From: a virus
Taxonomy: Duplodnaviria > Caudoviricetes
Length of the DNA: 64,000 bases
Strand: one strand, 5' to 3'
Virus record (IMG/VR): IMGVR_UViG_2657245717_000001
Span: 24,080-88,079 of that record
Positions 1 through 64,000 of the stretch are shown piece after piece. Below the pieces are notes generated by a model. That model was given only the letters and a program-made list of their open reading frames with translations, had not been told where the DNA came from and did no database searches. The first letter of the stretch is position 1. Each line of letters begins with the position of its first letter. Position numbers and translations under genes: made by a program.

Positions 1-77
1 GCGACGGCCGAGACCGCGTCACCGACGCCGCCGTGTCCGCCCACGAAGCCTCCCTCTGACTCAGGAGCCCCCACGCC

Positions 78-341
78 ATGAGCATCCAGACCCTCGCCCC
101 GCACCACACCAGCGAGCCCACCCCCGGCGGCTACCTCGACGGGGAACTCGCCGCCCACACCGGCCTCAGCGCACGCCGCGCCCACGCCCGCGCCGCCATG
201 GCCCACACCTACGACCCGCAGTGGGCCAGCGCCTTCCTGGCCGGCTACCAGGCCGCCACCTACCAGGCTCGCGCCGCCACCGAGACCGACCCCGCCCGCC
301 GCGCCGCCTGGCGCATGCTCACCAACCTGGAGGACCAGTGA
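78..341 (+). CDS. hypothetical phage protein
   Basis: AGGAG RBS, high GC3 codon usage, overlaps next start. Confidence 0.7.
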   Translation: MSIQTLAPHHTSEPTPGGYLDGELAAHTGLSARRAHARAAMAHTYDPQWASAFLAGYQAATYQARAATETDPARRAAWRMLTNLEDQ

Positions 342-1114
342 GCGACAACAAGAGCATCGCGGAGCGCTTCGCCCGCGACACCGCCAACCACCAGATGACC
401 GTCAAGCGTGAGGATGGCCTGTACCGGCACCTCCGGTTCGAGAACCCCAAGCACGGATCGTTCGGCGCGTTCGAGCTGATCACCTGGCCGTACAACCTCG
501 TCGCCAAGACCGGCTGGACGTTCCACTTCGACATCGACGCGACCGAGGACATCTTCGAGGTCTTCCGGCGCACCTCCTTCCCCGGCGAGATCAACCCCAG
601 CTACTGGCAGGAGAAGGTCCGCGCGGGCCGGGACGAGATCGAGGGCTACTCCGACGAGCTGTTGAAGCAGGAAATCGAAAATGCCGTCCAGCAGTGGGTC
701 GTGGAGTCTCCTGCCCCGGAGGCATTCGAGCGGAAGCTGCGCGACGCCGTCAACGAACACTTCTTCGGCGACGCGGCCGAGTACAACATCGAGTACGAGT
801 CCGAGGCGCACCGGGCGCTCAGCGAGTTCACCTTTGGCAAGCACTACAAAGCGACGTGCCTGTGCGGCGTCGGTCGCCGTCGGGAGAACTATTCGGACGC
901 CTGGCTGTGGCGGACCCGGCACCTGAAGCAGGCGGCGAACATCCACCCGGAGGGCGTCGACCCGGTGACCATCGACCGAGTCGAGGGCTACCAGTTCTCC
1001 GACTGGCACGAGTGGCGGCTGAAGGACTACACCCCCGGCTACCTCCGCACCTGCCACGCCATCCGTCGCGGCGTCGACCTGTACGACACCGCCCGGGAGC
1101 GGGTGGCCGCGTGA
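338..1114 (+). CDS. hypothetical phage protein
   Basis: GTG start after GGAGG, globular-looking sequence (RHLRF, INPSYWQEK). Confidence 0.75.
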   Translation: MSDNKSIAERFARDTANHQMTVKREDGLYRHLRFENPKHGSFGAFELITWPYNLVAKTGWTFHFDIDATEDIFEVFRRTSFPGEINPSYWQEKVRAGRDEIEGYSDELLKQEIENAVQQWVVESPAPEAFERKLRDAVNEHFFGDAAEYNIEYESEAHRALSEFTFGKHYKATCLCGVGRRRENYSDAWLWRTRHLKQAANIHPEGVDPVTIDRVEGYQFSDWHEWRLKDYTPGYLRTCHAIRRGVDLYDTARERVAA

Positions 1115-1231
1115 GCGCCTACCTCGCGGCGTTCCTCCACCACTGACCCACCCCGCCCCGAGACGCCTGGTGGGGCGGCGGACCACTCCCGCCCCACCAG
1201 CGCACCAACCCCGAAACAGGAGACCCGCGCC

Positions 1232-1561
1232 ATGAGCCAGCAGCCCATCGAAGCCCGCTGCGACCACTGCGCCCAGACCCGCCCCCTGTTCCTCTACGAA
1301 GCCGACCACGATTTCCACCTCACCGGCATCACCTGCGAATGGTGCGCCCGGGACAAGCAGCCTCTCCTCTGCGCGCGGTGCTGGAGCACAGAGAAGCAGC
1401 GCGAGGAGGCCGCCCCCGGCGATCCGCAGGACAACGCCATGGCCGCCTTCTTGGTGCGCGCCTGCGAGAACAACGCCCGCATCCTCGCCCGCGAGGAAGC
1501 CGACAAGGCCACCTGCGAAGGCATCGCTACCGCCACCGAACGGACCGAGAAGAACGCCTGA
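1232..1561 (+). CDS. Cys-rich putative zinc-binding protein
   Basis: CDHC, CEWC, CARC motifs; AGGAG RBS. Confidence 0.7.
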   Translation: MSQQPIEARCDHCAQTRPLFLYEADHDFHLTGITCEWCARDKQPLLCARCWSTEKQREEAAPGDPQDNAMAAFLVRACENNARILAREEADKATCEGIATATERTEKNA

Positions 1562-1618
1562 TAGCCCGCCACCCAGGAGCCAAACCGCTCCACCAGCGCA
1601 CCAACCCCGGAGACCCAC

Positions 1619-1843
1619 ATGACCGGACCCGAGCACTACCGCAAGGCAGAAGCACTCCTCGACACCGCCGCCAAGAACTTCCTGCTCGGCAAGGACGCTT
1701 CATCGGCCCTCGCCGCCGCCCAAGCGCACGCCACCCTGGCGCTCGCCGCCGCAACCGCACTACCGCCAGGCGGACCCGACACCGCATCGCGCGGCACATG
1801 GGTCTCCGCCGTACACGGCCTGGACCACGGTCCCCATGTGTGA
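1619..1843 (+). CDS. hypothetical phage protein
   Basis: MTGPEHYRKAE...AQAHATLALAAA, typical small actinophage ORF; GGAG RBS. Confidence 0.7.
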   Translation: MTGPEHYRKAEALLDTAAKNFLLGKDASSALAAAQAHATLALAAATALPPGGPDTASRGTWVSAVHGLDHGPHV

Positions 1844-2303
1844 GCACGCCGCCGCGCTCCGCGCCGCCGAACAAGACCTCGCCACACACCGCCAACGCCA
1901 CGCCACCCTCACCACCTGGCTCCACAACCCCACCCACGACCTCACCGCCCGCACCGCACTCGCCCAACTCCTCGACCTCCCAGCCCCCGCCGACACCCCC
2001 ACGAGCCGCTTCCAGCCCACCACCCACAACCTCAAGGCCGACGAGTACGACGGCATCCCCGTCATCGAACTCGACGGCGACCAAGTCATCGCCATCACCG
2101 ACGACATCAACCAAGCCCTCCACGCCATCACCCACTACGGCAACGACCACGACTGGGCCCACATCAAAATCACCGCCGACCGCCTGCGCTCCGAATGGGT
2201 CGCCTTCGAATGGCAGCCCGAAGACGCCGAATGCGAGTGGCTCACCCTCGACGCCCACCCCGGCGACGACAAGGCCGTCCACACCTACCGACTGCCCTAC
2301 TAA
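1836..2303 (+). CDS. hypothetical protein
   Basis: Coupled to upstream ORF, codon usage. Confidence 0.65.
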   Translation: MCEHAAALRAAEQDLATHRQRHATLTTWLHNPTHDLTARTALAQLLDLPAPADTPTSRFQPTTHNLKADEYDGIPVIELDGDQVIAITDDINQALHAITHYGNDHDWAHIKITADRLRSEWVAFEWQPEDAECEWLTLDAHPGDDKAVHTYRLPY

Positions 2304-2325
2304 CCCGACGCACCCAGAGGACTTC

Positions 2326-2847
2326 ATGAACCAGTCCACCTACCTCGGCATCACACCCACCACCCAGGCCTCCACCCCGGCTCTCACCATCACTGTCCAC
2401 GGCCGGCCAGCTCCTCAGGGCTCGAAACGCTACGCCGGGCACCGCCGCAACGCCGCCTCCGGGCGCGTCTCCGCCGTCCTGGTCGAACAGTCCAAGCGCG
2501 TCAAACCCTGGCGAGCCCAAGTCACCACCGCCACCCAGCACGCCATGCGCGACGCCCACCAAACCGCGCCCCTCGACGGGCCCCTCGCCGCCGACATCAC
2601 CTTCACCGTCCTCAAGCCCACCAGCGCCCCCAAACGCCGCCGAACCTGGCCCACCACCCGCCACAGCGGAGACCTCGACAAGCTCCTCCGCTCAACCTTC
2701 GACGGCATCGCAGACGCCGGAGCTGTTGTCGACGACGCCCGCATCATCCGCGTCGCCGCCACCAAGACCTACCCCGGCGAGCACCCCCTGGCCCTCGACC
2801 AGCCCGGCGCCCTCATCCGCCTGTACACCCTCGGAGACCCCTCATGA
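2326..2847 (+). CDS. rusA: RusA-like Holliday junction resolvase
   Basis: GRPAPQGSKR and DLDKLLRSTFDG...DDARI motifs. Confidence 0.85.
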   Translation: MNQSTYLGITPTTQASTPALTITVHGRPAPQGSKRYAGHRRNAASGRVSAVLVEQSKRVKPWRAQVTTATQHAMRDAHQTAPLDGPLAADITFTVLKPTSAPKRRRTWPTTRHSGDLDKLLRSTFDGIADAGAVVDDARIIRVAATKTYPGEHPLALDQPGALIRLYTLGDPS

Positions 2848-3317
2848 CCAGCCCCAACAACCAGCCCGAATCCGGCCGTACCATAATTCGTGCCAGTAAT
2901 CACTGGCAGGATCGTGCCGCGTGCAAGACCCCCGACGCCGAAGCGATCTTCTTCCCCGTGTCGCCCAACGATGCAACGATCTCGGCGGCCAAAGAGATCT
3001 GCTACGGCTGCCCCGTCATCGAGAACTGCAAGCGCTTCGCCCTGGAGAACCGCGAGACGCATGGGGTGTGGGGCGGCATGTCGGAGAAGGAGCTCCAGGC
3101 GGCGCGTCGGGCCCCGCAGAAGCCGCGCGCAGTACGGATCGTCGAGAAGCAGCGTGCCGAGTGGGAAGCGGCCGTCGCGGAGCACGGTGACGACGACAAG
3201 GCCATCGCGCGAGCGTTGCGCGCTGACGTGCGAACCGTCGAGCAGGTCCGGCAGCTCGTGGGCGGCGCGTCCGCGGGAAGCGGATGGCGGCAGGATCAGA
3301 TGGGAGCAGCGGCATGA
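2844..3317 (+). CDS. whiB: WhiB-family transcriptional regulator
   Basis: WQDRAAC...IFFP...AKEICYGCPVIENC...GVWGGMSEKE (four Cys plus GVWGG). Confidence 0.92.
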   Translation: MTSPNNQPESGRTIIRASNHWQDRAACKTPDAEAIFFPVSPNDATISAAKEICYGCPVIENCKRFALENRETHGVWGGMSEKELQAARRAPQKPRAVRIVEKQRAEWEAAVAEHGDDDKAIARALRADVRTVEQVRQLVGGASAGSGWRQDQMGAAA

Positions 3318-4258
3318 GCCGGCCTGTTCCGAAGGGGGACCCGCCGCCGCACGGTCACGCGAACCGGTACGTGAGGTGGCACTGCCGCTGCACACCCTGC
3401 ACGCGGGCCGCGTCTCGCGCGGACGCTGAGCGGCGCCTCGACCGCCTGGCGGGCCGTTCGCGGAAAGTGTCCGCTGAGGCGTGCGCCGCTCACATCGCCG
3501 TGTTGGTGGCGGCTGGCCTGAGTCAGCAGCAGATAGCGGACGCGGCCGGGGTCTGGCAGGTCACGGTGTCTCGGATTCGGTCTGGGCAGCGGCACGTGAG
3601 CCGTTTGACGCAGGACGCGATTCTCGCGGTGCCTGTCGGGTGCCGACCAATGAAGGGCCAGGTGTCTTCGGTGGGTGCGGTGCGGCGTCTTCGGGCGCTG
3701 TACGCGCTGGGCCACTTCGCGCGGGACATCGCGGAGAGGTCGGGCCTGTCGAAGGATGCTGTGGCTGATCTGGTGGCTGGCCGGCCGGCGACGTTGGATG
3801 CGTCCCGGGATGCGGCTGTGCGGGCGTGCTTCGACGAGCTGTCGATGAAGGTTGGCGGCTCGGCGAAGACGCGGTTGCGTGCCCAGGCTGAGGGTTGGGT
3901 GCCGCCTTTGGCGTGGGATGAGGACGCGATCGATGATCCCGCGGCTGTTCCGCATGTGGATGCTGCGGCGGCTGTTCCGGAGTCGGGTGAGCGGGCTGTG
4001 GCTCGTTGGCTGGCGGGGGAGTCGGTGGTGTTGTCGCAGTCGGCTCGGGCGGAGGTGGTGGGTCATCTCATGGAGTGGTCGTCGTTGTCGTCGGCGGAGA
4101 TTGGGGTGCGGTTGGGGGTGTCGACGGGGGCGGTGGAGAAGCAGTGGGAGCGGTTGGTGCGGCGGGCGCGTGTGGAGGGGCGGCCTGTGCCGTGGCGGCG
4201 TGTGTCGCGTGATCGGAATCGAATGTTGAAGCAGAGCGAGATGGGAGAAGCAGCATGA
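3314..4258 (+). CDS. Zn-finger / multi-HTH DNA-binding protein
   Basis: HG..RY...CRCTPC; [15 protein letters not shown]; [10 protein letters not shown]; [13 protein letters not shown]. Confidence 0.7.
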
Positions 4259-4788
4259 GTAACGGCACTGAGATCACGGTGGTCGGGAACCTCGTAGAAG
4301 ACCCCGAGCTGCGGTTTACTCCGAACGGTGCGGCTGTCGCGAAGTTCCGGGTGGCCAGTACCCCGCGGAAGTTCAACCGGGACACGAACGCGTGGGAGGA
4401 CGACAAGGAGGGTGCGCTGTTCCTGTCGTGCTCGGTGTGGCGGCAGGCCGCTGAGAACTGTGCGGAGTCGCTTCAGAAGGGGATGCGGGTGATCGTGCAG
4501 GGCCGGCTGAAGCAGCGGTCGTACGAGGATCGTGAGGGTGTGAAGCGCACGGTGTTCGAGGTGGATGTTGAGGAGGTGGGTCCGAGTTTGAAGATGGCGA
4601 CGGCGCGGGTGGAGAAGGCGTCCCGCGGCGCCGGCGGTCAGGGGCAGGGTCGGCAGCAGGGTGGTGGGTCGCGGTCGGGTGGTTGGGGTGGTGGTCAGGG
4701 TCCGGCGCAGGATGCGTGGTCGTCGGGCGGGCAGCAGGGGCAGGGGCAGCAGGGTGGTTGGGGTGGGGGTGATGAGCCGCCGTTCTGA
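4255..4788 (+). CDS. ssb: single-stranded DNA-binding protein
   Basis: [32 protein letters not shown], Gly/Gln tail, DEPPF end. Confidence 0.97.
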
Positions 4789-4841
4789 GGTGGTGTGAAG
4801 GGGGAGGGGCTGGCCTTTGGGTTGGCCCCTTCTCTCGCTCG

Positions 4842-4874
4842 CCATACTCCATTGCGTTGCGCAATGGAGTATGG
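4842..4874. promoter_or_regulatory. 33-bp palindrome (putative operator over a promoter)
   Basis: CCATACTCCATTGCG-TTG-CGCAATGGAGTATGG; second copy at 17866. Confidence 0.75.
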
Positions 4875-4912
4875 GATAGTGGTCATGCCGACAACACGCG
4901 AAAGAGGCGTCA

Positions 4913-5020
4913 ATGCCCACCTGCGACTGCACCGACCACGCCGACACCGGCACCCACGGCCACGACTGCATCCACTGGGACCTCCCCACCGACGACCCGT
5001 CCGACCACTACGGCCTCTGA
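4913..5020 (+). CDS. 35-aa Cys/His/Asp-rich peptide
   Basis: MPTCDCTDHADTGTHGHDCIHWDLPTDDPSDHYGL, GAGG RBS, first ORF after the palindrome. Confidence 0.5.
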   Translation: MPTCDCTDHADTGTHGHDCIHWDLPTDDPSDHYGL

Positions 5021-5057
5021 GCCCGCCCCCGCACCACAACACCCCTCAGGAGGAGAC

Positions 5058-5240
5058 ATGAACATCGTTGCCCGCTGGACCAACAAGAACGGCGGCGAGG
5101 GCCGCATCCCCGGCGACTTCGGCACCGTGCAGGCCGCCGAGGACGCTGCGGCAAACCACCTGGAGAAGCACCCGCAGATGGCGGAGGTGACGATCAGCCA
5201 CAAGGTCGGCGGCGTCGTGAAGACCGTGACCCGCGACTGA
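5058..5240 (+). CDS. hypothetical protein
   Basis: Strong AGGAGG RBS, 60 aa. Confidence 0.65.
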   Translation: MNIVARWTNKNGGEGRIPGDFGTVQAAEDAAANHLEKHPQMAEVTISHKVGGVVKTVTRD

Positions 5241-5259
5241 TCTGCACCGCTCTCAAGCC

Positions 5260-5337
5260 GCCCCGTGTAGGCAAGCCCAGTGCCAGCACCCCCTGTCTGG
5301 TCGGGCGCGCGGTTCGAATCCGCGGCGGGGCACTCCA
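5260..5337 (+). ncRNA. tRNA-like element (non-canonical anticodon arm)
   Basis: GCCCCGT/GCGGGGC acceptor, GGCA/TGCC D stem, CGCGG-TTCGAAT-CCGCG T arm. Confidence 0.55.
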
Positions 5338-5365
5338 CAACCACCCCTGATGAGACGAGGCAGCC

Positions 5366-5725
5366 ATGAACTCGAACCTCCCCGCCGTGCCGACCATGAC
5401 CGCCGACAACCTGCGTGGCGCGGTCACCGACATCATCAACGACCTCGACGCCACCTGGATCAAGAACGGTGCCGTGCGCATCGTCGACGCTGGCGACGGC
5501 TACCCGGGGACGGACGGGCCGACGGTCACGGTGATCACCGACAGGATCACCGCTGGTCTGATCCGGACCGCGCTGCGCAACGGGACGCTGACCGCTGACC
5601 GGCTGTACGCCCGTGACCGGATCGTCGTGGCGCAGCGTACGGCGGGGACGCGGGCGGCCGACCAGCAGCGGGTGGCGACGCGTAAGGCGCAGTTCCTCGC
5701 CAGGGCGCAGTTCCCCGCTCTGTGA
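5366..5725 (+). CDS. hypothetical protein
   Basis: GAGG RBS, codon usage. Confidence 0.65.
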   Translation: MNSNLPAVPTMTADNLRGAVTDIINDLDATWIKNGAVRIVDAGDGYPGTDGPTVTVITDRITAGLIRTALRNGTLTADRLYARDRIVVAQRTAGTRAADQQRVATRKAQFLARAQFPAL

Positions 5726-5732
5726 TCCATCA

Positions 5733-5774
5733 GCCCTGACGGTCGTAGGGGAGGTTCGACTCCTCCCCAGGGCG
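5733..5774 (+). ncRNA. minimal tRNA-like element (acceptor stem plus T arm)
   Basis: GCCCTG...GGGAGG-TTCGACT-CCTCCC-CAGGGC. Confidence 0.45.
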
Positions 5775-5837
5775 CCTCTTCCTCCCTCACCACCCTTGCC
5801 GCGCTCGGCGCGGCCTACCTCTCGACGGGAGACCCCT

Positions 5838-6269
5838 ATGACCATCCCCGCCATCGACCCGCACGCGGTCCGGGACCAGGCCGTGCACGCGTGGCTGATG
5901 CACGCCACCACCCACCGGTACGACGCCCGCCTCACCACCTGGACCCACAGCGTGAACGCGGCCGGCGAGCCCGTGTGGTCCGCCGAGCTCGCCGGCGCTG
6001 ACACGGCTACCGCTCTGCCCCGCTTCGCCTCCACCACCCGCCTGCCGCTGCGTACGGACTCCGACGTCCTGCCGATCCTCAGCGTCGAGCTGGAGGGGCG
6101 TGTGGCGGTGTGGTGGCGGCAGGGCGGGGTGTGGGTGGAGTTGTGGCATCCGGACCCGCTGCTGCCTGTCTCTTCGCCGTTGGGCGGGTTGTGGCGGCGG
6201 ACGGTCGAGGTCCTGCCGAAGCCCAGCCCGAGCCTGTTCCCCGCCCAGACCAAGGAGACGACCCGATGA
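5838..6269 (+). CDS. hypothetical protein
   Basis: GGGAG RBS, coupled to next ORF. Confidence 0.6.
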   Translation: MTIPAIDPHAVRDQAVHAWLMHATTHRYDARLTTWTHSVNAAGEPVWSAELAGADTATALPRFASTTRLPLRTDSDVLPILSVELEGRVAVWWRQGGVWVELWHPDPLLPVSSPLGGLWRRTVEVLPKPSPSLFPAQTKETTR

Positions 6270-6781
6270 GTGAGCCCATGACCGAGGAGCGCCTGGCGGC
6301 GATCGCTGACCGTGCCGCGCACGCCTACGAGTACGACCCGTCCGAGCAGGCTGAGGTGCTGGCTGGCACTGATATTCCGGCTCTGCTCGCCGAGGTGGAG
6401 CGTCTCCGCGCCGAGCTGGCGCAGGTCCGGGAGGCGGCTGCCGCAGCCCGCTACTACCTCGGAGCCTTCGTTCACGACAGTGAGGACCCCGGCACGGGGG
6501 CGCTCGGCGCACTCCACATGCTGGGGGCCGCTGGCATCCCCGCCGAGCGGGGCGACCTGTCCGAGCAGGTGATGGCGCGGCACGTGGCTGTCGCTGTCGA
6601 GGAGGCTCTGGCCGCCCGCCCGACCCGCGCCGAGGCAATCCGCGAGGCGGCAGAAGCGGGAGAGGAGGTGGCGAACCGGATGCACTCCATGGGCTATGAC
6701 GGTCGAGCAAGCGGCGCGTACGACGTGGTTGACGAGCTGCGCCGCGCCGCCGACGACGCCGAGGCGGGTGAGTCGAAGTGA
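6266..6781 (+). CDS. hypothetical phage protein
   Basis: MTEERLAAI...DIPALLAEVERLRAEL, a common actinophage segment. Confidence 0.7.
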   Translation: MSEPMTEERLAAIADRAAHAYEYDPSEQAEVLAGTDIPALLAEVERLRAELAQVREAAAAARYYLGAFVHDSEDPGTGALGALHMLGAAGIPAERGDLSEQVMARHVAVAVEEALAARPTRAEAIREAAEAGEEVANRMHSMGYDGRASGAYDVVDELRRAADDAEAGESK

Positions 6782-6969
6782 GCGAGCCGATCTACTGCGG
6801 CCTGTGCCTCTACGGCTCTGACATCGGCGTACCGGGCTACGACGACAAGGGCCCCGCGTACACCAACCCGGAGTGCCGAGACCACAACCCGAAGGCTCAC
6901 GAGGCGGGTGAGGCGAAGCCGTCGGCCCGCGACGAACTGCCTGCGGGTGAGGACGACCTGCCGTTCTAG
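6778..6969 (+). CDS. hypothetical protein
   Basis: Coupled start; CGLC motif; ends DDLPF like an SSB tail. Confidence 0.55.
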   Translation: MSEPIYCGLCLYGSDIGVPGYDDKGPAYTNPECRDHNPKAHEAGEAKPSARDELPAGEDDLPF

Positions 6970-7002
6970 CCGCGTTGGACGGTGCCGCCCTGCCCGTACC
7001 AG

Positions 7003-7810
7003 GGCGGCACCCGACCACAGGAGACCACGCCCACCCCGCCAGGAGGACCCACATGGGAGCAGCACTCCACCTCGCCCACGTCACCGAACTCCCCACCCGC
7101 AAGCAGAAGCGCAAGGGCGGAGGCAGCGGAGGCGACGGGTACGACCAACTCGTCACCCGGGTCTACCAGGACGAACGGATGACCAGCCAGGCCCGCGAGC
7201 TCATCCTGATGCTTGCCTGGCTCGTTCAGCGCGACCCCGACCGGTTCAACGAGGACAAGCCCGAAAGCCCGTGGAACCGGGCCAACACCATCCTGGGTAC
7301 GTACGGGAACGGCCCCCGTAAGGGGTCTCGGCTTGCCGACCTCATCGACTCCGACCGGCCCCGATACGAGCCGGACTGGTCCAGCCAAGCGTGGCAGTCC
7401 CGCCGCTGCGCCGCCCCGATGATCCGACGTGCAGGGGAGTGCGGTCAGACCGCCTCCGGCCATTCGCTGCGGATCGATCCGGAGACCGGTTGGCAGACCC
7501 CCGTCTGGTTCTGCTCCCGACACAAGGACTTCGGCCACAGCATCCGGCAGATGCTGAGTGCTGCGGAGCGCCCCGAGCCGATTCCGAACACGGGTGGGTT
7601 GATGCCGTCGTACCTGGAGGCGTCGGACGGTGACGCGGGATGGATTCGGGTCTACCGCAAGGCGTCGGACTGGAAGGGGTCTCGTTGGGAGCCGCCGAAG
7701 GCGTACGGCCTGTGCGCCGACGACTGGCCGGTGCCCGGCCAGGACCCGATTCCGCAGCGTGCCCGCCTCCGCCTCGTCCTCGGCGGCACCCGACCACAGG
7801 AGACCACGCC
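7003..7810 (+). repeat. 29-bp direct repeat at 7003-7031 and 7782-7810
   Basis: GGCGGCACCCGACCACAGGAGACCACGCC identical in both copies. Confidence 0.9.
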
Positions 7811-7814
7811 ATGA
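7053..7814 (+). CDS. hypothetical protein flanked by direct repeats
   Basis: AGGAGG RBS; C-x9-C...C-x2-H pattern. Confidence 0.7.
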   Translation: MGAALHLAHVTELPTRKQKRKGGGSGGDGYDQLVTRVYQDERMTSQARELILMLAWLVQRDPDRFNEDKPESPWNRANTILGTYGNGPRKGSRLADLIDSDRPRYEPDWSSQAWQSRRCAAPMIRRAGECGQTASGHSLRIDPETGWQTPVWFCSRHKDFGHSIRQMLSAAERPEPIPNTGGLMPSYLEASDGDAGWIRVYRKASDWKGSRWEPPKAYGLCADDWPVPGQDPIPQRARLRLVLGGTRPQETTP

Positions 7815-8035
7815 CCCACCCCAACCCACTCACCCTCACCACCACCGACATCCACACCCTCCGCACCGCACTCGACACCCTCGCCCCCGACGACACCACC
7901 CTCCTCCGCCAACAACTCGCCGGAGCCCTCGCCGAACTCGACCTGTACCGGCAATGGCTCACCCACCGCACCCAACAGCTCGCCGACGCACACGACCTCA
8001 TCCACCACCTCACCCACCCGGAGACCACCGAGTGA
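7811..8035 (+). CDS. hypothetical protein
   Basis: AGGAG RBS, coupled. Confidence 0.55.
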   Translation: MTHPNPLTLTTTDIHTLRTALDTLAPDDTTLLRQQLAGALAELDLYRQWLTHRTQQLADAHDLIHHLTHPETTE

Positions 8036-8397
8036 CCGTCGTCCAGGTGAGCGTGGGCCCGACACACCACACTGACGGGCCCACCCACCACCACCTCAAA
8101 GCCCTCCCCCACCGTCCCGCCGACCCCCGCTACACCGTCACCCGCCGGCAACTCAACATCCTCCGCCTCATCGCCAACGGCAACACCACCACCGCCATAG
8201 CCCGACGCCTCGGCATCTCCTACAACACGGTCACCTCGCAGGTCGCCAGCATCCACCGGAAGCTCCGAGTCTCCGACCGGGCGCAGGCTGTCGCTGTGGC
8301 GCTGTGTCTGGGCCTGCTGGACATGGGCGACGTGCTGGTGCCGGACGGCGCGAACTCCAGCTACCGCACCCACACCACCTCGGAAGGAGCCTTGTGA
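8032..8397 (+). CDS. LuxR C-terminal HTH regulator
   Basis: TRRQLNILRLIANGNTTTAIARRLGISYNTV...KLRVSDRAQAV. Confidence 0.85.
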   Translation: MTVVQVSVGPTHHTDGPTHHHLKALPHRPADPRYTVTRRQLNILRLIANGNTTTAIARRLGISYNTVTSQVASIHRKLRVSDRAQAVAVALCLGLLDMGDVLVPDGANSSYRTHTTSEGAL

Positions 8398-9125
8398 CTG
8401 CCCTGCCCTGCCCCACCCCGACCAAGAGCCGCTACGCCACCACCGCGGCCGCCGACCAGGCCGCCCGCCACGTGCAGATACCCGTCGGCACGATCATGCG
8501 GGCCTATGAGTGCCAGTGCGGCTGGTGGCACCTCACCCGCAGCAGCACGCCGGCCGAGCCCATCCCCTACGAAGACCTCACACCGGCTGACGGCGACGAG
8601 CAGCTCCTCGCCGGCGTCGGCCACAACCTATTCGCCGACGTCGTCGCCCGCGACATTCACGGCCGCGGCCCCATTGAGGAAGCCCTCGCCCTCCGCCACC
8701 CGACGAACGCACTCCGCTGGAAAGAAGCCCTGAAGGCGGCGTGGATCGCGTCGGAGAAGCAGATGGCCGCTCGCCGCGGTGACACGTCTGCGCAGGCGAA
8801 GGAGTGGCGGGCGCGGGCCGAGCAGTATCGGGCGGCGTTGCGGGTCCGCCGGCTGGAGGCGAAGCGCCGCGCGCACCCGTACCCGCGCACGCAGGGGCAG
8901 GCTCTCTCGCCGGCCGAGCAGGTGGCGGTTGAACGTGCTCGTGCTGCGGGGAGGCCGCGTCGGGAGCAGCGGCGTATCGCGGGTGATGTGGCGGTGAAGC
9001 TGTTGATCGCCGCGCATGAGGACGAGTTCTACGGGCTGTTCGCTGCGGAGTGTGAGCGGCTCGGGTTGCCGTTGACGGCTCGGGATGAGGCCCGTGTGCA
9101 GCGTGGGTTGGGGGAGGCCGCGTGA
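8394..9125 (+). CDS. hypothetical protein with Zn-binding motif
   Basis: CPTPTKSRY...RAYECQCGWWHLT. Confidence 0.7.
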   Translation: MTALPCPTPTKSRYATTAAADQAARHVQIPVGTIMRAYECQCGWWHLTRSSTPAEPIPYEDLTPADGDEQLLAGVGHNLFADVVARDIHGRGPIEEALALRHPTNALRWKEALKAAWIASEKQMAARRGDTSAQAKEWRARAEQYRAALRVRRLEAKRRAHPYPRTQGQALSPAEQVAVERARAAGRPRREQRRIAGDVAVKLLIAAHEDEFYGLFAAECERLGLPLTARDEARVQRGLGEAA

Positions 9126-9273
9126 GCCCTGGATGTGTGACTGTCACGGCTGGCTGTGGGCATGTGTGGCGGCTGCCCGCGATGGTCGACTTGGCCGGCC
9201 GTGTGGTTGTGCCTGCTGAAACGTGGTGCCGCGCTCATCAGGTGTGGCACACCGACACTGAGGAGACCGAACG

Positions 9274-9552
9274 ATGAGCGACACCCTTCCCGCCGACACT
9301 CTCCGCACGGCCGCCGAACGGCTGCGCGATGTCGCTCCGCAGATCACTGGGCCTCTCGCTGGACTCGCCGACCCCGTAGCCGACTGGCTGGAGGCAGCCG
9401 CACGCGACTACGAGGCCAGCGTCACCGCCGCCGACCAGGTGTTCCACGACGACCCGGAGGGGCGGCAGGCGTTCATCACCACCGGGCCCGGTGCCCCGTC
9501 TCCGCACGCCCTCGCTGTCGCCCACCACATCCTCGAAGGCGGTCCCCGATGA
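9274..9552 (+). CDS. hypothetical protein
   Basis: GAGGAG RBS; LRTAAERLR...VADWLE...ALAVA. Confidence 0.7.
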   Translation: MSDTLPADTLRTAAERLRDVAPQITGPLAGLADPVADWLEAAARDYEASVTAADQVFHDDPEGRQAFITTGPGAPSPHALAVAHHILEGGPR

Positions 9553-10187
9553 CCGCTGGTGGTTCTGCATTTCAGCGCGCTGGCCAGTTAGCCCGCCGGA
9601 GCTGGTGGCAGCGTCTCCTCGCCCTCCTCGGTATACGCACCGCCCACGCCCGCCGTACCGCCTCGGCCGCCGCTCGCTGGGCCCACGGTGCCGAAGGCGA
9701 AGCCCACACCGCCCGCCTCCTCGCCCCACTCCAGACAGCGGGCTGGCACCTCCGCCACGACCTCGCCCTCCCGAAGTCCCGCGCCAACCTCGACCACGTC
9801 CTCGTCTCCCCGTGCGGCACTGCGCTCGTCGTCCTCGACACGAAACACTGGCACCGCGGCAAACCCACCCACCTGGTTGGCGGCCGTATCCACTGCGGTA
9901 CTGACGACCGGCACGGCCAGGTCGAGGCCGTCGCACGGTACGCGCAGCGCGTCGCCACCACCCTCGGGCTCCCCGCCGGTCAGGTGGCGCCGCTCCTCGT
10001 CATCCACGGCTCCCCGATCACCGGCGGCCGGCTCGAAACCCACACGCCCCACGGCCTGGTGCACGTCCTCGGTACGGACGGGTTGTTGCCCACGCTCCAC
10101 GCCGCACCCCAGGGCCGTCCGAACGCCCGCGCCGCGGCCAGGCTCACGGCCCGCGTCGACCAGCATCTCCGGCCCTACCAGCAGTAG
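9549..10187 (+). CDS. NERD-domain nuclease-related protein
   Basis: WAHGAEGE...RHDLALP..RANLDHVLV...VVLDTKHW. Confidence 0.85.
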   Translation: MTAGGSAFQRAGQLARRSWWQRLLALLGIRTAHARRTASAAARWAHGAEGEAHTARLLAPLQTAGWHLRHDLALPKSRANLDHVLVSPCGTALVVLDTKHWHRGKPTHLVGGRIHCGTDDRHGQVEAVARYAQRVATTLGLPAGQVAPLLVIHGSPITGGRLETHTPHGLVHVLGTDGLLPTLHAAPQGRPNARAAARLTARVDQHLRPYQQ

Positions 10188-10199
10188 CCCGCACCATCC

Positions 10200-10236
10200 G
10201 GCGCCCACCCCAGTCCACAGGGGTGGGCGCCTTCTC
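10200..10236 (+). terminator. intrinsic terminator-like hairpin
   Basis: GGCGCCCACCCC/GGGGTGGGCGCC 12-bp stem after the NERD gene. Confidence 0.6.
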
Positions 10237-10270
10237 CCGTTTCGAGCGGAGACCGGCGTATCCTCAGCCG

Positions 10271-10501
10271 GTGGCAATCGAACTGACTCCCGAGTTGATC
10301 GCTCTGCAAGAGGCTGCTGATGCGGCTGGCCAGCGTGTGTCTGCGACGCCGAATGACGGTAAAGCGCGGCAGGCGTGGTTCACGGCGTCTGCTGAGGTGC
10401 AGGCCGCGGTGACGGAGCACGCTGCGGCTGCTGGGCTGAACCGTTTCGAGCTGGAGAAGGCTCTGCGCCGGCATGTGCGGCATCCGGAGCTGCGGGACTG
10501 A
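10271..10501 (+). CDS. hypothetical protein
   Basis: Helical 76-aa ORF. Confidence 0.55.
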   Translation: MAIELTPELIALQEAADAAGQRVSATPNDGKARQAWFTASAEVQAAVTEHAAAAGLNRFELEKALRRHVRHPELRD

Positions 10502-10630
10502 CACGCCTCTTCCCTCGCCCTGTTGTGCGCCCGCATCCTGGCCGTGCAGCAGGGCGGTGTCGTGTCCGCCCTCGGGGGAGACGTCGGCTGGCGACCATTT
10601 TGCGGAGGTGCGCAATATGGTCGGGAGGGG

Positions 10631-10789
10631 GTGGCATCCGTGACGTGTGGCCAGTGTGGCGCGGAGGTGGCGGGCCTGGATGGGCGGTATGCGTGTGGGG
10701 TGTGTGGGTGGGTGAACCGGTATGACGAGGGGCATCGGGCGTTGCCGTCGGCGGAGGACGATCCGGACTACCCCGGGCCCGGCGCTTGA
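10631..10789 (+). CDS. small zinc-ribbon protein
   Basis: CGQCG...CGVCG; GGGAGG RBS. Confidence 0.6.
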   Translation: MASVTCGQCGAEVAGLDGRYACGVCGWVNRYDEGHRALPSAEDDPDYPGPGA

Positions 10790-10983
10790 CGGTCTTGGGC
10801 GGCGAGGAGCTGCCTGAGGTGCTCCCGCCGTGCATGGACAGCTCGCCCTAGCTGTTCGACGTCGAGGGCGGCTCGGCGGTGCGCAGCGCTTCCTGGGGTG
10901 GCTGCGGCGAGGCGTGCGCGGGCCTTCTCCAGTGATGCTTCGCGGGCGGCGAGGCGCCGCTGGACGGTGTCGATGTTCTGCAT
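10768..10983 (-). CDS. hypothetical coiled-coil protein
   Basis: MQNIDTVQRRLAAREASLEK. Confidence 0.45.
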   Translation of the reverse strand: MQNIDTVQRRLAAREASLEKARARLAAATPGSAAHRRAALDVEQLGRAVHARREHLRQLLAAQDRQAPGPG

Positions 10984-11080
10984 GGGCTCAGGGTCGCTGA
11001 GGTGGTGGCCGGCGGGTGGGGGTTTTGGGTGTCTGGGGGTGAAATCGCTGGTCATGGGGTGCGGCCCTAGACTCGAACGT

Positions 11081-11413
11081 ATGAACGACCTCACGCCCGA
11101 GCAGCGCCTGGAGAAGCACCGCGCCGTGCGGGACTGGCTGGGCTGGCAGTACCGGCAGGCACAGAAGACGGTGAACGACCTGGAGCGGCAGATCACCGCT
11201 GACCGGCACCGGGCGGAGAAGGCCCGGCGGGAGCGGTCGTGGAAGGTGCAGCCGGAGCGTGCGGGTCGTCCGGCGATGCTGCATCGCGGGGGCTGCTCCC
11301 TGTTCAAGACGGAGCTGGGCTATCTGAACCGCGAGGAGGCGGTGATCGCGTTGGAGGAGGAGGGGTTGGAGGCGTGTGAGGTGTGCCGGCCGGAGGTGGA
11401 TCTGCGGGGGTGA
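11081..11413 (+). CDS. DUF6233-like small protein
   Basis: MLHRGGC...REEAVIAL...EACEVCRPE; ACTCGAACGT upstream. Confidence 0.7.
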   Translation: MNDLTPEQRLEKHRAVRDWLGWQYRQAQKTVNDLERQITADRHRAEKARRERSWKVQPERAGRPAMLHRGGCSLFKTELGYLNREEAVIALEEEGLEACEVCRPEVDLRG

Positions 11414-11663
11414 CCTGGCGGCGGCATCGGCTTCGAGGTGACGGCGCCGCCAGGACGTGCAGAGCATGCCACGGGGCCCGGACCATGACGGTCGCGGGCC
11501 CCGATGTGTTTCGAGAGTCGTTAGTCCTGGGTGGGCTCTGTCGCGCCCCAGCCGAGGTCGACCACACCCCACCCGATGTCCGCGAACCCCCAGCCGATGT
11601 CGCTGCTCATCACGTCCCCCTCCCTGCTGCTTGTGGTGCTCGGCAGCCTACGCCCGGCCACCG

Positions 11664-12716
11664 TCACGCGGACCAGGTTCCACGGATCGCTGCCGTGTTG
11701 AATCCGGGCCCGTAGGCGACCATCACGCCCTGCGCCCCGGCTGCGGGCGGCTCCGCGTGCGTCCGCTCCAGAATCCGCAGCACCGACGGCCCGCCCAGGT
11801 TCCCTTCATCGGCGAGCGTCGCCGTCGAGTGGCGCGTGTCGTGCTCGTCCAGGCCGAGAGCCCGCGCCGTATCCGTGATGATCCGCTGACTGCCGGGGTG
11901 GATGACAGCCCAGTCCACGATGTGCTGCTGGCCCAGCCACCCGGTGACGCCGGGCAGCACGTCGTCCGCAGCGCTGAGGGCTTCCTTCGTGGAGTCGAAG
12001 TGCAGGCCCGTGCTGTCGATGCGGCCGGCGTACCGGGTGAGACTGTCCGGGAGAACGTGCTCGTACGTGTCGGCCGGCCCGGCGAGGGTGAAGCCGGGGC
12101 CGTGGGGCTGGTCGCTGACAATGGTCGCCGCGGCACTGTCCCCGAACAGCGCCTTGTAGATCATGTGCTCGACCTGGTTGTCGGCGTGGTTGTAGATCGT
12201 GGAGATGACCTCCGCAGCCACCACCAGGACACGAGACCCGGGCCGGGCGGCCACCATGTCGGTGGCGCGGATGAGGGCCTGTGTGCCGCCGGCGCAGGCG
12301 AGGGTGGTCAGCCCGATCCGCTGCACAGTGGGCGACAGGCCGAGGCGCTGCACGAGGTGGATGTCGAGGCCGGGGACGGCCCAGCCGGTGGAGTGCGTGG
12401 TGACGATGCCGGTGATGTCGGCCGGGTCGAGGCCGTGGAGGGCGAGCGTGTCGCGGGCGGCTTGCTCGGCCATGTCGAGGGCATCTTCGAACGCCGCGGC
12501 TGCGCGGTTCCCGACGGGCGCGGTGCCGGTGATGGTGTCGGCGGTGAGCGGCCTGGTGAAGTGCCGGGTCTGCACTCCGGTGTTGCCGACGATGCGGAGG
12601 ATGGACCGCAGCCGCGGATGGTCGGCGTGGTGGTGCCGAATGTCGTCCGCTATCTCAGCGGTGGTGACTTTGTGGGCGCCGAGGATGGTGGTGGGCTGGG
12701 CAATGTGGATGGCCAT
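11664..12716 (-). CDS. type III polyketide synthase (chalcone-synthase fold)
   Basis: Catalytic Cys (TLACAGG), His (VIHPGS), Asn (EGNLGGPSV); LFGDSAAA; AYGPGF. Confidence 0.93.
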   Translation of the reverse strand: MAIHIAQPTTILGAHKVTTAEIADDIRHHHADHPRLRSILRIVGNTGVQTRHFTRPLTADTITGTAPVGNRAAAAFEDALDMAEQAARDTLALHGLDPADITGIVTTHSTGWAVPGLDIHLVQRLGLSPTVQRIGLTTLACAGGTQALIRATDMVAARPGSRVLVVAAEVISTIYNHADNQVEHMIYKALFGDSAAATIVSDQPHGPGFTLAGPADTYEHVLPDSLTRYAGRIDSTGLHFDSTKEALSAADDVLPGVTGWLGQQHIVDWAVIHPGSQRIITDTARALGLDEHDTRHSTATLADEGNLGGPSVLRILERTHAEPPAAGAQGVMVAYGPGFNTAAIRGTWSA

Positions 12717-12762
12717 GAGGTCTCCCCTGGGCAGTTTCTGAACCGGGTGCGGGGGAGTGCTC

Positions 12763-12792
12763 ACGGTACGGCTCTTTGGCTTGATCGTTGCC
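12763..12792 (-). promoter_or_regulatory. phage-type promoter GGCAAC-N18-TACCGT upstream of the PKS
   Basis: Same hexamer and 18-nt spacing as the late-gene promoters. Confidence 0.7.
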
Positions 12793-12882
12793 CCGGCTTT
12801 TCGCCGTCTTGATGCGTGACCAGCGGCGTGTGGGGCCGCCGCTGGTGTGGTGGTGCGCGTGGGGTGGCTGAGACGCGTGTGG

Positions 12883-13707
12883 TCAGCGTGCTCGGAGCAT
12901 CGGTGTGCGGGCGTGCGCACGCTCCGGCCCCGCGTGGAAGACGAGGATGACGAGGCGGGCGCCGGGTGCGGCCATCGGCTGCGCCGCGCACATCGTCACC
13001 CACCCATCCCCCAGTACCGCGTGCCGTATCGGCCGCTCGTCGCCGTCCGGGTGGATGTAGCCCGTCGAGCCCTGCGTGTACAGGGCGTGGAGTTCGGGGT
13101 CGGCGTGCACGTCCCGCTCGATCGCCTGAAGGATGGGGTCGTCGGGGCGGGCGGCGAGCGCCGCCTGAAGCTGAGGGAGGACGAACGGGGCCCAGGCGGT
13201 CGCCCAGTCGTTGAGGTGTTCGCGGCCGTCCCACAACATCCACCTCATGGTGTTGTCCGGGGCTTTCCTGTCGGGGAACAGCTCGGCGAACTGCGCGTTG
13301 CAGGCCAGCAGGCCCCACGATGCGTCCGTCACGTACGCCATGTGCGTGATGCCGTCCACCGCCGTCTGCCACACCCCCGGCACCTGGTGCCCGGACTGCG
13401 GGTAGAGGGGCGCCGGCGGGTCCTCCGCGCGCGCGTACCGGTACAGGGCCACCCACTCCTGCTCGGTGAGTGAGAGGAGCTGCGCTACGGCCTGGAGGAG
13501 GTCTGAGGGCGGGTGTTTGTAGATCCCTGATTCGAGGCGGTGGTAGGTGCCGATGGCCCGGTTGGTGAGGAAGTCGACTTGTTGTTGGGAGAGGCCGGGT
13601 GCGCGGCGTCCGCTGCCGGTGGGGCGGGTGAGGCCGTGGGTGGTGGGGTCGATGAGGGCGCGTCGTTCTTGGAGGAGGGCTTGGAGGGCTTTTTTGCGGG
13701 TGTGCAT
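12883..13707 (-). CDS. MmyB-family regulator (XRE HTH plus PAS-like ligand-binding domain)
   Basis: LLQERRALIDP...GRRAPGLSQQQV...YHRLESG; AYVTDASWGLLACN; RHAVLG. Confidence 0.88.
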   Translation of the reverse strand: MHTRKKALQALLQERRALIDPTTHGLTRPTGSGRRAPGLSQQQVDFLTNRAIGTYHRLESGIYKHPPSDLLQAVAQLLSLTEQEWVALYRYARAEDPPAPLYPQSGHQVPGVWQTAVDGITHMAYVTDASWGLLACNAQFAELFPDRKAPDNTMRWMLWDGREHLNDWATAWAPFVLPQLQAALAARPDDPILQAIERDVHADPELHALYTQGSTGYIHPDGDERPIRHAVLGDGWVTMCAAQPMAAPGARLVILVFHAGPERAHARTPMLRAR

Positions 13708-14081
13708 GTTCGGATTCCCCCGTGCTACTGACTGGTTATCAAGCCGGTTCTTGTGGGCGTGTTTTTGGTGTGAAAAACCTACCGAAGAAAGGTGGTGGGT
13801 GTGTGGTGCATGCTCGGTTCTGCGGCGCTCCGCCTGGTCCTGTTGGGGCTGGTGTGGGGGGTTGTGGCCGTCTCGTGACAGTGCTGTGGCGGGGTTCCGG
13901 GGATTCCGGGTTTCCGCTTGCGGTGGTGTCAGCTTTTTAGGGGCGTGCAGGGAGTCGAATTCGCGGCTTGGGTGGCCGTGAATACCGCAGCCTCTCCTTG
14001 CACGTCCCTTTTCTGCTGCCCGAAATCGGGGTGGGGAAGCAGCGGGGGCGGCCCGGTGGGGTCGGGCCGCCGGTGGTGCGG

Positions 14082-14489
14082 TCAGGACGGGCCGAAGCGC
14101 CACCAGCCGTCGTAGCCGTCCGGGACGGCCGGATAGTTCGCGAGCATCGGTTGGAGGATCGCGAGGTGCCGCTGCTGCTCGGCGAGGGTGACGTTGCCCC
14201 AGTACGAGTCGCCGTCCCAGCGGCCGTGGGTGTCTCCTCCGTAGCGGCCGTCGGTGTGCTGTTCCAGGAACTGGCGGGCGTCGGCGGGCTCGGGGTGCTG
14301 GAGGTCCCAGAGGTGTCCGATGCAGGCGACGGTGACGCCTCTACGGCGCCGGAACCAGACGGCGTCGATGGTGCCGTCGAAGGTGTAGTCGTTGCGGCCC
14401 TGCGGGGTGTCGGTGCGGCTGCCGCGCAGGCTGCTGAGGTCGACGGCGTAGGGCTTGCGGGAGATCAGGAACTTGTCTTCGCGGATCAC
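14082..14489 (-). CDS. hypothetical protein
   Basis: AAGGAG RBS, codon usage. Confidence 0.65.
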   Translation of the reverse strand: MIREDKFLISRKPYAVDLSSLRGSRTDTPQGRNDYTFDGTIDAVWFRRRRGVTVACIGHLWDLQHPEPADARQFLEQHTDGRYGGDTHGRWDGDSYWGNVTLAEQQRHLAILQPMLANYPAVPDGYDGWWRFGPS

Positions 14490-14499
14490 GGGGGCTCCT

Positions 14500-14814
14500 T
14501 CAGGGGCAGCGGACGGTACGGCGGCGGACCACGCTCTCGTCCCGCCACGTCGGCAGCTCCACGTCGAGGTGCTGCTGGTGCTTCACCGCCGCCACATAGG
14601 AGTCGAACGCCGGACTGCACGGCAGCCACATACCGCCGTCGTAGAACTCGACATGCCACTGCCCGCCCTCATGAGCGTGTTCGAGGAGGGTGCTGGCGGC
14701 GTCGGGGGCGGGGCAGTCGAGGCGGGAGCAGGTGATGTAGTCGCCGGCGCCGAGGAACAGGCTGGACCATCCGCAGGCGGGGCAGCGGCCTTGCACGAGA
14801 GGGATGGCGGTCAC
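14500..14814 (-). CDS. zinc-ribbon protein
   Basis: VQGRCPACGWSSLFLGAGDYITCSRLDCPAP. Confidence 0.65.
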   Translation of the reverse strand: MTAIPLVQGRCPACGWSSLFLGAGDYITCSRLDCPAPDAASTLLEHAHEGGQWHVEFYDGGMWLPCSPAFDSYVAAVKHQQHLDVELPTWRDESVVRRRTVRCP

Positions 14815-15035
14815 GGGGTCTCCTTGGTGAGGGTGTTGATGATGAGGGCGGCGATGCGCTCGGGCGGCCCGCTGATGCTGACCTCGACGGGCTGCCCGTT
14901 GTCCCAGACGGTGGGCTGGAACCGGCCGTGCTCGCAGTGCTCCTTGCTGTCGCACTCGCCGGGGCAGGTGGCGGCCCGGATGGCGTCGGCGATGCGGTCG
15001 CGGAGCTGCTGCGTGTCGGTCGGGGTGGTGGTCAC
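14811..15035 (-). CDS. hypothetical protein
   Basis: LRDRIADAI; coupled overlaps. Confidence 0.55.
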   Translation of the reverse strand: MTTTPTDTQQLRDRIADAIRAATCPGECDSKEHCEHGRFQPTVWDNGQPVEVSISGPPERIAALIINTLTKETP

Positions 15036-15307
15036 GGTGTCTCCAGACGGTCGAGGGTGGGCATGCCGGCGGCGTCCAGGGCCCCGTTGACGGCGCGCCA
15101 AATCATGGCGTTGCGGTGGAGGGTGTCGACGGGCATGTGCGCGCCGAGGTCGCGTATCCGCGCCCAGGTGGCGTTGTGCGCGGCGTCCCGGCCGAGGCGC
15201 GCCTGCTGCTGCGCCTGGGTTTCCAGTGCGGCGAGGCGGGCGTACAGGTCGTCGAGGGCGTCGTCGGTGATCGAGTCGGCCGTGTGCCGGATCAGAGCAG
15301 TCGTCAT
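15032..15307 (-). CDS. hypothetical phage protein
   Basis: RHTADSITDDALDDLYARL. Confidence 0.65.
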   Translation of the reverse strand: MTTALIRHTADSITDDALDDLYARLAALETQAQQQARLGRDAAHNATWARIRDLGAHMPVDTLHRNAMIWRAVNGALDAAGMPTLDRLETP

Positions 15308-15681
15308 GCGGCGGCCTTCCGGGATCGGCCGCTGTACCAGGGCAGGGCGAGCCCGTCGTTCGCGGCACGAGGAACGAGGTGGAGGTGTAGATGCCAAACC
15401 GACTGCGTCGCGTGCACGCCCTTGCTGGTGATGAGGTTGGCGTGCACCAGGTCCAGGTCACGGCAAAGCTGCGCTGCTCGGCGGGCGGTCGCCCCGGTCA
15501 CGTCGGGGTCGTCCGCGAAGTCGGTGACGTGGGTCTTGGGGATGATCAGGGTGTGGCCGTCGATGACCGGGCCGAGCGGCACGATGGCGATGACGTCAGG
15601 CCAGTCGTGGACGATCGTGGCGGGCGCCTTGCCGTCGACGATGAGGCAGAACGGGCAGTCGCGGGTGAGGGTGGTGGTCAT
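15304..15681 (-). CDS. HIT-family nucleotide hydrolase
   Basis: DCPFCLI...GHTLIIPKTH...QSVWHLHLHLVPR. Confidence 0.92.
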   Translation of the reverse strand: MTTTLTRDCPFCLIVDGKAPATIVHDWPDVIAIVPLGPVIDGHTLIIPKTHVTDFADDPDVTGATARRAAQLCRDLDLVHANLITSKGVHATQSVWHLHLHLVPRAANDGLALPWYSGRSRKAAA

Positions 15682-16019
15682 CGGGCCGACCCGTCCGTGC
15701 GGCTGTCGAGGTCGGAGATCCACGCCAATGCGACCGCAGCCACCTGCACCAGCTCGGTACGCAGCAGGCCCGGGTCGGACTCGGCCAGTGCCTCACACAC
15801 TTCCTCGGTGAGGATGTCGTTCCAGGTGAGCTGTCCGGTGCGGGTGGTGTGGTCGCAGTGGCGGCGGGCTTCATCGGCGAGCTTCCGGTCGGTGGTGCTG
15901 CCGGTGCCGTCGGGGTGGTGTTGGTCGCCGAAGCGGGCGAGCTGCCGCTGCCGCTCCGCGTCGACCTCGGCCATGTGCCGGTCGAGACCGGGGGTGGCGA
16001 GGGTGGGCTGGGTGGTCAT
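15678..16019 (-). CDS. MazG-like NTP pyrophosphohydrolase-fold protein
   Basis: ERQRQLARFG...ILTEEVCEA...ELVQVAAVALAW. Confidence 0.7.
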   Translation of the reverse strand: MTTQPTLATPGLDRHMAEVDAERQRQLARFGDQHHPDGTGSTTDRKLADEARRHCDHTTRTGQLTWNDILTEEVCEALAESDPGLLRTELVQVAAVALAWISDLDSRTDGSAR

Positions 16020-16783
16020 CACAGGCTCCAGAGAGGTTCTTGGCCAGGGAGGAGAGGGACAGGAGGTACGGACTGTTGGCCGTGCTGGGCGACGAGCGAC
16101 GGTCGTGAGGGGCGACGATGGCGAGGCCGTCGAGGTTCGGGGGTGTGCCGGTCGGTGGCGCAGAGACTGGGCGCGTGGCCGATCTCGCCGAGCCAGCTCA
16201 TGAGCTTCGGAAGGTTCTGGTCGGGGCCGAAAGCCAGGTAGGTACCGTCGGCGGTTTCGCATCCGAACCAGCCGGCTATGCCAAGGCGCTGCCGTGAGTT
16301 GACGCGGCCCATGTGGACGCTTTTGCCTCGTTCGTGGGCTTCGCGGGAGAGCCGTTCAGCGACGGGGCCGATCTTCCATTCGGTGGACCCGGCGAGGAAC
16401 AGAACATCGAATGCGTCCCAGGGCAGGCCGCCGTCGAGTTGGTCGCAGCCGTCTTGGGCGGCGAAGGCGGCAGGGATGCCGAGGTCGCGGATGCGGGTGA
16501 GCCACGGCAGGGATTCGGTGAGGGTTCCGGCGGCGTCGAAGGGGATGTCTGGGGCGACGGCCCATAGGCAGCGGTCTGCGCCGTAGCGGGTGACGGTGCG
16601 GGTGAGCCAGGTGTACCAGGCGTCGGCACCGGGCCAGCCTTTGCCGAATTTGCCGTTGTCGCAGGCGTAGAACGCACCGTCGGGCACCCGGTTGCCTTGG
16701 GCGGGGGTGGTCATGCAGCCGAGGTGTCCGGCGCTCATGGCGGCGCGCACGTCAGGCCCCGAGGGCGTGGCGAGGTACAGCAC
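16019..16783 (-). CDS. DpdA/TGT-like putative deazaguanine DNA transglycosylase
   Basis: ACDNGKF, VAPDIP, AQDG, VHMGRVNS, ADGT motifs resembling the TGT fold; adjacent to VUT. Confidence 0.6.
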   Translation of the reverse strand: MLYLATPSGPDVRAAMSAGHLGCMTTPAQGNRVPDGAFYACDNGKFGKGWPGADAWYTWLTRTVTRYGADRCLWAVAPDIPFDAAGTLTESLPWLTRIRDLGIPAAFAAQDGCDQLDGGLPWDAFDVLFLAGSTEWKIGPVAERLSREAHERGKSVHMGRVNSRQRLGIAGWFGCETADGTYLAFGPDQNLPKLMSWLGEIGHAPSLCATDRHTPEPRRPRHRRPSRPSLVAQHGQQSVPPVPLLPGQEPLWSL

Positions 16784-17282
16784 GGCGCCACCTCCTGACT
16801 GCGGTGACAACGGCGACGGGCAGGAGGGTGGCCCACACGATCTTGCCGACGAGTTGGCCGGTGACGGTTGCGGCGACGATTGGGAAGCCTGCGAGCCACA
16901 GGAAGATGACGGTGTCGACGATGGCGCCGACGATGTTGGAGGCGAGGACGGCGCGCGCCCAGCCGCGGTCGCGGAGCGGGGTGTAGACGGCCATGTCGGC
17001 CAGCTCGGCGACGAGGAACGCTGCGCTGGAGGCGAGGGCGAGGGCGGGGCTGGTGGCCCAGGTGAGTGCGGCGCCGGCGGTGATTCCGGCGAGGACCCAG
17101 GCGCGGCCGGCGGTGTCCTGGACGAGGTCGCGGGCGAGGAGCGCGGCGCCGGCGGCGAGGGTGCCGGCGGTGGCGGTGACGCCGGGGGCGAGGGTGATGA
17201 GGCCGTAGTGGGCGGTGAGCCAGTTCGCGGCGGTGATGCTCGCGGTGTAGGTGGTGATGGCGGCGATGGTGCGGGCGCGCAT
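16752..17282 (-). CDS. VUT/YhhQ-family queuosine-precursor transporter
   Basis: AANW...AGT...RDLVQ...ALASSAAFLVAELADMAVY...SNIVGAIVDTVIFLWLAG...GQLVGK. Confidence 0.85.
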   Translation of the reverse strand: MRARTIAAITTYTASITAANWLTAHYGLITLAPGVTATAGTLAAGAALLARDLVQDTAGRAWVLAGITAGAALTWATSPALALASSAAFLVAELADMAVYTPLRDRGWARAVLASNIVGAIVDTVIFLWLAGFPIVAATVTGQLVGKIVWATLLPVAVVTAVRRWRRAVPRHALGA

Positions 17283-17587
17283 TAGAGGCTCCAGAGGGTT
17301 GGTTGAAGGTCGATGAGCGCCAGCTCGGTCTGGCCGGGGAGGACGTCGTCGGGGCGCGGTGCGGGGATGGTGGCGACGCCGGTGCGCTGCCGCTGCTGCC
17401 GTTCGCATACGGGCCCGAGGCCGGACGGTGTGGGGTGGCGCATGGCTCGTCCGCAGCGTCGGCAGTACGCGCTGGTGTGCGTGCTGGGCGGAAGCGCGGC
17501 GGGTGGTGTGTCGCCGGGGAGGGGGAGTGTGGTGATGGGCCGGCCGCGCCAGTGAGGTTTGGTGGGGTGCGGGGCGACGGTCGTCAT
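17282..17587 (-). CDS. small Zn-finger protein (DUF6011-like)
   Basis: CRRCGRAM...GLGPVC. Confidence 0.6.
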   Translation of the reverse strand: MTTVAPHPTKPHWRGRPITTLPLPGDTPPAALPPSTHTSAYCRRCGRAMRHPTPSGLGPVCERQQRQRTGVATIPAPRPDDVLPGQTELALIDLQPTLWSL

Positions 17588-17772
17588 GCCGCGTCGGGGA
17601 CGCCGGGGCCGGCCTGTCGGGCGCGGCGCTTCTCGGCGTCGATGGCGTCGAGGGCGGCGGTGAGGTCGGCGAGGTGTTGGGCTTGTTCGGCGGGGGTCCA
17701 GGCGGTGGGGCGTTGGCCGCCGAAGTTGCCGGTGGGGATGTCTTCGGTGAGGGTTTTCGCGAGGTGGTTCAT
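17584..17772 (-). CDS. hypothetical protein
   Basis: GGAGG RBS; first ORF of the leftward operon. Confidence 0.6.
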   Translation of the reverse strand: MNHLAKTLTEDIPTGNFGGQRPTAWTPAEQAQHLADLTAALDAIDAEKRRARQAGPGVPDAA

Positions 17773-17809
17773 GGGGCCTCCCGGGGTGGGGGCGGGGTGT
17801 GGTGGTTTC

Positions 17810-17839
17810 AGGGTGCGCGGTTTCTGGCGGGGTGTTGCC
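17810..17839 (-). promoter_or_regulatory. phage-type promoter GGCAAC-N18-CACCCT
   Basis: Motif match upstream of the VUT/DpdA operon. Confidence 0.65.
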
Positions 17840-17865
17840 CCGGGTTTCGCGCTCTCCCTGATGGT

Positions 17866-17900
17866 CTCATACTCCATTGCGTGGCGCAATGGAGTATGAG
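17866..17900. promoter_or_regulatory. 35-bp palindrome, copy 2
   Basis: CTCATACTCCATTGCG-TGG-CGCAATGGAGTATGAG. Confidence 0.75.
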
Positions 17901-17952
17901 GGTTGAAGGGAGGGTGCCAGGCCACAGGCCCGACACCCTCACCCCACCCACA

Positions 17953-18354
17953 TCACCCAGCCGGCACGGCCCTCCCCAACCCCGACAACGGCACCTCCGC
18001 CTGCCGCACCGCACTCGTCGCCGACAGCAACGCCCCCTGCACACCCAGCAACTCAGACGCCGCCAACTCGGCCCGCGTCGCGGCGTCTCCGCCGTCATCC
18101 GCGACCAGCACGCCCTCCCGCTCCAGTCGGCGCACCGCCCGCTTCGCTTCCGCCGCCACGGCCGCCAGCCGTTCCACGGCCAGGCCGACGCCGACGAGGG
18201 TCGCGGCGATCTGTGCGGGCTCCCGGTACGCGTGCGGGTGCCGGCCTGCTGTGAGGAGGTGCTTGGCGGTCTCGGCGAGGGTGATGGCGTGGACCGCTGG
18301 CGCGTCGCCGGCGGCGGAGGTGGGTGGTGTGGGGGTGGTGTGGGTGGTGGTCAT
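17953..18354 (-). CDS. hypothetical protein
   Basis: GGAG RBS, helical sequence. Confidence 0.55.
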   Translation of the reverse strand: MTTTHTTPTPPTSAAGDAPAVHAITLAETAKHLLTAGRHPHAYREPAQIAATLVGVGLAVERLAAVAAEAKRAVRRLEREGVLVADDGGDAATRAELAASELLGVQGALLSATSAVRQAEVPLSGLGRAVPAG

Positions 18355-18476
18355 GTTGGTCTCCGCAGGGCCAATTGAGGTCTTTGTGGGGGAGTGTGCC
18401 AGCCGCGACGGACAGTCCGGGCCGGGTTCTGGTAGCGGCCACCCGCGGGATCGGGGGTGGTGTGCAGAATCAGCGC

Positions 18477-19067
18477 ATGACAGAAGCGTGGGGGGTAGTG
18501 ATCGCCGCACTGGTTGCCGGTGTCGTGGCGGTCGCAGGAAGCTTCATCGGCCTGTACGTCGGCCGGCGGCAGGTCCAGGACGAGGCGCAAGTCGAGCACG
18601 AGCAGTGGCTTCGAGGTCAGCGGCAGGAAGCCTATGCCGCACTACTCTCGGCCTTGGATGAAGCCGAGAAGGGCATGGACCACATTGCGGAGATCGTCGT
18701 TGAGCAGGAGGAGCACTTCGACGCATCGAGTGTCTACGACGATGAAAGCGCCTGGAAGGACTTCAAGGCCGCACTGGAGCCCACCCGTGTGGCGTTGGAA
18801 AGGCTGCGCCTGCTCGGTCCGGAAGACGTCACGGCATCCTCCGCTGAGGTGTGGGACGGGCTCATGGCGAGACGCGGAGCGCTGATGAGCCTGCTTCGCG
18901 TGCCGCCAGTGCAGCACAACGGGTGGCCTGTCCACGGGGCCGCCATGAACCGTGTGGATGCGGCACGCGAGAAGTTCTTGTCGCTAGCCCAGTCGGTGCT
19001 GGGTGAGGCGCCGACGCCTGCCGTTCGTGCGAGGCGTCGGCGGCGACAGGCGCGTCTGGGCGCGTGA
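18477..19067 (+). CDS. N-terminally membrane-anchored protein (moron-like)
   Basis: Hydrophobic N-terminus; EQWLRGQRQEAYAALL; less GC-biased codons. Confidence 0.7.
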   Translation: MTEAWGVVIAALVAGVVAVAGSFIGLYVGRRQVQDEAQVEHEQWLRGQRQEAYAALLSALDEAEKGMDHIAEIVVEQEEHFDASSVYDDESAWKDFKAALEPTRVALERLRLLGPEDVTASSAEVWDGLMARRGALMSLLRVPPVQHNGWPVHGAAMNRVDAAREKFLSLAQSVLGEAPTPAVRARRRRRQARLGA

Positions 19068-19095
19068 CAACGGGGGTGGTGGTGATGCTGGGTGA

Positions 19096-20076
19096 GTGTT
19101 GGAGCCGCCGATCCGTCCGATGACTGCCGAGGCCCGCGCCGAGCTGCCGCCGGCGGGGAAGCCAGGCTCGATGTTCTGGCAGCAGAAGCTCGACGGGTAC
19201 CGGGTGATCGCGTTCATCCGTAGCGGCCGGCTGTTCCTCCAGTCGAAGTCCGGCGCGGACCTCACCGAGCACTTCCCGGAGCTTCAGGCCACGGCCGCGG
19301 GGCTCGCCGAGGACGTGGTGGTGGATGGGGAGCTGGTGGTGCTGCGCGACGGCCGTCTCGACTTCGCCGCGTTGCAGCAGCGGGCGCGGCTGGGCGGGTT
19401 CCGGGCCCGTTCGGCGTCACGGTCATCACCGGCGCACGTGGTGCTGTTCGACCTTCTGGGCGCTGACGGAGGGTCGTGGATGGGCCGCCCGTACCGGGAA
19501 CGCTGGGCACGCCTGGCACTGCTCGTGGAGGGCGGGGCGCTGGGCGGCAGGTGGGTGCTGGTCGGGTCGACGCTGGACCGCGACCAGGCGGTGGGGTGGA
19601 TGGACCCGGCGTGGGGCCGGGTGGGTATCGAGGGGGTGGTCTACAAGCCGGCTGGGGGCGTGTACAGGCCGGGTAAGTCGGGGTGGGGGAAGGTGCGGGC
19701 GCGGGAGACCGCGGAGGGTGTGGTGGCGTCCGTGACGGGCCCGGTGGCGGCGCCGGACACGCTGCTGCTGGCCCGCCGGGACGCGGAGGGGAACCTTCGG
19801 ATGGTGGCCCGCACCGTGCCCCTCACCGCGGCGGCACGCCGGCAGGTCGGGGCGCTCCTCACCGCGGCCGGGTCGGAACATCCGTGGCATGGAGTGCGGT
19901 TCTCGTCCGGCTGGGGCATCAAGGCGACGCTGCCGCACACACCGGTCGAGCCGGTGCTGGTTGCCGAGTTCGCGGGGGACACGGCGGTGGATGATGCGGG
20001 CCGCTACCGGCACCCGGTCAGGTTCGTACGGCTCCGCGACGACATGGCACCGGACTCAGTACCGCCGATGACGTGA
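19096..20076 (+). CDS. ATP-dependent DNA ligase (LigC-like)
   Basis: QKLDGYR (KxDG), VDGELVV, FDLL, EGVVYK, RHPVRFVRLRDD. Confidence 0.9.
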   Translation: MLEPPIRPMTAEARAELPPAGKPGSMFWQQKLDGYRVIAFIRSGRLFLQSKSGADLTEHFPELQATAAGLAEDVVVDGELVVLRDGRLDFAALQQRARLGGFRARSASRSSPAHVVLFDLLGADGGSWMGRPYRERWARLALLVEGGALGGRWVLVGSTLDRDQAVGWMDPAWGRVGIEGVVYKPAGGVYRPGKSGWGKVRARETAEGVVASVTGPVAAPDTLLLARRDAEGNLRMVARTVPLTAAARRQVGALLTAAGSEHPWHGVRFSSGWGIKATLPHTPVEPVLVAEFAGDTAVDDAGRYRHPVRFVRLRDDMAPDSVPPMT

Positions 20077-20083
20077 GCGGGTG

Positions 20084-20326
20084 CTAGTCGGTGGTGGCGT
20101 GGCCGCGGGTCGCGTTGCGGATGTGGGCTGGGCTGAGGCCGGTACGGGCGGCGAGCGTGTCGAGGGTGGCGCCGGCTTTGTGGGCGGCGCGGATGGTGCG
20201 GTTGCGCCAGGCGACGTGCTGTTGGCGGCGGTGTGCGGAGGCGATGGTGCGTTGGAGGAGGACAGCGGTGTGGAGGAGGAGGGTGGCTTTCCAGCGGGCG
20301 CCGGGGCGGGGCGTGGCTGCGGGCAC
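20084..20326 (-). CDS. small HTH-like protein
   Basis: RNRTIRAAHKAGATLDTLAARTGLSPAHI. Confidence 0.5.
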   Translation of the reverse strand: MPAATPRPGARWKATLLLHTAVLLQRTIASAHRRQQHVAWRNRTIRAAHKAGATLDTLAARTGLSPAHIRNATRGHATTD

Positions 20327-20477
20327 GGGTCTCCCTTGGGTGGTGTGGTGTGGTGTGTCCGCTATGACGGTGACGCCCCGCCCTGGGATGATCAAGGGTG
20401 CGAAGTGGACAGGTTGCACCCGTTGTCAGGAAACGGAAGCGGGGGTGTAATGGGGCGCCACAAACGGAAGGGGGCTC

Positions 20478-20753
20478 ATGTCGAGGCACAGACGAGTCGG
20501 GACGCGACCTGAAGATATTGCGGCTGAGAGAGCCAGGCCGGCTGTTGAGGTCTGGATTCCGCCGTTCAAGCCAGACGGTCCTCGGAAGGTGCGGCCTCGC
20601 GTTCCAGCTCCCGAGGAGACTGCGGAGAGCGAGTCTGCCGCAGAGCCGGATGGGTGGATCACCCAGCCTTTGGACCCTGCGCGGTCAACCGGGCCGAGCC
20701 GCAGTGTGCGCGCGGTTCCGTCGGGGCTTCCGGGGCTCGGCAGGCGGCGTTAG
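20478..20753 (+). CDS. hypothetical protein
   Basis: ORF ending at the convergent hairpin; SVRAVPSGLPGLGRRR end. Confidence 0.45.
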   Translation: MSRHRRVGTRPEDIAAERARPAVEVWIPPFKPDGPRKVRPRVPAPEETAESESAAEPDGWITQPLDPARSTGPSRSVRAVPSGLPGLGRRR

Positions 20754-20773
20754 CTGTCCGAGGACGTTCGCAT

Positions 20774-20813
20774 GGCGAGGGGCGGCAACCGCGGTGGGTT
20801 GCCGCCCCTCGCC
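20774..20813. terminator. bidirectional terminator-like hairpin
   Basis: 17-bp stem GGCGAGGGGCGGCAACC/GGTTGCCGCCCCTCGCC between convergent genes. Confidence 0.7.
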
Positions 20814-20828
20814 GTTACAGGTCGAGAG

Positions 20829-22223
20829 TCAGCCGTGCTCCATGTCGGTGAACCGGGAGTAGTGCCCCTGGAACGCCACCGTGATCGTCGCCGTCGCCGC
20901 GTTCCGGTTCTTCGCCACGATCAGATCAGCCTCGCCGGCCCGCGGAGACTCCTTCTCGTAGAAGTCCTCCCGGTGCAGAAGGATCACGATGTCGGCGTCC
21001 TGCTCGATCGCGCCGGACTCCCGCAGGTCAGACATCATCGGCTTCTTGTCGGTGCGCTGCTCGGGCCCACGATTGAGCTGCGACAGAGCAACGATCGGCA
21101 CGTCGAGGGTCTTCGCGAGGAGCTTCAGGTTGCGGGAGATGTCCGCGACTTCCTGCTGCCGCGTCTCGGCACGGCCGCCGGACTTCATGAGCTGGATGTA
21201 GTCAACGACGATGAGCTGGATGTCGTGGAGCTGCTTCATGCGGCGGGCCCGCGCTGCGATCTCCATGTACGTCTGGTTGGCGTAGTCGTCGATGTACAGC
21301 GGCGCGGCCTCGATGCTCGGCATGACCTTCGCAATGCGGGACCAGTCGCCGTCGTCGAGTTCCCCGGACCGGATGTGGTGGAGCGCGACGCGGCCCTGAG
21401 CGGAGAGGATGCGCTCCTCGATCTCCTCGCGGGGCATCTCCAGGTTGAAGAAGAGGGCGGGCTTCTTCTCGACGATGGAGCAGTGGCGGAGGAAGTCGAC
21501 AGCCAGGGTCGACTTGCCGATGGACGGTCGGGCGGCGATGACGATGAGCTGGCCGCCGATGAGGCCGGTGGTGAGGCCGTCGAGGTCGGTGAAGCCGGTG
21601 GACAGGCCGCGGAGTCCGTCGCCGGCGTCGGCGCGCTTCTCCAGGCGGTCGATGAGGGAGGCGGAGGTGGCGCTGATGGGGAGGATGTCGTTGCGGTCGG
21701 CGGCCTGGAGGACGTTGAAGATGTCTTCCTGGGCGGTGCCGACGGCGACTGCGGCGTCGCCTTCGCCGCGGTAGCCGCTCTGGGCGATGCGGGTGCCGGT
21801 TTCGGCGAGGCGGCGGAACACGGCGCGTTCGGCGACGGTCTCGGCGTACCACTGGGCGTTGGCGGCGGTGGGGACCATCTCCACGAGCTGGTGGAGGTAG
21901 GGGGCTCCGCCGACGCGTTCGAGGTCGCCGCGTTTGGTGAGTTCCGCGGAGACGGTGACGGGGTCGGCCGGCTCGGAGCGGCCGTACATGTCGAGGATGG
22001 TTTCGTAGATGGTCTGGTGGGCGGGGCGGTAGAAGTCGGCGGGGCTGTGGAGTTCTTCGACGACTTCGCCGATGGCGGTCTTGGAGAGGAGCATGCCGCC
22101 GAGGACGCACTGTTCGGCTTCGTAGTCCTGGGGTGGGGTGCGGTCGGTGTTGCGGGGGGTGTCGTCGGCCCATGGCTCGTCGGTGGCGGGGTGGGCGTCG
22201 ATGGTCTGGTGAGGGATACTCAC
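20829..22223 (-). CDS. dnaB: replicative DNA helicase
   Basis: PPQDYEAEQCVLG, IAARPSIGKS, VVDYIQL, LSQLNR, LRESGAIEQDAD. Confidence 0.97.
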   Translation of the reverse strand: MSIPHQTIDAHPATDEPWADDTPRNTDRTPPQDYEAEQCVLGGMLLSKTAIGEVVEELHSPADFYRPAHQTIYETILDMYGRSEPADPVTVSAELTKRGDLERVGGAPYLHQLVEMVPTAANAQWYAETVAERAVFRRLAETGTRIAQSGYRGEGDAAVAVGTAQEDIFNVLQAADRNDILPISATSASLIDRLEKRADAGDGLRGLSTGFTDLDGLTTGLIGGQLIVIAARPSIGKSTLAVDFLRHCSIVEKKPALFFNLEMPREEIEERILSAQGRVALHHIRSGELDDGDWSRIAKVMPSIEAAPLYIDDYANQTYMEIAARARRMKQLHDIQLIVVDYIQLMKSGGRAETRQQEVADISRNLKLLAKTLDVPIVALSQLNRGPEQRTDKKPMMSDLRESGAIEQDADIVILLHREDFYEKESPRAGEADLIVAKNRNAATATITVAFQGHYSRFTDMEHG

Positions 22224-22302
22224 GGTGAGGCTCCAAGGGGTCTCAGAGCGGCGGCCAGTCTCGTGGAAGGGTTCTGGCCGCCGTCTCGCGTTTGAGGGGC
22301 TG

Positions 22303-23444
22303 TCAGGCCCGTGTGGCGGCGTAGGCGGGGTGGCAGGTCTTGCACTTGGCTGCGGGGCCGTCGTCGGGGAGCAGGAACCGGTAGGTGGGGGAGTCGCACT
22401 CACCGCACCAGTCGACGTGTCCGGGCTTCGCTGCCGCTGTTCCTGCGGCCTGACTGGTGGGCTCGGACGCCTCGGCGGCGGCAGCGAGGACGGCTTCCTT
22501 CGACTGCATGTCGGAGATCCGGTAGGCGAGGGTCGCGCCGTGGTTTTTCACGGCTCCCTTGTCCGGCTCGTGGCGGGTGAGGTAGAGCCGCAGGGTGGTG
22601 TCGAGGTCCCAGCCGGTTTCGTCGGCGTTGGCGATGAGCTTGTCGGCGAGGCCGCGTGCGCGGGTGAGGCCGACTGCCCAGGCGCCGGGGAGGTTCATGA
22701 GGAACTTGATGGCCTTGTCGCGTCGGGCGGGGTCGAGGGTGTCGTCGTTGCTGCTGGTCTTTCCCCTTCGCGGCGTAGCCGCGTGCTTGGGGATGGAGGG
22801 GGAGGTAGTTCCTACCTCCTCCTCCGGGGGTGTGGGGGGGACGGCCTAACGCTTCCCGGAACGCCGGAAGCATTCTGACCTGCGGGAACGCGCCTGCCAC
22901 CACTTCCCGGGACACCGCTTCCGGCTTCACCGCTTCCGGCGTTCCGGGAAGCATTCCGACCTGCGGTTTCTTCCGCTTCCGGCTTCACCGCTTCCGGCGT
23001 TCCGGGAAGCATTCCGACCTGCATGTTCTCCAACGGGTCGGATGCAACCTGGTGCACCTGCCAGTCCGGGTTCCACGCGGGGTTGTCGTACACCGTGTAA
23101 GAGATCGGCCCCTTGCGGCCGGGGTGCTTCTTGTTCGGAAGCTCAACCCGCCGGATGTAGCCAGCGTCGATAAGGCGGCCAAACGAGCTGTAGACAGCGT
23201 CGCGGCCAACCAGCTCCTTGCTGTTCTTGGCCGACCTGATGCCGCGCGTCTTGAGCTGCTCCCAGACGATGACCGGCGTGGAACGCGCCTGGGAGGAAAC
23301 GTTGAACAGGACCTGGATGAGCACCACGTAGTCGATGGCGTGCACCAACTCCGATCCGATGCCCATGTGAGCTGGCACGGAGATGCCGCTGACGGGCGCT
23401 TGAGCGGCCTTGATAGTGGCAGTCTCAACGATTCGATCACTCAC
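22303..23444 (-). CDS. phage replication initiator (apparent 1-nt frameshift near 22826-22840)
   Basis: N-terminal wHTH-like region, internal repeats, C-terminal WCGECD...CKTCHP, upstream of dnaB; adding one C joins the frames (PHPPEEEVG...KFLMNLP). Confidence 0.7.
22851..23022. repeat. iteron-like repeats / putative origin inside the initiator gene
   Basis: 50-bp exact direct repeat 22915-22964 and 22973-23022 plus further GCTTCCGG/GGAAGC copies. Confidence 0.75.
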
Positions 23445-23662
23445 GCTGCCACCCCCGCCGCGAGAGAGGAGGTGCTAGCACTACCAGCCGGGCTCGCACA
23501 GTTACTGTGCGTTGCACTTTCAGTGCTGGGGGTCTTGCGGGTATCGTTCACCAGGAACGACCTGCTTTCTGCTGTGAGGTTCGTTTGACGCAGCGGTTGC
23601 GACCCGCTGTTTGTGCTTGGTGGCCGGTGGAGCTGAGGCTCGCCGGCCACTTGCATGTCTGA

Positions 23663-23692
23663 ACGCTATCGAGCATTTCGCGGGGTATTGCC
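23663..23692 (-). promoter_or_regulatory. phage-type promoter GGCAAT-N18-TAGCGT upstream of the replication operon
   Basis: Motif match with 18-nt spacing. Confidence 0.6.
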
Positions 23693-23764
23693 CCTGCTAA
23701 ACGCCCCTTCACCAGGGCCACCGTCGAGGTCGACGGTCCTGGCCGCGGCCGTGGTGTTTGTCCA

Positions 23765-24403
23765 TCACGACGCCACGTAGAGGGCGACACCTTGCTGGCT
23801 GGTGATGACCCCTTTGTCTCGCAACTGCCGCATGGCGATGCCGACCACCGAGGTCGATACACCGAGGTGGTGGGCCATCCGCGAGATGGTCAGCAAGCGG
23901 CTTCCCAGGGGAAGCAGGCCATCCTCGATGGCGGTGCTGATGATCTGGGCGATCTGCCTAGACAGGGACAGCTTTGCGCGGCGGTCGAGGCGTGCACTCG
24001 TCCACCAGTCCTGCGTGAAGGCGTCGGGCGCCGCGTGCAGATGGTTGTAGAGAGGGCGCTCGACCTCGATGGCGACGCGCTCGGCCGTTTCAGCCTCAAG
24101 CCGTGACCGGAACCAGTGAACGGTGTGGTTGTCCACCTGATCCCACCACTCCTTCTCCTCGGAGTGCTGGGCCCATCGGACTCCAGGGTTATTGCTGACG
24201 CCGACGTACAGCAGGCGTTCGTCAGAGCCGAAGAGCCGGTAGAGCCCTGTTGCCTCCTCTTCGACCTTGGAAGGGGGAGGGGGTGCCGTACCGATGATCC
24301 GGTAGATGCCGCGCTCGTCTGGCGTTTCGCTGTACAGGTAGCCCCTGATGGGGTCGGAGCACACGGCGATGTCGTCGGGGAACTCGTAGTAGACGCTAGG
24401 CAT
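23765..24403 (-). CDS. GIY-YIG-like domain fused to GntR wHTH
   Basis: LYRLFGSDERLLYVGVSNNPGVRWAQH...AERVAIEVERPLYN; RQIAQII...GSRLL...LGVS..VV..AMRQLRDKG. Confidence 0.75.
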   Translation of the reverse strand: MPSVYYEFPDDIAVCSDPIRGYLYSETPDERGIYRIIGTAPPPPSKVEEEATGLYRLFGSDERLLYVGVSNNPGVRWAQHSEEKEWWDQVDNHTVHWFRSRLEAETAERVAIEVERPLYNHLHAAPDAFTQDWWTSARLDRRAKLSLSRQIAQIISTAIEDGLLPLGSRLLTISRMAHHLGVSTSVVGIAMRQLRDKGVITSQQGVALYVAS

Positions 24404-24761
24404 CGGTCGTTCCCGTCCTCTTGGCCCGCCGGGCGCCCTTGTCGGGGCCGCGTCCAGCGATGGGGTGATTTTGGAAGTAGTCGAGGAAGGGGCCTGTCTC
24501 CATAACCGCCGCGTTGGCGATCTGCCAGTACGCGTGTGCGCGGCCTTCGCCGAAGGGCCAGTCCGGGTTGGTCGAGGCGATGTGCCTGATGCCCTGGTGG
24601 GTGATGTGGTCGACGATGCCGAGTTGCATCAGGAGGTCCGCCCCGCCCTGGAAGGTGACGACGGGGGGAATGGGGATGTGCTTGGGGTCGCCCTGTTGGG
24701 CGCTAGTGAAGCTCACTAGTAGGCTCCTATACGTGAACAGCTCATCGCTGGGTTGCTTCAC
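24396..24761 (-). CDS. hypothetical DNA-binding protein
   Basis: Overlaps next gene; ITHQGIRHIA...DWP; basic GRGPDK tail. Confidence 0.55.
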   Translation of the reverse strand: MKQPSDELFTYRSLLVSFTSAQQGDPKHIPIPPVVTFQGGADLLMQLGIVDHITHQGIRHIASTNPDWPFGEGRAHAYWQIANAAVMETGPFLDYFQNHPIAGRGPDKGARRAKRTGTTDA

Positions 24762-24869
24762 ACTGCTGCCGACTCCGCAGGTCGGTAGTGCTCAAAGGAC
24801 GGCCGGTTGGGGTCCGTAGCCCCTCCGGCCGTTCGTGCGTCCTGACTGGATGCCCGAACGCGTCAATGA

Positions 24870-25631
24870 TCAGGCGTTCTCGGCTCCCTCCTGCGTCTCT
24901 TCATCGCTGGACCGCAGCGACGTCGTCCAGCGAAGGATGGTCGAGCCCTCCGCCACCTTGACGGCAACCTCGACAACGCGACCGTCCGCCAACGTCACGG
25001 TCCGAACGACCTGGGTGACAACCACATCGGCGGCCGTCAGCCCCAGGGCCTCCTTCTCCGCCGTGGTGGCGAGGCGGCTGGTCACTTCCTCCAGCACCTC
25101 GTCCTGCGGAGAGCCGAGACGCGACGCCGCCAGCTCCCGAGAGGCCCCGGTGGACACCGGCTCCTGAAGCTCAGGCGTCACCGCGATCACGTACGCGGGG
25201 TAGTAGCTGCTGCTGATGTGTACAGGCACTTCGCCACGGCTCACGACGCGCCGACGGACCTGGACGGGCGTACCAGGAGCAACGTCGAGGCGGGGGGCCA
25301 CCAGCGCGTCTGCGCCGACCGTGCCCACCTCGATGATTCGCGACGACTCGCCGCCACTCATCGCGCTACCTGTAGCGGCGTGCAGAGCAACCCGCGCGCC
25401 GATGCTGGTGCTGGCCGGTGACGCCACCACCGTCTTCGCGCCCGGGCGCGTGAGGGTCAACCCCTCCATCTTGAGAACCCGGTATGCGCGGTTCACGGTC
25501 GTATGCGCGACGCCGAACTGCTCCTTGGCCTGCGTGTAGCTCGGCATCTCGTCGCCGGGGCGGAGTGTTCCGTCATGGATCAGCCGGCGGAAGTGGTCGG
25601 CGATCTCTGCATACCCGGGGGTCTCTGGCAT
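24870..25631 (-). CDS. GntR/UTRA repressor (KorA/TraR-like)
   Basis: YAEIADHFRRLIHDGTLRPGDEMPS...VNRAYRVL; UTRA-like C-terminus; divergent from the transfer operon. Confidence 0.88.
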   Translation of the reverse strand: MPETPGYAEIADHFRRLIHDGTLRPGDEMPSYTQAKEQFGVAHTTVNRAYRVLKMEGLTLTRPGAKTVVASPASTSIGARVALHAATGSAMSGGESSRIIEVGTVGADALVAPRLDVAPGTPVQVRRRVVSRGEVPVHISSSYYPAYVIAVTPELQEPVSTGASRELAASRLGSPQDEVLEEVTSRLATTAEKEALGLTAADVVVTQVVRTVTLADGRVVEVAVKVAEGSTILRWTTSLRSSDEETQEGAENA

Positions 25632-25714
25632 GGCCTCCTCCTTTCTTAGGTGTGCACTGCCCACCTCGTCGTGTGCAGCGGTGTCCTTCTGAGATTAGTC
25701 GAAGAAAACTTGTT

Positions 25715-25730
25715 GCGCTACTAGTAGCGC
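25715..25730. promoter_or_regulatory. 16-bp perfect palindrome, putative Kor operator
   Basis: GCGCTACTAGTAGCGC in the divergent intergenic region. Confidence 0.6.
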
Positions 25731-25885
25731 TCGCGGCGTAGTGTGGTCTACATTGAGGTGGTCGGCAAGCGCGGGACCCCCCGAAACGCCGAAAGGCCCA
25801 GGTGCGCGAACACCTGGACCTCTCAGGGGCCCCGAAGGACCCGGCGAACCAACGCCCGACCTGCGCAAACAGGAGGTTGATCCGC

Positions 25886-26056
25886 GTGAACCAGCGTAAC
25901 CGCATCACCGGAAACACCGCGACCACCACCCCCGACGTGAACGAGTGCCTGCGTCAGTCCCGCAGCACCAGCACCACGCCGTCGACCGCCCGCCAGCTCG
26001 TCGCCGTCGGCATCCGCCGGCCCGGCAACGGCCCGCTGATCATCAAGGCGGTCTGA
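25886..26056 (+). CDS. hypothetical protein
   Basis: AGGAGG RBS. Confidence 0.5.
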   Translation: MNQRNRITGNTATTTPDVNECLRQSRSTSTTPSTARQLVAVGIRRPGNGPLIIKAV

Positions 26057-26058
26057 CC

Positions 26059-26526
26059 ATGGCGCTCAACGACCCCGCCCGCGACGCCGCCGAGCACCTC
26101 TACCAGCAGCTCGCCCGCCTCGCCTGGATCGACAACGACAACACCGACCGCATCCACGTCACCCTCAGCCTTCCCGACGGCACGCTCATCGGCTCCACCG
26201 ACCTCGCCGCCACCACCATCGGCGAACTCGGCGACACCGCCCAGCACAACGCCGACGACTACCAGCAGGCCATCGGCGAGCAGGTCGCCTACTTCGAAGA
26301 GACCCTCATCGACCCGCAGCTCGCCCAGGACGTGGAGGACTGCCTCTCGCCCTACCTCGACGGGCAGCTCCACCCCGACGCGCTCGACGAGATCGAGGAG
26401 CACCTGAACAGCCTCGACCTGATGGACCTGCTCAACGTGGCACGGAGCGCCCCGGACGAGGAGAGCGGCATCCGCGCTTTCGACTACCTCGTCACCGGCG
26501 AGATCGACGAGGACGGAGCCCTCTGA
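26059..26526 (+). CDS. acidic hypothetical protein
   Basis: Codon usage; D/E rich. Confidence 0.7.
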   Translation: MALNDPARDAAEHLYQQLARLAWIDNDNTDRIHVTLSLPDGTLIGSTDLAATTIGELGDTAQHNADDYQQAIGEQVAYFEETLIDPQLAQDVEDCLSPYLDGQLHPDALDEIEEHLNSLDLMDLLNVARSAPDEESGIRAFDYLVTGEIDEDGAL

Positions 26527-26945
26527 TGCACAGCCCCTACGGCCCCGTCCACACCCCCGGCAACGCCGTCCCCAACATCGACGACACCGAACTCGGCCGA
26601 GCCCTCGACTCCCTCCACGGCGTCCACCCCGGCCTGACGCTCGTGGCTGACGGACTCCGGCACATCGCCCACGACCGGCACCACATCACCCGCATCCCCA
26701 CCATCCTCAACGCCCTCGCCGGCGACCCCCACGGCCACAGCCTCATCGACGTCATCGGCCACCTCGTCGCCCGCCTCACCGACGCCGACCAGACCCCGAC
26801 CCTCCGGCAGCTCAACCTCGACGAGCAGAAGACCGTGCAGCAGCTCGGCGAGGAGTCCCTGTACCAGCTGACCGACATGGACCTTCAGAAGCCGGCTGCG
26901 GAAGCGGCGGTCGTCCTCGACGAGATCGAGTCGAAGTCCACCTGA
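26526..26945 (+). CDS. hypothetical protein
   Basis: TGATG coupling. Confidence 0.7.
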   Translation: MHSPYGPVHTPGNAVPNIDDTELGRALDSLHGVHPGLTLVADGLRHIAHDRHHITRIPTILNALAGDPHGHSLIDVIGHLVARLTDADQTPTLRQLNLDEQKTVQQLGEESLYQLTDMDLQKPAAEAAVVLDEIESKST

Positions 26946-27013
26946 CCATCCCCACCGCGCGGGGGCGGTCGACGCCGACAACGGCCGCCCCCGCCTCACC
27001 CGAGAGGCACGCC

Positions 27014-27232
27014 ATGAGCAAGACCTACTTCTGGGTCGCCACCCTTCACACCAACACCCCTCACGGCCCCCGCATCACCTCCGACAAGGGCCTCGTCACG
27101 CCCGGCCTCACCACCGGCCAGACCCGAGCCGAGCTGTACACCACCGTCCTCAACGCGGTCTGCGAGCGCCACGGTCTCTCGATCGCCGACAGCGCGGTCA
27201 CGTTCTGGTCCCTCGAACCGAACGACGTCTAG
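27014..27232 (+). CDS. hypothetical protein
   Basis: GAGG RBS; YFWVATL...FWSLEPN. Confidence 0.65.
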   Translation: MSKTYFWVATLHTNTPHGPRITSDKGLVTPGLTTGQTRAELYTTVLNAVCERHGLSIADSAVTFWSLEPNDV

Positions 27233-27240
27233 ACCCCCCA

Positions 27241-27292
27241 GCCTCGGCCCAACCGTGACGGTGCCGGATCGAATCCGCGCCCGAGGCACGCA
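27241..27292 (+). ncRNA. tRNA-like intergenic element
   Basis: GCCTCGG/CCGAGGC 7-bp stem, CCGTGACGG, CGG-ATCGAAT-CCG T-like arm. Confidence 0.5.
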
Positions 27293-27374
27293 CACCGAAC
27301 GCCCAGAGGAAACGCCCCACCAGGGCCAGTACCGAAGGAAGCGTCCGCACCTTGAGAACTCCACAGCACCACAA

Positions 27375-27438
27375 GCCCCGGCCCCGCACCCCGCGGGGGC
27401 CGTGACGACGCCGACTCAACCCCGGCCCGGGGCACGCA
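27375..27438 (+). ncRNA. tRNA-like intergenic element
   Basis: GCCCCGG/CCGGGGC stem, CCGTGACG, T-like arm, ACGCA tail. Confidence 0.45.
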
Positions 27439-27477
27439 ACCACCGCCCGAACCCGCCCACCACCGAAAGGCCCGGAC

Positions 27478-27645
27478 ATGAACCAGCAGGCCACCCCCGC
27501 CTACGAGCCCGTCAGCGACGACGACGCCCGACTCCACCTCGCCCAGATCATCGGCTCCGACCTGGACACCACCGTCTGGACCGGTGACTGGCACCAGACC
27601 CTCCGCGACACCGCAGCCGCCTGGACCACCGACCTCGCCGCCTGA
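27478..27645 (+). CDS. small hypothetical protein
   Basis: GAAAGG RBS; MNQQATPAYE. Confidence 0.55.
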   Translation: MNQQATPAYEPVSDDDARLHLAQIIGSDLDTTVWTGDWHQTLRDTAAAWTTDLAA

Positions 27646-27656
27646 AGGAGACCCCC

Positions 27657-27833
27657 ATGACCAACCGTCCCATCACCCCCGCCGAAGCCCACCTCGTCGC
27701 CACCGCCGTCACCCTCGCCGCCACCAAGGGCGAGACCGTCTGCCGCGCCGTCGCCAGCACCTTCACCCAGGACCAGCTCGCCGCCGCCAAGGAAGTCCTC
27801 GAAAACGACCTCAACCAGAAGCCCACCCAGTAA
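27657..27833 (+). CDS. small hypothetical protein
   Basis: AAGGAG RBS; MTNRPITPAE. Confidence 0.55.
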   Translation: MTNRPITPAEAHLVATAVTLAATKGETVCRAVASTFTQDQLAAAKEVLENDLNQKPTQ

Positions 27834-27870
27834 CCCCACACCGCACACCAACCAGAAAGGACCCCCAGTC

Positions 27871-29142
27871 GTGACCACCGCCCCGGCCGGCCAGACGCCG
27901 CCCCCACTCCCCACCCTCGGGGACTGGCAGCCCCTGCCCAACCCCGGGGCCACCACCCCCACCAAGCCGACCACCCAGACCCCCGTCAACCCCGCCACCC
28001 CCGACGGCGTTGGCGTCACCGGCTGGATCATCCGCGTCGTCCTCGCCCTCGTCATGACCGCCGCCCTCGGCGTCGGCACCTGGAGCATCTACACCCTCCT
28101 CACCGACACCTTCAACGTCCCCAACGGAATCGCCCTCCTCGGCTGCGGCCTCTTCGACGTCGCCGCCATCCTCTTCGCCCTCCTCTCCCAGCAGTACGCC
28201 ACCACCACCGACAGCGGCCTCGCCCCCCGCCTCGCCATGCTCGCCATGGTCACCACCAGCTCCTGGGTCAACTGGAAGCACGCCGAACTAGAGCAGTGGG
28301 GCACCGTCGGCGGCGTCATCTTCGCCTCCGCACCCGTCATCGCCGAGCTCTCCTTCGAGATGTGGCACCGCTTCGAGCACCGCGAAGCGCTCCGCCGACT
28401 CGGCCGCGTCCCCGAGGCGCTCCCCGTCCTCGGCAAGTGGGCGTGGATCGCTCACCCCCTCCGCGCTCGGAAGACGCTCGACGCTCACATCAAGGCCACG
28501 CTCACCGAGCACGAGGCCATCGCCACAGAGCGCGAATCGGTCAGCGCTCAGCGCGCTCGCATCATCGTCCAGAACGCCGCCCCGGCGCTCACCCGAACCG
28601 ACATGAGCGCCACCAACCCGCCGAGCGTGAGCGCGCGCATCCGCCCGCTCACCTCCCCTGAGCGCCCCGCGCTCGCAACCGGCACCGACGCTCAGAGCGC
28701 GCCCACGCTCACCCAGACGCCCGACGCTCACACCCCGACCGAGCGCCCCGCGCTCACCCCCAGCCCTGAGCGAGCGCCCGACGCTGACGCTCACACCAGC
28801 CCGAGCGCCCCCACTGAGCGCACTCCTGAGCGCCCCACCAACACACGCTCAGAGCGCGCTCAGGCCAAGCCCGCCAAGGCTGAGCGCCCCCAGGCGGGCG
28901 CTCAGAGCGCGCCCAGCCTCGACGAGCGGAAGGCGCTCAAGAAGAAGGAAGACACGCTCACCCTCGCGCTCTACAAGACGCTCAACAGGCGCCCGGAGTG
29001 GACGGACATCCGAGACGCGCTCACGAGCGCCGGACTCCGCACCGTCTCCCGGCCCACCGCTCAGCGCATCCGTGAGCGCGTCGAAGCCGCTCACCCCGAC
29101 CTGCTCAGTGAGCGCCCCGACGCGCTCACCGCGACGAGCTGA
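27871..29142 (+). CDS. Spd-like (DUF2637-type) membrane spread protein with C-terminal HTH-like domain
   Basis: Four hydrophobic segments, Pro/Thr linker, VSRPTAQRIR; in the traB operon. Confidence 0.7.
   Translation: MTTAPAGQTPPPLPTLGDWQPLPNPGATTPTKPTTQTPVNPATPDGVGVTGWIIRVVLALVMTAALGVGTWSIYTLLTDTFNVPNGIALLGCGLFDVAAILFALLSQQYATTTDSGLAPRLAMLAMVTTSSWVNWKHAELEQWGTVGGVIFASAPVIAELSFEMWHRFEHREALRRLGRVPEALPVLGKWAWIAHPLRARKTLDAHIKATLTEHEAIATERESVSAQRARIIVQNAAPALTRTDMSATNPPSVSARIRPLTSPERPALATGTDAQSAPTLTQTPDAHTPTERPALTPSPERAPDADAHTSPSAPTERTPERPTNTRSERAQAKPAKAERPQAGAQSAPSLDERKALKKKEDTLTLALYKTLNRRPEWTDIRDALTSAGLRTVSRPTAQRIRERVEAAHPDLLSERPDALTATS
28478..29130. repeat. dense CGCTCA / TGAGCG (GAGCG) array inside CDS
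   Basis: Roughly 30 copies by eye, both orientations and several reading frames. Confidence 0.75.
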
Positions 29143-29163
29143 CTCACCTAAGGAGACCCGCTC

Positions 29164-29400
29164 ATGACCAACCAGTGGACCGCGAACACCGCCGCCGAAG
29201 CCCTCAACCTCCTCAAGGCCGCCCAGGACCGCATCGAAGCCAGCCTCCTCGCCGCCCACCCCGACCTCCAGCAGCACCAGCTCCACAAGGCAGGCCGCGA
29301 GATCCCCCTCCGCCTCGACATCACCTTCGACATCAGCCACCTCGACCAGCTCGCCAACGACCGCGGCACCTTCAACGCGCAGATCAGGGAGATGCCGTGA
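29164..29400 (+). CDS. hypothetical protein
   Basis: TAAGGAG RBS. Confidence 0.6.
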   Translation: MTNQWTANTAAEALNLLKAAQDRIEASLLAAHPDLQQHQLHKAGREIPLRLDITFDISHLDQLANDRGTFNAQIREMP

Positions 29401-29642
29401 CCACCAGCCTCGCTTCGGCCGCCTCCCCCACCACGGGGGCGGCCCCCGCCCCGGCCAGCCCGCAGCCCACCGTCGACCCCGAGCTTGCGGAGATCGCCGA
29501 CGAGCTGTGGGCCGCCATCTGCCACATCGAATCCCTCAACCCGTACACCACACACAGTCACCACTCCGACGGCAACACCAACGCCAACACCAATCCCAAT
29601 CCGGCGCCCCACACCCCGATCCCCGCCCCCAACCACCCCTGA
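29397..29642 (+). CDS. hypothetical protein
   Basis: GTGA coupling. Confidence 0.45.
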   Translation: MTTSLASAASPTTGAAPAPASPQPTVDPELAEIADELWAAICHIESLNPYTTHSHHSDGNTNANTNPNPAPHTPIPAPNHP

Positions 29643-29743
29643 ACAGGCAAAACAGAGCCGGTTGGTCTTGGGATTGGCCTTCCAGTTGGCATCCCGGCCA
29701 TCACCATCCGTAACCGCCATCAAGCCCGCGAGGAGCCCCCGAC

Positions 29744-31753
29744 GTGAGCACCAGCCTCAACCTGGCGCCCGGCCAGACACCGCCCGGTGCCGCGCCCCAA
29801 CCCCCCACCACCCAGCCCCCGACCCAGAACCCCACACCGAAGAAGACCAAGACCCCCGACCCCAGCACGGACCCCCACGGCACCGTCGGCGGCGTCATCA
29901 TCCCCGGCGCGGCCCTCTCCAGCTTCATCGGCCTGTGCTGGCTCATCCACCAGTACGGCCTGCCCGCCGTCCTCCTCGGCGTCGTCGCCTGCGCGGTCGC
30001 CGCGACGGGCGCGCTCATCCTCCGGGCCAGCCGGTCGAGGAAGCGCAGCCCGCTCCGCCCCGGCGGCTTCTTCCGCTCCGGCGGCGGTGGCGGTGGGCCG
30101 GGTCCGCGGGCGCCGAAGCTTCCGCGGTCGGGTGGCCGGCAGCGGTCGACGCTCGGGTCGCTGGGTGCCTCGAACCGTGCCGCGGGCCGGAACGCTCCTC
30201 GCTCCTCCGGCGCCGGCCGTACCGGGGGGACCCTCGGTGGCGGGGGTCGCGGTGCCGGGAACCGCAGCGGCAGCCTCGGCAGTCTCGGCGGCGGTACGCG
30301 GAAGCCGACCGGTCCCTTTTCGCAGAAGACGTCGGGCAGCCTCGGCAAGACCAACCAGCCCCGCACCAACACTCCGAACCTCAACAAGCGGTTGTCCGGC
30401 AGCATCCTCGCCCCGCACCGCACCCCGACCACCAACACCGGATCAGGTGGCGGTGCGGGCAAGACCGGGCGCGGCAGCGGCAAGCACCGGAAGCACTCCA
30501 ACACCGGCCACGGCACCGGGCGGGGCGGGCTTCTCTCCCGCATCCACGACCGCCGCACCGCTCCCCTGAAGAACCCCAAGGGACCGAAGGGACCGAAGCT
30601 CCCCAAGAACAACAGTGCGGGCAACGGCGGCACCCTCAGCCCCCATAAGCCCGGCAAGCAGCCGTACAAGAACAAGCCGATCCACACCCCGACCCGGCCC
30701 CTCACCAAGAAGGCCGCCGCCCTCGCCCGAGCCATGGCCCGCGCCGCCAAGCGCAACAACCGCACCCGCCCCCGCCGCACCAAGCCCAACCACCTCAAGG
30801 CCACCCCGAAAACCCCCGCCCACCTCCGCGGCGCCAAGGCCCGCCGCTACGCCCGCGCCGTCCGCCGCGCCACCGCCCCCCGCCGGCTCCGCGCCCGAGC
30901 CCTCCACCACGCCCGCCGCGGCACCTACCTCGTCGGCGTCAAGGCCCGCAAGCACCTCCCCTACAAGCTCAAGCGCCGTCTCCGCCACGCCAACAAGCTC
31001 CGACGCGCCATCACCCGCCGAGCCGGCCGCCTCATCTCCAAGCCACTCGCCCACGCCTACCGCACCGGCGCCCGATGGTTCCTCAAGGCCCACCTGCGGC
31101 TCGGTACCCGCCGCTACACCGCCGCCGGACCGAACTGGATGCGGCCCCTTACCCGCCTCCTTCACGTCGTCACCAGCCCCGCCGCCCGCCTTGTTTCGGC
31201 GACCGGCTCCTGGACGTGGCTCAACAAGTGGATCTACCGGCACACCACGCCCGGCGCCCTCAACCGCGTCAACCCCCACCCGCAGCAGCCCGCACCCTCC
31301 CCGGCCGGGCCCACCGCACCGACCGTCCCCACCCAGCGGAACACGATCACACCCCCGCACCTCTCGGAAGGAACCATTCTCATGGCGCAGGCCGCGCAGC
31401 CCCTGGAGCAGGCCGTCGAAGCCGTCCTCAACGCCGGGACGCAGCTCCTCACCAACCCCGCCGACAACATGCTCGGCTACGAGGCTGTTCTCGCCCGACT
31501 CGGCGAAGTGCAGAACGCCATCAGCCAAGTCCTCGCGCAGGCCGCCGAGACCACCCGGGAGAACTTCAAGGTCAACCCGGCCGTCGCGGACGCCTACAAC
31601 GACTCCGCGACCTTCGCCGCTTCCCTCGGCGACCGCCTCAATGAGATCCCGGCCCTGTACCGCAACCTCCACGCCGAGCAGATCGACAACATCGAGAACC
31701 CCACGGTCCAGGCCCGCAAGTGGGACATCGCCTCCAACGAGCACGGCGCCTGA
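29744..31753 (+). CDS. transfer-associated membrane protein with long basic region and helical C-terminal domain
   Basis: Two TM segments, Gly/Arg/Lys-rich linker, directly upstream of traB. Confidence 0.65.
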   Translation: MSTSLNLAPGQTPPGAAPQPPTTQPPTQNPTPKKTKTPDPSTDPHGTVGGVIIPGAALSSFIGLCWLIHQYGLPAVLLGVVACAVAATGALILRASRSRKRSPLRPGGFFRSGGGGGGPGPRAPKLPRSGGRQRSTLGSLGASNRAAGRNAPRSSGAGRTGGTLGGGGRGAGNRSGSLGSLGGGTRKPTGPFSQKTSGSLGKTNQPRTNTPNLNKRLSGSILAPHRTPTTNTGSGGGAGKTGRGSGKHRKHSNTGHGTGRGGLLSRIHDRRTAPLKNPKGPKGPKLPKNNSAGNGGTLSPHKPGKQPYKNKPIHTPTRPLTKKAAALARAMARAAKRNNRTRPRRTKPNHLKATPKTPAHLRGAKARRYARAVRRATAPRRLRARALHHARRGTYLVGVKARKHLPYKLKRRLRHANKLRRAITRRAGRLISKPLAHAYRTGARWFLKAHLRLGTRRYTAAGPNWMRPLTRLLHVVTSPAARLVSATGSWTWLNKWIYRHTTPGALNRVNPHPQQPAPSPAGPTAPTVPTQRNTITPPHLSEGTILMAQAAQPLEQAVEAVLNAGTQLLTNPADNMLGYEAVLARLGEVQNAISQVLAQAAETTRENFKVNPAVADAYNDSATFAASLGDRLNEIPALYRNLHAEQIDNIENPTVQARKWDIASNEHGA

Positions 31754-31763
31754 CACACCCCCA

Positions 31764-31827
31764 GCCCTGGCCCCACCCCACGTGCGGGGCCGTGACGGCG
31801 CCGGATCGAAACCGGCCCAGGGCACCA
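31764..31827 (+). ncRNA. tRNA-like intergenic element ending in ACCA
   Basis: GCCCTGG/CCAGGGC-ACCA, GCCGG-ATCGAAA-CCGGC, CCGTGACGG. Confidence 0.55.
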
Positions 31828-31880
31828 GCACCACCCCCAATACCCGCCACCCATAACCCGCCCGACAGGAGACCCCGACC

Positions 31881-34019
31881 GTGCTCACCCGGCCCCGCAA
31901 CCACGAGCCCATCCCCTGGCGCCACGGAGTCATCACCACCCCCCTCTACACCGCCGCCACCATCTACGCCGGCGGCACCACCCTCGGCGTCGCCACCGAC
32001 CTCGGCGCCACCCTCCCCACCGGCTGGATGATGCTCGGCTCCGCCGCCGGCGTCGCCACCGCCGCCGTCTCCCGCTGGGTCCGCACCGCCCACACCAACG
32101 GCATCCCCAACACCAAGCCCCGCCGCTGGTACCACACCGCGTTCACCACCACCTGGACCACCGCCACCTACGCCTGGCTCACCTGGACCGCCCACGACAC
32201 CCCCTGGACCCTCGCGTCCGCCGCGACCGTCGCCCTCGGCGCCGCCGCGTTCACCCCCCTGTACGCCATCGACCGCAGCCTCCGCTCCGACGTCATCGCC
32301 GCCCAGTGGGCCGCCGAAGCCGCCGCCGACGCACCCGCCGACAAGAGCGAGTGGGAGCAGCTTTTCGAAGCGGTCGGTGCCCGCGGCGTTCAGGTCGGCG
32401 AACCCACTCAGACCCGAGGCGGCTACTCCCTGCCCATCACCCTCACCCAGTCCCCCTACGAGGCTGTCGTCCAGCTCCTCAAGTCCGTCGAAACCCGCAA
32501 GGGCGACCTCCGGCCCGGCTCCCTCGACCTGCGCCGCGACATCAACCACGCCGCATCCCAGGCCACCCTCCACGTCACCACCCGCAACGTCCTCGCCGAG
32601 TCCATCGACCTGCCCGCCGACGACCACCCCCTCACCATCAACGAACCCCTCACCCTCGGCGTCCTCGAATCCGGCGACCCCTGGGAGATCAAGTTCCGGC
32701 AGAACAGCGTGTTCATCGCCGGGAAGAAGGGCTCCGGCAAGTCCGTCCTCCTCCACGTCATCATCAGCGTCGTCACCCGCTGCACCGACGCCGTCATCTG
32801 GATGATCGACATGGCCGAAGGGAACACCGCCAAGCGGTGGCTTCGCCCCTGGGCCCAGCAGTGGAAGGACCGCAACGGCCAGACCATCGACCGGCCCATC
32901 CTCGACTGGGTCGCCACCACCCCCGACGAAGCCGTCCGCCTCCTCCAGGCCTCCGTCGCCGTCGCCGACGGACGCGCCCGCCGCATGCCCGGCGGGAAGA
33001 TCCGCCCCAAGACGACCATCCCGGCTCTCATCGTCATCACCGACGAGAACCCCGAACTCATGTCCCGCGTCCCCGACGCGATCGTCGCCAAGCAGCGCGG
33101 CATCAAGAAGGGCCGCAAGGCCGCCGTCGACTACATCGACGCAGCCCAGCGCGGCACCGGCCCCAACACCGGCGGCGGCGAAGTCATGTCCCAGTACGAC
33201 ACCGTCATCGGCGGACGCTTCCCCAAGCGGCAGGAGGGCCAGTTCGTCTTCCCCGACCACTACCAGACCGTCGACCTGTCCAAGCTCCCCGGCAACGGCG
33301 CCTTCTACATCCTCGACGAAGACCGCTCCAAGGGCGCCGGCCCCGAGAAGACCAAGGGCTACTTCGCCTACGACGACGACGAGTACCCCGACGGCCGCGA
33401 AGCCACCGTCATCGAAGACCTCGCCGCCGCCCGCTGGACCATCCGCCCCGACCTCGACACCGCCTCCCAGCAGGACGCCGAACCCTACGGCTACTCCACC
33501 CGCTGGAACCCCGACCGCATCGACTGGCTCATCGACGCCCTCAACCTGCCCATGCCCGCCGGCGCCAGGCCCCGCCCGCAGCCCTCCGGGCCCGCCAAGC
33601 GCACCACCGGCGGCCCCATGCCGACCCTGCCGTCCATCAACGACTACATCCAGCGCGGCCAGCAGTACAAGCAGCAGTCCCAGCCGGGCCCCGCCCCCGA
33701 GCCGGCCGTTGAGGACGCCGACGTCGAGCGGCTCTTCACCGAGCTGGAGGAGTACACCCGGCAGGCCGCCGTGAACCTCACCAAGCCGCAGCCGTCCGCC
33801 GACAAGCGCCACCCCCGCCGCGACGAGGTCACCGACTGGGTTCGTGACGCCGGGCAGGACGGCATCACCGTCGCCGAAGTCCGCGCCCGCCTCGCCCAGC
33901 GCTACCCCGGCGAGAAGCCCCCGTCGGACACCGCCGTCCAGAACTGGTTCACGGCGCACCCGAACATCACCAAGCCCGGCCGCGGCACCTACGTGTGGAC
34001 CGAAACCCCCGACGCCTGA
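31881..34019 (+). CDS. traB: TraB-like FtsK/SpoIIIE conjugative DNA translocase
   Basis: N-terminal TM segments, Walker A GKKGSGKS, IWMID, Walker B LIVITDE, AAQR, C-terminal wHTH. Confidence 0.85.
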   Translation: MLTRPRNHEPIPWRHGVITTPLYTAATIYAGGTTLGVATDLGATLPTGWMMLGSAAGVATAAVSRWVRTAHTNGIPNTKPRRWYHTAFTTTWTTATYAWLTWTAHDTPWTLASAATVALGAAAFTPLYAIDRSLRSDVIAAQWAAEAAADAPADKSEWEQLFEAVGARGVQVGEPTQTRGGYSLPITLTQSPYEAVVQLLKSVETRKGDLRPGSLDLRRDINHAASQATLHVTTRNVLAESIDLPADDHPLTINEPLTLGVLESGDPWEIKFRQNSVFIAGKKGSGKSVLLHVIISVVTRCTDAVIWMIDMAEGNTAKRWLRPWAQQWKDRNGQTIDRPILDWVATTPDEAVRLLQASVAVADGRARRMPGGKIRPKTTIPALIVITDENPELMSRVPDAIVAKQRGIKKGRKAAVDYIDAAQRGTGPNTGGGEVMSQYDTVIGGRFPKRQEGQFVFPDHYQTVDLSKLPGNGAFYILDEDRSKGAGPEKTKGYFAYDDDEYPDGREATVIEDLAAARWTIRPDLDTASQQDAEPYGYSTRWNPDRIDWLIDALNLPMPAGARPRPQPSGPAKRTTGGPMPTLPSINDYIQRGQQYKQQSQPGPAPEPAVEDADVERLFTELEEYTRQAAVNLTKPQPSADKRHPRRDEVTDWVRDAGQDGITVAEVRARLAQRYPGEKPPSDTAVQNWFTAHPNITKPGRGTYVWTETPDA

Positions 34020-34073
34020 CCGCCCCAGGGGGCCGCCAGCCCAGGCGGCCCCCTCTGACATCCGGAAGCCCCG

Positions 34074-34673
34074 ATGACCAGCAGCCTCCTCGCCCGCCGC
34101 CGGGCCCGCCGCGTGTGGCGGCAGGCCACCACCCTCACCCACCTCGCCCACCTCACCGCCGACTGGCTCGACGGCACCCTCCCCGCCCACATCACCTACG
34201 GACCCAACCCCGACCCCGAAACCACCGGCATCACCCGCACCCTCGCCACCGTCAACCGCGCCGGCTACCTCACCACCTCCTCACAGCCCGGCCACCCCCC
34301 GACCGTCGGTCACGACGGCTCCGTGTACGAGCAGCGCGCCGCCATCACCGGCCACATCGCCGACCCGACGCTCCTCCACCGCCTCATCGACACGGTCGAA
34401 CGCGCCGGCCTGACCGTCATCACCCACACCGCGGACATCTCGACCGGCCCCGACTGGATGATCGCCACCCGGCAGGACGGGCAGCCCACGGCAGCGTTCG
34501 GTGAGTACGTCACCCCCGTGCAGCTCCGCGCGGACTGGCGCGGCATCAGCGACCAGGCCCACGCTGCGGTCGCCGCCGCCGTGCAGGTCACTGTCGTCGA
34601 CCCCGTGTGGGGCCGCAACGACCGGTTCTGGCCCGCCCTCGCACACCTCACCGCCGCACCCGCCACCACCTGA
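34074..34673 (+). CDS. hypothetical protein
   Basis: ADWLDG...DPET...NRAGYLTTSSQPG...QRAAITG...DPVWGR. Confidence 0.7.
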   Translation: MTSSLLARRRARRVWRQATTLTHLAHLTADWLDGTLPAHITYGPNPDPETTGITRTLATVNRAGYLTTSSQPGHPPTVGHDGSVYEQRAAITGHIADPTLLHRLIDTVERAGLTVITHTADISTGPDWMIATRQDGQPTAAFGEYVTPVQLRADWRGISDQAHAAVAAAVQVTVVDPVWGRNDRFWPALAHLTAAPATT

Positions 34674-34721
34674 CCGCTCACCGCCCCCGACGAAGGGAGG
34701 CCCACCAACCCGGAGACCCCG

Positions 34722-35350
34722 ATGCCCGCAACGCTCCTCACCCCCGACCAGCTTGACCAGCAGGCCGCCGCCATCTACGACACCGCGGCGTGGCAGCAGA
34801 TCGTCTCCGGCTGGACCCTCACCGCCGCCGAACCCGCGCCCCGCACCACCGACCGGGCCGGCGAGCAGACCACGGTGGGGGACTGGCGGGACCTCCTCAA
34901 CGGCACCGTAGACGACCTCATCGCCACCGCCACCACAACCCTCCCCCGGCCGCACCCGCCGAACGGCCCCTCCCCGGCAGGCTCGGCGCGATCCTCCCCG
35001 ACCGGCTCCACGCCTGGCGACGCATCGGCCAGCCCGACATCCGGCCCAGCGTCCAGCTCGCCTACGCCCGCCGCCTGCTCGTGGAGTGGGGCTGGCAGAA
35101 CCGCCCCTACCGGCTCCGCGACGGCTGGGGTGCCCGCTGCCTGTGCGGGGCACTGCTGTCCGCCCACCGCCTCGGCTACGGCAGCCTCGACACCGCGAAC
35201 CGGTCCGCGGCATGGCTGATGACGGGGCTGCGACATGAGGGGTGGGCGGGCCTGATCGGCGAGTGGAACCGGGCACCGGGCCGCACGGCGGAGCAGGCCC
35301 TCGCCCTGGTCGACACGGTCACGGCACAGGCGGCGCAGGCTGGGGAGTAA
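34722..35350 (+). CDS. hypothetical protein (apparent 1-nt frameshift at C-run 34943-34947)
   Basis: Adding one C joins MPATLL... to ...EWGWQ...RCLCGAL...WNRAPGRT. Confidence 0.55.
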
Positions 35351-35362
35351 ACACACACGAAG

Positions 35363-35391
35363 AAGGCCCGGACCAACCTGGTCCGGGCCTT
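35363..35391. terminator. bidirectional terminator
   Basis: AAGGCCCGGACCA-ACC-TGGTCCGGGCCTT between convergent genes. Confidence 0.75.
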
Positions 35392-35404
35392 ACTCATGCC
35401 GCCA

Positions 35405-36406
35405 TCACCGCCGCAGCACCGACACCAACTTGGTCGGGTCCAGCACCGGCGCACCGTCCGGGCCCTTCATGTGCTGGTCGATCCAGATCGGACGGTTCGC
35501 CTTACGGCTCGGGTAGTAGTGGTTCCGCCAATGTCCCCGCACCAGCCAACGATGCCGGTACGACTTCCCCGCCCCCTCGCCGGCGCCACGCTCCTCAGCG
35601 TGGACCGAACGATGCCGCAACTGCACGTACCGCGTCGCGGCCAGCAAAGCGGGATCGATCCGTGCGATGCGCTTCGCCGCGGACCGAGGGGTTTCCACCC
35701 GGTCTTCCCGTACCAAGGTCTGCCCCATCAGCAGCCACGTCACCAGCAGAGCCCGCTCAGCCTGCTCCGCCCTCCCAGCCGCCCGCGACAGGCTCTCCAT
35801 CTCAGCCAGCGAGCGGGCCGACGTGTCCTCCGGAGCCGCCGACAACCACCCCGGGACCCGGCCGAACGGCAGGTACCCCGCTCCCAGGCACACCAGCTCC
35901 GGAGGGTTGCTCGCGCGTCGCTGCCGCACCTCGTCACGCGAGAGAGCAGGCAGGCCCGACAGCGGGTTGCCCTTTGCGAGGTCAGTGAGCCAGTCCTCAC
36001 GGTGACACCACAGCCGGTACTGGACCCGGCCCTCATGCTCCGCCCAGCTCACCGCGACAACCGGGGAGCCGACCACATCACCGTCGAACCGGTCCGTGAC
36101 AGGCACCTCCCACACCAGCAGACCTCGCGGCGCCGGCACGTCCTCCGGGTGCAGCCGGTACGACGGCAGCGCCACTCCCGCAGCGACCGCCATCCGCGTC
36201 ATGTCAGCACTCGCGAAGAACAGGTCCGCCGAAGGCAGCACGTCCGCCCACGTCCCCGCAGCCAGCCACTCCGGCCGAGCCTCCTCCGGCGGAAGGCCAG
36301 CGGCCCAAGCGGACGGCCCGCCCAGCGGCCCCGGATCGCGGAGCCACTGGACCAGGTCGGCGCGGAGGCCCGGCAGGTCCCGGGCCGTCAGCGTCGTCGT
36401 CCCCAC
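35405..36406 (-). CDS. conserved hypothetical protein
   Basis: C-terminal RHRWLVRGHWRNHYYPS...WIDQHMKGP motif. Confidence 0.7.
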   Translation of the reverse strand: MGTTTLTARDLPGLRADLVQWLRDPGPLGGPSAWAAGLPPEEARPEWLAAGTWADVLPSADLFFASADMTRMAVAAGVALPSYRLHPEDVPAPRGLLVWEVPVTDRFDGDVVGSPVVAVSWAEHEGRVQYRLWCHREDWLTDLAKGNPLSGLPALSRDEVRQRRASNPPELVCLGAGYLPFGRVPGWLSAAPEDTSARSLAEMESLSRAAGRAEQAERALLVTWLLMGQTLVREDRVETPRSAAKRIARIDPALLAATRYVQLRHRSVHAEERGAGEGAGKSYRHRWLVRGHWRNHYYPSRKANRPIWIDQHMKGPDGAPVLDPTKLVSVLRR

Positions 36407-36416
36407 AAGAGCCCCC

Positions 36417-36983
36417 TCAGACGGACGCGCGGTCGGTGCGGGCCCCAGCGCCAGGCCGGGACTTGAGCGCGGCCCGCGCCTGCTCCGCCAGGTACACAGC
36501 CCGCGGCTGCGCCCAGCCGTCAAGCTGCACCCGCGCCAGCGGTTCGACCTTCAGCCGCTGCATCGCCCTCGATGCGGCCTTCGCCGGCTCCTTCGCCTTC
36601 GACCCCATCTCCCGGGCGATGTCGTCCAGCGTCAGCACGTCGAACCGGTCGCAGATCTGCCCCAGGTCGATGCCCTCAAGGCACGCCTTCAGATCCACGT
36701 CGCCGTCCTCGGTGGTGGGGTAGCCGTCAAACTCCCCCTCCTCGATCTCGTACGGGCCGAGGAACTCGTCACCCGCGAGCGACACCCCGGCCGGCAGCGC
36801 CTCGTTGATCGCGTCGCGGTACGCCTTGCAGATCAGGTCATACGCGCCGGACTTCTCCATCAGCTCGCACCAGTCGCTGTCGCCTCCGCTCAGGTAGTCG
36901 GCGACGTCCGCGTCGGGGCTGGTCGAGTAGGCGCTGACCTTGCTCCAGTTGCCCCAGGACGTGTACGGGCGGTTCGTGGTCAT
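36417..36983 (-). CDS. acidic domain fused to HTH-like domain
   Basis: Paralogous to 38509-38835; LTLDDIAREMG...RPGAGARTD tail. Confidence 0.75.
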   Translation of the reverse strand: MTTNRPYTSWGNWSKVSAYSTSPDADVADYLSGGDSDWCELMEKSGAYDLICKAYRDAINEALPAGVSLAGDEFLGPYEIEEGEFDGYPTTEDGDVDLKACLEGIDLGQICDRFDVLTLDDIAREMGSKAKEPAKAASRAMQRLKVEPLARVQLDGWAQPRAVYLAEQARAALKSRPGAGARTDRASV

Positions 36984-37016
36984 GTCAGTTCTCCTTGGGT
37001 GTTGAGGGTGTGAGGT

Positions 37017-37559
37017 TCAGAGGGCGGCGATGTCGGACTTGATGCCGGCGAAGACCCGGGCGACGAGGTCGAAGCGCTCACGCTCGCCGGACAGGAAGCG
37101 GATCTCGTACTCGCGGGCGCCGGAGTGCTGGGCGTAGAGGCGTCCGTCGGTGACGTCGTAGTAGACCTTGCTGACCGCGCAGGCGATGCCAGCCGCACGC
37201 CCGTTGGCGATGCCGCGTCCGTCGAAGGAGGCGGAGGAGACGTTGCCGGACTTGTAGGCGGTGGTCTCCAGGCCGAGGTGCTGGTGGAAGTCGTTGAGGT
37301 AGATGCGGTCCATGCCGTTCTTCTGCCAGCGGCGCCCGCCGATGGCGAGCATCGTCTCGACGGAGAGGGTGGGGGTCTTGCGGGTGCGGCGGGCCTTGAG
37401 GGCGCCGATGGTGAGGCGGTGGGCGAGGGAGGCGGTGTCGATGACCCAGCGGCCGGCGTTCTTGGTGGCGGTGACCACGCCTCGGCGGCACCAGGCGCGG
37501 ATGGTGGCGACGGTGACGTTGGCCTGGGTGGCGGCTGCGGTGGTGGTGATGGTGGTCAT
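37017..37559 (-). CDS. HTH_17/MerR-like N-terminal domain fusion protein
   Basis: ITTTAAATQANVTVATIRAWCRRGVVTATKNAGRWVID. Confidence 0.75.
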   Translation of the reverse strand: MTTITTTAAATQANVTVATIRAWCRRGVVTATKNAGRWVIDTASLAHRLTIGALKARRTRKTPTLSVETMLAIGGRRWQKNGMDRIYLNDFHQHLGLETTAYKSGNVSSASFDGRGIANGRAAGIACAVSKVYYDVTDGRLYAQHSGAREYEIRFLSGERERFDLVARVFAGIKSDIAAL

Positions 37560-37585
37560 CGGGTCCCCCTCGGTGTCGATGACAT

Positions 37586-37616
37586 AACCTTGCCGTAGGT
37601 ACGGCGAGGTTGTCAA
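37586..37616 (-). promoter_or_regulatory. housekeeping-type promoter with overlapping inverted repeat
   Basis: TTGACA-N18-CAAGGT; AACCTTGCCGTA-GG-TACGGCGAGGTT. Confidence 0.65.
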
Positions 37617-37692
37617 GCGGTAGACCTAAACGGCCTCCGAAACGGGTGGCGTAGCTACCTACGCCTTCGTCCGCCAGCCACGCTTCAGGCGC

Positions 37693-38172
37693 TCACTTCC
37701 CGCCCGCACGACCGTCCGACAACCCCAACTCCTTCCGTATGCGGTAAACGTTGCTCGGCGCGATACCCAACTTGTTCGCGATCCCCAAGGGGGGCGTCCC
37801 GGCCTCCGACTCACGACGCACCGCAGAACGAACCTCGGATGAGTGGGATCTGTTCTTACGGGATAGGCCCATCGCTGCCAGTTGACCTTTAACCACGTGC
37901 ACCTCCACCCCCACCGTGCTGGCGATCTGCTCCAAACCCACCTTCGCTTCCCTCAGCGCGCGAATCTGTCGCTTCTGCGCTTCTGTCACCTTCGGTGCTT
38001 GCCGTAGAGGCAGGCCCATCTTGTAGCGCAGCATGTAGACAGCGCTGCGTTCGATGCCGAGCAAACGCGCGATCTCCTTGCCAGGGGTGCCTGCACCCCA
38101 TTCCCGCTTGAAGAGGTCCAGGTCGAGGCTGCTGAGATCGATCCGTCGACCAGCCTTGGGTGATGTATCCAT
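37693..38172 (-). CDS. triple-HTH DNA-binding protein
   Basis: KEIARLLGIERSAV; EQIASTVGV; IANKLGIAPSNVYRIRKELGL. Confidence 0.7.
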   Translation of the reverse strand: MDTSPKAGRRIDLSSLDLDLFKREWGAGTPGKEIARLLGIERSAVYMLRYKMGLPLRQAPKVTEAQKRQIRALREAKVGLEQIASTVGVEVHVVKGQLAAMGLSRKNRSHSSEVRSAVRRESEAGTPPLGIANKLGIAPSNVYRIRKELGLSDGRAGGK

Positions 38173-38375
38173 GCTCAGTCCAACGGTGGAGTCGCCGGGC
38201 TGGTCACTTGAGCTACCCGGCGGGGCATAGCAGCCCGGACAAACGCCCGAATGTGCGCCACGCTAGATCTGCACGGCTCGGGAGACGTATCCCTTGAGCG
38301 TCCCCGCGCCTCGATGGGCACTACCCGAGCCGTGCAAACAGACTGGTCCGCCCCGTGACGGAGGCGTTGACCACT

Positions 38376-38415
38376 GGCCCCGCGACCCACATCCCCCAGG
38401 GTCGCGGGGCCTCTT
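38376..38415 (+). terminator. hairpin terminator
   Basis: 13-bp stem GGCCCCGCGACCC/GGGTCGCGGGGCC then TCTT. Confidence 0.6.
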
Positions 38416-38425
38416 CATGCCCCCC

Positions 38426-38454
38426 TTGTACTTCCTAGAATAGGAAGCTACAGT
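38426..38454 (+). promoter_or_regulatory. housekeeping-type promoter with operator in spacer
   Basis: TTGTAC-N17-TACAGT containing CTTCCTA-GAA-TAGGAAG. Confidence 0.7.
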
Positions 38455-38508
38455 GGTGTCATGAAGTCAGGGGAACAGCCCCAGACTCAACCGGAAGGAC
38501 CCGGCACC

Positions 38509-38835
38509 ATGGCGACCACCACCAGCTACGGCAGCTTCTACAACCACACCAACGCCCTCAACGTCGGCTCCTACATCGCCGACGCATGCAGCTCCGCCGA
38601 CAGCGACTGGCTGGAGCGCATGGAAACCGCAGGCGCCTTCGACCGCATCGAGTCCGACTTCTCCAACGCCATCAACGACGCCCTGCCCGGCGGCGTCGCC
38701 CTCTCCGGGGACGAGTTCATCGGCCCGGCCTACGAGGAGGACTACGAGGACGGTGTCGCCGACCTGGACATCTCCAAGGTCGTCAAGGGCATCGACTTCT
38801 GGGCCATCGTCCAGAAGCACGACGTCGGCATCTGA
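38509..38835 (+). CDS. small acidic protein
   Basis: 108 aa, 20 D/E versus 5 K/R; GAAGGA RBS. Confidence 0.75.
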   Translation: MATTTSYGSFYNHTNALNVGSYIADACSSADSDWLERMETAGAFDRIESDFSNAINDALPGGVALSGDEFIGPAYEEDYEDGVADLDISKVVKGIDFWAIVQKHDVGI

Positions 38836-38897
38836 GTAGTGAACCCCCAGTGCCCCCGTCCTAGCGCGGGGGCACAGCCATGACGAAGGGCCTACCC

Positions 38898-39320
38898 ATG
38901 TCCGAGCAGCAGTACAGCGACCCGCCCGGCATGCCCGACGACGAGCGGATGACCGACGCCGAGTTCAAGGTCGTCCGCGAGTACCTGGGCCTCACCGGAG
39001 ACGGGATCGCCGAATACCTGAAGGTGACACCGCGTACGGTGCGGCACTGGGAGCAGGGCAAGTACCCCATCCCAGACGGAGTGCGGCTCGCGGTCAAGCG
39101 GCTGGAGGCGGAGGCTAGCCGCCAGGTCGCCGCCGGTGTGAAGGCGCTGATGGACGCTCCCGAACCCGTGCTTGTGCTGGCCCGCACTGAGGCCGAGCGT
39201 CCCGCCGGGAACGACTGGCCGCTCGGCTGGTCGCGGGCCGTGGCAGCTCGTATTGCTCAGGAAGTTCCGGGGCTTTCGATCATGTACAGCGACCAGGTTT
39301 CCAGCGCTGAGGAGAACTAG
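38898..39320 (+). CDS. XRE-family HTH protein
   Basis: MTDAEFKVVREYLGLT...YLKVTPRTVRHWEQGKYPIP. Confidence 0.8.
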   Translation: MSEQQYSDPPGMPDDERMTDAEFKVVREYLGLTGDGIAEYLKVTPRTVRHWEQGKYPIPDGVRLAVKRLEAEASRQVAAGVKALMDAPEPVLVLARTEAERPAGNDWPLGWSRAVAARIAQEVPGLSIMYSDQVSSAEEN

Positions 39321-39348
39321 CGTTCGGGGGCGCCAGGTGACGGCAGAC

Positions 39349-40035
39349 CTACTTCACCTGGCGCCACACACCGCAATCCCGTGTGGTGAACGACCCGTCC
39401 GTCGCCTCGATCGTCACCTCGATGGACTTCGCGTCACCCGACACGAACTGGTTGTCGATGATGTCGCCGCCGTCTGTGGACCGCTCCCAGTAGCAGTCGC
39501 TCAAGCCGTCCTCGCCGCCCGTCGTCCGATACGTGCCCGGCCGCACCGACCGCGCCCCCACCTCCGACGACACCTCATACGAGCCGCCCAACAGCAACTG
39601 CTCCGCCTTCCCGTCGAGCACCTCCAGGACGGTCTTCTCCCAGCGCGGGCACAGCACCGGCACCCCCGCCCGCAACGCGAGCTTCTCGTCGCCCTCCGGC
39701 GGATTCGCGCGGGTCAGCCACGACGACGGCGGCGCGTCCGGGTCGTTCCGCTCCTCATACGAGTCGAGCGTCTCGCACACGTCGTCCACGTAGTCGCTGG
39801 CCGTCTCGTACGCCGGGTCCGGCATCGTCCAGCCCTCAGCCTCCGCGCCGGCATCCACACGCTCCTGCGGCGACTCGATGTGCACCTCCTCCGTCGCCGA
39901 CGGCGCCACCGACGGACTCGCCGAAACCGACGCCGACGCAGACGCGGACGGAGCAGACTCCGCCTCCCCACCCCCGCACCCGGCCACCAACACCATCACC
40001 ACGGCCGAAGCCGCCCCCACCCCAAGTCGTCTCAT
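39349..40035 (-). CDS. lipoprotein
   Basis: Signal peptide with lipobox LVAG-C; PGTYRT...CYWER motif. Confidence 0.8.
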   Translation of the reverse strand: MRRLGVGAASAVVMVLVAGCGGGEAESAPSASASASVSASPSVAPSATEEVHIESPQERVDAGAEAEGWTMPDPAYETASDYVDDVCETLDSYEERNDPDAPPSSWLTRANPPEGDEKLALRAGVPVLCPRWEKTVLEVLDGKAEQLLLGGSYEVSSEVGARSVRPGTYRTTGGEDGLSDCYWERSTDGGDIIDNQFVSGDAKSIEVTIEATDGSFTTRDCGVWRQVK

Positions 40036-40066
40036 GCGCCGATCATCCCCGCCCCAACCCGACCGA

Positions 40067-40116
40067 GGGAACACAAGTCCACACATCAGGCATGATCTGT
40101 AACAGGCGCGGGGCCT
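40067..40116 (+). promoter_or_regulatory. late promoter GGGAAC-N18-CATGAT plus AGGCGCGGGGCCT leader
   Basis: Motif shared with 42743 and 44700. Confidence 0.65.
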
Positions 40117-40143
40117 AACCACACAAGCGGGAGCCCCACCGCC

Positions 40144-40635
40144 ATGAGCGCATCCAAAGCACAGCAAGCCGTCACCGCCGAACGCCGCGCCAAGCTCATC
40201 CGCATGCGCCTCGCCGGCCACGAGTTCGACGAAATCGCCCGCGTCCTCGGCTACTCGTCGGCGTCCGCCGCGTCCAAGGACATGATCCGCGTCCTGGAAA
40301 AGCGCCGCGACGAGCAGGACGCCGAGGTCAGTGTTTACCGGCAGCAGGAAGGCGACCGCCTCGACGCGCTCCTCCTCGCCCACTGGGACGCCGCCACCAG
40401 CGGTGAAGACCCGAAGGCCGCCGACCTCGTCCTGAAGATCATGGACCGGCGGGCCAAGCTCATGGGCCTCGACATGCCCGTCCGCGCCGAAGTGTCCGGC
40501 CCCGACGGCGGCGCCGTCCCCCTCGGCACCGGAGCCCTCGCCGAACTCCAGCAGCTCATCTCCATCGCAGGGCAGACCGGTGACCCCGACACGCTCCTCG
40601 ACGGCGAGCAGGACACCGGTGACGACACCGTTTGA
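40144..40635 (+). CDS. terminase small subunit
   Basis: N-terminal HTH, RLDALL...IMDRRAKLMGLD; upstream of TerL. Confidence 0.8.
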   Translation: MSASKAQQAVTAERRAKLIRMRLAGHEFDEIARVLGYSSASAASKDMIRVLEKRRDEQDAEVSVYRQQEGDRLDALLLAHWDAATSGEDPKAADLVLKIMDRRAKLMGLDMPVRAEVSGPDGGAVPLGTGALAELQQLISIAGQTGDPDTLLDGEQDTGDDTV

Positions 40636-42166
40636 CCTCGCCGAGGACGCCGTCCTCCAGCACTACCGGACCCTGCCCGTACCCGAACGCCGCAGGGTTG
40701 CTCGGCGCGCCAGCCCCGAACTCCGCCTCCGCCTCGCCTGGGTCGAGCGGCAGATCGCCATGGACCGCTCACCCGGCAGCCTCGCCGCCGTCCTCACCGA
40801 AGGAAAGGAGATGCAAGCCCCCCACCTCGACATCATCGACCGGGTCTACCAGCGCATCGCCGCCGGCGAACGCCTCAAAGTTATGGTCACCATGCCGCCC
40901 CGCGCCGGAAAGTCCCGCCGCACATCCCGTTGGGGCCCCGTCTGGTACCTCCGACGCCAACCAGACCACCGCTTCATGCTCGCCTCCTACGCCGCACACC
41001 TCGCCGACGACCACGGCCGCTGGGTCCGCAACACCATCACCGAACACGCCTCCACCCTTGGCATCAGCCTCAAGTACGGCAGCCAAGCCGCCAACCGCTT
41101 CGACATCGACCGCCGCGACGGGGGCATGGTCACCGCAGGAGTCGGAGGGGCTCTGACCGGCCGGGGCGCGCACGTCGCAGCCGTGGACGACCCCTTCAAG
41201 GGCGCAGAAGACGCAGGATCGCCCACCCAACGCGACCGAGTCTGGGACTGGTGGCAGTCCGTCCTCCTCACCCGCCTGGAGCCCCAAGGCTCCGTGCTGC
41301 TGGTGAACACGCGCTGGGACGACGACGACCTTTCTGGTCGGCTCCTTAAGGAGGAACCCGAAGAGTGGATCGTTATCGACCTGCCTGCCCTGGCCCTCAC
41401 TGCCGACGATCCGCTCGGCCGCCAGCCTGGGGAAGCCCTGTGGCCCGAGCGGTACAACGCCGACGACTACGCGCGCATCAGGAAGTCCGTCGGTGAGCGC
41501 GTGTGGTGGTCGCTCTACCAGCAGCAGCCCCGCCCCCTTGAAGGTGGCGTGTGGCAATGGGCGTGGATCACCGCCAACCGCATCAGCCCCGCAGCGCTCC
41601 GCGGTATCGACCTGTCCCGCATCGTCGTCGCCATCGACCCGTCCGGCGGCGCCGGCGGAGCCAACGACGAAACCGGCATCGTCGCTGCGGGCCGCACGGC
41701 GGACGGCCAGTACTACGTGCTGGAGGACCGCTCCGGCCGGCACGGCGCCAACGCGTGGGGCCGCGAAGCGTGCCTTCGTGCTGTCGAGCTGCGCGCGGAT
41801 GCGTTCGTCGTCGAGACGAACTTCGGCGGGGACATGACGAAGCAGGTGCTCATCCAGGCGTGGCAGGAGCTTGAGCGGCAGGACGCCACCGCGGGTATGC
41901 CCATGCCGCGGATCGTGGAGGTCGTCGCCAAGCAGGGCAAGCGGTTGCGTGCGGAGCCGATCGCCCAGCTATATGAGCAGGGCCTCGTCCACCACGTGGG
42001 GGAGTGGCCGACGCTGGAGACGCAGATGGTGACGTGGCTGCCCGGCATGGACTCCCCGGACCGCATGGACGCCGCGGTGCACGCGCTCACCGAGCTGGCC
42101 GACCCGGCGTCTACGGGCCTGGGAACGGTCGCCTACCAGGATCAGCGGCTGCGCGGTCGACGGTGA
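40619..42166 (+). CDS. terL: terminase large subunit
   Basis: MPPRAGKS, LTGRGAH..VDDP, TRW, VVAIDP, DETGI, SPDRMDA. Confidence 0.95.
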   Translation: MTTPFDLAEDAVLQHYRTLPVPERRRVARRASPELRLRLAWVERQIAMDRSPGSLAAVLTEGKEMQAPHLDIIDRVYQRIAAGERLKVMVTMPPRAGKSRRTSRWGPVWYLRRQPDHRFMLASYAAHLADDHGRWVRNTITEHASTLGISLKYGSQAANRFDIDRRDGGMVTAGVGGALTGRGAHVAAVDDPFKGAEDAGSPTQRDRVWDWWQSVLLTRLEPQGSVLLVNTRWDDDDLSGRLLKEEPEEWIVIDLPALALTADDPLGRQPGEALWPERYNADDYARIRKSVGERVWWSLYQQQPRPLEGGVWQWAWITANRISPAALRGIDLSRIVVAIDPSGGAGGANDETGIVAAGRTADGQYYVLEDRSGRHGANAWGREACLRAVELRADAFVVETNFGGDMTKQVLIQAWQELERQDATAGMPMPRIVEVVAKQGKRLRAEPIAQLYEQGLVHHVGEWPTLETQMVTWLPGMDSPDRMDAAVHALTELADPASTGLGTVAYQDQRLRGRR

Positions 42167-42339
42167 TGTGGCGCTAACAAAGACGAAGGGGGCTGACAGT
42201 GTTCATGGCCCTCAAGATGTAATCTTCATGTGGGTTGCGCACTCGCGAGTACGTCACAGTGGTGCGTAGCCTCAACGATGAGCGGCGAAGCCCACCCTGC
42301 CAAGGAAGACTTCGCCGCCTGTTCAACGCGACTGCCTGG

Positions 42340-42432
42340 CTAGGAGCTGAGCCAGATCGTCCACTGGAGTGCCACCTCCAGGAAACCGACGATCAGGAAA
42401 CCCAGCGCCCAGTCGGGCGGTTCGTTTTTCAT
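42340..42432 (-). CDS. 30-aa hydrophobic membrane peptide
   Basis: MKNEPPDWALGFLIVGFLEVALQWTIWLSS with GAGGGAGAG upstream. Confidence 0.4.
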   Translation of the reverse strand: MKNEPPDWALGFLIVGFLEVALQWTIWLSS

Positions 42433-42742
42433 CACAACCTGCTCTCCCTCGCTTGCGTCAGCTACGTGTTCGCTGACTGGTATGCCAAGGGGTGAGCGCG
42501 TTTGCCGGGCTTACTTTACTGTGCCCCGCCGGCGATCCGCGGCCCCTGCTGCGGCGTCAGTCGCCTGAGTGCGTAGTCCAGTTGCTGTGTCGCGTGGCAA
42601 TCGCCGGTGAACCGCTCTGGGATACCGGCGACATCGTCGTAGCTGTACTGGTGAGGGCGTCCTCGAAGTACGCACAAACGCCCTGCCGAGATCACTCGTT
42701 CGGGTTAAAGGGGCGGGCGAATCTTGTGTGCCGCTTGTGGGA

Positions 42743-42792
42743 GGCAACGCTGCCCATGTCGGCCCGTACCCTGATCAGTAGGCGCGGGGCCT
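42743..42792 (+). promoter_or_regulatory. late promoter GGCAAC-N18-TACCCT plus AGGCGCGGGGCCT
   Basis: Motif match upstream of portal. Confidence 0.7.
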
Positions 42793-42812
42793 GATCATGG
42801 AGGGACTCTCCA

Positions 42813-44690
42813 GTGGGCCTCATCTCCGGCGCACGCAGGCTCACGATCGACGCCTGGTCGTGGCTGAACTTCAAGCCGATCTACTCCGACCAGCTACTCG
42901 GCATGCCCAACCGGCGGGCCTTCCCCGAAGCTCACGCCACCTGGGTCCCCGCAGCCGACGAACGACGCCTCGCCGCGTACAAGCTGCTCTCCGCCTACGA
43001 CAACAACCAGGCCGGGGAACTCGCCGCGATCCGCGACGGGGAGGGAGCACGCGACCGCCGCGAGTTCGGCGACCCGAGCATGTTCATCGACACCCTCGTC
43101 GCCCACGTCATGGGCCGCGAGCAGCGCGTCGTCGTCCCCGGCGCCGAACAGACCGCCGAAGAGAACCCCGACCAGGCCGCCGCCGAGCACCTCCAGACGC
43201 TCCTGCGGGAGTGGGCCGACGCCGAGCTGCTGCCCATGCGGATGCTCCAGACCGAACGTAAAGCTGTCGGCCTCGGCGACGGCGTCTACCTCCTGTACTG
43301 GGACGCAACCAAGCAGCGGGCCCGCATCAAGACCTACGACCCGGGCTTCTACTTCCCTGTCCTGCCCGAAGACGGCGACGGCTCCGACTACCCCGAACGT
43401 GTCCACTTCGCGTGGGAACTCCCCGAGGACCCCAAGCGGGGCCTCAAGCCGCGACTGCGACGCATCACCTACGAGCTGGACTGGATTCAGCCCGCCACCG
43501 CGTCCGGCGTCGACCGTGCCGGCCGGGCCGTGCGTGCGCCGCTCCTCACCGAACCCGACGACGGCACCGACCCGGCCCCGCTCCTCAACATCGGCGACCA
43601 GGTCGACGGGACCAGCATCGCCCGCGACTATCCGTGGAACGACCGGCCCGTCTACCGCACCTGCTACCTCACCGACGCCACCTGGGAACTCGGTGACCTC
43701 ACCGGCCCCGTGGATGTCGACTCGCTGCCCCTCGACAAGGCCACCTACGCCACCGACGCGTCCGGCGAAGTCCTCGACCGTCTTGACCTGTACATCGACT
43801 TCATCCCGGTCGTCCACGTCCCCAACACGGTGCCGCCCGCGGAGGAGCACTGGGGCCAGTCGTCGCTGGCGAAGGCGTTGCAGGTGTTCGACGAGCTTCA
43901 GGGCACCGACACTGACTCGTCCCGCGCGTCCGCCACGACCGGCTCTCCCATCATCGGGCTCTCCGGGAAGGCTGCCTCCGGCCGTAGTCAGCTCGCGGTC
44001 GCGCCCGGCATGGTCTTCGAACTCGGCGAGAACGGCCGCATGGACACCGTTGACACGGCCCCTCAGCTCGCCGAGCTGCGCAACCACCGTGCGGATCTCT
44101 CTGACCGTGCCGCGAATGTCGTCCGCCTGCCGGCCGTCGCCATCGGCACCATGGACCCGTCGAAGATGCCGTCCGGCTACGCCCTCCAGCTCTCTCTGGG
44201 CCCGCTCGATTCGCTGGTGTCCGGGATGCGGCTCGCCCGCGCCCACAAGGACACCCTCCTCCTGCGGTTCGTGACCCGCCTCCACATGGCCGGCCAGCAC
44301 CCCGACTGGGCCGACGTACGGCCGATGCCCGCGCTCATCGCCCGCGGCCCCTACACGCCCACCGACAAGGCCGCCGTCCTGGAGCAGGTCACCCAAGGTG
44401 TTGAGGCTGGGGTGATGTCGCTGGAGACCGGCGTGCGGATGCTGTCCGAGGCTGGGTTCCCCATCGACGACATCGACCAGGAGATCAAGCAGATCGAGTC
44501 CCGCGCGTTCGCCGCGGCCAAGGACCTGGCAGACGCCCTCGGCAACGTGGATGCGGTCGCCGAGTTCCTCGACCGCAAGGCCCCCGAGGCTGAGGAGGCG
44601 CCGGCCGTGCAGCTCCCGCCGATCCCTGCCAACGCGGCGGAGGCTGACGCCGCCGATCCTCTCCAGGACGGCGACGACGATGAGGCGTAG
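42813..44690 (+). CDS. portal protein
   Basis: Position after TerL; GLGDGVY, IPVVHVPN...HWGQS, SGYAL. Confidence 0.85.
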   Translation: MGLISGARRLTIDAWSWLNFKPIYSDQLLGMPNRRAFPEAHATWVPAADERRLAAYKLLSAYDNNQAGELAAIRDGEGARDRREFGDPSMFIDTLVAHVMGREQRVVVPGAEQTAEENPDQAAAEHLQTLLREWADAELLPMRMLQTERKAVGLGDGVYLLYWDATKQRARIKTYDPGFYFPVLPEDGDGSDYPERVHFAWELPEDPKRGLKPRLRRITYELDWIQPATASGVDRAGRAVRAPLLTEPDDGTDPAPLLNIGDQVDGTSIARDYPWNDRPVYRTCYLTDATWELGDLTGPVDVDSLPLDKATYATDASGEVLDRLDLYIDFIPVVHVPNTVPPAEEHWGQSSLAKALQVFDELQGTDTDSSRASATTGSPIIGLSGKAASGRSQLAVAPGMVFELGENGRMDTVDTAPQLAELRNHRADLSDRAANVVRLPAVAIGTMDPSKMPSGYALQLSLGPLDSLVSGMRLARAHKDTLLLRFVTRLHMAGQHPDWADVRPMPALIARGPYTPTDKAAVLEQVTQGVEAGVMSLETGVRMLSEAGFPIDDIDQEIKQIESRAFAAAKDLADALGNVDAVAEFLDRKAPEAEEAPAVQLPPIPANAAEADAADPLQDGDDDEA

Positions 44691-44699
44691 CCGGGCAGG

Positions 44700-44748
44700 G
44701 GCAACACATTCGCCGTCTTGTGCTTTCCTTGATCTAGGCGCGGGGCCT
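44700..44748 (+). promoter_or_regulatory. late promoter GGCAAC-N18-TTTCCT plus AGGCGCGGGGCCT
   Basis: Motif match upstream of scaffold. Confidence 0.65.
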
Positions 44749-44775
44749 GATGACTGTCCGGGAGGACTTGGCACT

Positions 44776-45507
44776 ATGCGTCGCCCCACGCACCCCCGCC
44801 ACACCACGACCGCCTGGGCGCGCCCGTACAGCGGGCTCGCCGACCTGGCTGTGTGCTACGCCGATGGCGGCGAACCGCCGACCCCCGCACCACAGGCCCC
44901 CAAGCCCGCACCCCCGGCCGAGCCGGTACAGGTCACCGTCACCCAGGAAGACCTCGCCAAGCTCGCCGCCAAGGAGAAGGACCAGGGCCGCCGCGCCGGA
45001 GCCAAGGCCGCCCTGGAGGACTTCGCCACCGAGCACGGCTTCAACACGGTCGACGACGCCAAGGCGTTCATCGCCGCCGCCCGACAGGCGCAGGAAGCCG
45101 CCCTGTCCGAGCAGGAGAAGCGCGAGAAGGCCCTCGCCGAACGAGAGGCCGCCGCCGAAGCCCGCGAACAGGCCGCCCTCGCCCGCGAGCGTGTCGCCTC
45201 CCGCCGCGCGCTCCTCGCCGGCCTCGGCGCCACGGGAGACGACCTCGACGACGCCACCCAACTCCTCCGCGCCGACGACGACGCCGACGACGCGGCACTT
45301 ACCGCCGCCGCCGAAGCCCTCAAGGCCCGCCGGCCCGAACTGTTCGGAGGCGCCACCACGCCTGCTGCGGCCCCCAAGCTGCCGCCCGCCCCGTCCGGAG
45401 CCCCCGCCGGCGGCCCGCCGCGCGCACCCGCCACCAAGGACGACATCAAGGCCCGCGCCATGGCCCGCGCCCAGCAGATGGGCTACGCCACCAAGCCCGC
45501 CGCCTAA
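44776..45507 (+). CDS. capsid scaffolding protein
   Basis: VTQEDL...coiled coil...RPELFG; position. Confidence 0.8.
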   Translation: MRRPTHPRHTTTAWARPYSGLADLAVCYADGGEPPTPAPQAPKPAPPAEPVQVTVTQEDLAKLAAKEKDQGRRAGAKAALEDFATEHGFNTVDDAKAFIAAARQAQEAALSEQEKREKALAEREAAAEAREQAALARERVASRRALLAGLGATGDDLDDATQLLRADDDADDAALTAAAEALKARRPELFGGATTPAAAPKLPPAPSGAPAGGPPRAPATKDDIKARAMARAQQMGYATKPAA

Positions 45508-45614
45508 CCCGCGGCCCACCAACTGAGGGACCACGCCCTCACACCTCCCGTGGACGACACCCCAGCCGGGTGTCCGCACCCAGTGCCCACCCCCGCCATG
45601 GGAGGAGATTCGGC

Positions 45615-46031
45615 GTGGACATCCAGCCGATCACCAGCACCGAGACCGTCACCGCCGACCGCGCGTGGCTGATGAACCTGCACGGCTCGGGCATGAACAC
45701 CACCATCACCCTCGACGTCACCAAGTTCACGTCGGGCACCCACTACGTCGCCGCGTCCGGGCCGCTCATGCCCTACCACCGGTTCAAGAGCGGGCTGCCC
45801 CTCGGCCGGCTCACCGCGTCCGGGCTGTACGCCCCCTACAAGGCCGACGCCACCGACGGCAGCGAAGTCCTCGCCGGGCTCCTCGCCACCGAGACCACGT
45901 TCAACCCGACCACCACCAAGGTCGCCGCAGCGCTCCTCGTCCACGGCCAGGTCAAGACGGCGAAGCTCCCCGTCGCGCTGACGGTGCCCGCCGCCGAGTC
46001 CCGTACCGACTCCATCGTCTTCACCGCCTGA
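45615..46031 (+). CDS. head decoration protein
   Basis: SGLPLGRLTASGLYAPY..DATDGSE, between scaffold and major capsid. Confidence 0.85.
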   Translation: MDIQPITSTETVTADRAWLMNLHGSGMNTTITLDVTKFTSGTHYVAASGPLMPYHRFKSGLPLGRLTASGLYAPYKADATDGSEVLAGLLATETTFNPTTTKVAAALLVHGQVKTAKLPVALTVPAAESRTDSIVFTA

Positions 46032-46044
46032 AAGGGGCCCTGTC

Positions 46045-47091
46045 ATGCTGGAGACCCTGCTCAGGGACATCAACGCCACGGAGATCAACGCGTTCGCGCG
46101 TGCGGTGCAGACGCCCGCCGACTACGCCCTCACCCTCTCGGTCATGCCCGAGAAGACCATCAACTCGGTGAAGTTCCGCACCAAGCGCACCGAGCGTCGC
46201 GTCAACGCCGCCCAGTACCGGGCGTTCGACGCGCAGACGAAGGTCGCCACCCGCGAGGCCAAGCGCATCGTCACCGAGGGCATGCTGCCCCCGCTCGGCC
46301 AGAAGTACCTGGTCGGCGAGCTGGAGCAGATCCTCCTCGACACGTCCCGCGGCGCCGACGCCTCGGAATTCGTCGAGCTGCTGTACCAGGACGTCGCCGC
46401 GCACGTGCAGTCCATCAAGTCCCGCCTGGAACTCGCGGTCGGTGACCTCCTCACCGACGGCAAGTTCACCCTCGCCGGGGAGAACGGCCTCACCGTCGAG
46501 TACGACGCCGGGGTGCCCTCCGCGAACATGCCGACCGCGGCGACCGCCTGGACCAACCCGGCTGCGGACGCCATCGCCGACGAGATGGCGTGGATCGAGG
46601 TGCTCCGCGCGTCCGGTGCTCCGCTGCCGTCCCGCGTCGTCACCTCCTACAAGGCCCGTGCGCTCCTCGCGGCGAACGACTCCTACCGTCGGGCGTTCTA
46701 CGGGCAGCCGTCCACGCAGACCCCCACGGGTGTCCTCGCGCCGAACGAGGTCGACGCGGTCCGCGCCCGCTACAACCTGCCGCCCATCGAGGTGTACGAC
46801 GTTCAGATCCCCGTGGACGGCGGCACCAACGTCCGGCCGATCCCTGAGGACCGGTGGCTGATGCTGCCGCCGAACCCGCAGCAGTGGGGTGAGACGCAGT
46901 ACGGCGTGACGGCCGAGTCTCTCGTCCTGTCGTCCGGTGGCAACCCGGCCATCGAGCGTCAGGAGGCGCCCGGCATCGTCGTCACCCACGGCTACACCGA
47001 CGACCCGGTGCAGGTGTGGACGAAGGGCGCCGCCGTCGCGATGCCGGTGCTGTACGTCCCGGACATCCACATCACCGCGAAGGTGTTCTGA
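46045..47091 (+). CDS. major capsid protein (gpE-like)
   Basis: Size and position; YRAFDA, LPPLG, DPVQVWTKGAAVAMPVL. Confidence 0.9.
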   Translation: MLETLLRDINATEINAFARAVQTPADYALTLSVMPEKTINSVKFRTKRTERRVNAAQYRAFDAQTKVATREAKRIVTEGMLPPLGQKYLVGELEQILLDTSRGADASEFVELLYQDVAAHVQSIKSRLELAVGDLLTDGKFTLAGENGLTVEYDAGVPSANMPTAATAWTNPAADAIADEMAWIEVLRASGAPLPSRVVTSYKARALLAANDSYRRAFYGQPSTQTPTGVLAPNEVDAVRARYNLPPIEVYDVQIPVDGGTNVRPIPEDRWLMLPPNPQQWGETQYGVTAESLVLSSGGNPAIERQEAPGIVVTHGYTDDPVQVWTKGAAVAMPVLYVPDIHITAKVF

Positions 47092-47092
47092 C

Positions 47093-47356
47093 ATGGGGAA
47101 GCGTCTCGCCGCGAACGTTCACGTCCGTGATCCGCGTACCCATCAGCTCGTGCACCTGGCGGCCGGCGACGAGCCGGAGCCGGTCCTCGCGGAGCTGATC
47201 ACCACTCCGTCTGCGTGGGAGGACGGCGAGCCGCCCGCGGCTGTGTCGCAGTCCGACGATGACGGGGACTCTAAGCAGGCCGCGCGCAAGACGGCGGCCG
47301 CGAAGCCGGCCCGGGGCCGGAAGGCCGCCGACGCTGAGGGAGACGGCGGCCAGTAG
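47093..47356 (+). CDS. small head-associated protein
   Basis: Follows major capsid. Confidence 0.65.
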   Translation: MGKRLAANVHVRDPRTHQLVHLAAGDEPEPVLAELITTPSAWEDGEPPAAVSQSDDDGDSKQAARKTAAAKPARGRKAADAEGDGGQ

Positions 47357-47448
47357 GTAGACGCGATGCGGGCCCTGCATGCCGGTGGGGCGCCGGTGGG
47401 GCCCGCATCCGTCCCCTTCCCCTACTCGCCCGGATCGGAGGGCCACCT

Positions 47449-47778
47449 GTGAATCCCGATGTGACTGCTTGGCTTCTCTCCCAGCTCGGACCGGCCACCG
47501 ACCTTGCTGACCTTCAGGCCCGCTATGTGCGGCTGGGGTCGGGTCGGGCGGTTGCGGTTGAGGTGCTGCGGGAGCGGCTGGCTGTGCTGCTAGCGTCGCC
47601 GGGTTCGGTGGCCGTGTCCGGTGTCGTGTCCGTGTCGTTCTCGGAGAACATCAAGGCGTACGAACGGCAGATCGCGAGCCTTGAGGCCGGTGACCCGCCC
47701 GCCCCCGACGACCCCGACCCCGGTGTCGACCCGGACTCGTGGTCTGTGGTGCAGCTCGTAGAGCGGCCCCGCCGATGA
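47449..47778 (+). CDS. head-to-tail adaptor (putative)
   Basis: Synteny. Confidence 0.6.
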   Translation: MNPDVTAWLLSQLGPATDLADLQARYVRLGSGRAVAVEVLRERLAVLLASPGSVAVSGVVSVSFSENIKAYERQIASLEAGDPPAPDDPDPGVDPDSWSVVQLVERPRR

Positions 47779-48614
47779 GCACCCCCGTCCGCCGTGGCCG
47801 TGCCCGCAGCCTCCGCGCCCGACTCCTCGCCCTCATCACGGACGCGGTCGGTCGCCTGGCGGCGGCGTGGCGCATCCTGTCGACCGCCCAGACACGGCTC
47901 CTCGACGCGCTGGCCCGTATACGTCCCGGCGGCCGAGCGAGGTCGGCGACGCAGGAAGCGGTGCGGCTGTTCCAGCGGGCGCTGGCCTCCTTCGACCGCG
48001 CGGTCGCGGCGTTCGCGGAGCGGTGGGCGAGCACAGACCTACCGCTCGCGTACCGGGAGGGTGCCCTGTCGATGCTGGACATCGCGGACCGCCCGTACTC
48101 GGTGTGGTCGTGGACGGCGCGGCATCAGGCGCGGGTCACGGGCACGTCCGCGCAGTACTACGCGGACCTGATGGGCCGCCTCCAGGAGGCCCTGCGCAGG
48201 GCCCGCGCGTTCCTCCGTGCCGCGCAGGACGAGGCCCGACGCCCGGATGGCCGGTTCGACCCGCAGGCTCTCCGCCGCGAGCATCCGCTCGACACGGTGG
48301 TGTACGCGGACAACGCCCGGCACCCGGTCGAGTCGTGGGCACGCGCTGCCCTGTCGTGGCAGGCCGTCACTACCGCCAACACGGGGGCCGCGCAGACCGC
48401 CTTCGACCAGCTTGGCTGCACCCACGTGCAGGTCCGGGACGGCCGCGACTGCGGGTGGGCGTCACACCGGGACCCGGACCGCGCGCATGGCTCCCTCCGG
48501 ACTGTGGAGGACGCCCTCGCCCACCCCATCGCTCACCCGAACTGTGTCCGCGAGCTTCGCCCGTACTTCGCTCCCGGCACCCGGCCCCGACTCGCCCCAG
48601 GAGGAACCCCATGA
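47775..48614 (+). CDS. minor capsid / MuF-like head morphogenesis protein
   Basis: VRDGRDCGW..H...AHG...PIAHPNCVR. Confidence 0.7.
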   Translation: MSTPVRRGRARSLRARLLALITDAVGRLAAAWRILSTAQTRLLDALARIRPGGRARSATQEAVRLFQRALASFDRAVAAFAERWASTDLPLAYREGALSMLDIADRPYSVWSWTARHQARVTGTSAQYYADLMGRLQEALRRARAFLRAAQDEARRPDGRFDPQALRREHPLDTVVYADNARHPVESWARAALSWQAVTTANTGAAQTAFDQLGCTHVQVRDGRDCGWASHRDPDRAHGSLRTVEDALAHPIAHPNCVRELRPYFAPGTRPRLAPGGTP

Positions 48615-48967
48615 CGCCGCATTGGCCCGTCCCTAACGGACCCGAGTGGCGGATCGTTCAGGTCGTCAGCGATGACACCGCCAACACGATCAACGCCGAG
48701 CAGCGCCAGCGCCTAGTGAAATGGCTCTCCGCCAACGGTCTCGACCCGAAGCAGGTAGCGCTCAAGGCCATCACCGTGGAAACGGAGTGGCGCGGCGACA
48801 AGCCCGGCCGTTCACTCATCCACTTCTGGCAGCACCACACCGACCCGAGCGGCGCAAAGCTGATCAACGAGAGGACTCGGGGGCCTCTCCTGTTCGAGCG
48901 GTGGGTGCAGCAGCAGGTACCTCTGGCGCCTGAGCCGTCCCCTGGTGACGCCAAGGAGGGCACGTGA
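48611..48967 (+). CDS. hypothetical protein
   Basis: AGGAGG RBS; WLSANGLDP. Confidence 0.6.
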   Translation: MTPHWPVPNGPEWRIVQVVSDDTANTINAEQRQRLVKWLSANGLDPKQVALKAITVETEWRGDKPGRSLIHFWQHHTDPSGAKLINERTRGPLLFERWVQQQVPLAPEPSPGDAKEGT

Positions 48968-49347
48968 CCGCCTCCGGCATGAGCGAGCCGCTTCGTGAGG
49001 TCAGCATCACCACCGACGGCATCACCGCCAACCTCACCCTCAACGGCACCAACATCACCGACATGGTGAACGGCTACACCATCGAGCACCACGCCGGACA
49101 AGCCCCCATCGTCGCCCTCCACGCCACCGCCCACCGCGAAGGCGTCGCCTTCGAAGGGCTCGCCCGCGTCGTCCTCACCGACCACGACCAGGACCCCGCC
49201 GACACTATCGCCGCCTACCTCGGCAGCATCGACCCCGCCGCCCTCCAACGCGCTGCTCTCGACCGCGACGACCTCGGCGACGGCAAAACCGACACCACCC
49301 GCGCGATCCTCCGCCAGCTCATCGACTGGGCACAGGGGAGCACCTGA
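48964..49347 (+). CDS. hypothetical protein
   Basis: Coupled ORF. Confidence 0.6.
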   Translation: MTASGMSEPLREVSITTDGITANLTLNGTNITDMVNGYTIEHHAGQAPIVALHATAHREGVAFEGLARVVLTDHDQDPADTIAAYLGSIDPAALQRAALDRDDLGDGKTDTTRAILRQLIDWAQGST

Positions 49348-49793
49348 TGGCCGGACTCGACCAAGCCCTCGCCGGAGTCGTCACCTGGATCGGCACCACC
49401 CTGCTGATCGACACCGTCGGCGTCACCGTGCCCGCCAGCGGCCCGCCCGTCCTCGACCCGACCACCGGCCACCTCATCTACCCCGACGACCTCCTCGTCT
49501 ACGAGGGGCCCGGTGCGGTCATCCCCGCCGGGGCAGCCGTAGAACGGTCGATGGTGCCCGACACGACCCTGCCGTGGGCAGCGCAGACCAAGTCGGCGTA
49601 CATGCTGCTGACACCGCTCACCGCGCCTGTCCCGCCGGAGGGCGCCGTCGTCACCGTCACCGCCGTCCACAACCCGGCCCGCACCGCGCTCCTCGGCCGA
49701 TCCTGGACGTGCGCAGACCCCGGCCAAGCCTCCACCGTCGAAGTCGTCCGCCGCACACCGCTGGACCAGAACCGGATACCGGAGGCAGCGTGA
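49347..49793 (+). CDS. head closure protein (DUF6093-like)
   Basis: LDPTTG...VYEGPG; synteny. Confidence 0.65.
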   Translation: MAGLDQALAGVVTWIGTTLLIDTVGVTVPASGPPVLDPTTGHLIYPDDLLVYEGPGAVIPAGAAVERSMVPDTTLPWAAQTKSAYMLLTPLTAPVPPEGAVVTVTAVHNPARTALLGRSWTCADPGQASTVEVVRRTPLDQNRIPEAA

Positions 49794-50176
49794 CCCCCGA
49801 CCAGCTCGCCGACCGCCTCGAAGCCGCCGCCGCCCGCGTCGGGCCCGCCGTCGAGCGGCACGTGAACCACGCGGCGACGCTCGGCGCTGCCCGCATCCGC
49901 GCCAACGCGTCCGGCCGGCCGGGACCCAACGTCATCACGGGCGCGTACAGGGCGTCGTGGCGGACGACGAGCCGCAGCATCCCGCACGGCGCCACCTGCA
50001 CCATCGGCACCCACGCCCCGCAGGGCAGACGCCTGGAGTTCGGATTCGTCGGCCCAGACAGCCTCGGCCGCGTCTACAACCAGCCGCCGTTCCCGCACGT
50101 CGGCCCCGCCATCCCCGCCATCGAAGCGGCCCTCCACGCGGGCATGGGTGACGTTGTCCGGGAGGTGCTGTCTTGA
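49790..50176 (+). CDS. HK97 gp10-like tail completion protein
   Basis: TGAYRASW...RLEFGF...PFPHVGPA. Confidence 0.8.
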   Translation: MTPDQLADRLEAAAARVGPAVERHVNHAATLGAARIRANASGRPGPNVITGAYRASWRTTSRSIPHGATCTIGTHAPQGRRLEFGFVGPDSLGRVYNQPPFPHVGPAIPAIEAALHAGMGDVVREVLS

Positions 50177-50619
50177 TCGCCCGACTGCCCGTCACCATGG
50201 CCATGTCCGCGCTCCTCACCTCCGCCAGCGGCCTGCCCGTCGGGCGCGGCCAGCAGCCCGGCAAGCCACCGCCGTACTACCTGCTGTACAGCCTCGACAC
50301 CCAGCTCGGTGGGCCACCATTCGCCGACATGAACGACGACGTGACGTTCGTGTACCAGGTGACATGCGTGTCCGGCCCCGACCCGGCCCGACCCAACTCC
50401 GCCGGGTCCGCCGACCAAGGCGAGTGGATGGCCGACAAGGCTCGCGAAGCGTTCCTCGGCCGCGACCCTGCGACCGGCCTGTGGCTGTACCCGATCGTCG
50501 TGCCTGGCGCCAAAGTCACCGACCGGCGCCTCGACGTCGAAGCAGGGGCAACAAGTGATCCAGGAGATGCCATCATGAGCTATGTGCTGAGGCCCGCGAT
50601 CTCGCTGACCTCCACCTGA
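50173..50619 (+). CDS. tail terminator (putative)
   Basis: PPYYLLY...YQVTCV; synteny. Confidence 0.65.
   Translation: MIARLPVTMAMSALLTSASGLPVGRGQQPGKPPPYYLLYSLDTQLGGPPFADMNDDVTFVYQVTCVSGPDPARPNSAGSADQGEWMADKAREAFLGRDPATGLWLYPIVVPGAKVTDRRLDVEAGATSDPGDAIMSYVLRPAISLTST
50547..50576 (+). promoter_or_regulatory. late promoter GGCAAC-N18-CATCAT upstream of major tail gene
   Basis: Motif match inside the 3' end of the preceding CDS. Confidence 0.55.
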
Positions 50620-50721
50620 CCCCCACGGGGGTTTGCACGAGCCGTACCGCGACGGACCCACGCGGACGCCACCCCGTTGGTGGCCGCCACCAAAATGCCA
50701 CCGCATTCAGGGGTCCCCGCC

Positions 50722-51198
50722 ATGCCGCGCTTTTCCCGCAAGGGCATCACGAAGATCTTCTTCGCTGAGACCATCGCCGCCACCTCGTACATCCCCACCC
50801 GTACCGAGCTGACCGGCGCCACCAACATCACCAAGCAGATCTCCGCCGTCGAAGGCTTCGCCCTGGAGAACCAGGAGATCGAGACGCCCGACATGGAGTC
50901 GACGTTCGACTCCAAGATCCCCGGCTCCGACACTGCCGCCGACTCCTCCATCACGTTCTACGAGGACGACACGAACAGCGAGCTGGAGGAGACCCTCGCC
51001 AAGGGCACCAACGGCTTCATCGTCATCCTCCGCAAGGGCGACGTGCCCGCCTCCAACTCGATGGACGTGTACCCGGTCCGGGTCGCCTCCCAGTCCGCCG
51101 CGATCACCGTGGACAACGAGGCCGCCAAGTGGACCGTGCGGTTCTCCATCACCGACACGCCGGCGCTCAACGCGCCCGTGCCCGCGACCACGCCCTGA
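50722..51198 (+). CDS. major tail tube protein
   Basis: PTRTEL...IETPD....DSKIPG...DVYPV; synteny. Confidence 0.85.
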   Translation: MPRFSRKGITKIFFAETIAATSYIPTRTELTGATNITKQISAVEGFALENQEIETPDMESTFDSKIPGSDTAADSSITFYEDDTNSELEETLAKGTNGFIVILRKGDVPASNSMDVYPVRVASQSAAITVDNEAAKWTVRFSITDTPALNAPVPATTP

Positions 51199-51304
51199 CC
51201 CCGAGCCCTCTCAGCTCCCGGCCGGGCCCGCACCGTGTGTTCGGGAAGGGGCGCCCGTGCGGCGCCCGGCCGGGGTTCCCTTCCCCTGATGGAGGACCAC
51301 CCGC

Positions 51305-51850
51305 ATGACCACCACACCACCCGCCGCGAAGGTCACCGCCGACGCGCACTGGGCCGCCACCCGCGAACGCCTCGCCAACCGCAGTCGGCCCACCGCAACC
51401 CTCACCATCTGCGACGACCCCGGCCTCAAGCAGGCTCTGGCTGACGCCGAGTACCACGCCAAGCGCACCGCCGCCGAGGCTGACGAGCAGGCCGACGACA
51501 AGGTCGCCAAGACCCGCGCCGCCACCGCCAAGCGCGACCTCACCAAGGCCAAGCAGGCGTTCGAGGACGCCGCGATCCGGCTGCGCTTCCAGGCTCTGCC
51601 CCGGCCCGACTTCGAAGCCCTCAAGAAGGCGCACCCGCCGACCGAGGAGCAGGCCGAAGACGGCGCTGCCTTCGACAGCGAATCCCTCGCGCCCGCCCTC
51701 ATCGCCGCCTCCAGCCTCGACGGCATGACCGAAGACGACGCCCGCGAATACCTCGCCACCTGGGGCGAAGGCGAAGCCGTCGCCCTGTGGGCCACCGCCT
51801 GGAACATCCAGTCCCACACCCGCCTGGACACCGAACTGGGAAAAGGCTGA
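51305..51850 (+). CDS. tail assembly chaperone (G)
   Basis: Between major tail and tape measure; ends at slippery site. Confidence 0.85.
   Translation: MTTTPPAAKVTADAHWAATRERLANRSRPTATLTICDDPGLKQALADAEYHAKRTAAEADEQADDKVAKTRAATAKRDLTKAKQAFEDAAIRLRFQALPRPDFEALKKAHPPTEEQAEDGAAFDSESLAPALIAASSLDGMTEDDAREYLATWGEGEAVALWATAWNIQSHTRLDTELGKG
51838..51844 (+). other. programmed -1 frameshift site GGGAAAA
   Basis: The -1 frame continues GKRLITDERLRAELELC to 52233. Confidence 0.85.
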
Positions 51851-52233
51851 TCACCGATGAGCGGCTACGGGCCGAGCTGGAGCTGTGCGACCGGTGGGGC
51901 ATCCCCCACTCCCAGTTCCTCGGCGCCGCCGGTAAGTGGACGCCACGCGACCGGCAGAAAGCCCTCGCCTACCAGGCATACGCGCGGTCGGTCTGTACCC
52001 AGTGCGGCACACGGCACGACGACTGGGACCACGGCGGCCCCGACGAAGAGGACGCGTACGTGGCGGTCGGGCAGCGGTGCGTGGGATGCCAGGTCATCGC
52101 CGACAAGCAAGCCGACCTCGCAAAGGCGCTCAGCGAGGACGAGATGCGCGGCATGAAAGTGGCCCTCATCCCCGTCGCCGTCCAGGCCGCCGCCGAAGCC
52201 GCCCGGGAAGCCAACCGCAACACCCGAGACTAA
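51844..52233 (+). CDS. tail assembly chaperone GT extension
   Basis: GIPHSQFLG...WTPRDRQKALA...CTQCGT...CVGC. Confidence 0.75.
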   Translation, partial: RLITDERLRAELELCDRWGIPHSQFLGAAGKWTPRDRQKALAYQAYARSVCTQCGTRHDDWDHGGPDEEDAYVAVGQRCVGCQVIADKQADLAKALSEDEMRGMKVALIPVAVQAAAEAAREANRNTRD

Positions 52234-52245
52234 GGAGGGAAGGGC

Positions 52246-55200
52246 ATGGCCCAGTGGAACCTGTCCGTGGACCTCCGCGGCCAAGGCACCAGCTTGGCGC
52301 GGAGCCTCCAGCAGTCCGCCCGCCATGCCCGCACCCTCGCCAGCGCCGTCCGCGCCGCAGACCAGCAGACCGCCGCCCTCGGCCGCACCAGCCGCAACAC
52401 CAGCAGCAACCTCGCTGCCCTACGTCGGCAAGCCACCGGTGTCTCCCGAGACCTTCGGCAGATCGCCCGCGCCGCAGCGGAAGCCCGGCGGGCCCTCGAT
52501 CAGGTCGACCGGCGCCTCCAGGTCCGCATCGACGGCGACAGTCGCAACGTCGTCGCTGCGGCCGCGGCCGCCAACCGGGCGCTCCGAAGCATCGACCGGC
52601 ACGTGCAGGTCCGTATCTCAGCCGACAGTCGCAGCGTCGCCACCGCCGCCTCCAGCCTCAACCGGTCCCTCGGCGGGATCAACCGCAGCATGCAGGTGCG
52701 GATCGGCGCCGACGCTCGGAACGCTGTCACCGCGGCCACCGCCGCTCGCCGCGCCCTCGACCGGATCGACCGCCACATCCAGGTCCGCGTCGACGCCGAC
52801 ACCCGTGGCGCGACCACCGCGGCCGCGGACCTTCGGCGGACCCTCGCCGGCATCGACCGCAACGTCCGCGTGCAGGTCCGGGTCGACACCGACGCCTCTG
52901 CCGCCGCCGCAGCAGCAGCACTCCGCACAGTGCGGGCCGCAGCCACCGACACCAGCAACGCCCTGCGCATCCTGGAACGCCGAGCCAGCAACGCCGCTGA
53001 CGGTCTCGATGACATCATCCGATCCGCCCTCGCGGCCGCCGGCGCGCTTCGAACCCTCGACGGTGTCACGGACACCACCAGCACCCGCCTGCACGGCCTG
53101 GCCGCCCAGACCCGCAACCTGCGTACCGACCTGGACAGCCTCGACGGGACTGTCGGCCGCGTCCACACCCGGCTTGGGAGTCTCGGCGGTCAGCTTCGTA
53201 CCGCTGGTGACGGGGCGAGCGACGCCAGTGGTGAGACCAGCAACCTGATCCAGGCGGTCGTGGCGCTGGGTACCGCGATCATCCCGGTGGCCGCGTCGCT
53301 GGCGCCGATCGCCGCTGGTCTGGGTGCGGCGGGCGCGGCTGCTGCGGCGTACGGGCTGGCGATCGGTGGTCAGATCGTGCAGATGTCGGAGGCGGCGGAG
53401 GCGCAGCAGAAGTACGACGACGCCGTGTCGCAGCACGGTCGCCATTCGGAGGAGGCGGCGAAGGCTGAGGGGGAGTGGCTGCGGCAGGTGAAGTCGATGC
53501 CGCCGGCGACTCGGCAGGCGGCTGCGGCGCTGTCTGTGCTGAAGGACGAGTACGGCGACTGGTCGGACATGTTGGCGGCGGACACGATGCCGTCGGTCAC
53601 CAAGGGGCTCCAGCTCGCGACGATGGCTTTGCCGAAGTTCACGCCGATGGTGCGGGGCGCCTCGCGGGAGCTGGACCGGTTCCTCAACGTCGCCGCCGGG
53701 GGGATGGCGACGCCTGGCTTCGACCGGTTCATGTCCCGGTTCGCCGAGTTCTCCACGGCCACGTTGGCGAGGGCGACGAGTGGCCTGGTGCGGCTCACGC
53801 AGGCCATGGACACCGGAAACATGGGCTCCGGGCTGAAGGAGTTCATGGACTGGGCTCGGTCGGTGGGTCCGATCGTGGGGGAGACGTTCAGCAACCTGAC
53901 CGAGGCGCTGTTCAACCTGCTGGAGGCTGCCAGCGACATGGGTGTCGGTGTCCTCACCGCCGTTAACGCCCTCGCGCAGCTCGTCAACGCAGTCCCGCCC
54001 GAAGCCCTTAGCGTCTTCATCCAGCTCTACGCCGCGTTCAAGCTCGTGGCCGTCGGCATCGCCGCTGTCGGCGCGGTCGCGGGCGGTAGCGCTGCCGCCG
54101 GGCTCGCCGCGTTCATCCGCTCTGCGCGGTTTGGTGGGCTCGGTGCGGCGATCGGCGGCGTCACGCAGCGCATGAGCGCCATGTCGAAGGTCGCGGGCAG
54201 CCTCGGCGTGATCGGTGCGGCGGCGATCGGTATCGACATGCTCGCGGAGAAGGCTCGTGGGGCGCCGCCGGACGTGGACCGGCTCACGTCCAGCCTGAAG
54301 GAGCTGGCGGCCACCGGCGGGCTCAAGTTCTCGGGCGAGCTGGCGAAGACGTTCGGCAGCATGGACGAGTTCGTTGCGAAGGCCGCGCGCCTGGAGAGCC
54401 AAACCGCCGACCTGGAGAAGGCCAAGGACTGGGCCAGTCTCATCGGCCTTGGCACCGTCGCAGATGTCGCCGGGCGCAAGCTCGAAGACCTCGTCAACGG
54501 CGCGGACAGCCTCACAGCGCTGGAGGAGGACTTCAAGAGCTTCGATAAGGCGTTCGCGCAGATGGCGACCAGCGGCTACGCGGACCAGGCCGCGAAGAGC
54601 TTCGAGAAGTTCGAGCACGCGCTGCGGGAGTCCGGGAAGTCGTCGGCGGACATCGCGAAAATGTTCCCCGAGTACAAGGCGGCCGTCGCCGGTCTGAAGG
54701 CCGAGCAGGAGCTGGCCGCGCAGGGCATGGGCTTGTTCGGGGCGGCGTCCCAGTCGGTGCAGTCCAAGCTGGACGCGCAGAAGGCGAGCGCGGACGGACT
54801 ACGGCAGTCCCTCGTCGCTCTCAACGACGTGAACCGGGCGAGCCTCGGCGGCATGAACGCCTTCGAAGCGGCGATCGATGCTGCCGCGAAGGTCGCTTCG
54901 AAGCACAAGGGCGCCCTCAAGATGGTGAACGGCGAACTCGACTTGAACAGCGAGGCCGCCCGGAACGCCGACACGGCGCTGCGTGACCTCGCCGCCAAGA
55001 CCGACGAGGCCGCCACGGCGGCCAGGCAAGCGGAGAAGCCGTGGGAGTACGTCAACGGCATCTACGAGCGCGGGCGCAAAGCGATCGTCGACTACGCGGG
55101 CGACATGGGACTGGGAGCTAAGGCGGCCAACCAACTCGCCAACCAGATCCTCCAGATCCCGGAGCAGAAGGTCTCCACGATCGAGATGCGGCGTGAGGAC

Positions 55201-56925
55201 GCCATCGCCGGGCTCGACCAGGTCATCAAGAAGATGCAGGCGACGCCCGGGGCGAAGAGCATCAAGGTCAACGCGCTGACCGCCGACGCGCGAGCCTTGC
55301 TCGAATCCCTCGGCTACCGCGTCAAGACGCTGCCCGACGGTCGGGTGCAGGTCACCGCGCTCACCGGCTCCGCGCTCGGCGGGCTCCGCGCAGTCAAGGC
55401 CGCCCGCGACTCCCTGTCCGACAAGACCATCACCATCACCACCAACTACAGGGTCATCGGCCAGCAGGCCCGCCGGTCCGGGTCGCACGGCACACAGCTC
55501 GGCTACGCGGACGGCGGTGTCGTCGACTACTACGCCGACGGTGGACTGCGCGGCCCCAGCAGGCAGCGCGGCGGCGTCCGCCACTTCGCGGAAGGCTCCG
55601 AGAATCACGTCGCGCAGATCGCCCCGGCCGGGTCGTGGCGGGTGTGGGGCGAGCCCGAAACCGGCGGCGAGGGCTATGTGCCGTTCGCCCCGTCGAAGCG
55701 CCCCCGGTCCCGTGCGATCACGGAGGAAATCGTGCGGCGCCTCGGCGGTGACCCGCGCGCCATCCAGTGGAACGCGAACGGGTCGGTGACCGACTGGACG
55801 TACGACCCGAAGTCCGGGTCGCTGTACTCGGCGTCCGACGCCGGACGCGCCGGACACAAGACCAGGAAGGTCAAGGTCAAGGGCAAGAACGGCAAGGTCA
55901 CAATCAAGGAGATCGAGTATTTCGATCTTGGTGCCGTCGAGAAGAAGCTGAAGTCGTCCGCGAAGGCGACCCTGGCGTTCAACAAGAACCTGGAGAAGGT
56001 CACCGACCGCGCCGGAGCCGACGTGGCTGCGGCCCTGTCCTCCATGGGCGAGGACGGCGTGAAGCTCGCCGCGAAGATGGCCAAGGGCTCGAAGAAGTAC
56101 GTCGACCAGATGTCCAAGGCGCTCCTGGACCTCCAGAAGACCGCCAAGGCGTCCCTCACGGACTACACCCGCGCCCTCAACGCCGACACCAAGCTCGACG
56201 CCGCCTTCGCCAAGAACCTGGCGGTCCTTGCCGGCCGCGGCCACGGCGACCTCGCCGCGCAGCTAGCCGCGCAGAACGACACGGCCGCACAGCAGCTCGC
56301 CGCCGCCGCAGTCAAGGACAACAAGAAGGCGTCCTCGGCGAACAGCGCCGCGAAGAAAGCCAACGCAGCGCTCACGTCCGAGCAGGTCGAGCAGCTCGTC
56401 GCCATCATCGCCGCCATCAAGACCAGCAAGACCGGCATCCACGACGTTGCCGACGCCACCGGCCTCGGCGAGGACGTCATCATCGACATCGGCCGCAAGG
56501 CGAAGGGTCAGATTGTCGCCGCCCTCGGCTCCCGGTCGGCCCGCTTCACCGCCGACCTCGCCAAGGCTGTCGCCGGCAAGGCGTACGCCAACGGAGGCAT
56601 CCGTGAAGGCATCTACTCCACCGCCGGCGGAGCCGTCACATTCGCGGAGCCCTCCACCGGCGGAGAGGCGTACATCCCGCTCGGCGCCGCCAAGCGCGAC
56701 AAGGCCCTCCCCGTCCTCGCCGACGTCATGAGCAGGTTCGGCGTCGGCCGGACCGCCGCGCAGGACGCCCGCGTCGTCATCATCCGCGAGCAGGGCCCCC
56801 TCGTCGGCGCCCAGAACTGGAACATCACCGGCGGCGGCAATGCCGAGGACACCGCCCGGCAGATCGCGTCCAGGCATGCGTTCCAGTTGCGCCGCCTGGC
56901 GCGAGGAGGGGCGGCAGCCCGATGA
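52246..56925 (+). CDS. tape measure protein
   Basis: 1559 aa, Ala-rich helical, YADGG and EPETGGEGY motifs. Confidence 0.93.
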   Translation: MAQWNLSVDLRGQGTSLARSLQQSARHARTLASAVRAADQQTAALGRTSRNTSSNLAALRRQATGVSRDLRQIARAAAEARRALDQVDRRLQVRIDGDSRNVVAAAAAANRALRSIDRHVQVRISADSRSVATAASSLNRSLGGINRSMQVRIGADARNAVTAATAARRALDRIDRHIQVRVDADTRGATTAAADLRRTLAGIDRNVRVQVRVDTDASAAAAAAALRTVRAAATDTSNALRILERRASNAADGLDDIIRSALAAAGALRTLDGVTDTTSTRLHGLAAQTRNLRTDLDSLDGTVGRVHTRLGSLGGQLRTAGDGASDASGETSNLIQAVVALGTAIIPVAASLAPIAAGLGAAGAAAAAYGLAIGGQIVQMSEAAEAQQKYDDAVSQHGRHSEEAAKAEGEWLRQVKSMPPATRQAAAALSVLKDEYGDWSDMLAADTMPSVTKGLQLATMALPKFTPMVRGASRELDRFLNVAAGGMATPGFDRFMSRFAEFSTATLARATSGLVRLTQAMDTGNMGSGLKEFMDWARSVGPIVGETFSNLTEALFNLLEAASDMGVGVLTAVNALAQLVNAVPPEALSVFIQLYAAFKLVAVGIAAVGAVAGGSAAAGLAAFIRSARFGGLGAAIGGVTQRMSAMSKVAGSLGVIGAAAIGIDMLAEKARGAPPDVDRLTSSLKELAATGGLKFSGELAKTFGSMDEFVAKAARLESQTADLEKAKDWASLIGLGTVADVAGRKLEDLVNGADSLTALEEDFKSFDKAFAQMATSGYADQAAKSFEKFEHALRESGKSSADIAKMFPEYKAAVAGLKAEQELAAQGMGLFGAASQSVQSKLDAQKASADGLRQSLVALNDVNRASLGGMNAFEAAIDAAAKVASKHKGALKMVNGELDLNSEAARNADTALRDLAAKTDEAATAARQAEKPWEYVNGIYERGRKAIVDYAGDMGLGAKAANQLANQILQIPEQKVSTIEMRREDAIAGLDQVIKKMQATPGAKSIKVNALTADARALLESLGYRVKTLPDGRVQVTALTGSALGGLRAVKAARDSLSDKTITITTNYRVIGQQARRSGSHGTQLGYADGGVVDYYADGGLRGPSRQRGGVRHFAEGSENHVAQIAPAGSWRVWGEPETGGEGYVPFAPSKRPRSRAITEEIVRRLGGDPRAIQWNANGSVTDWTYDPKSGSLYSASDAGRAGHKTRKVKVKGKNGKVTIKEIEYFDLGAVEKKLKSSAKATLAFNKNLEKVTDRAGADVAAALSSMGEDGVKLAAKMAKGSKKYVDQMSKALLDLQKTAKASLTDYTRALNADTKLDAAFAKNLAVLAGRGHGDLAAQLAAQNDTAAQQLAAAAVKDNKKASSANSAAKKANAALTSEQVEQLVAIIAAIKTSKTGIHDVADATGLGEDVIIDIGRKAKGQIVAALGSRSARFTADLAKAVAGKAYANGGIREGIYSTAGGAVTFAEPSTGGEAYIPLGAAKRDKALPVLADVMSRFGVGRTAAQDARVVIIREQGPLVGAQNWNITGGGNAEDTARQIASRHAFQLRRLARGGAAAR

Positions 56926-57818
56926 CCACACCCACCCCGCTCACCGTCGGCCAGCACCAGCTCGGCTCCGTCCTCATCGGCCGCGGCACCCCCGTCGTCA
57001 TCGCCGACATCGGCGGTCTCGGCAGGCCGGACTCCCGCACCTACGACGTGGAGCCGCCAGGCGAGGACGGGCTGTGGCTCGGCCCCGACCTGTACGGCGG
57101 GCGCCTCATCACCCTCGACGCCGCCATCAAGACCCCCGGCGACCGCGAGGCCGCCCTCGACGTGCTGGCCGCGCTTCAGGCTGAGGCGGACACGCGAGCG
57201 GTACGCGGGCAGGCCGGCACGACGATGACGCTACGCATGGCGTTCGACGGCCGCCCGGTGCGCGTGGCCCGCGGCCGGGTGCGGCGCCTGGACGCGGACC
57301 TATCGCAGGCCATCCACGGATGGATTCCGCTGGAGGTCGAGTTCCAGGCCGAGGATCACCTCTGGTACGCGGACGAGCCCGACACGACCGGCATGCCGCT
57401 CGGCTCGATCACCGCGGGCGGGATGACGTTCCCGCTGGTGTTCCCCTTCGTCATCGCCGGTGATCCCGCCGCGGTTGGCCGGCCGGGTTACATCCAGGTG
57501 GCGGGGACGGCGGAGACGTGGCCGGTGATTCGGATCAACGGTCCGTGTGCGAACCCAACGGTCCGTCACGTCACCACCGGGCGTGCTCTCACGGTGCAGG
57601 CAACGATCCCCGCAGGCGACTGGGTGGAAATCGACACCCGGCCCGGCTGGCGAACCGTCCTCCGCTCCAACGGCGGCTCCGCCCCTCTCAGCCCCACATC
57701 CCGCATCGACCAGTTCATCCTCACCCCCGGGTTGAACGAGATCCGCTGGTCAGCGACCGACAACACCCTCACGTCAAGCCTGGCCGTCACGTGGTGGCCC
57801 GCATGGAAGGCACTCTGA
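56922..57818 (+). CDS. distal tail protein
   Basis: Follows tape measure; FPLVFP, TWPVIRINGPCANP, IDTRPG, PGLNEIRW. Confidence 0.8.
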   Translation: MTTPTPLTVGQHQLGSVLIGRGTPVVIADIGGLGRPDSRTYDVEPPGEDGLWLGPDLYGGRLITLDAAIKTPGDREAALDVLAALQAEADTRAVRGQAGTTMTLRMAFDGRPVRVARGRVRRLDADLSQAIHGWIPLEVEFQAEDHLWYADEPDTTGMPLGSITAGGMTFPLVFPFVIAGDPAAVGRPGYIQVAGTAETWPVIRINGPCANPTVRHVTTGRALTVQATIPAGDWVEIDTRPGWRTVLRSNGGSAPLSPTSRIDQFILTPGLNEIRWSATDNTLTSSLAVTWWPAWKAL

Positions 57819-57819
57819 G

Positions 57820-58776
57820 ATGGCCCTGCATCCCACTCCGATCGCGACGACCGGCGCTGAGCACACGGCGCAGCAGTTCCGCATGATGATCAAGGATCTG
57901 GCGCGCGGCAACCAAGGCATCACGTCCGCCACCGACCTTCGTGTCACCGCCCTCGAAACGCCTGGTGCTGGCGTGCAGGTCGGCAACGGCTCGGCGACGA
58001 TCGCGGGAAAGGTCAGCCCCATCCAGGGCCACTACAACGCCTACAACATCGGCGTCGACACGGTGCCGATCTCCTCGACGGGCGGCACGCCCCGCTCCGA
58101 CATGCTGATCCTCCGCGTGGAGGACCCCGAGTACGAGGGCACCCGCGTGCCGGGGGTGGACCCGCTCGTGTTCTGGGATGTCGTCCCCAACGTCAGCAGC
58201 TCGGCGACGACTGTCCCGGCCGGGTACTCGGCGATCCCGCTGGCCCGGATCGACATACCGGCGTCGACCGCGACCATCACCAACTCGATGATCACCGACC
58301 TGCGGCAGATCACCAACCCGCGCCGCGAACGCGTCCTCTACCCCTACTACGCGCAGAACCCGCTCGTCGAGATATCCGGTACCAGTGAAACGTGGAAGAC
58401 GTTCCCGAACGTCATCATGGCCAACATCGCCATCCCCTCCTGGGCGGCCACCGGCAAGGTCGTTTTCACCGCCGGCGGCATCCGCCTCGACGACGGCAAC
58501 GTCTTCGGCGGGTTCCGCTACATGCTCGGGTCTATCTTCGAGGCGGCCGAGTGGGTGTCGATCGACGACAACCAGGGCACCCCGCTCCGTCGCCTCGGCG
58601 CCCTGATGATGGTCGACAACATCAACCTCAAGGGCGTGGTCGGCGCGAGCCTGCGGGGCACCACGCAACCGTTCCGTTCCCGCATGCGGACCCGCGCGGC
58701 CAACAACGGCAAGATCGGTGTGGACGGCGCCACGTCGTTCACCATCGACGTTGAGTTCACCGAGGGCCCCCTGTGA
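57820..58776 (+). CDS. minor tail protein
   Basis: DLRVT...PRSDMLILRVEDPEY...IPLARI...ITDLR. Confidence 0.75.
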   Translation: MALHPTPIATTGAEHTAQQFRMMIKDLARGNQGITSATDLRVTALETPGAGVQVGNGSATIAGKVSPIQGHYNAYNIGVDTVPISSTGGTPRSDMLILRVEDPEYEGTRVPGVDPLVFWDVVPNVSSSATTVPAGYSAIPLARIDIPASTATITNSMITDLRQITNPRRERVLYPYYAQNPLVEISGTSETWKTFPNVIMANIAIPSWAATGKVVFTAGGIRLDDGNVFGGFRYMLGSIFEAAEWVSIDDNQGTPLRRLGALMMVDNINLKGVVGASLRGTTQPFRSRMRTRAANNGKIGVDGATSFTIDVEFTEGPL

Positions 58777-59873
58777 CTGCCCGCAGCAGGTGGCGGTACT
58801 TCACCCGGAACGCCCTCACCGGGGCGGTCCTCCACCCCGCGCTGCCCCTTGCTGAGGTGGAGTTCGGTGCCGAACTCAACGGGCCCGGGTCCCTGTCCGC
58901 GACGCTGTCGCCGCGCTGGGTCAAAGCCAACACCAGCACCCTCGAACCCGGCCTCGCCGAAATCTACGCCGAGGCGGACGGCATGCTCCGCTGGGGCGGC
59001 CTCATCTGGACCGTCGACCCGCAGGACCAGGAGTACCGCATCGAGGCGGCGTCGTGGTCGTCGTACCTCAACCGCCGGCACGACCACCACGGCAACCTCG
59101 ACGGCCGCGGGCCCTACGTCAACCAGGACCCGTGCGTGATCATCCGGGACATCTGGGCGTACGCGCAGGGCCAGCCCGACGGCAACCTCGGCGTTGTCGT
59201 CGACTCCACCACGTCGACCGCCAAGGCGGGCACGCCCAAGGAGCCGTGGAAGAGCTACTGGTACGAGACACCCGTGCTCGGTGACCTCATGGACAACCTC
59301 GTCGACGAGGACGCCGCCCCGCAGTACACGAACCTCTGCAACTACCAGGCCAACGGCACCATCCGGAAGCGCCTCGCGCTCGGCTACCCGCGTCTCGGAG
59401 CCCGCCGCACCGACATCACCTTCCGCACCGGCGTCAACATCGTCTCCGCGCCCGAGGTGACCTACTCGGCCGACGAGTACGCCAACGTCATCATCGCCAC
59501 CGGCTCGGGTGAGGGCTCCTCCACCCGCTTTGCCGTCGACCCTGTCCGCGATGGCAAGCTCCGCCTGGAACACGTCCTGGCGCTGCCCACCGTCAACGGT
59601 GTCGACGTCCTCGGCCGCCGCGCCGCCGCCGAACGGAAACGCCGGCAGGTCATGGGAGAGGTCACCGAGATCACCATCCGGGACCATCCGCATGCGCCGC
59701 TCGGGTCGTGGCAGATCGGCGACGACGTGCAGGTGAGCGTGCACAACGCGTGGACGAGCTGGTCGGGCTGGTGCCGGATCATCGCCGACGCCTACCGGCC
59801 CAGCACCCACCCCGACCAGGCGACGCTCACCCTGCGCCGCGCCGACGCCTACTCGTACGGAGCCGCCTCATGA
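58773..59873 (+). CDS. minor tail / hub protein
   Basis: ELNGPGSL, WGGLIW, LGYPRLG, IGDDVQV. Confidence 0.75.
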   Translation: MTARSRWRYFTRNALTGAVLHPALPLAEVEFGAELNGPGSLSATLSPRWVKANTSTLEPGLAEIYAEADGMLRWGGLIWTVDPQDQEYRIEAASWSSYLNRRHDHHGNLDGRGPYVNQDPCVIIRDIWAYAQGQPDGNLGVVVDSTTSTAKAGTPKEPWKSYWYETPVLGDLMDNLVDEDAAPQYTNLCNYQANGTIRKRLALGYPRLGARRTDITFRTGVNIVSAPEVTYSADEYANVIIATGSGEGSSTRFAVDPVRDGKLRLEHVLALPTVNGVDVLGRRAAAERKRRQVMGEVTEITIRDHPHAPLGSWQIGDDVQVSVHNAWTSWSGWCRIIADAYRPSTHPDQATLTLRRADAYSYGAAS

Positions 59874-62167
59874 CCAGCGTCGACAGCCTCGCCCGGGAGG
59901 TAGCCCGGCTCCGCCGCGAGGTCGCCGAGATGCGTAAGGGGCAGAGGGTCGCGCACGGCGCCACCGTTGAGGACGCCGCCATCGAGGTCCGCGACGACGC
60001 GGGCAGCCTGCGGGCCATCGTCGGGCAGCAGGGCGACGGCACCACCGGCATCCAGGTCGTCAACGGCCCGCCCCCGCCCGAACCGACGCCGCCGATCCTG
60101 ACGAGCGTCCTCGGTGGTGTCGCCACCTCCTGGGACGGCCTGTTCGCAAACGGGGCGGTTATCCCGCTGGACTGGGCGCGCATCGAGGTCCACGTCGCCA
60201 CGGACGACGCCTTCGAGCCGGGCCCGGCGACCCTCGTCACGACGATCGAGACGGCACAGGGCGCCACTGTGATTGTGCCGACCGAGGCGCCGGTGTACGT
60301 GCGGCTGCTGGCCCGCTCCACGTCAGGCACCCCCTCGGTACCGTCCGCGGTAAGCGGTCCAGAGGGGCCGGCGCCGGTCGTGTCGACGGAGCTGCTCGAC
60401 GGCATTGTCACCGAGACGAAGCTCGCCGCGGAGGCCGTAACCGCAGCGAAGATCAAGCTGGGTGCGGTCGGCGCCGACCAGCTCGCCCTCGGCGTCGGTA
60501 ACCTCGCCCCCGACCCGTCGTTCGAAGGACCCCGTACCGCGGCGATCATCGACGGCCTGCCGGACTGGACGCTCGTCACCCCTGGCAGTGACAGCCCGAC
60601 CGCGCTCCACGTCGACTGCACCGCCACCGCCACGGCGTGGAAGAACGTGGAGCTGGCGCGGCTGCCAGTCCTGCCGGGGGAGCGGCACTACCTGGCGCTG
60701 GACTACCGGGTGTCCCCGGACTTCGACGGCGCCGGCGCGAAGGTGTTCTTCCGCTACGAGGACTCGGCCGGCGCGGTTACCGGCTGGGGCGTCGCCGACG
60801 AACCGCCCGTCCTGGGCGGGCCGTGGGCGCGGGTGACGGCGCAGGTGATGGCGCCGCCGGACACGGTCGTCGCAGTGCTCGTGGTGGAAGCCTCTGAGGT
60901 GACGGTGGGGGAGGCGTGGTTCGACAACGTTGAGGTACGCACCCTGGTCGCGGGTGGCATGGTCGCGGCGGGCACGATCACGGCTGCTGAGATCGCCGCA
61001 CTGTCGGTGGAGACCGGACACCTGGTCGCGGAGGCGGTGTCAGCGGAGAAGATCGCCGCTGAGGCGGTCACGGCGGAGAAGATCGCTGCTCTGGCGGTGA
61101 CGACGGACAAGCTCGACGCCAACTCGATCACGGCCGGGAAAATTGCCGCTGGTTCTGTGGACGCTACCGCGCTGGCCGCTGACGCGATCACCGGCAAGAC
61201 CATCACGGGTGGCGAGGTCAACGGCGCCGTCGTGACTGGTGGGCAGCTTCGCACTGCCGCTTCCGGTCAGCGCATCACCCTCAACGAGGGCAACCAGAAC
61301 AAATTCATCCTCTACAACGCCGCCGGAGTGGCCATCGGCGAGATCTCCTACCGGGGCCTCGGCCTCCAGGGCACCAGCGGCGCCCAGATCTGGCTCAACC
61401 CGGAAGCGACCTACCCCTACCTCCGCTTCACGAACGCAGCGCTCACGAACGGCGCAGTCATCAACGTCGTCGAGAACACTCCCGGCTCAGCGAACCTCGG
61501 CATGAACAGCGGCACGTTCACGGGCAGCGGCTACACCAACATGAAGTGGCGCGCTTTCCTGGGGGAGGACTTTTGGGCGGCCGAACGCATCCGCGACAAC
61601 CAGCAGTCCATCATCATCGGCGGCCGAATCCTCATGGACGCCACGTCAGCCATTTTCGGCTACGTCGACACCACCACCACCGGTACCGACGCCACCACCC
61701 GATACAGCCCCGGGGTGATCACGCACCGTGCGCGAGCGAGCATCCAGCCCACCGCCGGCGGCGCGGAAAGCAGTCTCTACGTACAGTCCGGCCCCGGCCA
61801 GACCGGCAACCTCCTGAGCCTCTACAACACCGCCGCTGCTGGCTACCGCATGCAGGTCGACCTCGCCGGAAACGCCAGCATCGCCGGAACCCTCAGCGCG
61901 GGAAACATCGCCACCGGCACCGTGACGATCACCCCGTCGGCCGCCCACACCCCCACCAGCAGCCTGGTCAACTTCCAGGTCACCGGCTCCAACGTCCGCG
62001 CCTTCGTCAGCGCGCAGACCACAGTCCCCGGCGTCCGCACGCCGGTCGGAGCATCCGGCGTCACCGGCGTCGGCGCCTCCTCCATCACCAACAACAGCAT
62101 GTTGGTGTGGGTCAACCGCGAGAACACAACCGCGACAGTCGTCCACTGGATGGTGATTGGATCATGA
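59870..62167 (+). CDS. tail fibre / receptor-binding protein with carbohydrate-binding-like domain
   Basis: AVTAEKIAA repeats, NLAPDPSFE...AWFDNVEV jelly-roll-like segment. Confidence 0.8.
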   Translation: MTSVDSLAREVARLRREVAEMRKGQRVAHGATVEDAAIEVRDDAGSLRAIVGQQGDGTTGIQVVNGPPPPEPTPPILTSVLGGVATSWDGLFANGAVIPLDWARIEVHVATDDAFEPGPATLVTTIETAQGATVIVPTEAPVYVRLLARSTSGTPSVPSAVSGPEGPAPVVSTELLDGIVTETKLAAEAVTAAKIKLGAVGADQLALGVGNLAPDPSFEGPRTAAIIDGLPDWTLVTPGSDSPTALHVDCTATATAWKNVELARLPVLPGERHYLALDYRVSPDFDGAGAKVFFRYEDSAGAVTGWGVADEPPVLGGPWARVTAQVMAPPDTVVAVLVVEASEVTVGEAWFDNVEVRTLVAGGMVAAGTITAAEIAALSVETGHLVAEAVSAEKIAAEAVTAEKIAALAVTTDKLDANSITAGKIAAGSVDATALAADAITGKTITGGEVNGAVVTGGQLRTAASGQRITLNEGNQNKFILYNAAGVAIGEISYRGLGLQGTSGAQIWLNPEATYPYLRFTNAALTNGAVINVVENTPGSANLGMNSGTFTGSGYTNMKWRAFLGEDFWAAERIRDNQQSIIIGGRILMDATSAIFGYVDTTTTGTDATTRYSPGVITHRARASIQPTAGGAESSLYVQSGPGQTGNLLSLYNTAAAGYRMQVDLAGNASIAGTLSAGNIATGTVTITPSAAHTPTSSLVNFQVTGSNVRAFVSAQTTVPGVRTPVGASGVTGVGASSITNNSMLVWVNRENTTATVVHWMVIGS

Positions 62168-62532
62168 CCACCCCTCCGCTCAACCCCGACAAGCAGCCCG
62201 AGGCCCCGGCAACGCCGGACAGCGACGAGCTGCCCTGGAACCCGGACCCGGGCCCGATCGACCCCCCGACGGACCCCGAGCCCACTCCGGAGCCCGAGCC
62301 GGACCCGATACCTGCGCCGCCGCCCATCGAGTGGGAGCCCGCCACCTGGTACTCCATCACCTACGCCTGCCGCAACGCAGGCTGCGCCAACCGGTACAAG
62401 GTCTACTCGGCGCCCGAGTTCTACAGCAACAACGGGCTGCCCGCCTACATCCAGGTCATCGACAGCACCTGCGGGAAGAGGTCGACGATCCTCACCGCCA
62501 CCAAGCTCGACCCCCAGCCAGAAGAAGAGTGA
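62164..62532 (+). CDS. Pro-rich small protein (tail fibre associated)
   Basis: Coupled start; PEPD repeats; CRNAGC...CG. Confidence 0.6.
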   Translation: MTTPPLNPDKQPEAPATPDSDELPWNPDPGPIDPPTDPEPTPEPEPDPIPAPPPIEWEPATWYSITYACRNAGCANRYKVYSAPEFYSNNGLPAYIQVIDSTCGKRSTILTATKLDPQPEEE

Positions 62533-62543
62533 CCCCGAGCAGG

Positions 62544-62573
62544 GGCAACACATCCCGGTCTAGGCCATAGCCT
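62544..62573 (+). promoter_or_regulatory. late promoter GGCAAC-N18-TAGCCT upstream of lysis region
   Basis: Motif match. Confidence 0.7.
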
Positions 62574-62684
62574 GAACCCAGGGCGACCCTCCGCCCCCTG
62601 TGCACCATCCCCCGAGGGACGACCACCACGGTGGTCCGCCGACCACCAGCTCATGGGCGCGGGGAGATCCAGGAGCACGGGCGA

Positions 62685-63506
62685 GTGCCCGACACCACCA
62701 TCCGGCAATACGAAGTAGCAGGCCACCTCGGCCGGCACCAGGTCTTGGACCCGCGCAGCCTCGCCTACCGGCGGCGCTACGACGGGCAGCCGCTCCGCGC
62801 CACGGCGTGGGAGCCGCGCGTCCCGGTCCTCGACCAGCGGAACCTGCACGCCCAGGGCATCCGCACCAGCGTGCACGGTCACGCCGAGGACGTCGACGCG
62901 CTCGCCTCCTGCACCGGCCAGGCTGCCGTTGCTGCCCTGTCCGTGCTCCTCACGCCCGAGCACGCCATCCAGGCCGGGCTCGACACCCGCGACCCCGCCG
63001 CCTGCCAAGAGTTCGCGATCGGCTTGTACTCGCAGGCCACCCACCTCGACCAGTGGCACGACTACGCGTGGCCGTCGCAGGACACCGGCTCGTCCGGCCT
63101 CGGCGTCGCCAAGGCCATGCGGGCGCGTGGGCTGATCGACCAGTACGGGCACGCCACCACCGCCGAGGAACTGTGTGTGCTGCTCCAGACGGGCCCGGTA
63201 CTCCTCGGCATGCCCTGGCACGCGGCGATGTCCGAGCCCGACACGGACGGCTTCATCGACGCCGACCCCGACTGGGCGAGCAGCCCGGTGGAGGGCGGCC
63301 ACGAGGTGTGCGTGACCGCGCTGGAGGCCGTCGCGACGGACGGCGACCAGCTCATGCCGGAGCACACCATCCTCCGCATCCGGAACTCCTGGGGCCGCGG
63401 CTGGGGCGATCACGGTGACGGCCGCCTCCGCCTCAGCACGTACCTCAAGCTCCGCCCCGAGATCGACCTCGTACAGCCCCGCCTCGACGCAAGGACCCGC
63501 CCATGA
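62685..63506 (+). CDS. papain-like (C1) cysteine peptidase
   Basis: VLDQ, ASCTGQA (Cys), GGHEVC (His), RNSWGRGWG (Asn). Confidence 0.85.
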   Translation: MPDTTIRQYEVAGHLGRHQVLDPRSLAYRRRYDGQPLRATAWEPRVPVLDQRNLHAQGIRTSVHGHAEDVDALASCTGQAAVAALSVLLTPEHAIQAGLDTRDPAACQEFAIGLYSQATHLDQWHDYAWPSQDTGSSGLGVAKAMRARGLIDQYGHATTAEELCVLLQTGPVLLGMPWHAAMSEPDTDGFIDADPDWASSPVEGGHEVCVTALEAVATDGDQLMPEHTILRIRNSWGRGWGDHGDGRLRLSTYLKLRPEIDLVQPRLDARTRP

Positions 63507-64000
63507 CCACCTGGCACGTCGCCGTCGACCATGTCGAAGACGACCACATCACCACCACCTACTTCGGCACCTGCGACCAGGCCCACATCGATGAGGTGCG
63601 CGCCATCGCCGACCTCGACGAGTCTGGCCGCATCGTCCGCGAGCACCCCCGCACCCCGGGCGCGTTCTGTGTCCTGCGGGATGACGGCGACCTCGACGTG
63701 TACGTCCCCACGGACGCCGCCGAGTTCCGGGTCTACAACCCCGACCCGCTGCCGAAGTCGCGGAACGAGGGTGGGGACCTCGCGCCGGAGGACGCACAGT
63801 TCGTCCAGACGAAGTCAACCGAGAGCTACGGGGCGGGAGACCTACCCCGCGGCGCGTCCGGGCCCGCCTACGTCGCCGGAGTCACCCGCTTCGGCGGCCA
63901 GTCCATCGGCGGCGCCATGGACACCCCCGGCAACCCGCCCCGCGTCGTCTGGCACACCACCGAGTCCCCCGCCGGCGGCAACTACTTCACGTCGATCGCC
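63503..64000 (+). CDS. endolysin, amidase-type (truncated by window end)
   Basis: Open to the window end; PRVVWHTTE Zn-amidase motif after a ~120-aa N-terminal extension. Confidence 0.7.
   Translation, partial: MTTWHVAVDHVEDDHITTTYFGTCDQAHIDEVRAIADLDESGRIVREHPRTPGAFCVLRDDGDLDVYVPTDAAEFRVYNPDPLPKSRNEGGDLAPEDAQFVQTKSTESYGAGDLPRGASGPAYVAGVTRFGGQSIGGAMDTPGNPPRVVWHTTESPAGGNYFTSIA

Follow-up and report, generated by a model that had tools for sequence, protein, structure and literature searches.

The two adjoining genes at positions 11664 to 13707 are very probably the vioA/vioB violapyrone cassette, carried on a Streptomyces phage-plasmid of the pCQ3/pCQ4/pZL12 type, as judged from sequence comparison. 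The window, that is the whole stretch of 64,000 nucleotides analysed here, corresponds to bases 24080-88079 of a virus record 88,079 bases long and 97% complete. An earlier note on this DNA had taken the pair for an unknown synthase-plus-receptor signalling system; through the identity chain via pCQ3 and pCQ4 described below, it is instead a re-identification of a published, already characterised two-gene antibiotic cluster. What stands of the synthase and receptor idea is a synthase with a ligand-type regulator, alone on a phage-plasmid and stably paired, and what falls is the unknown signalling system. The cassette region contains the following features:

11664..12716, minus strand: vioA-type type III polyketide synthase (PKS), 350 aa, violapyrone synthase orthologue (Pfam, PDB relatives, identity chain via pCQ3)
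12883..13707, minus strand: vioB-type regulator, 274 aa, with a putative XRE-type HTH and an MmyB-like ligand-binding domain (Pfam; pCQ3/pCQ4 identity)
13708..14007, minus strand: non-coding DNA, about 300 nt, upstream of the regulator gene (alignment of 32 of 83 copies)

The open reading frame of the PKS spans 11664..12920 on the minus strand, and its most likely start is the ATG at 12716, which yields a protein of 350 aa, the length of VioA. Both Pfam domains of the family scored above their cut-off of 27 bits (Chal_sti_synt_N, PF00195: 7.6e-27, 94.6 bits; Chal_sti_synt_C, PF02797: 28.7 bits), and the catalytic triad C141/H273/N306, which aligns with the triad region of 1u0m, is invariant in 34 of 34 aligned relatives, confirming that the type III PKS is intact with its Cys-His-Asn triad. 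The closest solved structures are 1u0m (1.9e-40) and 3v7i (3.2e-40). The NCBI name "PhlD", which many relatives bear, was set aside: no NCBIfam model reached its cut-off, the best being DpgA (117.9 bits against 425). Of 24 sequencing runs, no RNA-type run contained more than 0.13 of the sampled words, and four of them (X15, X16, X18 and X20; stored as contigs) gave only scattered short matches to the element. A soil metatranscriptome contig of 229 nt matches 11784-12012 with two differences, a match that says nothing on transcription, strand or level.

The regulator gene lies upstream of the PKS gene on the common strand with a gap of 166 nt, and its product contains MLTR_LBD (PF17765; 2.8e-12, 47.5 bits against a cut-off of 26.3), so that the PKS does sit directly downstream of an MmyB-family gene. 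The XRE-type HTH_31 match reached 21.9 bits, under the cut-off of 27. A profile of 16 regulator relatives matched the phage immunity repressor 8bny (E = 7.9e-4) and, weakly, 3pxp (E = 0.012). The non-coding DNA at 13708..14007 contains conserved blocks that phage-plasmid and chromosomal copies have in common, and is probably the promoter and control region of the regulator. A small ORF overlapping the regulator start has its frame interrupted in many copies, the window's included, and was therefore taken as non-coding. We also rejected a conserved palindrome (GGAATTCC / GGGTACCC) lying ahead of the regulator gene: no more than 4 of the 20 phage-plasmid copies have it, and such palindromes turn up in size-matched control regions in 20-57 of the 83 copies. 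Rfam returned no match at E up to 1 across 11400-14300, and 11300-14300 held neither sigma-70 consensus promoters nor intrinsic terminators.

Orthology to VioA and VioB (KU534995), which were described from S. somaliensis SCSIO ZH66 (PMC4924298, PMC5898002), was deduced from a two-step identity chain through pCQ3 and pCQ4 proteins. The window PKS is 94.6% identical to the pCQ3 product WP_012840496.1, which in turn is 95/97% identical/similar to VioA (PMC4924298, Table 1); the window regulator is 100% identical to that of pCQ3 and 94.5% identical to that of pCQ4 (WP_015060958.1), and these two regulators are 94% and 95% identical to VioB, respectively (PMC4924298). The residues mutated in VioA (I174, L190, Y229 and S242; PMC4924298, PMC5898002) are present in the window PKS at the same positions. 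The layout is also that of ZH66, where the two-gene unit consists of an XRE-family regulator gene followed immediately by the gene for a 350-aa PKS and lies on a plasmid of about 85 kb; the window regulator has 274 aa rather than the 272 of VioB. In S. somaliensis, VioA alone was needed for violapyrone B, a 3-methyl-4-hydroxy-6-alkyl-alpha-pyrone, for which the authors propose fatty-acid-derived beta-keto acyl starters and methylmalonyl-CoA as substrates, and knock-outs of the genes flanking the cluster were without effect (PMC4924298). VioB acts negatively, as violapyrone B rose about eightfold when vioB was deleted; deletion of wblA in the host lowered vioB transcripts and raised vioA transcripts (PMC4924298).

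VioA clusters with Cpz6, Gcs and DpyA in the published tree (PMC5898002, section 5) and resembles them in enzyme class and alkyl-pyrone product type, unlike them in genomic context and partner genes; its identity is 53% to Cpz6 and 36% to DpyA (PMC4924298). One could therefore think of a sulfate-carrier precursor, whereby the pyrones are sulfated and the sulfate is then passed to another metabolite, as with Cpz6 in caprazamycin synthesis. Violapyrone B is indeed presulficidin A (PMC4924298), which together with the Cpz6 identity speaks for this reading, but the vio cluster consists of two genes only in another context, its authors argue for another role (PMC4924298), and no sulfotransferase family was found among the 40 window proteins scanned with Pfam. 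We consider it extremely improbable.

The carrier of the vio-type pair is an 88-kb Streptomyces phage-plasmid. The window encodes a tailed-phage structural set (large terminase, portal, scaffold, major head, major tail, tape measure and tail fibre), which bears out that the pair lies amid phage genes, and the element also encodes DnaB and GntR-type genes. Its capsid protein is 99.4% identical to those of pCQ4, which is a circular plasmid, and of a plasmid from S. albidoflavus, and through the pCQ4 match the element belongs with plasmids of about 85-95 kb with a pZL12-type lifestyle. The first 25 kb of the window are mosaic-collinear with the S. albidoflavus plasmid (64% covered at 94.3%), with lower coverage against pCQ4 (35% at 93.5%) and pCQ3 (31% at 93.1%). 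Surrounding the pair are DUF6233, NERD, LuxR-type, DUF6085, HIT and VUT proteins along with proteins without a Pfam family, and the earlier description of a pair free of adjacent tailoring or host genes is a fair one. The genes pZL12.99 and pZL12.100 of ZL12 (pZL12) have the same order and strand as the cassette (regulator 65%, PKS 74% identical), and both ZL12 and pSLE1 fall in the same size class (86-90 kb) and carry phage structural genes; at the DNA level only the PKS matches ZL12, indicating that the rest of the genome has diverged. A type III PKS had previously been in print on pSLE1 of S. leeuwenhoekii, with the remark that its neighbours form no cluster, as well as in plasmid prophages, and is found on pZL12 by record annotation.

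The ZH66 vio plasmid itself may well be a phage-plasmid, because the genes flanking its cluster match pCQ3 and pCQ4, and these hold capsid relatives. The vio papers, unlike the present reading, class the ZH66 replicon as a plasmid; the word "phage" and the MmyB family have no occurrence in PMC4924298 or PMC5898002. Titles and the opening parts of abstracts from the violapyrone and phage literature disclosed no phage-borne vio cluster, and such elements may be among the 21 genomes listed for their vioAB loci in Table S3 of PMC5898002 or among the prophage-borne clusters in Table S9 of PMC10023795. Literature searches returned nothing on MmyB together with a type III polyketide synthase, and for pCQ3/pCQ4 only the vio paper was relevant.

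We then looked for the pair in other genomes and plasmids. A single-protein search of genome contigs gave no matches; an alignment-based search gave 167 species-representative loci, the best 80 of which were examined. The regulator is directly upstream of the PKS in all 80 of these best loci, as well as in ZL12 and one IMG/VR contig, and within 1 kb of the PKS in 33 of 38 plasmids, so the pairing noticed in the window is a general one. A relative of the window capsid protein is encoded by 35 PLSDB plasmids; 26 of them also hold the PKS and 9 do not. Among the best 80 of 167 loci, 17 hold other window genes and 63 are surrounded by ordinary host genes and free of phage-plasmid genes within 10 kb; 36 of these 63 chromosomal loci share one syntenic host location. 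In a tree of the copies, the phage-plasmid label requires at least three changes on the starred branches. Phage-plasmid copies had a higher dN/dS ratio than the syntenic chromosomal ones for both the PKS (0.48 vs. 0.26) and the regulator (0.37 vs. 0.17), which could reflect relaxed constraint, these being rough values from a simple Nei-Gojobori count at about 90% GC in third positions and usable only as "below 1".

This distribution bears on the idea of a phage communication circuit, in which the pyrone would be a diffusible signal between carriers and VioB the receptor that steers lysis-lysogeny, induction or transfer. Retention of the cassette in the 26 related phage-plasmids speaks for such a circuit, as does its position immediately before the portal gene in 4 loci, but the 9 related plasmids that lack the PKS and the 63 chromosomal loci, 36 of them at one conserved host locus, speak against it. 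The earlier note had itself counted pairs situated mainly on host chromosomes against its proposal, and this is largely what we found. Arbitrium is a peptide-signal phage communication system consisting of a phage-borne signal synthase and a receptor-regulator. The cassette is like it in that general idea only; the signal here would be a polyketide, and with most copies off phages (63 of the 80 best loci), signal and receptor are not a trait of the phage as opposed to the host.

A promoter-like motif, GGCAAC-N18-TANNNT, precedes the PKS gene, and exact and looser copies in the window are as follows:

12763..12792, minus strand: promoter-like motif GGCAAC-N18-TACCGT, exact, ending 46 nt before the PKS start codon
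17810..17839, minus strand: looser copy GGCAAC-N18-CACCCT, before the small gene 17584-17772
23663..23692, minus strand: looser copy GGCAAT-N18-TAGCGT, 296 nt before the next called gene
40067..40096, plus strand: looser copy GGGAAC-N18-CATGAT, ahead of the gene at 40144, itself upstream of that for the large terminase
42743..42772, plus strand: exact copy, before the portal gene
44700..44729, plus strand: looser copy, before the scaffold gene
50547..50576, plus strand: looser copy, before the major tail gene
62544..62573, plus strand: exact copy, before the peptidase (lysis-type) gene at 62685

Exact matches number 3 in the window against 0.06 expected, and none of 100 shuffles reached 3; the looser pattern GGSAAY-N18-YWNNNT gave 8 matches where 2.46 were expected (none of 100 shuffles gave as many), 7 of which lie 37-111 nt ahead of a same-strand start by our gene calls. 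The motif is thus real, and exact before the PKS, portal and 62685 peptidase genes, whereas the terminase, scaffold and tail copies that the earlier note had placed with them fit the looser pattern only. In relatives, the -10-like hexamer of the PKS motif is common to nearly all copies, while 12 of the 20 phage-plasmid copies and 2 of the 63 chromosomal copies have the -35-like GGSAAY box ahead of the PKS. Well-placed matches in the relatives' loci (13 in 391 kb of phage-plasmid vs. 3 in about 1,300 kb of chromosomal DNA) add little to this bias because the PKS promoter accounts for most of the 13. The idea that a sigma factor encoded by the element reads the motif was rejected (no match to Sigma70_r2; region-4-like matches sub-threshold only), and the reader may be a host factor.

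For the communication circuit, then, count a vioA promoter motif in common with the structural and lysis genes of the element, a box nearly confined to phage-plasmid copies, and the MmyB-type ligand-binding domain of the regulator. A solved member of the MmyB family contained a fatty acid (PMC3406030), which also favours such a circuit. The tested role of VioB is repression of the neighbouring gene only (PMC4924298), and this and the absence of a sigma-factor region 2 among the proteins of the element weigh on the other side. We therefore regard the communication circuit as very unlikely. That the pair controls lysis-lysogeny or transfer, as had been proposed, found no link in the sequence analysis and none in print; nothing shows the cassette steering the phage life cycle. 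Alpha-pyrones act as signals in Photorhabdus, which counts in favour of communication in general. A broader variant, a violapyrone/VioB circuit of the phage-plasmid in which a diffusible pyrone is made from the element-type promoter, VioB senses the pyrone or a host lipid, and induction, transfer or host spore germination is affected, is quite unlikely as well; if true, it would account for about three quarters of the phage-plasmid family keeping the cassette.

Germicidins inhibit spore germination. Germicidin-like alkyl-pyrones could, by the same token, act on spore germination or differentiation of the carrier or its neighbours and benefit the element. The grouping of VioA with the germicidin synthase Gcs, DpyA and Cpz6, the presence of Gcs (3v7i) among the two best solved relatives of the PKS and the dependence of vio expression on the host developmental regulator WblA (PMC4924298) are in keeping with this, as is one further gene of the element:

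2844-3317: WhiB-like protein, element-encoded

PKS identity to Gcs is, however, only about 35%, the vio papers, as far as their text was available, mention no phenotype in germination or development for mutants of vioA or vioB, and the violapyrone activities in print are antibacterial and anti-influenza at micromolar levels. Control of host development is very improbable.

We return to the preferred reading, a vioA/vioB cassette on a phage-plasmid. As a member of the MmyB family, VioB probably keeps the vioA promoter repressed until its PAS-like pocket is occupied by a lipid-like ligand. It resembles MmyB of the methylenomycin cluster and MltR (3pxp) in combining a putative XRE-type HTH with a PAS-like domain and in adjoining a secondary-metabolite gene, although MmyB is described as an activator and VioB acts negatively, the similarity to 3pxp is weak, and most S. 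coelicolor MmyB paralogues are divergent from their target, unlike the co-directional VioB. The cassette together with its own conserved control DNA would constitute an accessory unit that appears to have crossed between phage-plasmids and chromosomes on at least three occasions, and on phage-plasmids the vioA promoter would have acquired or kept the element's own -35-like box. Its role is most likely, though this is a guess, that of a lysogenic-conversion trait, with an antibacterial or otherwise bioactive pyrone helping the carrier cell.

To the vio papers (PMC4924298, PMC5898002), as far as their text was available, these observations add small points: assignment of the regulator to the ligand-sensing MmyB family, the bias of the element's promoter box towards phage-plasmid copies and, as the new link, the placement of the "plasmid-situated" vio cluster on temperate phage-plasmids of the pZL12/pCQ type, about which the same papers speak only as plasmids and which hold it in 26 of the 35 PLSDB relatives. 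The question that this opens is whether a phage-borne alkyl-pyrone is of any service to the phage, which could be tested cheaply in existing strains.

We examined two neighbouring genes of the window, in which genes were called by third-position G+C (G+C content of the window, ~70%):

[quoted passage not shown]
12883-13707, minus strand: MmyB-family regulator gene (274 aa)

The PKS gene is the downstream one, at a gap of 166 nt. Both chalcone/stilbene synthase domains of the PKS exceed the Pfam cut-offs, 1u0m (E = 1.9e-40) and 3v7i (E = 3.2e-40) come out as the closest solved structures, and all 34 aligned relatives share Cys141, His273 and Asn306. The MmyB-like ligand-binding domain of the regulator scores 47.5 bits (Pfam cut-off 26.3) and its XRE-type helix-turn-helix slightly under the Pfam cut-off; a regulator profile from 16 relatives matches a phage immunity repressor and, weakly, the MmyB-like structure 3pxp (E = 0.012). 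The earlier note's description of an intact type III PKS, with its Cys-His-Asn triad, directly downstream of an MmyB-type gene is thus borne out. P0121, the top database protein in a representative search for the PKS (4,818 aa; 12 separate PKS-matching stretches; 27% identity), is apparently a giant protein in which type III PKS-like units are repeated.

The same pair, in equal order and strand, is present in Streptomyces phage ZL12 (pZL12; regulator 65% and PKS 74% identical). According to the available text of PMC4924298, violapyrone B in S. somaliensis SCSIO ZH66 requires VioA, a 350-aa type III PKS encoded on a circular plasmid of ~85 kb, and the adjoining vioB, which belongs to the XRE family, has a negative effect: deleting it raised violapyrone B about eightfold. 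Flanking-gene knock-outs changed nothing, so the vio cluster comprises two genes only. Table 1 of that paper puts the identity of VioA to pCQ3.110c (WP_012840496.1) at 95% and that of VioB to pCQ4.19c (WP_015060958.1) also at 95%; VioB is further given as 94% identical to the regulator of Streptomyces strain W9. We found the window PKS to be 94.6% identical to WP_012840496.1, the same pCQ3 CDS. For the window regulator, identity is 100% with its pCQ3 counterpart and 94.5% with WP_015060958.1 of pCQ4. Residues I174, L190, Y229 and S242, mutated in VioA according to the accessible part of PMC5898002, occur at equal positions in the window PKS. The window pair is very likely orthologous to vioA/vioB, i.e., the known vioAB violapyrone cassette, an assignment that rests on the chain of identities through the pCQ3 and pCQ4 proteins, which stood in for the VioA and VioB sequences themselves.

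The available text of PMC3406030 describes MmyB-like regulators as markers of antibiotic-related genes, usually with transcription divergent from that of the target, and MmyB as an activator; VioB departs from this in both respects, being not divergent and acting negatively. Deletion of host wblA raised vioA transcripts and lowered vioB transcripts (PMC4924298, available text). The element encodes a WhiB-like protein of its own (2844-3317, plus strand; PF02467, 3.6e-21), and it is conceivable that a phage-plasmid Wbl protein acts on the vio cassette.

Parts of this are already in print. The ZL12 record annotation includes the PKS; the pSLE1 paper, in the text available, notes the PKS and states that its neighbours form no cluster; a 2023 survey, as partly accessible, gives prophages on plasmids as the sole place where type III PKSs were found; and section 5 of PMC5898002, in the text available, lists 21 further genomes with vioAB loci, mostly on linear plasmids. 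The words 'phage' and 'MmyB' are absent from the available text of PMC4924298 and PMC5898002, and our literature search found no paper joining 'MmyB' and 'type III polyketide synthase'.

Judged by its sequence, the element is a phage-plasmid. The virus record (88,079 bases, rated 97% complete; the window is bases 24080-88079) carries, by PHROGs, a large terminase, portal, scaffold, major head, major tail, tape measure, tail fibre and peptidase and, by Pfam, DnaB, GntR-type regulators, a DNA ligase, SSB, RusA and the WhiB-like protein. Its capsid protein shares 99.4% identity with those of pCQ4, a circular plasmid from Streptomyces sp. W75, and an S. albidoflavus plasmid. Over its first 25 kb the window is mosaic-collinear with the S. 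albidoflavus plasmid (64% covered, 94.3%), pCQ4 and pCQ3.

The earlier note had also placed one motif before the PKS and the terminase, portal, scaffold, tail and lysis genes. The motif is real: GGCAAC-N18-TANNNT occurs three times (0.06 expected), before the PKS, portal and peptidase genes, but the terminase, scaffold and tail copies match only the looser GGSAAY-N18-YWNNNT, which has eight copies (2.46 expected), seven of them 37-111 nt upstream of a same-strand start. Sigma-factor region 2 found no match anywhere in the record, despite a 155-aa protein with an anti-sigma-factor-type zf-HC2 zinc finger (26059-26526, plus strand; PF13490, 2.8e-5). Four intergenic ~19-bp palindromes, GTGATTGC-GGG-GCAATCAC, lie at ~18490, 19934, 20047 and 20923 of the record (5589 to 3156 bases before the window start) and may be operators or iterons; the half-site is similar to the promoter-like motif's GGGGCAAY box.

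Nearly all copies of the cassette have a -10-like hexamer upstream of the PKS, followed by a C-rich stretch. Of the 20 phage-plasmid copies, 12 have the -35-like GGSAAY box at N18 before the PKS; of the 63 chromosomal copies, only 2 do. The cassette is accompanied by a non-coding stretch of ~300 nt that precedes the regulator gene (13708-14007, minus strand; same region in L001 and L004-L084), is relatively A+T-rich near the gene and is blockwise conserved in phage-plasmid and chromosomal copies of all contexts. We rejected it as coding DNA since no reading frame is conserved, and Rfam gave no match for it. Most copies, the window's not among them, have a TAGACT/TACACT-type hexamer in this stretch near the gene. 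Two close relatives, L004 (9434-10001) and pCQ4 (3325-4268; annotated with two small hypothetical genes), carry a 0.57-0.95 kb insertion between regulator and PKS, and the promoter-like motif still adjoins the PKS.

A profile scan with one genome per species gave 167 loci, and we kept the best 80, all from Streptomyces. In 80/80 of these the regulator immediately precedes a PKS of the same strand, confirming the pairing as real and very stable. PLSDB holds the PKS in 38 plasmids (E up to 1e-60), with the regulator within 1 kb upstream in 33, within 1.3 kb in three, elsewhere in one and not listed in one; such pairs were still found at PKS identities as low as 43%, including on a Kitasatospora plasmid. 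Outside these 38, six plasmids (CP108296, CP109020, CP109039, CP108254, CP108107 and CP130717) encode a regulator that shares 60-62% identity with that of the window and may be without a synthase or with a decayed one. In four phage-plasmids (L022, L023, L025 and L037; ~9000-13500 of each) the cassette is directly upstream of, and co-directional with, portal and head genes, unlike the window's, which sits in the accessory arm.

The earlier note had proposed the pair as a phage small-molecule signalling system, a reading we consider highly improbable. Its only support is that the PKS shares its promoter box with other genes of the element and that the cassette is very common in this phage-plasmid family (26 of the 35 PLSDB plasmids with a relative of the window capsid protein also carry the PKS), but most homologous pairs lie in host chromosomes, largely the outcome set down beforehand as counting against signalling: among the best 80 of 167 loci, only 17 have other window genes within 10 kb. 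A single syntenic host locus accounts for 36 of the remaining 63; among its genes are an oxidoreductase, a GNAT acetyltransferase, TetR and MarR regulators, an MFS transporter, an isochorismatase, an acyl-CoA dehydrogenase and an asparagine synthase; the rest make up four smaller recurrent contexts plus five singles, with ordinary host genes throughout. Two loci are near the ends of complete chromosomes. In a tree made by a quick method, with five distant relatives as root, there are several phage-plasmid lineages, and the label must change three times or more on well-supported branches. Two chromosomal sets are nested within clades containing phage-plasmid copies (99% support each), a topology that gives no direction of transfer, and the large syntenic group of chromosomal copies stands apart (90%). 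Taken at the level of sequence, the pair is very likely a known system and not a new one.
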